A stretch of DNA of 26,929 nucleotides, taken from positions 1-26,929 of the forward strand of contig JBGPLR010000001.1 in the NCBI GenBank assembly GCA_041486545.1, written 5' to 3'. How positions within the stretch are numbered: the first letter of the stretch is position 1; each line of letters begins with the position of its first letter. The position numbers were made by a program, and so were the translations under genes. Below the pieces are notes generated by a model. The model ran no database searches. It was not told the DNA's origin and was given only the letters and a program-made list of their open reading frames with translations. Shown here piece by piece: positions 1 through 26,929 of the stretch. The stretch is from Terriglobia bacterium. GTDB lineage: Bacteria > Acidobacteriota > Terriglobia > Terriglobales > Acidobacteriaceae.

Positions 1-2
1 CA

Positions 3-1649
3 GATACCGGAGCGGAGATCATCCGCGGCGACAACCGCGACAAGAGCGGCATCAACGGTGACTTCCTCTGCATCAAAGGCCGCTACGCCTTCGACTTCAC
101 TGAACACAAAGACCGTCTCCGCCAGCCTCTCGTCCGCAAAGAAGGCAAACTGGTCCCTGCCACCTGGGAAGAAGCCATTGACCACGTGGCCAAACGCTTG
201 CGCGAGATTCGCGATAGCAAAGGCGGCCAGGCGATTGGAGTGATCGGCTCCAACCGCACTACCAACGAAGAAAGCTACCTTTTGCAGAAATTCGCCCGCA
301 CCGTGCTGGGCACCAACAACATTGATCACCACCGCACAGCCGATTACGCCGCGTTCGCGCGCGCTCTTGCCGGCAAGACCAATGCCACGGCCTCCATGCG
401 CGACGTGGCCGGCGCCCCGGCCATCCTGCTGATCGGCAATGATCCCACGGAGCAACATCCGCTGCTGGCGTGGAACATTCGCACCGCCGTCCGCTTGCAC
501 CAGGCCCAGTTCTACGTTGTGAATTCGCAGCCCATCAAGCTGCGCCGCCAGGCTGCCGGCTTTATCCAACTGGGGGCGGGCAAAGAAGGCAAGATTGCCG
601 CGTTTCTCAACGGCGACGATGCGGCCGCCGGTTCGCTCACCAGCGCCAGCGTCACCAATGACACGCTGAAGAAATTCCGCGACGAGATCAAGGCTCTCAA
701 AGACCTGGTCATCATCTTTGGCTCGGAAGTCCGCGGAGCCGACGTCGCCGCTCTGGTCAAGTTTGGCTCCGGCATCAACGCCAGGTTCATCTGCCTTGGC
801 GACTACGCCAACTCACGCGGCGCCGCGGATATGGGCCTGTTCCCTGACCTGCTGCCAGGGTACACGGCGCTCGCATCGGCACAGAAATTCAGCGCCGAAT
901 GGGGCACGCTGCCCGCGGCAAAAGGCTTGTCCCTACAGGAAATGATGCAAGCGGCGAAGACCGGAAAGCTGGCAGCTCTGTATGTTGTCGGATGCAACCC
1001 GGTCAGCGACTACAGCTTTGATCCGGCGGCGCTCAAGAACACCTTCATCGTCGCCCAGGAATTGTTCCTGACGGAAACCGCATCGCTGGCGGAAGTTGTG
1101 CTGCCCGCGGCGTCAGCCTACGAAAAATCCGGCACGTTTACCAATACCAGCGGTGATGTGCAACTGCTCAAGAAGGCCGGCGACGTGGCCGGCGTCCGCA
1201 GCGATTTTGAAATCATCGTCCGCGTGGCCGAGCGCATGGGGGCCGACGTCAAGAAGCTGGTTCCCTTCGGCGGCGGCGTGCACTCCGACATGGGACAGAC
1301 TCGCGGCGTGCAGTCCGGCGAAGCGGACCGCCACTCGGTGTGGCTCACAGCCAACAACATGGAACCGCGTACCAGCCCGTTTGACTCGATGGCCATCCTG
1401 GACGAAATCCAGCGCCTGGTTCCCGGCTACGAGTTCTCAAGGTTGAACCTGCTGGCCGGCAATGACCAGCACGTCACCGCGGCCGAACGCAGCAACGCCG
1501 GCGCGGCGGACGGCCTGGTACAGATTGTTCCCGCCAATGACACGTTGTTTACCTCGGGAACGCTGGGTCGCTACTCAACCATGTTGAATTCCGTTGCTGA
1601 AGGCAAGAGCGGCGTACCGGCAGACAAGAAAGAAGTCATGGCGGATTAG
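3..1649 (+). CDS. nuoG: NADH-quinone oxidoreductase subunit G, C-terminal part (5' end outside window)
   Basis: The frame is open from base 3 (DTGAEIIRGDNRDKSGINGDFLCIKGRYAFDF...RLRQPL...ATWEEA), so the track start at 186 is internal. Molybdopterin-oxidoreductase-like motifs (TNEESYLLQKF, NNIDH, VVLPAASAYEKSGTFTN). Directly upstream of nuoH. Confidence 0.93.
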   Translation, partial: DTGAEIIRGDNRDKSGINGDFLCIKGRYAFDFTEHKDRLRQPLVRKEGKLVPATWEEAIDHVAKRLREIRDSKGGQAIGVIGSNRTTNEESYLLQKFARTVLGTNNIDHHRTADYAAFARALAGKTNATASMRDVAGAPAILLIGNDPTEQHPLLAWNIRTAVRLHQAQFYVVNSQPIKLRRQAAGFIQLGAGKEGKIAAFLNGDDAAAGSLTSASVTNDTLKKFRDEIKALKDLVIIFGSEVRGADVAALVKFGSGINARFICLGDYANSRGAADMGLFPDLLPGYTALASAQKFSAEWGTLPAAKGLSLQEMMQAAKTGKLAALYVVGCNPVSDYSFDPAALKNTFIVAQELFLTETASLAEVVLPAASAYEKSGTFTNTSGDVQLLKKAGDVAGVRSDFEIIVRVAERMGADVKKLVPFGGGVHSDMGQTRGVQSGEADRHSVWLTANNMEPRTSPFDSMAILDEIQRLVPGYEFSRLNLLAGNDQHVTAAERSNAGAADGLVQIVPANDTLFTSGTLGRYSTMLNSVAEGKSGVPADKKEVMAD

Positions 1650-1650
1650 A

Positions 1651-1717
1651 AGCAAATAGCAGCTGGCAAATAGCATGAGTCGTTTCGTTGTTGGCTGTTG
1701 GCAAGATTTGCTGTTGC
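1651..1717. repeat. Heptamer-armed imperfect palindrome in the nuoG-nuoH spacer
   Basis: Left arm agcaaat/agcagct/ggcaaat/agcatga (1651-1678). Right arm tgttggc x2 (1689-1702) plus atttgct (1706-1712), the exact reverse complement of agcaaat. Confidence 0.55.
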
Positions 1718-1772
1718 GGTTCAGAGAGAAATTGAGTTCGTCACCGCTGTTAGGGGCGGCAGTAACCAAAAC

Positions 1773-2855
1773 GTGGACACAAAAACTTTCATCATCGTAG
1801 CCGTGATCAAGATCCTGCTGATCCTCTTTATCATGCTGACCGGCGTGGCCTACACCACTCTGCTGGAACGCAAACTCGTGGCCCGCATACAGAACCGCTG
1901 GGGCCCCACGCGCGTTGGCCCGTTCGGGCTGCTGCAACCCCTGGCTGACGGCATTAAGTTCATCCTGAAGGAAGACCTGGTACCGGACAACGTGCACAAG
2001 GGCCTGTACATCCTGGCCCCGATGCTGGCCCTGGCCATGTCCCTGATCTCGATTGCCATTATTCCTTTTGGCGAGTCCATCACCGTTCGTGGAATCACCA
2101 TCCCGCTGCAGATTACCGGCATGGGCGGGGCGGGCGGACTGAGTGACATCAACATTGGCCTGCTGATCATTTTGGGAGCAACTTCGGTCGGCGTTTATGG
2201 AATCGCGCTGGCGGGATGGTCGTCCAACAGCAAGTATTCCCTGCTCGGCTCCTTGCGCGCCAGCGCTCAGATGATCAGCTATGAACTGGCTCTGGGACTC
2301 TCCCTGGTTGGAATCCTTCTGCTGGCGGGCAGCCTGAGCCTGCGCGAGATCGTCAACCAGCAGTCCGGCACATGGATGCTCGGCAGCTTCAACACTCATC
2401 TGCCGCACTGGTATATTGCTCCCCAATTCATTGCGTTCTTCATTTATCTGATGGCCGCCTACGCGGAGACCAACCGCATTCCCTTTGATCTTCCTGAAGC
2501 CGAAACCGAACTGGTCGCCGGATACCACACCGAATACAGTTCCATGAAATTTGCCATGTTCTTCATGGCCGAATACCTGAACATGTTTACCGTTGGCTGC
2601 CTGGCCACGCTGCTGTTCTTCGGCGGATGGCACGGGCCGGCCATCCCCGGAGCGCCGCCCATCGTCGCGGCGCTGCTGCCGGTGTTTTATTTCGCGGTGA
2701 AAGTGTTCTTCTTTATCTTTCTCTATATCTGGATTCGCGGCACGCTGCCGCGCTTCCGTTATGACCAGCTGATGGCATTTGGATGGAAATTCCTGCTGCC
2801 GCTGGCGATTGCCAACATTATTGTCACCAGCTTCATCGTGGCCTGGAGGGCTTAA
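1773..2855 (+). CDS. nuoH: NADH-quinone oxidoreductase subunit H
   Basis: LERKLVARIQNRWGP, GLLQPLADGIKFILKE, AETNRIPFDLPEAETELVAGYHTEYS and RFRYDQLM motifs. Start set to the in-frame GTG at 1773; the track start at 1698 lies in the intergenic repeat. Confidence 0.96.
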   Translation: MDTKTFIIVAVIKILLILFIMLTGVAYTTLLERKLVARIQNRWGPTRVGPFGLLQPLADGIKFILKEDLVPDNVHKGLYILAPMLALAMSLISIAIIPFGESITVRGITIPLQITGMGGAGGLSDINIGLLIILGATSVGVYGIALAGWSSNSKYSLLGSLRASAQMISYELALGLSLVGILLLAGSLSLREIVNQQSGTWMLGSFNTHLPHWYIAPQFIAFFIYLMAAYAETNRIPFDLPEAETELVAGYHTEYSSMKFAMFFMAEYLNMFTVGCLATLLFFGGWHGPAIPGAPPIVAALLPVFYFAVKVFFFIFLYIWIRGTLPRFRYDQLMAFGWKFLLPLAIANIIVTSFIVAWRA

Positions 2856-2862
2856 AACCGAA

Positions 2863-3363
2863 ATGGTTCACCAGGTACTGTTCATCGTCTTCGGACTCAT
2901 CTGCGTGGCCGGCGCTGTGAACCTGCTGGTTCAGCGCCACCCCATCAACAGCGCTTTGTCGCTGGTGGTGGTAATGGCTTCCCTGGCGCTGATTTACCTG
3001 CTGCTGGGCGCTGAGTTTGTTGCCGCCATCCAGGTGATCGTTTACGCCGGGGCCATCATGGTGTTGTTCGTTTTTGTCATCATGCTGCTCAACGCCGGCG
3101 CGGAAGAGCGGAGTAAGGGGAGCGTGATGGCGTTGCTCATCGGCGTGCCTGGCGTGATCGTGTTGGGTTGCCTGGTGAGCTGGACCATGCTCACCACGAG
3201 CAAGGGGCTAAGCGGCGTCAGCATCAGCGCCAGCGACTTCGGTGAGACCCATCCCATCGCCCGCCTGTTGTTCAAAGATTTTCTGCTTCCGTTTGAAGTC
3301 ACCTCCGTGCTGATCCTCATTGCGATCATGGGCGCGGTGGTTCTGGGAAGGAGGGAAAACTAA
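2863..3363 (+). CDS. nuoJ: NADH-quinone oxidoreductase subunit J
   Basis: HPINSALSL, AEFVAAIQVIVYAGAIMVLFVFVIMLL and PFEVTSVLILIAIMGAVVL motifs. ATG at 2863 follows GGAGGG at 2845-2850. Confidence 0.95.
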   Translation: MVHQVLFIVFGLICVAGAVNLLVQRHPINSALSLVVVMASLALIYLLLGAEFVAAIQVIVYAGAIMVLFVFVIMLLNAGAEERSKGSVMALLIGVPGVIVLGCLVSWTMLTTSKGLSGVSISASDFGETHPIARLLFKDFLLPFEVTSVLILIAIMGAVVLGRREN

Positions 3364-3705
3364 GTGGTTCCTCTCTCCTGGTACCTCACCCTCAGCACAG
3401 TGTTGTTCTGTTTGGGCGTGCTTGGATTCCTGCTCAAGCGAAACATCATCACCATTTTTATGTCCATTGAGCTGATGCTCAACGCCGTGAACCTGACGTT
3501 TGTGGCGTTTGCCAATTATTGGAATGCGCACGGCGGGATTCTGCCCAGCGGCCAAAAGATTGTCGGCTTGAGCGGCCACGTATTCGTTTTCTTCGTCATG
3601 GTCGTCGCTGCGGCGGAAGCGGCCGTTGGACTGGCGATCATCATTGCGGTGTTCCGTACGCGCGAAACTTTGAATGTTGACCGGGTAAATCTGCTGAAAC
3701 TATGA
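3364..3705 (+). CDS. nuoK: NADH-quinone oxidoreductase subunit K
   Basis: [20 protein letters not shown] and [13 protein letters not shown] motifs. GTG start abuts the nuoJ stop. Confidence 0.95.
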
Positions 3706-5783
3706 GCGACAACTTATATCTCTGGGTCATTCCGCTGCTGCCGCTGGCCGGCGCCGCCATCAATGGCCTTTTCGGACGCCGCTTCAAGAACGGCATGGTC
3801 TCTTTTGTGGCCTTGCTGTTTACCGCGGCCTCGTTCGGATGGGCAGCGTGGGCCGTGTGGAAGGCGTGGCCAAGCGCCGGCCCTCACATGGCCTTGCCGC
3901 ACATTGAGACGCTGGGAACATGGATCAGCGCCGGCAGTTTCAGCGCGGCGTTCGGCTTCTACCTGGACCAGCTCTCCATGATTATGGTGCTGGTGGTCAC
4001 CGGCGTGGGCTTCCTCATCCATATTTATGCCGTCGGATACATGGCGCATGAAGGCGGGTACTACCGCTTCTTTGCCTACCTGAACCTCTTCATGTTCTTC
4101 ATGCTGACGCTGGTGCTGGCCAACAACTACCTGTTGATGTTCGTGGGCTGGGAAGGCGTGGGACTGGCGTCGTACCTGCTGATCGGCTTTTACTTCCTCA
4201 AGGACTCGGCGGCCGACGCCGGCAAGAAAGCGTTTATCGTCAACCGCATTGGCGACTTCGCTTTCCTCATCGGCATGTTCCTGCTGATTCAGCATTTCGG
4301 CACGCTGAATTATGACGGCGTATTCAACGCGCTGAAAGATTCTTCAAAATACCCTGTAGAAGCCGGCTTCGGCTTCCTCACCATCACCGCGCTCTGCCTG
4401 ATGTTTGGCGCCACAGGCAAGTCCGCCCAAGTCCCGCTCTACGTCTGGCTGCCCGACGCCATGGAAGGCCCCACGCCGGTCTCGGCTTTGATCCACGCGG
4501 CGACCATGGTCACCGCTGGCATCTACATGATCGCCCGCTCCCATGCCATCTTTAATCTGGCGCCGCATGCGCTGGAGGTCGTCGCCATCATCGGCTGCCT
4601 CACCGCCATTTTTGCCGCCACCATGGGCATGGCGCAGACGGACATCAAGCGCGTTCTGGCTTACTCCACCGTCTCGCAGCTGGGTTACATGTTCCTGGCT
4701 TGCGGCGCGGCCGCGTACTCCGCGGCCATCTTTCACCTGATGACCCACGCGTTCTTTAAGGCCCTGCTCTTCCTCGGCGCAGGATCAGTCATTCACGCAC
4801 TGAGCGGCGAGCAGGACATGCGCCGCATGGGCGGCTTGTGGAGGAAGATTCCCAAAACGTTCTGGGTAATGACCATCGCCACTATTGCGATTGCTGGCAT
4901 ACCGCCGTTTGCCGGGTTCTTCAGCAAAGACCAGATCCTTGGCGAAGTCTATAAGAGCCCGACCGCCGGACCGATTATGTGGGTGGTCGGTGTAATCACC
5001 GCGGGCATCACGTCGTTCTACATGTTCCGCCTGTGGTTTATGACTTTCTTCGGCGAACGCCGCGCTGACGCCGACCTGGGCGACGCGCATTTGATGGCCG
5101 CACCGGCCCACGCTCCCGCCGCTGCCGGACATGACGACCATGGTCATGACGATCATGGCCACGGAAATGGTGTTCACGAATCGCCGTGGATCATGATTGG
5201 TCCTCTGGTGGTGCTGGCGGTCCTTTCGTTCGTCGGCGGCTGGGTAGGTGTGCCTACTTTCATGAAGGGCCACAATGAGATTGAGCACTTTCTGGCGCCG
5301 GTGATGCACTCCACTGAGTTTGAAGTGCGGCAACTGAGCACGGCTGAAGTCGCTGAAAAGGAAGCTGAGAGCGCCAAGGAACGCAATCAAGAATTAATAC
5401 TCGCGGGCACCTCTGTCGCCGTCGCCCTCATCGGTTTCTTTTTTGCCTGGCTGCTCTATTACAAGAGTCCCGGCCTGCCGGACAAAATTACCGGCAAGAT
5501 CCACGGCATCTACCTCGTGGTCCTGCACAAATACTACGTGGACGAAGGCTACGGCCTGCTGCTGGTCAAGCCTTTGCTGGCCCTCTCCACCGTGGTCTTC
5601 TGGCGCGGCGTGGACCAGGGCGTGATTGACGGCCTGGTCAACGGCGCCGGCTCGACTTCGCAAGGCATCGGCAACGAGTTGCGCCGCATGCAGTCCGGCA
5701 ACATCCGCTCGTACGCCGCCTGGGTGGCTCTGGGCGGCGCGGCGGTCATCGCCTACATGATCTGGCTGGGGGTGCAGAAGTGA
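3702..5783 (+). CDS. nuoL: NADH-quinone oxidoreductase subunit L
   Basis: [59 protein letters not shown] and [14 protein letters not shown] motifs. ATGA overlap with nuoK. Confidence 0.97.
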
Positions 5784-7402
5784 ACGGCTCGATCCTTACA
5801 CTCGTTACGTTCCTTCCCACCATCGGCGCGGTGCTGATCATGCTCATGCCGCGCAACGACCGCGTGCTGCGCTGGGCTGCGCTGCTCACTTCGCTGTTGG
5901 CATTTGCTTTTTCGCTTTACCTGCCGCTGCACCTGGTGAACGGACAAGCCGGCTTCCAGTTTGAAACAAATCGCAACTGGATTGGCCAAGCCATCCATTA
6001 CCACATGGGCGCGGACGGCATCTCCATGTGGCTGGTGGTGCTCACCACCTTCCTGGTGCCGCTGGGCGTGCTGGTTTCATGGAAATCAATCCATGATCGC
6101 GTCAAGGAATTTTTCGTCCTGCTGCTGGTGCTGGAGACGGCGATGATCGGCGTCTTCCTGGCGCTGGACATGTTCCTGTTCTACGTATTCTGGGAAGCCA
6201 CGCTGATTCCCATGGCTTTGCTGATTGGCATGTACGGGCACGGACGCCGCGTTTATGCCGCGGTCAAATTCTTCCTGTATACGATGGTCGCTTCGGTCTT
6301 CATGCTGGTGGCCATCATTTACCTGTACACGCATAACCCTGCGCACAACTTTGAGTACGCGGCGTTTCGCAACTTGATTGCCAGCAACGCCATTTCCGCT
6401 TCTGCGCTACAGTGGCTCTTCCTCGGATTCTTCGTAGCTTTCGCAGTCAAAGTCCCTCTGTTCCCGCTGCACACATGGTTGCCGGACGCGCACGTAGAAG
6501 CCCCAACGGCCGGCTCCGTCCTGCTGGCCGGCGTGCTGCTCAAGATGGGCACGTACGGCCTGTTGCGATTCAACCTGGGCATGTTCCCCGACCAATCGCA
6601 CAACAACGCAGCGTGGATCATTGTTCTGGCCATCATCGGCATCATTTACGGCGCGCTAGTGGCGCTGGTCCAGCCGAACCTGAAGAAGTTGATTGCCTAC
6701 TCGTCCGTGAGCCACTTGGGCTTCGTGGTGTTGGGCATTTTCACTTTCACCCAAGCCGGAGTTGACGGCGCGGTGTATCAGATGCTGAACCACGGCATCT
6801 CCACGGGAGCGCTGTTCATGCTGGCCGGCATGTTGTACGAACGCAAGCACACGTATGAATTCAAGGAATTCGGCGGGCTGGCTACGCCCATGCCGGTGTA
6901 TGCCACGTTCTTCCTGATCGCCGTGTTGTCGTCGGTCGGACTGCCGCTGATGAACGGCTTCGTCGGCGAATTCCTGGTGCTCAGCGGCGCGGCACAGAGC
7001 CATCCTCACGGCATGCTCTACGCTTCCCTGGCCACCAGCGGCGTGATCTGGGGCGCGTGCTACCTGCTGTGGATGTACCAGAAAGTCTTCTACGGCCCCA
7101 TCCATCACGACGAAAACAAACTGCTGCCGGACCTGGACGCGCGCGAGCAGATTTCCCTGTGGCCGGTGGCGGTGATGGCCCTGGTGATGGGCGTGGTATC
7201 GCCTTACTGGATGAAGAGCATTGATCCGGCGGTGGCCGTCGTTGTCAACACCGCGAAGAACACGGCGGCAACGTCAATTTCAGCGCCCCCCATTTCAACA
7301 GCATCAATTTCGGCGACACCAATTTCGTCAACACCAATTTTGCCAACACCGGCGGGTGGACAGAACCGGGTTGAGGGAAACCGGGTTGAGGAAAAAAGAT
7401 GA
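5780..7402 (+). CDS. nuoM: NADH-quinone oxidoreductase subunit M, with a low-complexity C-terminal tail
   Basis: FYVFWEATLIP, VKVPLFPLHTWLPDAHVEAPTAGSVLLAGVLLKMG and GLPLMNGFVGEFL motifs. GTGA overlap with nuoL. Confidence 0.96.
   Translation: MNGSILTLVTFLPTIGAVLIMLMPRNDRVLRWAALLTSLLAFAFSLYLPLHLVNGQAGFQFETNRNWIGQAIHYHMGADGISMWLVVLTTFLVPLGVLVSWKSIHDRVKEFFVLLLVLETAMIGVFLALDMFLFYVFWEATLIPMALLIGMYGHGRRVYAAVKFFLYTMVASVFMLVAIIYLYTHNPAHNFEYAAFRNLIASNAISASALQWLFLGFFVAFAVKVPLFPLHTWLPDAHVEAPTAGSVLLAGVLLKMGTYGLLRFNLGMFPDQSHNNAAWIIVLAIIGIIYGALVALVQPNLKKLIAYSSVSHLGFVVLGIFTFTQAGVDGAVYQMLNHGISTGALFMLAGMLYERKHTYEFKEFGGLATPMPVYATFFLIAVLSSVGLPLMNGFVGEFLVLSGAAQSHPHGMLYASLATSGVIWGACYLLWMYQKVFYGPIHHDENKLLPDLDAREQISLWPVAVMALVMGVVSPYWMKSIDPAVAVVVNTAKNTAATSISAPPISTASISATPISSTPILPTPAGGQNRVEGNRVEEKR
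7275..7393 (+). repeat. In-frame 15-nt tandem repeats in the nuoM 3' end
   Basis: Five units starting at 7275, 7290, 7305, 7320 and 7335 (c[a/c]attt-headed; ISAPP/ISTAS/ISATP/ISSTP/ILPTP). Then aaccgggttgagg at 7364 and 7379 (NRVEG/NRVEE), also 15-nt period. Confidence 0.85.
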
Positions 7403-8985
7403 ACCCGATTCAAACCATCGACTACATTCGCATCCTGCCTGAGCTGGTGCTCACCGCCTTTGGTATCGCGGTGATGATGATTGACCCGCTGCTGAAGCCG
7501 GGCACAAGCCGCAAGAGCCTTGGTCTGTTATCTCTGCTGGGCTCGCTGGGGGCGATTGCCGCAGCGTTATGCCAGTTGGCGTGGTTCTATGGCGACGCGA
7601 ACTTCAGCGCGCCGGGCTGGTTCGGCATGGTCCGCGTGGACAGTTTCTCCATCTTCTTCCACATCCTGATACCGGCCATCTCTGCTGTCTGCATTCTGGC
7701 TTCGCTCGAATACCTGGAAGTTCAGAAGATGAACAGCGGAGAATACTACGCCCTGATTCTTTTCGGGACGGTGGGCATGGTGCTCATGTCGTCCGCCGTG
7801 GAACTGGTGCTGATTTTCATCGCGCTGGAAATCTCTTCCATTTCCACGTACATTCTGGCCGGCTATCGCCGCCGCACCGCTTCCAGCACGGAGTCAGCGA
7901 TCAAGTATTTTCTGTTGGGATCGTTTGCCACCGCCTTCTTCCTCTACGGCGTTGCGTTAATGTTCGGCGCCACCGGGTCCACGAACCTGCTGGACATCCC
8001 CAAAGTGCTGGGCGAACAGGTAAACGCCGCTGGCACTCCTGGCGTTCTGGCGTTCATGGCAGTTGCTCTGATGATTGTGGGCCTGGGCTTCAAGATCGCC
8101 TCAGCGCCCTTCCACATCTGGACGCCTGACGTTTACGAAGGCGCGCCGGCCCCGGTGGTTGCGTTGATGTCCACCGGACCAAAAGCGGCGGCGTTTGCCG
8201 TGCTGTTGCGCGTGCTTTTTGCCACCACCAGCACCAAATGGTTCTGGTTGATCTGGATCTCCGCCGCGCTCTCCATGACGCTGGGCAACTTTGGCGCCCT
8301 CATGCAGAACAACGTGAAGCGCATGCTGGCTTACTCTTCCATCGCCCACGCCGGTTACATCCTGGTTGCGTTTGCCGCACAGAATAATGACGGCATCTCC
8401 GCCGCAATCTTTTATACCGCTTCGTACGCGGCCATGAACGTGGGCGCGTTTGCGGTGATCAGCCACGTCTCCTCCACCGGCGAGCGCTACGTCACCATGG
8501 ATGACTATGCCGGCATGGGCAAACGCGCTCCGCTGCTGGCCTTCACGCTCACCGTCTTCCTGCTGTCACTGATCGGCATCCCGGCCACGGCCGGCTTCCT
8601 GGGAAAGTATTACGTCTTCACTTCAGCTTTGTCCGGCGCAGCTTCCGCTACTCATCCTCAGGCTTTGCTGTGGCTGGTGATTATTGGCGTGATCAACAGC
8701 GCGGTGGCTTCCTACTATTACCTGCGGATCATCGTGGTCATGTATATGCGGGAACCGTCGGTGGACGAAGCCCCAGCCAGCGCCTCGGCCGCGATGCGGC
8801 TGGCGTTGATTGTGGCGGCGATTGCCACCATCTGGCTGGGCGTAGCGCCAGGACGCGTGACTAGCTCGGCGGCACGAGCGGCGCTCGATCTTGCCCCGGA
8901 TCGCAAGCCTACGGTTGGTTACATGCTAAAGGCTGTGCCCGCTCCTGCTGGGCCGGCGAGTCTGCCGGCTACTCCAGCAAGATAG
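7399..8985 (+). CDS. nuoN: NADH-quinone oxidoreductase subunit N
   Basis: ESAIKYFLLGS, GFKIASAPFHIWTPDVYEGAP, KRMLAYSSIAHAGY and GIPATAGFLGKY motifs. ATGA overlap with nuoM. Confidence 0.96.
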   Translation: MNPIQTIDYIRILPELVLTAFGIAVMMIDPLLKPGTSRKSLGLLSLLGSLGAIAAALCQLAWFYGDANFSAPGWFGMVRVDSFSIFFHILIPAISAVCILASLEYLEVQKMNSGEYYALILFGTVGMVLMSSAVELVLIFIALEISSISTYILAGYRRRTASSTESAIKYFLLGSFATAFFLYGVALMFGATGSTNLLDIPKVLGEQVNAAGTPGVLAFMAVALMIVGLGFKIASAPFHIWTPDVYEGAPAPVVALMSTGPKAAAFAVLLRVLFATTSTKWFWLIWISAALSMTLGNFGALMQNNVKRMLAYSSIAHAGYILVAFAAQNNDGISAAIFYTASYAAMNVGAFAVISHVSSTGERYVTMDDYAGMGKRAPLLAFTLTVFLLSLIGIPATAGFLGKYYVFTSALSGAASATHPQALLWLVIIGVINSAVASYYYLRIIVVMYMREPSVDEAPASASAAMRLALIVAAIATIWLGVAPGRVTSSAARAALDLAPDRKPTVGYMLKAVPAPAGPASLPATPAR

Positions 8986-9034
8986 TCGCGCCGCCTCGCG
9001 CCCCTTTATCATTCCGGCGTCACAGCATGGGGCA

Positions 9035-11257
9035 TCATGGCTCCGGCTGAAAGACCGCCAGCACCGGGCCGTCTACAACAGCCAGCGTCGCTTGCGGAGA
9101 AATCGCGTAATAAGATTTTTCACTTCTCACCGGGACGGACATGACTTTCTTCGCGGTCGCCAAATCGTAGACTTCAATCAGCATGGGCCTCACTAGGTTT
9201 GGACTCCCTGCTTGAGGCCGGAGCGGACCCATATCGTAGCGGCCGAACCCCACCGCCAGGTATTTGCCAGCCCCGGTCGCTGAAGCGGCAGCACCTTGAG
9301 AAACGTTTTCCGCCACGGAAAGCAGCTTGTATCCACTCGCCGCCCGTACCAAAACGTTTCCGCAACCATAAAAGACGATGCGCTCTTGCTGCAGTGGATC
9401 CATCTGAACCTGGCAGCCTCCTGCTGGGTCCCACTCCGGGTTCAGAGTTGACCACCGGCCGTCAAAGCCCAGGCGGACGAAATGCTGCCTGCCCGGTGGC
9501 TCCTGTGGGTTCGCGGCCAGGAGATAGCCGTCCCCGGCGGACCACCAGTTGAGGTATTGCGGAACGGTGAATGATCTGCTTGGTTGCAGAGTGTCAGCAT
9601 TCAATATCTCAACCTCCGCTACGCCTTGCCTGTCTACGGCGATAGGCGGCGGCAGTGCGGGAGAAAAGATTTGCTGATGGACCAAGGCCAGTTCTTCCCC
9701 GTTGGGCGATACGGCAATTTGCCAGCCTTCCGCCAGGGCCTTGCCTCTCAACGGCAGCTCCCGCGAAGCCAGCTTCTCGAAATCAGCAGAGTAGAGATAA
9801 AGGAAGTCACCCGCGCGGACCACGAATTTGCCGTCACGCGTGGCAACGATTTTAGACAACCTGTCAGTGGTGGGTATTTTTAGAGACTTGATCTCATGGC
9901 CGTCCTGCGTGTCCAGCACCTTGGCTTCCAGAAAAAAGCTGGTTCCGGAGACTTCACCCTCGCGAGGCACAAGTCCCTCTGCGGGCCCCACCTGGCTGAC
10001 CTGATACACCAGCAATCGCTCCGGGGAAAGAAACAGCACGTCATGCTGTTTCATCCAGGCGGAATTGGCAGAGCTGGTGAAGGTGGAAAAGCCGTATGCG
10101 TCGTCCAGATCGAGCCGCCAGCGCAAGTGGGCCTTGCTGCCGGGAGCCGAAGTGGCCTGCGCTCCAGGGTCAGCGGGAGCCTCTGCTGCCGGCTTGCCCT
10201 CATAGACCTTTAATTCATCTCCCTCGATGACCGCCAGCGCTCCATCGGGAGAAACCGAGTAGTAGAAATTGCCGCGTTGCAGAAAGACGTGCAACCGTTC
10301 GGCCCGGCTGGTCACGTCGTGGACCGCGATGTACGGCCGTCCGGTCTCTTCCGGCACCAGCACTTCCGCAAAATAGCTTCGCGCGCCGGCCACCGACGCA
10401 ATGTACTCACCCGGGCGCGAGGGATTAAACAATACCGCCGCCCCGGAATTGGACACCAGCAGCAGATCGTCACAATCATAGGCGGCGATCAGGCCTCGCT
10501 CCAGCGCCAGCAGGCTGTACCTGCAGTCGGGATCATCGCTTTCCGCTCCCGTGCGCAGGCGGCGCCAGTGCCCGTCAAAGTCCAGGACTCCCATCTCGCC
10601 CTCGCCCGCCGTTGCCGCTGGATCAGCCGCGATCAGAAAGTTGTCTGACGCTGACCAGCGGTCCAGCCGCGCGACCGTAAAGTTTTTGGTGGCGTTGAGA
10701 GAATTGCCATCGAGCAGTTCGATCTCCGCTTCTCCGCTCGGCTTCTGTCGCGCCAGCACGACGATCGCGCCGGATGGCGTCACGTCCACCTGCCACTCGT
10801 CGAACTGGGCGGTCTTTGAATGCGGCAGGGAAGGCGGCAGCTCTCTTGCGGCTAGCCGCTCGAACTTGTTGGAATAGAGATAAAGAGAGTCTCCCGCGCG
10901 CACCAGAAATTTGTCGTCCTGGACGGCCATGACCGCCGCGGGACGGTCGGCGGCGGGCAATTGCAGAAAGCTCACTTCACGCCCGCTGCGCGCGTCCATC
11001 ATGCCGATGTTCAGCAGAAATTTATTGGCGTCGCCAGAACTTTGCCGCAACTGATAGACGGCGAGAAGATCTTTGCTGAGAAAAGCAACTCCCTGCTGCG
11101 ACTTCCACGGCGTTTTTCCCTTGGCGGCGCGCCCAAAGCTCTCATACGTGGAGCCCTTCTTCAGGTCCGTGACAAAGCGCACCTTCGCCGGTTGCGCGAA
11201 GCCGCACAGCGGCGCCAGACAGAGCACGAATACCGCGAGATGCTTGATCTTCACCAT
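9035..11257 (-). CDS. Secreted hypothetical protein with two tandem ~350-aa homologous, probably beta-propeller-like domains
   Basis: 740 aa from ATG 11257. Signal-peptide-like N-terminus MVKIKHLAVFVLCLAPLCGFA-Q. Internal duplication, e.g. KFLVRAGDSLYLYS vs KFVVRAGDFLYLYS and YYSVSPDGALAVIEG vs YYAISPQATLAVVDG, separated by an Ala/Pro linker. Confidence 0.8.
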   Translation of the reverse strand: MVKIKHLAVFVLCLAPLCGFAQPAKVRFVTDLKKGSTYESFGRAAKGKTPWKSQQGVAFLSKDLLAVYQLRQSSGDANKFLLNIGMMDARSGREVSFLQLPAADRPAAVMAVQDDKFLVRAGDSLYLYSNKFERLAARELPPSLPHSKTAQFDEWQVDVTPSGAIVVLARQKPSGEAEIELLDGNSLNATKNFTVARLDRWSASDNFLIAADPAATAGEGEMGVLDFDGHWRRLRTGAESDDPDCRYSLLALERGLIAAYDCDDLLLVSNSGAAVLFNPSRPGEYIASVAGARSYFAEVLVPEETGRPYIAVHDVTSRAERLHVFLQRGNFYYSVSPDGALAVIEGDELKVYEGKPAAEAPADPGAQATSAPGSKAHLRWRLDLDDAYGFSTFTSSANSAWMKQHDVLFLSPERLLVYQVSQVGPAEGLVPREGEVSGTSFFLEAKVLDTQDGHEIKSLKIPTTDRLSKIVATRDGKFVVRAGDFLYLYSADFEKLASRELPLRGKALAEGWQIAVSPNGEELALVHQQIFSPALPPPIAVDRQGVAEVEILNADTLQPSRSFTVPQYLNWWSAGDGYLLAANPQEPPGRQHFVRLGFDGRWSTLNPEWDPAGGCQVQMDPLQQERIVFYGCGNVLVRAASGYKLLSVAENVSQGAAASATGAGKYLAVGFGRYDMGPLRPQAGSPNLVRPMLIEVYDLATAKKVMSVPVRSEKSYYAISPQATLAVVDGPVLAVFQPEP

Positions 11258-11330
11258 GGAGAACACTCCGCCGGCTCTCAAGCCTTGTGAGCTGACAAAC
11301 AAGAACTAGCTCGCGGACTAAGGTCAATCT

Positions 11331-11360
11331 ATCGTACGTCTGGCATTTCGCTCGTTACAA
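11331..11360 (-). promoter_or_regulatory. Possible sigma70-type promoter for the 9035-11257 gene
   Basis: Minus strand reads TTGTAA-18 nt-TACGAT. Motif similarity only. Confidence 0.3.
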
Positions 11361-11442
11361 ATAGTGTGTTTTTGTAAAGCTTCGTTTATCCGGGGACAGT
11401 CGCGCCCTCGCCGAAACTGCCGCGTTGCGCAGATTTTGCGCG

Positions 11443-11474
11443 AAAACAAAAAAGCCCGGCCAGACAGCCGGGCT
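11443..11474 (-). terminator. Rho-independent terminator after atpE
   Basis: Perfect 8-bp stem agcccggc (11453-11460) / gccgggct (11467-11474) with a 6-nt loop, followed on the minus strand by TTTTTGTTTT. Confidence 0.85.
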
Positions 11475-11495
11475 CTTGAAAACTGTGAGAGTTGT

Positions 11496-11813
11496 TTACC
11501 TGGTCGGCGAAATACGGAAGGCGATCACCAGCGCGTACAGCGCCAGGGACTCAATCAGCGCCAAGCCGAGCAGCAGGAAGATGAAGATTCCGGGGCGGGC
11601 TCCAGGGTTGCGGGCCAGGGCTTCCACGGCGGAACCGGTCGCTCTGCCTTGTCCCAGGCCGCAAAGGCCGGCGGCGATTCCCATGCAAAGGCCGGCGCCG
11701 ATGGGGATGGACCAACTGCTGGTGATCGGGCTGGCGCCGCCCTGGGCGTATACCGGCGAGGCCACGCACAGCAGGACCATCACCAGCAAGACAAACATCA
11801 TTGTTTTGCGCAT
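11496..11813 (-). CDS. atpE: F0F1 ATP synthase subunit c
   Basis: GLGQG and ARNP loop, with the ion-binding Glu in LALIESLALY. AGGAGA SD upstream. Confidence 0.96.
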   Translation of the reverse strand: MRKTMMFVLLVMVLLCVASPVYAQGGASPITSSWSIPIGAGLCMGIAAGLCGLGQGRATGSAVEALARNPGARPGIFIFLLLGLALIESLALYALVIAFRISPTR

Positions 11814-11891
11814 TGTTTCTCCTATGAAATCGCTTCCAGTGGGTGGTTGGCTTCCGTCCTGGGGGACGGGGCCCTCACGCTTGAAGCTCGT

Positions 11892-12632
11892 TTAGTGCTC
11901 GTGCGAAACCGCACCTTGCAGGTAGATCGTGGTCAACAAAATAAAAATGTACGTCTGCAAAAATGAAACGCCCACGTGCAGCAGCAGGAAAATCACCGGA
12001 ATACCCACGGGGATGAGCGTGAAAAACGCCAGGGTGACCATATCGCCGGCAAAAATGTTGGCATAGAGACGGATGGTGAGCGACATCACACGCGCCAAGT
12101 GACTGATGAGCTCAATCGGAAGCAGCAGCGGCGCCATCCACCATACGGGACCCGCGAAGTGCTTGATGTAACCCCATACCCCCTGCTCGCGCAGGCCGTG
12201 CAGGTTGTAAAAAATGAAGGTCACGAAGGCGCAGCCCAGGGGCACCGTGGGATCGGCCGTGGGCGATTCAAACCCGGGAATGAGTCCAATCAGGTTGCAG
12301 AACAGAATCAGAAAGCCTAGCGAAGTCAGGTATGGAGCAAAACGTTTGCCGCCGTGTCCAATGATGCTCTCACACTGGTCGGCGATAAAGCCGTGGACCA
12401 TCTCGAACGTATGTTGCAATTTGCCCGGCTTGTCCACGGAGAGCCCTGAACGCACCAGCAGGAACAGCAGAAGAATGAAGCCCACCACCAGGACTTCCAT
12501 GGCCACGGCATTGGTAATGGGAGCCGCCGCATCAACAGGATGAAACGGCGCCGGCAGCTTCTCAAGAAGCGCGTTCACGGGGCCACCTACGGCCCGGTTG
12601 AGGATTTCAGTGAACCACAGTTGTTCCTGCAT
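11892..12632 (-). CDS. atpB: F0F1 ATP synthase subunit a
   Basis: NLIGLIP, PTAD, IELISHLARVMSLTIRLYANIFAG (essential Arg) and LQTYIFILLTTIYL motifs. Confidence 0.96.
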   Translation of the reverse strand: MQEQLWFTEILNRAVGGPVNALLEKLPAPFHPVDAAAPITNAVAMEVLVVGFILLLFLLVRSGLSVDKPGKLQHTFEMVHGFIADQCESIIGHGGKRFAPYLTSLGFLILFCNLIGLIPGFESPTADPTVPLGCAFVTFIFYNLHGLREQGVWGYIKHFAGPVWWMAPLLLPIELISHLARVMSLTIRLYANIFAGDMVTLAFFTLIPVGIPVIFLLLHVGVSFLQTYIFILLTTIYLQGAVSHEH

Positions 12633-12653
12633 TCGTCGGCTTAGTCCTGGAGA

Positions 12654-13139
12654 TTAGAATCCTGTCCGTAGCGCCTTGTAGGTTTCATACGCAGCTTCCA
12701 TCAGAATTGCCCCTACCGGCAGCGACAACCCTGCAAAGAGACCGTACAAATTGTTGGCAGAACTATTCAATATAACATAGCCAACCAGGGCGATCAAAAA
12801 GTAGCGGAGCAGGAAACGGAACACCACGCCGGAGCGTGAAGGCCCTCTTCCCGTGGCTCCAACCCGGTCGGCCAGGGCCTCAATGGTTCTCCGTAGCCAG
12901 TGAAAATTCACGATCGCAATGACGGTCCCGGCCAGGAAACTCAAGGCCAAACCTGCCCCGTATTTGATCGCGATGACGGGCAATCCGGCTGCGGCCAGAA
13001 CCACCATAAAGATCACCATCCGGCGATAGATGACCAGATGGAAGGTGTCCGCCGTCTCTGGCGGCTGCGCCGGGGCCGGCACATTGTCTCCGACGCCTTT
13101 GTCCGCAGGGGCTTCATCGGATGGTCCAGGGCCACTCAA
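12654..13139 (-). CDS. atpI: ATP synthase protein I family (4-TM) membrane protein
   Basis: Four hydrophobic segments and the canonical position upstream of atpB. TTG start overlaps the upstream stop (TTGA). Confidence 0.75.
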   Translation of the reverse strand: MSGPGPSDEAPADKGVGDNVPAPAQPPETADTFHLVIYRRMVIFMVVLAAAGLPVIAIKYGAGLALSFLAGTVIAIVNFHWLRRTIEALADRVGATGRGPSRSGVVFRFLLRYFLIALVGYVILNSSANNLYGLFAGLSLPVGAILMEAAYETYKALRTGF

Positions 13140-13396
13140 TCCTTGAACTCCTCAGACATCGCCGTGCGGATGAAATACACAAATCCGGCTATGATCCCAA
13201 AGATGAGGCCGCCCAGGGGCAGCCAGTCCCAGTGCAGCCAGCGCTGCAGCAGTACACCCAGGAGCCAACCAATCACCGTGGCCGCCGGCAGCGTCATCCC
13301 CAGTTGAATGTACCGCTCCGCGCCCACCCATATGGACTTGGCATCTTTGGTTGGCTTGCCGGGTTGCTCGGAGTTGGAGCCGGGTTGTTCAGGCAT
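13136..13396 (-). CDS. AtpZ/AtpI-family small 2-TM protein
   Basis: GMTLPAATVIGWLLGVLLQRWL...GGLIFGIIAGF pattern, first gene of the F0 unit. Start set to ATG 13396, 10 nt after GGAG. Confidence 0.75.
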   Translation of the reverse strand: MPEQPGSNSEQPGKPTKDAKSIWVGAERYIQLGMTLPAATVIGWLLGVLLQRWLHWDWLPLGGLIFGIIAGFVYFIRTAMSEEFKD

Positions 13397-13480
13397 CAGT
13401 TCCATTCTCCGGCGGGGCCGCGGCTTATGCAAGTGACGGCGCACGCGGCGTTGCCGGCGGGGTTCAGGCAGCGGGTTCGC

Positions 13481-13486
13481 TATAAT
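13481..13486 (+). promoter_or_regulatory. Consensus -10 box upstream of ygfZ in the divergent atp/ygfZ spacer
   Basis: TATAAT 28 nt before the ATG at 13515. No clear -35 at canonical spacing. Confidence 0.45.
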
Positions 13487-13514
13487 CAACTATTCGGCTT
13501 TCATTATTGCATCC

Positions 13515-14564
13515 ATGACAGAGACAACCATCCAGCAGCGGCTCTCATTGCCCGGCGCCCAGTGGGGCGAATACCTGGGCGTGGAAACCCCGCTCAGCTT
13601 TGGCGATTCCGGCGCAGAACTGCGGGCGCTAAGGTCTGCCTGTGGAGTTTTCGACCTGGGTTGGCGCGCGCGCATCACTGCCAGCGGCAAAGATCGCACG
13701 CGCTGGCTGCATAACATGGTGACCAACAACGTCCGCGACCTGGCGCAGGACCGCGGCAACTACAATTTTGTGCTCAACGCCCAAGGACGCATCCTGGGTG
13801 ACTTGTGCATTTTCAATCGCGGTGAAACATTCATACTGCAGACCGATCGCAAGCAAGTGGAACCCCTTCTCACCGCCATCAAGCGATTCATCATCATGGA
13901 CAAAGTGGAACTGGCGGAATCAGGAGGTCTCGCCGCCATCGGCGTATGCGGGCCGCAAGCCGGCACAATTCTCGCCGCGGCGGGCTTTGACGTAAATGGA
14001 ATGGAGCCGCTGGAAGTTCGCACCGGCAACAAAGCTTTTCCCGGGGCGGAGATCATTCGCGGTGGGCAAAGCAAGCCGGGCTGGTATGAAATATGGTGTG
14101 AGCCGGCGAGCGCGCAATCGCTATGGGATTCGCTGGTGAAAGCCGGCGCCAATCCCGTCGGAGCTAACGCTTTGGAACGATGGCGAATTCTGCAAGGCGT
14201 TCCGCAATATGGCCAGGACATCCGTGACCGCGACTTGCCGCAGGAAACGGGACAGACGCAGGCCCTCAACTTCAACAAAGGCTGCTACATTGGCCAGGAG
14301 ATTGTGGAACGTATTCGCTCGCGCGGCCAGGTGCATCGCCAGTTCACCGGGTTTGAGTTTGAAGGCGATCCCGCTCCGCCCGGCAAGTATGAGTCCGATG
14401 GCCGCTTGCTGGCGGAGATCACCAGTACCGCAGTCATCCCCGTAGATGCGGGAGAAAAAAGAATCGGGCTGGGCTACGTTCGCCGGGAAACCGCGGAAGC
14501 CGGTCCGCACGTGGACTTGAACGGCCACCGGGCAAGAATCGTTGCTCTACCGTTTGCAATCTAA
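13515..14564 (+). CDS. ygfZ: Folate-binding YgfZ/GcvT-family protein
   Basis: Signature NFNKGCYIGQEIVERI plus GcvT-fold motifs (GKDRTRWLHNMVTNNV, LNAQGRILGD). Confidence 0.9.
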   Translation: MTETTIQQRLSLPGAQWGEYLGVETPLSFGDSGAELRALRSACGVFDLGWRARITASGKDRTRWLHNMVTNNVRDLAQDRGNYNFVLNAQGRILGDLCIFNRGETFILQTDRKQVEPLLTAIKRFIIMDKVELAESGGLAAIGVCGPQAGTILAAAGFDVNGMEPLEVRTGNKAFPGAEIIRGGQSKPGWYEIWCEPASAQSLWDSLVKAGANPVGANALERWRILQGVPQYGQDIRDRDLPQETGQTQALNFNKGCYIGQEIVERIRSRGQVHRQFTGFEFEGDPAPPGKYESDGRLLAEITSTAVIPVDAGEKRIGLGYVRRETAEAGPHVDLNGHRARIVALPFAI

Positions 14565-14579
14565 TTGAATCGAGGGAGT

Positions 14580-15194
14580 ATGAGCGAAAAGAAACAGGAC
14601 TTCGTGGTAAGTGACCGGCGCCGCTTTGGAGACGAAGGCGAAGTACGCCCCGATTCTCCGGCGGCGCGGGAAGAAGCAGAGGCTGAAGCTGCAGCCAAAG
14701 CCGCGGCGGCATCCGTCGCAACCGCAACGCCACCGGCGAGCGCGGCGCCCGACAGTGCGGCGGGTGAAGCGGGCGACGAACAGGCCATGCCGGAAGCGCC
14801 CAGTGTTGAAGAACAGCTCCAGCAAAATGAGGCCTACAAGGCGTCCGGCAGGAAACTGGATGACATCTTCGCGGCCAAGCTGGGTACGGAAGGCGGTTAT
14901 CCGGAGATGACTTTCGAAAAAGTGGTGGAATCGCTCTACATGAGCGCGCTCATCCAGATGGGCGCCGTGCGCTCAGAAGGCGAGCCGCCCAGCGTGGACA
15001 TTATCGGCGCGCGCCAGACCATAGATTCGCTCACCATTTTGCACGACAAAACCATAAACAATCTCACTGACCGCGAACTGACTCTGCTGCAGAACGTTCT
15101 ATTCGAACTGAGAATGGCATGGATTGAACTCACCAACGCCATCGCCAAACGGGCCGCCAACCCGCCGGCAGAACCGGCGCCTCCGCAGAAATGA
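14580..15194 (+). CDS. DUF1844-family protein with an Ala/Glu/Pro-rich N-terminal linker
   Basis: C-terminal ARQTIDSLTILHDKTINNLTDRELTLLQNVLFELRMAW resembles DUF1844. ATG 14580 follows GAGGGAG. Confidence 0.75.
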   Translation: MSEKKQDFVVSDRRRFGDEGEVRPDSPAAREEAEAEAAAKAAAASVATATPPASAAPDSAAGEAGDEQAMPEAPSVEEQLQQNEAYKASGRKLDDIFAAKLGTEGGYPEMTFEKVVESLYMSALIQMGAVRSEGEPPSVDIIGARQTIDSLTILHDKTINNLTDRELTLLQNVLFELRMAWIELTNAIAKRAANPPAEPAPPQK

Positions 15195-15964
15195 AGGCGA
15201 CTCTTACGGTGTTGGGCAGCGGCACGTCCATGGGCGTGCCCACCATCGGCTGCACCTGCCGGGTGTGCGGTTCTATGGATCCGCATGACCAGCGCACGCG
15301 GCCTTCCGTGATGCTGGAATATGACGGACGCTGCGTGCTGATTGATACCACGCCGGACTTCCGGCAGCAGGCGATCCGCGAAAAGATTACCCGGCTGGAC
15401 GCTGTTCTCTACACCCATTCCCATGCCGACCACATTTTGGGCCTGGACGACGTGCGTCCTCTCAGCTTGCGTCGCGAGGAGAAAATCCCGCTCTATGCGG
15501 ACAGCGACACCGCGGATTCCATCGAAAGTGTTTTTCGCTACATCTTTGACGCGAACTACAAATACGGCGGCCTGGCGCGGGTGACCATGAACCGCATCAA
15601 CGGCTCGGTAGAGCTGTTCGGCGCGCGCTTTGAGCCGGTGAAGATCCTGCACGGCGACGCCACCATCCACGGGTTCCGCTTTGGCGGCGCCGCTTACCTC
15701 ACCGACTTCAGCGAGATTCCTCCGGAATCCATGCAGCAGCTCCGCAATCTGGACATTCTGTTCCTTGATGCGCTGCGCCACAAGCCGCACCCTACGCACT
15801 CCACCGTGGACAATTCACTGCGTCTGGTGGACGAATTGAAGCCCCGCCGCGCGTTCTTCACCCATATCGCGCACGATCTGCCGCACGAAGCCACCAACAA
15901 ACTGCTCCCTGGGCACGTGCGCCTGGCGTATGACGGCCTCAAGTTGGAGTTTGACATCGCATGA
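15191..15964 (+). CDS. Metallo-beta-lactamase-fold hydrolase, PhnP-like
   Basis: LGSGTSMGVPTIGCTCRVC, IDTTPDFRQQ, THSHADHILG (HxHxDH) and FFTHIAH motifs. ATGA overlap. Confidence 0.9.
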   Translation: MKATLTVLGSGTSMGVPTIGCTCRVCGSMDPHDQRTRPSVMLEYDGRCVLIDTTPDFRQQAIREKITRLDAVLYTHSHADHILGLDDVRPLSLRREEKIPLYADSDTADSIESVFRYIFDANYKYGGLARVTMNRINGSVELFGARFEPVKILHGDATIHGFRFGGAAYLTDFSEIPPESMQQLRNLDILFLDALRHKPHPTHSTVDNSLRLVDELKPRRAFFTHIAHDLPHEATNKLLPGHVRLAYDGLKLEFDIA

Positions 15965-16941
15965 GGATCTTGCGGTCTCTGCACGAAGTCCCCGGCGATC
16001 TGGGCCCAACTGTGGTAACCGTAGGGAATTTTGACGGCGTCCACTGCGGCCACCGGCAGGTGCTGAAAGAAGTGGTGCGGCGCGCGAAGGAGTCCGGCAT
16101 CAGCGCTGTGGCCGTGACCTTTGATCCTCATCCTTTGCGCATCCTGCGGCCGGATATCGCGCCGCGGCTGCTCACCCCGCAAAGTATCAAGGAGTCACTG
16201 CTCGCACAAAGCGGGCTGGACGCGCTACTGGTCATCCCGTTCACTCGCGACTTTTCCATGGTTACGCCGCGCGAGTTTGCCGGCGATATCCTGGCCGGCA
16301 AGCTGCACGCCAGGGAAGTTCACGAAGGCGAGACCTTTCACTTTGGCCACAAAGCGCAGGGCAATACCGAGCGGCTTAAAGAATTTGGGCGGGAGCTTGG
16401 ATTTGCCGTCGTCAACTATCCGTTGCTGTTGCTGCGAGGCAGTCCCGTTTCCAGCAGCCATATCCGCGGGCTGATTGCCGCGGGAAAAGTCAGTCGCGCG
16501 CGGCGCTTGCTGGGCCGCGTGTTCAGCATCATCTCAACTCCTGGGCGCGGACGAGGCTACGGCCACAAATACACGGTTCCAACCATCAACCTCAGCCGCT
16601 ATGACGAGATCGTTCCCCAGAACGGTGTTTATCTCACGCAAACGCGAATCGGCGGGGAGACCTTCAACTCCGTTACTAACGTGGGCAACCGGCCGACGTT
16701 CGGCGCCGATTCCTTCGCCATCGAAACCCATCTGCTCAACTTCCATCCCGTGGATATCACGGCGCAAACTGAAGTCGAAGTATCTTTTCTGCGCTGGTTG
16801 CGGCCGGAGATCAAGTTCCCTTCCGTGGAAGCGTTAAAAGAACAGATTGGGAAAGACGTGAAGCGGGCGGAGCGATACCTTGCGCTACTACTGAAACCAG
16901 GAACCACAAAGGACACGAAGGAACACAAAGGTACTCCGTAG
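15961..16941 (+). CDS. ribF: Bifunctional riboflavin kinase / FAD synthetase
   Basis: VGNFDGVHCGH, TFDPHP, PVSSSHIR, PTINL, NVGNRPTF, IETHLL and LRPEIKF motifs. The last residues (TTKDTKEHKG) are repeat-derived. Confidence 0.94.
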   Translation: MRILRSLHEVPGDLGPTVVTVGNFDGVHCGHRQVLKEVVRRAKESGISAVAVTFDPHPLRILRPDIAPRLLTPQSIKESLLAQSGLDALLVIPFTRDFSMVTPREFAGDILAGKLHAREVHEGETFHFGHKAQGNTERLKEFGRELGFAVVNYPLLLLRGSPVSSSHIRGLIAAGKVSRARRLLGRVFSIISTPGRGRGYGHKYTVPTINLSRYDEIVPQNGVYLTQTRIGGETFNSVTNVGNRPTFGADSFAIETHLLNFHPVDITAQTEVEVSFLRWLRPEIKFPSVEALKEQIGKDVKRAERYLALLLKPGTTKDTKEHKGTP

Positions 16942-16984
16942 CAGTTCGAACACGCCTTTGTGAACCTTTGTGTCCTTTGTGGTT
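16902..16984. repeat. Palindrome with 30-nt arms built of 9-10-nt tandem units, spanning the ribF stop
   Basis: Left aaccacaaaggacacgaaggaacacaaagg (16902-16931). Right cctttgtgaacctttgtgtcctttgtggtt (16955-16984). 27/30 exact complementarity plus one G-U pair, with a 23-nt loop. Confidence 0.92.
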
Positions 16985-17011
16985 AAGTCTCCTGATAGAA
17001 TTCCCCCGCCC

Positions 17012-18280
17012 ATGGCCACCGCCACAGTCCCGTTCTCAGAAGTCACGTCCGCGCAGAAACGCACGCTGGTCGCAGCCGCGCTGGGCTGGGGGCTGGATGG
17101 ATTTGACGTTCTGCTCTACAGCAACGTCCAAGTCCACGTGATGCTGGCGCTGGGCATCCATGACAAAGCCACCGCCGGCTTGCCTAACGCATTCATGTTG
17201 CTGGCGTCCGGCATTGGCGGCGTGTTGTTCGGGTTCATCGCCGACCGCATCGGACGGACCAAGGCACTGATGCTGAGCATTCTTACTTACTCGGTCTGCT
17301 CGCTGGGTTCCGGGCTTTCCACTTCCCTTGGCGTGCTGATTTTCTTCCGCTTCGCGCTGGGCCTGGGGATGGGTGGCGAATGGAACACCGGCGCAACGCT
17401 GGTCGCCGAAACCTGGCCGGTGAACCTGCGCGCGAAGGCCATCGCTATCGTGCAAAGCGCGTGGGCCTGGGGACTGGCGTCCGCAGCGCTGGTTACGGGA
17501 CTATTCTTGCGGATTTTTCCCCAGGACCCTTCCAAACACGATTTCATGCACCAGACCTGGCGCCTGGTATTCCTGGTCGGCTTGCTTCCCGCGCTGGTCA
17601 CTTTGTGGATTCGCAAGAGTGTTCCCGAATCCGAGATGTGGAAGCAGCAGCGCGCCAAGCAAGAGGCTGCGCCATTCTCTGAGATCTTTTCTCCCGGCAT
17701 GCGCAAGAACACCATCGTCCTGCTGCTCTTGAACATCTTTGGACTGTTCGCCTGGTGGGGACTCTTCAGCTGGATGCCTCCCTACCTGACTTTGCCGGTG
17801 GACAAAGGCGGCCGCGGCTTCGGCCTGATGAACACCACCACGCTGCTGGTGACGCTGAACCTGCTCGGCATGTTTCCCGGCTATCTTTGCTATGGCTGGA
17901 TCGCCGACCGGCTGGGCCGCCGCCGATCATTGGTGCTGTTCACTTTATGCGCGGCGCTGCTCATCCCCGCTTACGCCGCGGCCCGGACCCAGTGGCTGAT
18001 TCTGGTGCTGGGAGTATTCGTAGGATTCTTTGGCACCGGGTTCTTTGCCGGATCGGGCATCGTGGGCAGTGAGATCTTCCCTACTCGCGTGCGTTCGCGC
18101 GCTTTGGGTTTCACATACAACGGCGCGCGCGCACTGAGTTGCGTTGCTCCCTACACGATTGGCCGCGTGGCCGACGCTCACGGTCTGAGCTGGGCCTTTA
18201 CCATTTGCGCCGTGGCTTTTCTCCTGGCAATGGTGATGGCAACGCAGCTGCCGGAGACAAGGGGAAAACAGCTTGAGTAG
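17012..18280 (+). CDS. Major facilitator superfamily transporter (substrate unknown)
   Basis: About 12 hydrophobic segments. Motif A twice (GFIADRIGRTKAL; GWIADRLGRRRSL), plus GMGGEWNTGATLVAETWP and EIFPTRVRS. Start set to ATG 17012 because the track GTG lies inside the palindrome arm. Confidence 0.92.
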   Translation: MATATVPFSEVTSAQKRTLVAAALGWGLDGFDVLLYSNVQVHVMLALGIHDKATAGLPNAFMLLASGIGGVLFGFIADRIGRTKALMLSILTYSVCSLGSGLSTSLGVLIFFRFALGLGMGGEWNTGATLVAETWPVNLRAKAIAIVQSAWAWGLASAALVTGLFLRIFPQDPSKHDFMHQTWRLVFLVGLLPALVTLWIRKSVPESEMWKQQRAKQEAAPFSEIFSPGMRKNTIVLLLLNIFGLFAWWGLFSWMPPYLTLPVDKGGRGFGLMNTTTLLVTLNLLGMFPGYLCYGWIADRLGRRRSLVLFTLCAALLIPAYAAARTQWLILVLGVFVGFFGTGFFAGSGIVGSEIFPTRVRSRALGFTYNGARALSCVAPYTIGRVADAHGLSWAFTICAVAFLLAMVMATQLPETRGKQLE

Positions 18281-18442
18281 CCGCAGATCTGCGCAGATGA
18301 ACGCAGACGGCAGAACAACCTAGCCGCGAATTTGCGCAAAATAAATACGAATCAATCTTGAACTTGTTCTGATTCGTTTCAATTCGCGTGGATTCGCGGC
18401 CATTGCGCTCTTGATTTGCGCGCATCTGTGTAATCAGCGGCC
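18279..18442. repeat. Two nested palindromes with ~9-nt tandem-unit arms filling the convergent MFS/typA gap
   Basis: Outer arms gccgcagat-ctgcgcagat-gaacgcaga (18280-18307) and tttgcgcgc-atctgtgta-atcagcggc (18415-18441). Inner arms gccgcgaat...acgaatca (18323-18354) and tgattcgt...attcgcggc (18370-18400). Confidence 0.85.
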
Positions 18443-20278
18443 TTACACCACAGCCGGCGCGTTCGTCGGCAACGCAGCATTCTTTTTCGGCCTTCGGTTG
18501 GCATGCAGGATCTTCTTTCGCAGCCGCAGGTTCTTGGGCGTGACTTCCACCAGCTCATCGTCGGCGACGAACTCAATGGCCTGCTCAAGCGTCAGATTTT
18601 TGAACGGAATCAAGCGGATCGCTTCGTCCGCGCTGGAAGAGCGCATGTTGGTCAGCTTCTTTTCGCGGACGGCATTTACGTCCAGGTCAACTTCGCGCGC
18701 GTTCTCGCCGACGATCATTCCTTCATACAACTCCACGCCCGGCCCGACAAACAGCACGCCTCGCTCCTGTAAACTCCACAAGGCATAGGCGGTGGAGTGC
18801 CCGCCGCGGTCGGACACCAGGGCCCCGGTCATGCGATGCGGGATTTCGCCCAGCCATTCGGTGTAACCGTCAAAGAGCGAATTCAAGATCACCGTGCCGC
18901 GGGTTTCCGTGAGCAGCTCTGAGCGCAGGCCAATCATGCCCCGGCTGGGGATGGTGAATTCCAGGCGCACGCGGCCGGAGCCGTGGTTGTGCATCTTGAG
19001 CATGTGGCCTTTGCGCGATCCCAGCTTTTCAATCACCACGCCGATGAACGCTTCCGGAATATCCACCATCAACTTTTCCTGCGGCTCCATGAGCTTGCCG
19101 TCAATCCGCTTGGTGACGATTTCCGGCTTGCCTACGGCCAGCTCAAAACCTTCCCGGCGCATGGTCTCAATCAGAATAGCGAGCTGCAGTTCGCCCCGGC
19201 CCAAGACCTTGAAAGAATCCGTGTTGTCAGCCTCTTCCACGCGCAGGGAAACGTTGGTGAGCAGCTCTTTCTCCAGGCGGTCGCGCAAATTGCGCGAAGT
19301 CACGTAGGTGCCGTCGCGTCCGGAAAAGGGCGACGTATTCACGGAAAACTGTATGGCGATGGTCGGCTCGTCTATGGCGATGTGCGGAAGCGGCGCCGGG
19401 TTCTCTACATTGGTGATGGTTTCGCCGATGTTGATGCCTTCCACTCCGGCAATGGCCACAATGTCGCCGACTTCGGCTTTCTCAATGTCCACACGCTTGA
19501 GCCCGCTAAAGGAAAACAATTTGGTGATCTTTACTTTTTCGAACGCGCCGCCCAGTTTGGCGATGGCCACTTCTTCTCCGGCATGCAGCGTGCCGTTGAA
19601 CACGCGGGCAATGGCCATGCGGCCGAGATAGTCGCTGTAGTCCAGGTTGGCGACGAGAATCTGCAACGCGTTGGCGGCGTCGCCAGCGGGCGGCGGAATC
19701 GTTGTTAGAATGGCGTCAAACAACGGGCGCAAGTTTTCCCCGGCAACATTCATATCGGCCGACGCGGTACCGGCCTTGGCGTTGGTATAGAGCACAGGGA
19801 AATCGAGCTGGTCTTCCTTGGCGTCCAGATCAATGAACAGGTCGTAAATTTCGTTCAGGACTTCCTGGGAGCGCGCGTCCGGGCGGTCAATCTTGTTGAT
19901 CACCACCACCGGAGGCAGTCCGGCTTCCAGCGCTTTGCTCAGCACGTAACGCGTTTGCGGCAACGGGCCTTCGCTGGCATCCACCAGCAACATAACGCCG
20001 TCCACCATTTTCAGCGCGCGTTCCACTTCCCCGCCAAAGTCGCTGTGGCCCGGCGTGTCCACAATATTGATCTTCACGTCGTGAAAAAGAATGGCGGTGT
20101 TCTTGGCCAGGATGGTGATGCCGCGCTCCCGCTCCAGAGCATTGGAATCCATCACGCGATCCACCACGGCCTCATTGGCGCGAAACGCGCCGCTTTGGCG
20201 AAGCATGGCGTCTACCAGCGTGGTCTTGCCGTGATCAACGTGCGCGATAATGGCGATATTGCGAATTGCTGAATTCAA
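18443..20278 (-). CDS. typA: Translational GTPase TypA/BipA
   Basis: [22 protein letters not shown] and NKID G-motifs, and C-terminal [19 protein letters not shown] 20278 lies 10 nt from AGGAG; the track TTG 20287 is only 1 nt from it. Confidence 0.97.
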
Positions 20279-20288
20279 CTTGGACAAG

Positions 20289-20317
20289 CTCCTGTAATCA
20301 CCCCAGTTACCATTGTA
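20289..20317 (-). promoter_or_regulatory. typA -10 box (TACAAT) and Shine-Dalgarno (AGGAG)
   Basis: Minus-strand TACAAT at 20312-20317 and AGGAG at 20289-20293. No good -35 seen. Confidence 0.45.
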
Positions 20318-20557
20318 GCGGACAAACTGGTCACGCCCCGCGCCTCATCCGTGCTAAGGCCTCAAAAGCGGGCAACGTCCCGCACCGGTCTTGCTTGGCC
20401 GGGCAATTGTGGCTTTCCGTTCGCCAGGCCGGCAAAGCGTTGTCTTTGGGCTTTTGTAGAACGCCGTTGCAAGGAGGAAGCCACGCGTCATGCCCTGGAA
20501 CAAATAAGGCGGGCAGAAGCATGCGACAGGTGTAGATAAGCCGTACTGGGCCGTTGG

Positions 20558-20589
20558 CAATAAACACGGGCGGCACCCATGTGCCGCCC
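20558..20589 (-). terminator. Probable terminator hairpin after the kinase-like gene
   Basis: Perfect 9-bp stem gggcggcac (20568-20576) / gtgccgccc (20581-20589) with a 4-nt loop, followed by GTGTTTATTG on the minus strand, 23 nt after the stop. Confidence 0.65.
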
Positions 20590-20612
20590 ACGGCCAGACG
20601 CCCGGAAACTTT

Positions 20613-22718
20613 CTACCGGGCGAGAGATTTGGAGATTTTGATCCGGTCGTCAATCCCCACAATTGCGTTTTCGTGCCACGGCTTGTAACCGTCCTTTTGC
20701 AGCACGATGTCGTAGTTGCCGGCTTCCACTTCAATCTCCAGCGGAGTGGTTTTTTGCAGCGCTAAACCGTTGATAAGAACCTGCGCGCCTTTCGGCTCGC
20801 TCTTGATTTCAATGCGCGACATACCTTGCGCCGATCCCCCACTGTTGAAGATCTTGCCTACGCCGCCGCCTTTCACTTTGATGTTGTCCGTGCGGCCCGC
20901 CACCATCAAGTTTGGTGCATAGCCAGCCGCCTGCCCCGCAACCAGATTGATTTGCGTGTTGGCGTCCAGATAGCCGGGCTTGCGGACGGCAATGCTGTGC
21001 GCCGCAGGATCAAGCATCAATTCCGTGGGCGTCGCCTTGCCGGTGTCACGGCCATCCACAAATATGCTGGCGCCCGCAGGCGTGCTGGCGACGTTCACAA
21101 ATCCTTTGACCGCGTTGAGGCGGACGTCAAGATTGGCGCGGCCACCGGCGCTGACTTGTATGCTGCGCGTTTCCGATGTGTACCCTGGCCGGCTGAACGT
21201 GGCTTTGTACGTGCCGGGGCTCAGTGGTCCTACAACTTGCGGCGTCTTCCAGGATTGGCCCGCTCGTCCTTCAATTTCCACGGTAGCTCCGGACGGAGTG
21301 GACGTAACCGCAAGTTGGCCTTCCGCGGCCGTAGTCGGGGCCGGCTGGGTCATGACTTGCGGCACACGTGCCGCGTTTCTGGCCGCTTTGCTGGAACGCG
21401 TCCGGCCGGAAGACTGCGGTTCCTCGGAAACTGTTGCCACCGGCTGGTTCTGCGTAAACGGCGGTGTGTTCGCGGCCGGCGTCCTTGCGCCCGGCGTCGT
21501 CGCGTGTGGCGCGGGCGCCTGTCCAACTTGGGATTCCACCGCAAGATCGCTCGGCTTTCGCTGGAAGAACATGGCCAGCGCGCCGACCACCAGCAGTCCT
21601 CCCACCACAGCGCCCACCAGCTTCCAGTGGTTGGATGTGTTTACCGTCACCCTCGCTGAAGTCGGCGGAGGCGGCACGCGGCTCTTGGTCGTGCCCGGAC
21701 TGGTCGCAGTCTTTGGCGGCGTCGAATTGGCGTTGAACTGCGCCGCGGAAAACGATCCCGTCCCAAACTGGTTTGCCGAAAACTGGCCTGTGGAGTTTGC
21801 AGTTGGAACTTTTCCTGTAGCCGGCTTCACCGGCGCCGTGCGCGGCTCCCTCATGGCCTGTTCCAGCGCGGCGACCAACTGTTGTCCGCTCTGGAAACGC
21901 TCTGCCGGGTTCTTGGAAAGCCCTTTCAGAATCACTCGGGAAATCGCTTCCGGCACGCGTCCGTTCGCTACGTTGAGCGGATGCGGCATGGAGTCCGTGA
22001 TGGCGCGGTCTACTTCGCCCAGATGCTTGCCGTAAAACGGGCTGCGCGTGGTGTACAACTCGTACAGAATCGTCGATACGGTGAACCAGTTGCCCGCACG
22101 GTCCGCCGGCTTGTTCTTGACTTCTTCCGGTGAAAGATACGGCGCGTTTTCCAGCTTCTTGACCGGCGTTTGTGAAAGCAGGTTCTTGTCCCGCAGCAGC
22201 CCAAAATCCAGGACTTTCAACGTGCCATCGGGCAGCAATTTGATGTTGGTCGGATTCAAGAAATGGTGGACTACGCCCTTGCTGTGAGCAAAGTCCAAGG
22301 CCGCGCAAAGCTTTTTGGCGATGGCCAGCACTTCATTCAGGTCCGGCGTGCGCGCCGCCATCACCTCTTTCAGGTTTTGGCCCTCTACGAACTCCGCCGT
22401 TACGAAAACGGTGAAATCCTTGTAGCCGCAGGTGTACAGATGCGCGATATTCGGATGGTCCAGCGCACTGGCAGCCCGGGCTTCGGCCACGATCCGGTTC
22501 AGCAGTTCGCTGACGTCGTCCAGCCATTGCGGTACCTCAAACTGGCGCAGCGCGGTCACCCGCTCGGTAAGCGGACTTCTGGCCTGGTGGACCACGCCAA
22601 TGCTGCCCCGCGGCAACTCCTTCACCAGTTCAAGGCGGTCCGTGCGCGGAGTGGCAGACGTGCCTGTCGCGGCAGGCGTGGCGGCATCCTCGGGAGTCGT
22701 TAATATGTTCTCTTGCAT
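20613..22718 (-). CDS. Membrane-anchored Hanks-type kinase-fold protein (probable pseudokinase) with three C-terminal PEGA domains
   Basis: Kinase-fold landmarks LDHPNI, LKVLDFG, YLSPE and ERFQS. One TM (WKLVGAVVGGLLVVGALAMFF). Three PEGA-like repeats (VTSTPSGATV..PGY; VASTPAGASI..PGY; IKSEPKGAQV..DGY). Catalytic loop reads HHFLNPTN. Confidence 0.9.
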   Translation of the reverse strand: MQENILTTPEDAATPAATGTSATPRTDRLELVKELPRGSIGVVHQARSPLTERVTALRQFEVPQWLDDVSELLNRIVAEARAASALDHPNIAHLYTCGYKDFTVFVTAEFVEGQNLKEVMAARTPDLNEVLAIAKKLCAALDFAHSKGVVHHFLNPTNIKLLPDGTLKVLDFGLLRDKNLLSQTPVKKLENAPYLSPEEVKNKPADRAGNWFTVSTILYELYTTRSPFYGKHLGEVDRAITDSMPHPLNVANGRVPEAISRVILKGLSKNPAERFQSGQQLVAALEQAMREPRTAPVKPATGKVPTANSTGQFSANQFGTGSFSAAQFNANSTPPKTATSPGTTKSRVPPPPTSARVTVNTSNHWKLVGAVVGGLLVVGALAMFFQRKPSDLAVESQVGQAPAPHATTPGARTPAANTPPFTQNQPVATVSEEPQSSGRTRSSKAARNAARVPQVMTQPAPTTAAEGQLAVTSTPSGATVEIEGRAGQSWKTPQVVGPLSPGTYKATFSRPGYTSETRSIQVSAGGRANLDVRLNAVKGFVNVASTPAGASIFVDGRDTGKATPTELMLDPAAHSIAVRKPGYLDANTQINLVAGQAAGYAPNLMVAGRTDNIKVKGGGVGKIFNSGGSAQGMSRIEIKSEPKGAQVLINGLALQKTTPLEIEVEAGNYDIVLQKDGYKPWHENAIVGIDDRIKISKSLAR

Positions 22719-22892
22719 AGGTAAGAACCACGCAAGTCCTGGGGAGGTGGTGGAACGGGATGATCATACCTAAGACATGTCCAGGATCGTCCTAAAGAAC
22801 ACTGTCCGGCGATTACGATGGTAATTGCCGTATTTTGTCCATGTACTTTATATTCAGCAAGTTACATGGAGTCTTAAGAAAGACTTGGATTC

Positions 22893-23879
22893 TCAGTTCG
22901 GCAGTCGCCAATTCACTACCTGAACCTCTGAACGGCCCACCTTTCTTGATTTTCCCATAGCCAGATCAAGCTTATAGATATCAGTCACTAAGTCAGGATC
23001 CACCCATTGATGGAAAAGCAACTGTTTTCCGTCTGGTGACCACACAACCGGAAAGAACAGCGGGCCGCGGCCCCTCCCGGCGCCCTGCTTGCCCACGGTA
23101 AAGAGCAATCGTTTTTCTCCCGTGCTCTCCCGGATGGCGAAGCAGCTCTTCCGGTTGCGCGTGAAGTAGGCGACGTCATCGCCCACCGGGGACCACGAAG
23201 GCTCCACTCCTTCGGCCAGCTCTTTCACGCCTTTCGTCTCTAGATCCACGATTCCGATTGCGCCGGCTGAGCTGTTCCCGGCTCCCATGCCGCGCCGCCG
23301 AAACTCCAGCGCCAGCCGTCTGCCCCCAGGCGCCCACGATGGCGTCGAATAGTTGGAAACCTGGTAGCCCACATCCTTAATTTCGAGCGTTGGATGCAGT
23401 CGCTCGGCGGACTGGGCTGGTTCCGGAGCAATCAGGTAAATGCTGCGGCCCTGTGCAGGGTCCCCATCAGCGACTGCGGCCAGCCGGCTGTCATCCGGCG
23501 ACCAGGCAACACTCCAAACGGCCGCTGCCTCAAAGACATCTACGGATTTTCCCGTTGCCACGTCAAAAACAGCGATGGCCTCCCGTCTTGGCGTCCCGGC
23601 CAGCACGTGCACGTAAGCGATTCTTTCTCCCCGATGTGACAGCGCCGGCGTTGCGCGATGAGCGCAGCAGCCCTTGATCTCGGCCATCCGCGTCTCCAAC
23701 GCCAGCGGGACAGACTCGCCTTTCTTCATCAGCATGACAACATTGGCATTCGAGTAGTAGGCCAGCAGCTCGGTGTCCGCGCCCTTGGAAAAAGCCGTCA
23801 GCTCGGGAAGTCCGGGGAACTGTGTGGCTTTGTCCGGGGTCTGGAGCAAGGCCATAGCAATGATCAGCACCGTCCTCAA
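22893..23879 (-). CDS. Exported TolB-like / WD40-type beta-propeller protein
   Basis: Repeated propeller-blade motifs (ALSHRGERIAY, AWSPDDSRLA, SWAPGGRRLA, SWSPVGDDVAY, VWSPDGKQLLF). TTG 23879 is 7 nt after AAGGGAG and overlaps the upstream stop (TTGA). Short hydrophobic N-terminus. Confidence 0.8.
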   Translation of the reverse strand: MRTVLIIAMALLQTPDKATQFPGLPELTAFSKGADTELLAYYSNANVVMLMKKGESVPLALETRMAEIKGCCAHRATPALSHRGERIAYVHVLAGTPRREAIAVFDVATGKSVDVFEAAAVWSVAWSPDDSRLAAVADGDPAQGRSIYLIAPEPAQSAERLHPTLEIKDVGYQVSNYSTPSWAPGGRRLALEFRRRGMGAGNSSAGAIGIVDLETKGVKELAEGVEPSWSPVGDDVAYFTRNRKSCFAIRESTGEKRLLFTVGKQGAGRGRGPLFFPVVWSPDGKQLLFHQWVDPDLVTDIYKLDLAMGKSRKVGRSEVQVVNWRLPN

Positions 23880-24517
23880 GGCTTGGCTCCCTTGCGATCT
23901 TGGGAACTCGCGGTAGTGCCGTGGCCGCAATCGTGATGGGCCCGGAAGCCCGGAGCGCCCTTCATCTGCGGCGGCGTCATTCCCGCGCCACTCAGCAGGT
24001 CATAGACGTACGTATTACTGTTGTTGAAGCAGTTCTTGAAAGCCCGGTTGCGGTAATTCTCTGCGCATGAGTTACAAATCCCGCCGGCAATCTCTTTCGC
24101 CAGAAGCTTGATCTTCTCCGGTGTGGCATCCTTCACCGGCTTGCAATAGCCTCCGCGATCAGAGTTGTCAGCGCTCTGGTCCAGATTCGGCTGCTTGTTC
24201 ACGTTGTTGGCTTCCAGAGGATGGATCCCTGCAGTCTGCACCGGCGCCCCGAAACCCGGCACGATCACGCCGGCGGGAAAATCCACGTAACAATGGTGCA
24301 GCCTGCTGACAATCGTCAGATTCAGGCCCCGCAGCAGCGGGTTCCGCGAACTGCCCCACTTGGTCAGCGATCGGCAACAAACCTGAAGGTGGACTTCCGG
24401 CGTTGCAGCGGCCGTGGCCGGACCGCCCGCCTGGGCCGCTCCAAAGCCCGCGGTCACCAGCACCATGCTCATCGCCAGGGCGTCTCGTAGTCTTGGTCGT
24501 ACTCCAGCGTGTTGCAT
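23876..24517 (-). CDS. Secreted Cys-rich hypothetical protein with HCY...NSNT motif
   Basis: ATG 24517 is 6 nt after GGAGGT. Signal-like ...ALAMSMVLVTAGFGAAQA. 8 Cys in 213 aa. Translationally coupled to the next gene. Confidence 0.75.
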   Translation of the reverse strand: MQHAGVRPRLRDALAMSMVLVTAGFGAAQAGGPATAAATPEVHLQVCCRSLTKWGSSRNPLLRGLNLTIVSRLHHCYVDFPAGVIVPGFGAPVQTAGIHPLEANNVNKQPNLDQSADNSDRGGYCKPVKDATPEKIKLLAKEIAGGICNSCAENYRNRAFKNCFNNSNTYVYDLLSGAGMTPPQMKGAPGFRAHHDCGHGTTASSQDRKGAKP

Positions 24518-24549
24518 GCCATCACCTCCCAAAAAAGAAAAATTGCTTG

Positions 24550-25065
24550 TTAGATCAGTCCCAACCTATCTGGCCGCGCGCTTTTACTCTGGGGGATCTC
24601 CCGCAAGAGACAAGCTAGAGCGGCGATCGCCACAAAATTTACGCCAAATAGCCAGTTGGTAATTTCATCGGAAAACAGGAAATGTATGCCCGTTTCAACG
24701 TCGAAGCCGACGCGGATGTTTGGCGCAAGCTGGCTAACCATCACATAGACCCGCAGTCCGGTGTAAAACCCATCGAACGAAATGCCTGGCACAGTAAAGT
24801 TGAGGATCTGCGCAGTAAAAATGATTTTCGCCCACGTGAATGCTCTCGGATTTCCTTTCCACAGGGCAAGACCTGTCCAGACGCACCAACCAAAAAGTAG
24901 AATGAAAAGTCCAAGAATAGCCAGAGAAGGGCGCGGATGAATGCCCAGCTGCCTAAGGGTTTGAATTTCAGTCCACAGGCCCATGGCAATGCCTGCCAGA
25001 CCGCCAATAATCAACAGAAGAGAAATCAGCTTGACGCCCCAACCAACGTTCTTGCCGATGCTCAT
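24550..25065 (-). CDS. Hypothetical multi-pass membrane protein (171 aa)
   Basis: ATG 25065 follows GAGGGA. About 4 hydrophobic segments. Stop is 32 nt from the next start. Confidence 0.7.
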   Translation of the reverse strand: MSIGKNVGWGVKLISLLLIIGGLAGIAMGLWTEIQTLRQLGIHPRPSLAILGLFILLFGWCVWTGLALWKGNPRAFTWAKIIFTAQILNFTVPGISFDGFYTGLRVYVMVSQLAPNIRVGFDVETGIHFLFSDEITNWLFGVNFVAIAALACLLREIPQSKSARPDRLGLI

Positions 25066-25095
25066 CACTCCCTCACGCTCCAACCACTAAGTTCG

Positions 25096-25421
25096 TGGCA
25101 ATTCCGGCGATTTTGGCAATCTCTTTACCCCTCCCCCATTTCCCTCAACTAGGATTCCAACGCTCTTACGCGATTCCTCCCAGAGTGATGGCTGTTGGCC
25201 CTTTCAGATTACTCGATTGCCATCCGTGGCAATGTGCAATCTGGTACAGCCTGGAGGTCTCAATTGGGATACCCCCACCCCTCCCTATTCATCCCAATGG
25301 TCCCAATAAACAAAGGACTTAGCCGGCGTCGATCCCAATCAGGTCCCAATCGATTCGGCAGAGCGGTTGCGGCTGTTTTTGCCTTGGCTAGTTGCTGGCT
25401 GCCAGTTGCTAATTGCTGTGT
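25096..25421. repeat. Mosaic of short tandem and inverted repeats in the 520-bp gap before gmd
   Basis: 9-mers ggcaattcc/ggcgatttt/ggcaatctc (25097-25123) with inverted partner attgcca (to 25222). acccctccc twice (25127, 25277). atcccaat..ggtcccaat twice (25291, 25332) with inverted attgggat (25263). Heptamers gctagtt/gctggct/gccagtt/gctaatt (25387-25414). Confidence 0.65.
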
Positions 25422-25602
25422 TTTCAATGATCTACATTGCTTAACACCCTGAGGCGCAACTCATGATAACGCATTCTAATAAGCGAATCAACAACGAAGC
25501 AGTACATCGCCATACACGCGCGTCAAGTGTCCTGTAGTTCAGCTGTACTAGGATTTCCCTGTTTTGTGGAATAACAGATGGTCTCTCGTTGTAGATTGTC
25601 CG

Positions 25603-26667
25603 TCACGGCTGGGGACGCAGCTTTTCAAATTCCGCTCTGGCCACTTCCTTGTGCACCATCTCCTTAACCAGTTCGGAGAAGCTGGTGCGTGGCTTCCAGC
25701 CAAGTTTTTCCCAGGACTTGGTAGGATCGCCCAGTAAGCTCTCCACTTCGGCGGGACGGAAGTATCGCGGTTCAATCGCCACCACACGGGCCCCGGTCTT
25801 CTCGTCGAATCCTTCTTCTTGCACGCCCGAGCCCTGCCATTTCAGTTTCATCCCAAGTTCCGCCGCCGTCGCCATGACAAAGTCCCGCACCGAATGCTGG
25901 ATTCCCGTGGCGATCACAAAGTCCTCGGGCTCCTCGTGCTGCAGGATCAGCCACATGGCTTCCACGTAATCGCGCGCGTGTCCCCAGTCGCGCTTGGCGT
26001 CAAGGTTGCCAAGATACAAGCAGTCGTCCAGGCCCATCTTCACGCGGGTCAGGCCGCGGGCAATCTTCCGCGTAACAAAAGTTTCTCCTCTCACCGGCGA
26101 TTCATGATTGAAGAGGATCCCGTTGCAGCCAAAGATTCCATAAGCTTCGCGATAGTTCACCGTGATCCAGTACGCGTACAGTTTTGCCACCCCGTACGGC
26201 GATCGCGGGTAAAACGGCGTGGTCTCCCGTTGCGGGACCTCTTGCGCCTTGCCGTACAGTTCTGAACTCGACGCCTGGTAGAACCTGGTCTTGTTGACCA
26301 GCCCCAGCATGCGGATGGCTTCCAGCACGCGCAGCGGACCCAGCGCGTCCGCATCCGACGTGTGCACGGGTTCTTCAAATGACACCGCAACGTGGCTCTG
26401 CGCCGCCAGATTGTAGATCTCATCCGGCTGGACGCGCTGGATGATCCGCGTGAGGTTGCTGGAATCGGTCATGTCGCCGAAGTGCAGAAACAGCCGCTTC
26501 CCCGCGAAATTGCGGTCCTGCATCAGGTGGTCAATGCGTTCGGTGTTGAACGACGACGCGCGCCGCTTCAACCCATGCACTTCGTAACCTTTTTGCAGGA
26601 GAAACTCGGCCAGATAAGAACCATCTTGCCCCGTGATTCCGGTGATCAGTGCCCGTTTGTTGGTCAT
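25603..26667 (-). CDS. gmd: GDP-mannose 4,6-dehydratase
   Basis: [63 protein letters not shown] and [10 protein letters not shown] motifs. Start at ATG 26667 after GGAG. Confidence 0.97.
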
Positions 26668-26757
26668 GTGCTCCACAGCATTCTATAGTCACGCCGTGAT
26701 GCTGGCCAATCGTAAGGCGTGCCGGAATCATTCTGATTACATTCCCGCCCGCCGGCG

Positions 26758-26928
26758 TCAATGGAAGTCGTGCGATTGCGTCTCCGCTTCGGTCACAAAC
26801 AGCGGCAGGATTTTCTGCGCTTTCAGGTGCACGATGCCGTCCTGGTTCTGCACCGTTCCCTGCACTTTGAGAAAGCGCTCATGCAGCACCACTGCGGGGT
26901 CTTTGCTGTAAACGTCCGGCATAACAAT
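26758..26928 (-). CDS. dnaE2: Error-prone DNA polymerase III alpha (DnaE2), last 56 aa; 5' part outside window and missed by the ORF track
   Basis: Manual translation IVMPDVYSKDPAVVLHERFLKVQGTVQNQDGIVHLKAQKILPLFVTEAETQSHDFH-stop. OB-fold-type segment ending in SHDFH, like the S-R/H-D-F-H tail of DnaE2. Confidence 0.8.
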   Translation of the reverse strand: MVMPDVYSKDPAVVLHERFLKVQGTVQNQDGIVHLKAQKILPLFVTEAETQSHDFH

Positions 26929-26929
26929 A

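Follow-up and report, generated by a model that had tools for sequence, protein, structure and literature searches.

The 162-nt stop-to-stop gap between an MFS transporter gene and the convergent typA gene is occupied by two palindromes, one nested in the other. We think it probable (roughly 0.7) that these are two nested, gene-less insertions of an element class linked to GxxExxY genes, that the short words repeated in their arms are putative sites for a nuclease or its partner, and that insertion was followed by vertical inheritance and erosion. This locus is itself ordinary and old, but the family it belongs to is extraordinary and barely described. The window, by which we mean the whole stretch of DNA analysed (26,929 nucleotides), comes from a Terriglobia MAG (G000; 3.58 Mb, 580 contigs, 76% completeness), and the congeners used for comparison belong to Candidatus Angelobacter. 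The relevant features are as follows.

16902-16984, no strand: third palindrome of class A (the word classes are defined below), with CACRAAGG words and ends AACCAC...GTGGTT, between ribF and the MFS gene
16970-18280, plus strand: MFS transporter gene (ORF; Pfam MFS_1, E = 1e-42)
18280-18308, no strand: outer element, left arm, GCCGC end and CGCAGAT/CGCAGAC cores at 18282, 18292 and 18302 (10-nt phase)
18323-18354, no strand: inner element, left arm, GCCGC end and cores CGCGAAT (18325), CGCAAAA (18335) and TACGAAT (18346)
18355-18369, no strand: inner element, loop, 15 nt, no ORF
18370-18400, no strand: inner element, right arm, ATTCGTT, ATTCGCG and ATTCGCG cores and GCGGC end
18415-18441, no strand: outer element, right arm, ATTTGCG, ATCTGTG and ATCAGCG cores and GCGGC end
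18443-20287, minus strand: typA/bipA GTPase gene (ORF; Pfam GTP_EFTU and BipA_C), convergent with the MFS gene

The G of the MFS stop codon (TAG, 18278-18280) is the first base of the GCCGC end of the outer palindrome (18280-18441), and the GCGGC end on the other side lies 1 nt short of the typA stop codon (TAA, seen as TTA at 18443-18445 in this minus-strand gene). Each outer arm carries three CGCWGAT words: the left arm reads GCCGCAGAT-ctg-CGCAGAT-gaa-CGCAGAC and the right arm, reverse-complemented, GCCGCTGAT-ta-CACAGAT-g-CGCAAAT. The 106-nt loop of the outer element (18309-18414) has no ORF and contains the inner palindrome (18323-18400), which is made of CRCGAAT words, begins with TAGCCGC and ends with GCGGC, an end pair common to the outer element. 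Its left arm reads GCCGCGAAT-ttg-CGCAAAA-taaa-TACGAAT and its right arm, reverse-complemented, GCCGCGAAT-cca-CGCGAAT-tgaa-ACGAAT; the inverted-repeat search returned 23-nt arms with 74% complementarity. Spacers remain unpaired, which makes the arms imperfect. In both elements, three plus three cores follow each other at 10-nt spacing and both ends read GCCGC/GCGGC, in keeping with the pattern RCCRC...GYGGY. Neither has a GxxExxY gene between its arms; both are gene-less copies.

A first-pass annotation of this DNA had described nested palindromes with shared termini filling the gap, and the sequence, the inverted-repeat search and the predicted fold all confirm this. It had also assigned the two palindromes different 9-mer units. 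The units do differ (CGCWGAT and CRCGAAT), but the repeat period is 10 nt, consisting of a 7-nt core and a 3-nt spacer. The TAG before GCCGC does not represent a captured stop codon: it is the family's extended end, (A)GCCGC, after a T, and AGCCGC...GCGGCT ends were found again in many gene-bearing copies.

Folded as RNA, the whole gap reaches -73.2 kcal/mol (z = -5.7), and none of 200 shuffles folds equally well. The third palindrome, at 16902-16984, has 30-nt arms of 90% complementarity, a folding energy of -52.4 kcal/mol (z = -8.4) and a left arm through which the ribF ORF reads. An Rfam search of the window gave no match, and a search for RNA sequencing runs containing the locus returned none. 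Elements that lie exactly between two converging stop codons and fold so stably might be host-selected bidirectional terminators, or mRNA 3'-end stabilisers, for the MFS and typA genes. Neither long stem is followed by a T-tract, though, and terminator-like sites in the region are no more frequent than in shuffles.

The two palindromes belong to a large family. Across the genome, ten word types give 239 arrays of at least three phased cores, where a reversed-sequence control gives 1; strict inverted arm pairs number 68, and the control has none, so the arrays are not due to chance. Words of the CRC type, at 8-10 nt, make up class A (CRCGAAT, CRCWGAT, CRCRRAGG, CRCGGAGR and one variant whose end is TTTGAAAC). 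Most class-B words are heptamers (AGCAATT, AGTACTT, TCAGCAG), the others being GGTAATTx, GATCGGGT and ATTGCCAAAA. The three elements that the first-pass annotation named all fall in class A, and its proposal that ends are shared while internal words differ holds genome-wide: RC precedes the outermost core, giving RCCRC, in 28/28 CRCGAAT, 38/45 CRCWGAT and 78/95 CRCRRAGG arrays. At internal cores this position has AA, GA or GG, and a C is almost never seen there (2 GC among ~250).

Family members adjoin the 3' ends of genes. Their median distance to a stop codon is 4 nt, with 53 of 85 sides at 12 nt or less; convergent gaps are enriched (17/63 against a 16% baseline) and divergent gaps depleted (5/63 against 16%). 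Gene calls came from a crude ORF scorer, and distances to start codons are unreliable. This placement would suit terminators, as would the A-run or T-run found outside the stem at about half of class-A ends and the report that similar heptamer arrays, most of them transcribed, occur no more than 50 bp from stop codons (Rehm et al. 2015, PMC4692102). Stop-codon type showed no bias, with TAA/TAG/TGA counts of 26/22/18 beside elements and 840/830/919 overall. We found no target-site duplication at the elements. Set against the hallmarks of MITEs (terminal inverted repeats, a target-site duplication and a parent IS with a transposase), inverted ends are present and the flanking dinucleotides are not consistently duplicated. 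A TA duplication was entertained and dropped on account of its inconsistent flanks.

A host role at this locus can be judged from the same gap in relatives. We compared the MFS-typA gap across 15 congeners: its length varies between 6 and 1144 nt, its contents are unrelated, and no terminator is conserved. The states are as follows.

G013: gap of 6 nt, empty
G001 and G009: gaps of 40 and 65 nt, degenerate
G023: gap of 74 nt, outer palindrome alone
G008: gap of 92 nt, nested, decayed
G012, G016 and G019: outer-left and inner-left arms as in G000, with half of an unrelated repeat on the right side instead
G020 and G006: left arms as in G000, plus a small lipoprotein-like ORF
G010: MFS frame runs 18 codons into the arm
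G021, G011, G005 and G017: other content, which in G021 and G011 consists of unrelated repeats

The outer-left and inner-left arms are common to G000, G016, G012, G019, G020, G008 and G006, and orthologues of the outer left arm were identified in G016, G012, G019 and G020. In a typA tree the nested states form one nine-genome clade (support 100/98), in which G000 is sister to the rest; G023, with the outer element only, and G013, with the empty gap, fall outside it. By parsimony, a tiny ancestral gap received the outer element, the inner element was inserted into the loop of the outer one, and vertical descent with erosion followed. G023 may instead have undergone precise loss of the inner element, as the deep branches of the typA tree are poorly resolved. 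Between orthologous copies the cores are kept, and the spacers and the number of units vary.

These states show that the outer and inner elements are insertions and not required terminators. An ancestral gap of ~6 nt explains their exact fit between the stop codons, and a gap that is 6 nt long, decayed (G001, G009, G008) or replaced in relatives means that the hairpin is dispensable at this locus. The empty and outer-only sites supply the presence/absence polymorphism expected of a mobile family by the first-pass annotation. Two further proposals fared less well. Targeting of stop codons is not supported, given the unbiased stop type and the ~6-nt ancestral gap, in which any insertion would adjoin both stops; targeting of the family's own loops found no backing in element densities of 0.65/kb in loops and 0.36/kb elsewhere (1.8-fold, p = 0.23). 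Within the species, contigs from four sediment metagenomes revealed no difference inside the gap, and there is therefore no sign of current mobility at this locus.

We also compared the two arms of each element with each other. The identity of the 3-nt spacers is 0.47 between arms of one element and 0.50 between arms of different elements, and whole-arm identity in narrow families is as high with the partners of other copies as with an arm's own partner. Neither the spacers nor the whole arms revealed pairwise compensatory change beyond the family consensus, a result that also speaks against terminators. As judged from these comparisons, what is conserved is the word together with its phase rather than pairing between the arms. 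The lack of arm co-evolution favours protein-recognition word arrays over selected hairpins: putative protein-binding arrays, with words one helical turn apart, would fit the data better than an RNA or DNA hairpin under selection.

Which protein might read the words is suggested by the genes found between arms. In this genome all three GxxExxY genes sit between class-A arms, and all five four-helix-bundle genes (TIGR02436, 23S IVS protein) sit between class-B arms. In 25 congeners, ~75 of 80 GxxExxY loci (all those for which both flanks were available and the gene was more than a short fragment) lie in class-A arms and 28 of 29 four-helix-bundle loci in class-B arms, with no crossover between the classes. 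The words of the MFS-typA elements recur in gene-bearing relatives, namely C575 and C64 in G000 and L068 in G024. At C575, a GxxExxY gene cut to 63 of 116 residues lies between intact GCCGCGAAT arms, whose word family is that of the inner element; the GxxExxY gene at L068 in G024 is flanked by GCCGCAGATGAGCGCAGAT...ATCTGCGGC, the word and ends of the outer element.

Because congener loci are kin and not independent, we widened the sample to 80 loci from Acidobacteriota, Planctomycetota, Dormibacterota, Binatota and Bacteroidota, all of the same GxxExxY subfamily. Clear arms were present at 62 of the 80, in at least four phyla, with the words CGCGGAT, CGCAGAT, CACGGAT, CACTGAT or CGCGAAT; the core spacing was 10 nt in 75 of 90 cases, and RC preceded the first core in 53 of the 62. 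Four-helix-bundle loci from metagenomes had clear arms in 51 of 75 cases, with a period of 7 in 48 of these 51 and class-A-like arms in none. Word type and the GxxExxY protein tree agree within the genus (7 label changes, compared with 17.9 for shuffled labels), and proteins of the CRCNGAT/CRCGAAT 10-nt group are only ~30% identical to those of the CRCRRAGG group. Judged by sequence, word class is shown to follow the cargo gene, and word type to follow the GxxExxY subfamily across phyla; within the genus, the association of gene and word could be simple linkage of one inherited unit. The link with GxxExxY genes, which the first-pass annotation had suggested, extends from this genome to its congeners and to other phyla. 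A terminator role leaves unexplained why the same arms bracket nuclease genes across phyla, and in view of this and of the turnover of the gap we regard that role as improbable.

Phased arrays could alternatively be binding sites for a host protein of nucleoid, replication or regulatory function, kept for the benefit of the host, with the small genes as passengers. Conserved cores at 10-bp phase with free spacers, and orthologous copies that keep their cores and not their spacers, would be natural for such sites. We nevertheless consider this account highly improbable: the elements are dispensable and turn over at orthologous positions, and cargo type predicts word class while protein subfamily predicts the word, which points to the cargo protein and not to a common host factor.

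Gene-less copies are far more numerous than gene-bearing ones: ~170 class-A arms (28 + 45 + 97 arrays with at least two phased cores) stand against 3 GxxExxY genes in the genome. Gene-less palindromes might be immobile by themselves, each being the remnant of a full cassette, the sole inserting form, from which the cargo was later deleted. Gene loss of this kind is suggested by the truncated gene at C575 and by the many GxxExxY matches in congeners that are fragments or contain stops, and some loops of 200-500 nt hold no convincing ORF. As a general origin we think it rather unlikely, given the excess of arms over genes and the element loops, which measure mostly 20-130 nt and contain no gene remnant. 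Furthermore, G002 has ~15-20 copies of one gene-less nested composite, ~90% identical over ~250 nt, at unrelated sites, and these would need gene-less copying.

The G002 composite consists of a CGCAGAGG-word arm, a GCCGCGAAT element and further CGCAGAGG words, and its outer word matches the one at the GxxExxY gene of G002 itself (L105). To judge from the copies, it is a nested 'doll' that has multiplied as one unit. This burst already points against an origin from remnants only.

A search for other cargo in inter-arm loops of 350-1200 nt yielded no convincing ORF, or ordinary genes; methyltransferase and flavoprotein genes were rejected as cargo, being ordinary genes between two separate elements. 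We also compared array numbers with the presence of a cognate gene. CRCGGAT arrays number 168 in a genome with the cognate gene and 42, 39, 17 and 0 in genomes without it; the corresponding numbers are 55 against 40, 30, 15 and 12 for CRCGAAT, and 32 against 50, 38, 34 and 1 for CACRAAGG. A strict cognate-gene rule is not upheld and a trend is all that is left; the loose match between counts and genes indicates that arrays persist or spread without a strictly cognate gene.

GxxExxY proteins are a family of ~115-aa PD-(D/E)XK nucleases with an intact D...ExK motif, in which G19, E22, Y25, D61, E71 and K73 are invariant among 52 sequences. The AlphaFold model is confident (pLDDT 96). A fold search with it against the PDB gave weak matches (E >= 0.018) to minimal PD-(D/E)XK nucleases, of which the archaeal Holliday-junction resolvase Hjc ranked first; a sequence search against the PDB returned nothing, that is, no sequence relative with a solved structure. 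PDDEXK_3 (GxxExxY) is given as 'Unknown' in function in a survey of PD-(D/E)XK proteins (PMC3424549). The first-pass annotation had named a RAYT/HUH protein as another possible mobiliser. The genome has six matches to PF01797 (Y1 transposase), and these are flanked by different, GC-rich, REP-like repeats (GGTAGCCCAGGCC...GGCCTGGGCTACC), not by tandem-word arms; for this reason we reject a RAYT link. The first-pass reading of the palindromes as a mobile family recognised by its ends is partly supported.

Our preferred reading, nested insertion of gene-less members of a GxxExxY-linked class, can be put in terms of a mechanism. An arm is an array of 2-4 copies of a 7-8-bp word placed about one helical turn (10 bp) apart, with the RCCRC end on the outermost word and two such arrays in inverted orientation. 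Full-length members of the same word families have the ~115-aa GxxExxY gene between the arms. The words would be binding sites for the nuclease of the cassette or for a partner protein, and the RCCRC end would be the point at which the element is processed. Gene-less copies would spread in trans, or would be what remains after gene loss. Once fixed, an element would be inherited vertically and erode, and would have no required host function at the MFS-typA locus.

A broader proposal, which we put forward tentatively and hold at less than even odds, is drawn from the association of words with genes: GxxExxY and four-helix-bundle (23S IVS) proteins may each determine specificity for a separate lineage of mobile palindromic cassettes, with each subfamily reading its own word and the gene-less palindromes being non-autonomous progeny. 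GxxExxY proteins would then read 7-bp cores at 10-bp phase plus the RCCRC end, and four-helix-bundle proteins would read heptamers; the gene-less progeny would comprise thousands of word palindromes in many phyla. If true, prokaryotes would have a mobile element of a new kind, with a PD-(D/E)XK nuclease of ~115 aa as its driver. GxxExxY (PDDEXK_3) and 23S-IVS four-helix-bundle proteins are two very large families of unknown function, and they now have a testable context, each residing inside its own class of tandem-word inverted repeats with gene-less copies strewn in the gaps behind genes. The MFS-typA locus offers a dated series of states (empty, outer only, nested, decayed), a conserved end motif and a 10-bp phasing rule. 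The elements also break assemblies and can lengthen reading frames, as in the case of ribF.

A literature search with GxxExxY and the family accessions found no paper describing the cassette family as a whole. New here are the succession of states documented at a single site, the end rule (RCCRC), the absence of pairwise arm co-evolution and the cargo-dependent word classes across phyla (10-nt phase with GxxExxY, heptamers with four-helix-bundle proteins).

Inverted ends made of several short protein-binding words, with optional cargo, are known from Foldback (FB) transposons of Drosophila and from the subterminal repeat arrays of Ac/Ds, En/Spm, Tn7 and Mu. These are eukaryotic or DDE-transposase systems; we identified no transposase for the elements described here and know of no homology. 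REP/REPIN-RAYT systems resemble our elements in that abundant, mostly gene-less intergenic palindromes form a repeat family paired with a gene, prefer the gaps behind genes and in a few cases bracket a small single-domain nuclease-type gene. They differ in their enzyme, an HUH Y1 protein (TnpA-REP) where our cassettes have a PD-(D/E)XK nuclease, and in their architecture: a REP is a single hairpin, GC-rich and headed by GTAG or CGTC, whereas our elements are built from tandem 7-8-nt words with a special terminal unit.

Arrays of the heptamers GGGAATC and GGGGAYT have been described in Xanthomonas and Nostoc (Rehm et al. 2015, PMC4692102). They share with our elements the number of units (about four), the occurrence of inverted pairs (70-75 per Xanthomonas genome), over-representation within 50 bp of stop codons, scarcity in divergent gaps and a repeat number that varies between species (PMC4692102). 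Those arrays were read as G-quadruplex formers, with no link to mobile elements and no cargo gene reported (PMC4692102); the words of our elements are not G-tracts.

The 23S rRNA intervening sequences (IVS) of Coxiella and Leptospira, which encode the S23p ORF, are alike in forming a long stem from the element ends with a small ORF in the loop, and they too are regarded as selfish and horizontally spread (PMC4990558). The Coxiella IVS has 2-3 tandem GACAGAT heptamers in its 5' part, in a number that varies between strains, and a four-helix-bundle ORF (Warrier et al. 2016, PMC4990558). 23S_rRNA_IVP genes have been seen wedged in cas operons (PMC3936711). The IVS are inserted in rRNA (helix 25/45), are excised by RNase III and carry four-helix-bundle cargo, whereas the elements at the MFS-typA locus are gene-less, have protein genes on either side and are members of the GxxExxY-linked class with its 10-nt phase and RCCRC ends.

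Neighbouring reading frames can run into palindrome and word arms, both at a CRC-type palindrome and at class-B arrays (mostly heptamers, linked to four-helix-bundle genes). The sites are as follows, C-numbers denoting contigs of the source genome:

Window 16902-16984: CACRAAGG palindrome at the 3' end of ribF (ribF ORF end at 16941)
C21:9103, C292:2197, C34:6978, C153:6927, C361:1192 and C40:5618: class-B arms

The ribF frame passes through the left arm of the palindrome and meets its stop codon in the loop, so that the C-terminal ~10 residues of RibF are encoded by the repeat. Class-B words contain TAG, TAA or TGA and, given their period of 7-8 nt, every frame is stopped within three units; several adjacent ORFs in the source genome enter a class-B arm and terminate in the first or second word. 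At one locus in Runella aurantiaca (L251, NZ_QPIW01000008.1) the CACGGAT words flanking the GxxExxY gene are reversed (left arm ATCCGTG, right arm CACGGAT), an inverted arrangement relative to all other loci seen.

The gap between the converging MFS and typA stops holds other sequences in several congeners. In G017 (L012) it measures 1144 nt and contains an insertion of ~1 kb with a 228-aa ORF, after which the MFS C-terminal coding end (closing with ATQLPERQRKQLE and the stop codon) is present a second time; this second copy suggests that the target was duplicated when some other element inserted. In G020 (L010) and G006 (L026), the left arms are separated from typA by a 127-140-aa ORF that is conserved in both and has a lipoprotein-type signal (LLSGC or VVSC); the right arms are absent. 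A separate MITE-like family, with inverted ends of ~25 nt (TCCCGAGCGGAGCGAGGGATCCCTAT...) and a variable interior, also occurs in the gap of G021, G016, G012 and G019. In several congeners this family has taken the place of the nested palindromes' right half, and copies sometimes enclose a CRCGAAT element. Its copies in the source genome include:

C102:3200-3372, C103:845-977, C116:7299-7482 and C158:3147-3271, among others

The multiplied composite of G002, a nested gene-less unit (copies L152-L171), starts with TTAACCRCAG, followed by a small hairpin (GTGGCGAGCCAC) and a second TTAACCGCAG. This start resembles a further small insertion, its target duplicated, inside the arm end.

The source genome also has at least 15 copies of a third repeat, 110-170 nt in length, whose long stem (GCGAGTAGGCCCGAGGGACCTTGTG...CGCAAGGTCCCTCGCTCCTATTCGGACGCTGA) is conserved. 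All lie outside the window, within which Rfam gave no match:

C19:5639-5753, C19:14786-14900, C44:5083-5176, C86:520-692, C144:276-435 and C548:623-791, among others

Finally, GC-rich REP-like hairpins (GGTAGCCCAGGCC...GGCCTGGGCTACC) flank the Y1-transposase (RAYT-like) genes of the source genome, in tandem copies on C79:

C86:4244-4579, C79:6299-6631, C65:7733-8065 and C305:72-380: Y1-transposase loci

Together, these genes and hairpins resemble a conventional REP-RAYT system operating in this genome alongside the tandem-word elements.

What the first reader, a model, noticed from the sequence alone, without database searches (positions are those of the whole stretch)
20613..22718. Receptor-like pseudokinase: HRD replaced by HHF and the beta3 Lys by Arg, with intact TM and 3 PEGA domains
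Seen: the catalytic loop reads HHFLNPTN (codons 22260-22268) instead of HRDLKPxN. VAIK reads TALRQ (Arg at 22545-22547). The Gly loop reads PRGSIG, the activation-loop GT is lost (LENAPYLSPEE), and the subdomain IX Asp reads N (AGNWFTV). DFG, the alphaC Glu and the open frame are kept. Established: the HRD Asp is the catalytic base and the beta3 Lys positions ATP. Inference: several independent substitutions in an otherwise intact gene point to a selected, catalytically dead signalling receptor that works by scaffolding or by heterodimerising with active PEGA kinases. Few such bacterial proteins are characterised.
Basis: partly seen in the sequence, partly recalled or inferred. Interest (0 to 1): 0.7.

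Follow-up and report, generated by a model that had tools for sequence, protein, structure and literature searches.

The report
Conserved dead-kinase membrane receptor (PEGA)
This gene encodes a membrane receptor whose inner half has the fold of a Ser/Thr protein kinase but has lost the residues needed to transfer phosphate. It is kept under strong selection in one lineage of uncultured soil and sediment Acidobacteria, alongside an active sister kinase, so it is a real but unsurprising new family of bacterial pseudokinase.

Summary
ORF 20613-22718 (-) encodes a 701-aa protein with a Hanks kinase domain, one TM helix and three PEGA domains. The catalytic loop reads HHFLNPTN, the beta3 Lys is Arg58, GT of the P+1 loop is lost, and the subdomain IX Asp is Asn. 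DFG, the Mg-binding Asn, the alphaC Glu, SPE and the subdomain XI Arg are kept.

This is not decay or a sequencing error. All 121 sequences aligned (53-92% identity to the window protein) share these changes. The gene was found in single copy in 21 of 24 sampled species of the same GTDB genus. Kinase-domain dN/dS is 0.07-0.13, against 0.06 for the active paralog. Independent sediment assemblies carry the same frame. More distant relatives, with Ala or Cys at the catalytic-Asp position but still Arg at beta3, have the same architecture, and two of the three loci examined share neighbours with the window.

The same genome holds a canonical paralog with the same architecture, in a conserved pair with an FHA-GAF-cyclase gene.

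Best reading: a non-phosphotransferring, probably nucleotide-binding receptor that modulates that kinase pathway. The partnership is inferred, not shown. It fits none of the seven named bacterial pseudokinase families. I rate it a new variant of a known kind, of moderate interest.

The parts
20613..22718 (-). Whole gene: a 701-aa receptor-like pseudokinase (cytoplasmic kinase-like domain, one TM helix, three PEGA domains outside).
   Evidence: ORF list and translation; Pfam; 120 homologs of the same length and architecture.
21849..22637 (-). Pseudokinase domain, residues 28-290.
   Evidence: Pkinase 96.9 bits. AF2 model has pTM 0.80 and its best Foldseek matches are PknB, Stk1, PknA and PknI. 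dN/dS is 0.07-0.13.
22596..22616 (-). Gly-rich loop L-P-R-G-S-I-G. The first Gly is replaced; the second and third are kept.
   Evidence: Alignment to StkP. G38 and G41 are kept in 118/121, with the other three rows gapped; position 36 varies (P/G/A/T/S/V).
22545..22547 (-). Arg58 in place of the beta3 (VAIK) Lys.
   Evidence: Aligned to the StkP and PknB Lys. Arg in 121/121 aligned sequences and in the distant relatives.
22419..22433 (-). Family-specific invariant T-C-G-Y-K motif on the back of the N-lobe. Thr96 occupies the position of PknB Asp76 in the back-to-back dimer interface.
   Evidence: Invariant in alignment A1. Alignment to PknB. The role of D76 and L33 is taken from PMC13434768.
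22245..22268 (-). Catalytic loop HHFLNPTN in place of HRDLKPxN. The catalytic Asp is Phe153 and the Lys is Asn155; the Mg-binding Asn158 is kept.
   Evidence: Distant relatives have Ala or Cys at the Asp position.
22125..22208 (-). Activation segment from D171-F-G to S-P-E. It is highly conserved and lacks the GT of the P+1 loop.
   Evidence: Conservation line. The AF2 model has low pLDDT here.
22083..22097 (-). Subdomain IX, A-G-N-W-F. Asn210 replaces the conserved alphaF Asp.
   Evidence: Alignment; Asn in 121/121.
22005..22025 (-). Invariant H-L-G-E-V-D-R motif in the alphaG region. Gly234 and Asp237 sit at the positions of PknB Val222 and Ala225 in the front-to-front interface.
   Evidence: Invariant columns in A1. 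Alignment to PknB wild type and the V222D mutant. PMC13434768.
21564..21626 (-). Single transmembrane helix, residues 365-385, rich in small residues.
   Evidence: Hydropathy scan. A single strong TM segment is present in all 121 sequences, 66 of them with GxxxG.
21111..21320 (-). PEGA domain 1 (residues 467-536).
   Evidence: PF08308 match.
20928..21098 (-). PEGA domain 2 (residues 541-597).
   Evidence: PF08308 match.
20616..20819 (-). PEGA domain 3 (residues 634-701).
   Evidence: PF08308 match.
20565..20592 (-). Terminator-like hairpin (12-pair stem, 9 G-C) about 20 nt after the stop codon. It suggests a transcript that ends before bipA.
   Evidence: Consensus scan. This is a pattern match only, and the number of such hits in the region equals the shuffled expectation.

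Best explanation
The gene encodes a single-pass membrane receptor of the Hanks (eukaryote-like Ser/Thr kinase) fold that has permanently lost phosphotransfer chemistry. The catalytic base Asp is Phe, the catalytic-loop Lys is Asn, the beta3 Lys is Arg, the P+1 loop GT is lost and the alphaF Asp is Asn. The residues that hold nucleotide and metal are kept: two glycines of the Gly loop, the beta2 Val, the VAIK Ala, the alphaC Glu, the catalytic-loop Asn and the DFG Asp. It also keeps an intact TM helix and three extracytoplasmic PEGA domains. All of this is shown.

It is a full-length paralog of a canonical PEGA Ser/Thr kinase in the same genome. That kinase is in a conserved gene pair with an FHA-GAF-adenylate/guanylate cyclase. 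This too is shown.

Inferred: the pseudokinase senses an envelope or extracellular cue through its PEGA domains. It probably binds nucleotide as a conformational cofactor rather than a substrate. It signals without catalysis, most likely by pairing with the active PEGA kinase, through the TM/ectodomain or through its remodelled N-lobe and alphaG surfaces. In that way it would activate, inhibit or scaffold the kinase-to-FHA-cyclase pathway, much as KSR, HER3 or STRAD act on their active partners.
For: - Motif losses and retentions were read from alignments to solved kinases and are fixed in 121 sequences.
- The same pattern (Arg at beta3; F, A or C at the Asp position; N or T at the Lys position) holds in relatives at 49-58% identity with the same architecture.
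- Purifying selection: kinase-domain dN/dS is 0.07 against the closest ortholog (dS 0.34) and 0.126 against G442. The active paralog in the same genome pair gives 0.059.
- The gene is single copy in 21 of 24 species sampled in the genus; the three misses are 51-89% complete. The canonical paralog is present in 29 of 30.
- The two paralogs align end to end: 29% identity over 682 residues, E 1e-91. In the kinase-domain tree the pseudokinase clade (100/100) joins the PEGA-kinase clade (98/91) rather than the genome's other four kinases.
- The stem branch is 3.54 substitutions per site for the kinase domain against 1.33 for the PEGA region. This fits a burst of change in the kinase domain.
- The canonical paralog is followed 12 bp later by an FHA-GAF-cyclase gene. 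That pair is kept in 11 of 11 genus loci and in three other genera.
- Independent sediment assemblies span the gene in frame.
- A beta3 Arg is compatible with nucleotide binding in KSR1 and EphB6 (PMC12599244).
Against: - No direct evidence exists for any interaction.
- The two genes are not neighbours: contig C1 versus contig C59.
- The residues of both PknB-type dimer interfaces are replaced in the pseudokinase. L33 becomes T/Q, D76 becomes an invariant T, V222 becomes G and A225 becomes D. The last of these resembles the A225E substitution, part of a double mutant (V22D and A225E) that altered the StkP phosphorylation pattern and cell shape in vivo but still left dimers in solution. A classical back-to-back or front-to-front pairing is therefore not simply inherited.
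- The ectodomains of the two paralogs share only about 30-36% identity, so they may not see the same cue.
- Many other genera keep the canonical kinase-cyclase pair without any pseudokinase, so the pathway does not need it.
- Nucleotide binding is inferred from conservation only.
Confidence: 0.5

Rival explanations
1. It is an autonomous non-catalytic receptor or scaffold that does not work through the canonical PEGA paralog. For example, its conserved activation segment and alphaG motif (H-L-G-E-V-D-R) would dock a different cytoplasmic client, or it would act as an envelope-anchoring or assembly factor like EssB/YukC.
For: - The gene stands alone. It has a terminator-like hairpin after it and no conserved co-directional partner except the housekeeping bipA.
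- Its most invariant family-specific patches (T-C-G-Y-K and H-L-G-E-V-D-R) differ from those of the canonical paralog.
- The PknB-type interface residues are replaced.
- The pseudokinase clade is not nested within the canonical clade of the genus.
- Known bacterial membrane pseudokinases such as EssB/YukC act as structural organisers (PMC12599244).
Against: - No candidate client gene is syntenic with it.
- The upstream genes differ between species.
- Retention of the metal- and nucleotide-binding residues is not needed for a purely structural role.
Confidence: 0.25
2. It is an atypical but active enzyme. It would bind nucleotide with Arg58, Glu79, Asn158 and Asp171 and catalyse weak phosphotransfer, ATP hydrolysis or another nucleotide-dependent reaction. 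It would use a relocated base, for example the conserved acid-base pair at DFG+6/+7 (Asp177-Lys178).
For: - DFG Asp, the catalytic-loop Asn, the alphaC Glu and two Gly-loop glycines are invariant or nearly so.
- An acidic residue followed by a basic residue just after DFG is kept even in the distant relatives: RDK, REK, HDR, QDR, PER.
- There are precedents of 'pseudokinases' with migrated residues or other chemistries, such as WNK, POMK, SelO and SidJ.
Against: - Five separate catalytic elements are lost together.
- The catalytic-base position holds chemically inert Phe, Ala or Cys.
- The GT of the P+1 loop, which positions a Ser/Thr substrate, is gone.
- The kinase domain evolves about twice as fast, in dN/dS, as that of the active paralog.
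Confidence: 0.13
3. It is a decaying gene or a sequencing or assembly artefact peculiar to this MAG.
For: The genome is a fragmented MAG: 580 contigs, 76% complete.
Against: - The same substitutions are found in 121 aligned sequences and in 21 other species genomes.
- dN/dS is 0.07-0.17 over the whole gene.
- Independent assemblies from other studies span the gene in frame. The only length difference is an in-frame 6-nt one in the low-complexity linker.
Confidence: 0.01

Closest known systems
Canonical PEGA-ectodomain Hanks Ser/Thr kinase of the same genome (G000 contig C59:2854-4956, P0122) and its orthologs across the family
   Same: Same length (700 versus 701 aa) and same order of parts: kinase domain, low-complexity linker, one TM helix, three PEGA domains. 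The two align end to end and group together in the kinase-domain tree.
   Different: The paralog has every catalytic motif: GxGxxG, VALK, HRDVKPAN, DFG, GTPNYMAPE and the subdomain IX Asp. It scores 202 bits on Pkinase against 97. It keeps PknB-like residues at the N-lobe interface positions. It is paired with an FHA-GAF-cyclase gene.
ActPs2 and DYD bacterial pseudokinase families (O'Boyle et al.; PMC12599244, bioRxiv 10.1101/2025.01.12.632604)
   Same: Membrane-associated Hanks-fold pseudokinases with a conserved Arg in place of the beta3 Lys, proposed to retain nucleotide binding.
   Different: ActPs2 has Asn at the HRD Asp, a deleted DFG, a 32-aa insertion and a roughly 250-aa insertion, and is actinobacterial. 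DYD lacks the alphaC Glu and has DYD in place of DFG; the atlas does not list it among the families that have lost the HRD Asp. It is found in Actinobacteria and Firmicutes. The protein here keeps DFG and the alphaC Glu, has Phe or Ala at the Asp position, has no insertions, carries PEGA domains and is acidobacterial. Neither paper mentions PEGA or Acidobacteria.
KSR1/2 (also HER3 and STRADalpha): eukaryotic pseudokinases that regulate an active partner kinase allosterically
   Same: Arg replaces the beta3 Lys, as in KSR, while the nucleotide pocket is otherwise kept. An active paralog exists in the same cell. KSR1 structures appear among the fold matches at ranks 37 and 48.
   Different: There is no specific sequence relationship. 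According to the review, KSR and EphB6 retain ATP binding despite the beta3 Lys-to-Arg change. Partner binding here is not demonstrated.
PknB/StkP PASTA kinases (M. tuberculosis, S. pneumoniae)
   Same: Best sequence and structure matches for the kinase-like domain. Same receptor topology: kinase inside, one TM helix, repeated sensor domains outside.
   Different: They are active enzymes with PASTA rather than PEGA ectodomains. The NCBIfam PknB_PASTA_kin score is 163 against a cut-off of 450. The interface residues L33, D76, V222 and A225 are not conserved here.
EssB/YukC and the MviN pseudokinase domain (ActPs3)
   Same: Bacterial membrane proteins with a non-catalytic kinase fold used for assembly or regulation.
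   Different: Those have lost all three catalytic motifs and, for the MviN domain, ATP and Mg binding. Here the metal and nucleotide ligands are conserved.

Membership tests
Protein kinase superfamily, Hanks type (Pfam PF00069 Pkinase) | Significant match to the Pkinase profile over the full bilobal domain. | tested here: met
   96.9 bits against a cut-off of 31.7, residues 31-276 on profile positions 3-253 of 263. The AF2 model matches PknB and Stk1 with TM-scores of 0.72-0.78.
Pseudokinase (sequence definition: lacks at least one of the VAIK Lys, HRD Asp and DFG Asp) | Absence of the beta3 Lys and/or the catalytic Asp and/or the DFG Asp. | tested here: met
   The beta3 Lys is Arg58 and the HRD Asp is Phe153. 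The DFG Asp171 is kept.
Pseudokinase (biochemical definition) | No phosphotransfer activity in vitro. | not testable with these tools
   This needs purified protein. It is inferred only from the loss of the base, of the Lys and of the P+1 GT.
PEGA-domain proteins (PF08308) | Matches to the PEGA profile above the gathering score. | tested here: met
   Three stretches, 128.6 bits in total against a cut-off of 20.8.
ActPs2 bacterial pseudokinases | Arg at beta3, plus Asn at the HRD Asp, plus a deleted DFG, plus the beta3-alphaC and activation-loop insertions. | tested here: not met
   Only the beta3 Arg is shared. DFG is intact, the Asp position is Phe, and there are no insertions relative to PknB.
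DYD bacterial pseudokinases | Arg at beta3, loss of the alphaC Glu, and a DYD motif replacing DFG. | tested here: not met
   The alphaC Glu is kept in 120/121 and DFG is kept. Two of the 121 aligned sequences, and the distant relative P0134, read DYG, which is not DYD.
PknB/Stk1 PASTA kinases (NCBIfam NF033483) | Score above the curated cut-off, and PASTA ectodomains. | tested here: not met
   163.3 bits against a cut-off of 450, with no PASTA domains.
Kinase/pseudokinase signalling pair (KSR-RAF-like logic) | Physical and functional coupling of the pseudokinase to an active paralog. | not tested
   Only co-occurrence in the genus and shared architecture are shown. The single complex-prediction job gave no verdict and is listed only under Tried and rejected.

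The most novel reading that the evidence does not exclude
The family is not dead but rewired. With Arg58, Glu79, Asn158 and Asp171 it would bind a nucleotide, and with the conserved acid-base pair just after DFG (Asp177-Lys178) and the invariant alphaG motif it would perform a non-kinase reaction. Alternatively it would act as a nucleotide-gated switch that couples an envelope signal read by the PEGA domains directly to the FHA-GAF-cyclase (cyclic-nucleotide) output of its active paralog. That would be a bacterial counterpart of KSR/HER3-type allostery evolved independently.
Probability: 0.12. Interest if true: 0.7.

Novelty: new variant of a known kind. Interest (0 to 1): 0.42.

Why it matters
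Bacterial pseudokinases are catalogued, but almost none has been studied experimentally. The current atlas names seven families, mostly actinobacterial, and does not mention Acidobacteria or PEGA receptors.

This family offers a clean natural pair: an active receptor kinase and a dead copy with the same architecture in the same cell. It also offers a plausible read-out, the FHA-GAF-cyclase next to the active copy, and a motif pattern that predicts nucleotide binding without catalysis. That makes the question 'do bacterial pseudokinases regulate active paralogs allosterically, as in eukaryotes?' testable with a handful of constructs.

It also shows that the catalytic-base position drifted (Phe, Ala or Cys) while Arg at beta3, the Asn and DFG stayed fixed. 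This separates the residues that are still needed from those that are not.

It is not a new principle. The same scan has already met PEGA-type membrane pseudokinases in other phyla.

Tried and rejected
- **Complex prediction.** One job was run on the canonical kinase domain (A2) against the pseudokinase domain (A1). The result was no verdict, with scores of 0.00 in both runs. It is not used as evidence either way.
- **RNA evidence.** No RNA holder was listed among public runs, so expression was not assessed.
- **Motif pattern in the phylum.** The pattern H[HN]FLNPxN was searched in 400 genomes of the phylum. It found only the window and one hit whose matched DNA contains an in-frame TAA. The pattern was too narrow and would miss the H-x-A relatives found later.
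- **Decay or strain-specific error.** Rejected.
- **Functional link to bipA.** The adjacency is constant within the genus (6 of 6 loci) and is partly kept in a distant relative. However, the intergenic distance varies from about 180 to 600 bp, a terminator-like hairpin follows the pseudokinase gene, and the other housekeeping neighbours are conserved as well. I therefore read the adjacency as inherited synteny, not as an operon.
- **Link to the upstream beta-propeller and envelope genes (22893-25083).** The propeller was not found beside the five complete ortholog loci checked (a sixth locus is cut off on that side). Only the 177-aa gene recurs, in one locus.
- **Recent within-genus duplication of the canonical paralog.** Not supported. 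In both trees the pseudokinase clade lies outside the canonical clade of the genus. The long stem branch makes its exact attachment unreliable, so the timing is left open.
- **G404 hit (39% identity, one in-frame TAA).** It is closer to the canonical type, at 42.5% against 37%, so it is not an ortholog.
- **Literature.** Searches for PEGA-domain kinases or pseudokinases found nothing relevant.
Full report
**Observation**

The minus-strand ORF 20613-22718 is open and encodes 701 residues. Pfam finds a protein kinase domain at residues 31-276 (96.9 bits) and three PEGA domains. A hydropathy scan gives a single TM helix at residues 365-385.

- HHFLNPTN (151-158; HHF = 22260-22268) lies on HRDLKPxN.
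- Arg58 (22545-22547) lies on the beta3 Lys.
- L-P-R-G-S-I-G lies on the Gly loop.
- ENAPYLSPE lies on GTxxYxSPE.
- Asn210 lies on the subdomain IX Asp.
- DFG (171-173), Glu79, Asn158 and Arg274 are intact.

**Not decay, not error**

A word-indexed search returned 120 full-length homologs of 53-92% identity. All have the kinase-plus-PEGA architecture, and the names their sources give point to Terriglobales, 'Candidatus Angelobacter' and Acidobacteriia MAGs.

In an alignment of these 120 homologs with the window protein (121 sequences):
- The beta3 Arg is present in 121/121.
- The HRD Asp position is Phe in 118, Tyr in 2 and Leu in 1.
- The catalytic-loop Lys position is Asn in 113.
- The subdomain IX position is Asn in 121/121.
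- The DFG segment is conserved at 90% or more and is invariant in alignment A1.
- The alphaC Glu (120/121), SPE and the subdomain XI Arg are invariant or nearly so.

Nei-Gojobori dN/dS for the kinase-like domain is 0.070 against the closest ortholog (93% amino-acid identity overall, 95% in the kinase-like domain; dS 0.34, so not saturated). It is 0.126 against the ortholog in genome G442. The active paralog's kinase domain in the same two genomes gives 0.059. The PEGA region is constrained to a similar degree (0.10-0.17), and the low-complexity linkers less so.

Contigs from two other sediment studies span the whole gene with 34-35 base differences and one in-frame 6-nt length difference at 21508, in the linker. 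None of the listed differences falls in the catalytic motifs.

**Distribution**

The window's genome is a 76%-complete MAG of 580 contigs.
- An ortholog (59-82% identity in the kinase domain, single copy) was found in 21 of 24 sampled species of the same GTDB genus. The three misses are 51%, 68% and 89% complete.
- It was not found in 40 other genera of the family, where the best hit was 39% and of canonical type.
- It was not found in 16 genomes of a second family of the same order.
- It was not found in 398 non-genus genomes of the class at E <= 1e-75. Only six candidates per genome were scored there.

An exhaustive profile search of 1.8 billion representatives nevertheless found more distant relatives at 49-58% identity. 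They have the same kinase-plus-3xPEGA architecture. They read H-N/Q/H/Y-A/C-L-N/T-P/L-x-N with Arg at beta3, DFG or DYG, SPE and the subdomain IX Asn. One member of these clusters is named as a Terriglobales MAG.

Two of the three distant loci examined keep pieces of the window's neighbourhood, namely bipA and the MFS gene in one and GcvT-DUF1844-MBL in the other; the third has a different context. They look like positional orthologs. The family is therefore older than the genus but rare among the genomes sampled. The catalytic-base position has drifted among inert residues while Arg58, Asn158 and Asp171 stayed fixed.

**The paralog and its pathway**

The genome has six Pkinase domains. Five are fully canonical.

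One of them, on contig C59 (P0122, 700 aa), has the same kinase-TM-3xPEGA layout. It aligns with the pseudokinase over 682 residues at 29% identity, E 1e-91. It is present in 29 of 30 genus genomes.

In a kinase-domain tree the pseudokinases form one clade (100/100) on a stem of 3.54 substitutions per site. That clade joins the PEGA-kinase clade (98/91) rather than the other four kinases. In a PEGA-region tree the stem is 1.33, and the clade is again outside the canonical clade of the genus. The duplication is thus not recent, and its date is unresolved because of the long branch.

The canonical gene is followed after 12 bp by an FHA-GAF-adenylate/guanylate-cyclase gene. This pair is kept in 11 of 11 genus loci and in three other genera. 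One of those three, L008, is from the unpublished genome G402, and the claim stands on the other two without it. Locus L008 (G402) is one of the 'other genera' rows in both trees; locus L018 (G421) is one only in the kinase-domain tree. The groupings reported do not depend on either.

**Context of the pseudokinase**

In six of six genus genomes examined, the gene lies directly upstream of bipA/typA on the same strand. The housekeeping block MFS-ribF-MBL-DUF1844-gcvT then follows beyond bipA in the four loci long and syntenic enough to show it. Other genera have bipA without the pseudokinase. A terminator-like hairpin follows the stop codon, and the intergenic distance varies. I read the adjacency as inherited synteny and the gene as monocistronic. 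The upstream genes differ between species.

**Structure and surfaces**

An AF2 model of residues 20-295 (pLDDT 77.6, pTM 0.80) has a standard bilobal kinase fold. Confidence is low in the activation segment and around the alphaG motif. The best structural matches are PknB, Stk1, PknA and PknI, and KSR1 appears at ranks 37 and 48.

I mapped the residues whose mutation disrupts the PknB/StkP back-to-back interface (L33D, D76A) and front-to-front interface (V222D, A225E). The residue roles come from PMC13434768 and from the PDB titles, and the mapping uses the alignment:
- L33 corresponds to Thr51, which is Gln in most orthologs.
- D76 corresponds to the invariant Thr of a family-specific T-C-G-Y-K motif.
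- V222 and A225 correspond to the invariant Gly and Asp of H-L-G-E-V-D-R.
- The canonical paralog keeps Arg, Ile and Asp at the N-lobe positions.

Both classical interfaces are therefore remodelled and then frozen in the pseudokinase. This argues for a specific, different protein contact rather than a passive relic.

**Mechanism**

Shown: loss of the base, the Lys and the P+1 GT; retention of the nucleotide and metal ligands; selection; the existence of the paralog; and the kinase-cyclase pairing.

Inferred: nucleotide binding without transfer, by analogy with KSR1 and EphB6, which carry the same Lys-to-Arg change (PMC12599244); and non-catalytic modulation of the active PEGA kinase pathway.

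The direction of any effect (activator, inhibitor, decoy or scaffold) and the partner are unknown. Rival readings are an autonomous scaffold, an atypical enzyme, and an artefact. The last is refuted.

**Comparison with what is known**

The bacterial Ser/Thr kinase atlas and its review name seven pseudokinase families: ActPs1-3, GLW, CP1, DYD and DLHK. Neither text mentions PEGA or Acidobacteria.

ActPs2 and DYD share the beta3 Arg but fail on the other defining features. This is therefore an undescribed family-level variant of a known kind.

Earlier notes of this scan report PEGA-type membrane pseudokinases in other phyla, among them an adjacent active/dead pair in Burkholderiaceae. The theme recurs, and that lowers the surprise. 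I did not check those notes.

**Verdict**

It is a new variant of a known kind, of moderate interest (0.42).

Noticed in passing
G000 contig C59:1154-4956 (locus L054): A canonical PEGA Ser/Thr kinase is followed after 12 bp by a 562-aa FHA-GAF-adenylate/guanylate cyclase. The pair is conserved in 11 of 11 genus loci and in three other genera. It links a receptor kinase to cyclic-nucleotide output through a phospho-Thr reader.
   Followed up: partly
window 21508 (ectodomain linker of the pseudokinase): Two independent sediment assemblies carry an in-frame 6-nt deletion here. Most of their 34-35 base differences lie in the linker and PEGA half, and almost none in the kinase-like domain.
   Followed up: partly
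window 22893-25083: The upstream beta-propeller (PD40-like) gene and two genes without Pfam matches were already noted by the scan as an envelope module. The propeller is not found beside the pseudokinase in the other genus genomes checked. Only the 177-aa gene recurs, in one locus.
   Followed up: partly
P0128, P0129, P0144, P0191 (hits): Giant proteins of about 2,450-2,600 aa carry five or six separate kinase-domain matches each. They rank high only because their domain scores add up. I did not look at them further.
   Followed up: no
G404:C114:25613-26389 (locus L047): A PEGA-kinase-like open frame of 704 aa has one in-frame TAA inside the kinase domain. It is of canonical type (42.5% to P0122). 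It could be a broken gene or an assembly error.
   Followed up: partly
window 22635-22649 (residues 24-28): A conserved P-R-T motif lies just before the kinase-like domain (Pro24 and Arg25 at 90% or more). Thr26 could be a phospho-acceptor or an FHA docking site. This is speculation only.
   Followed up: no
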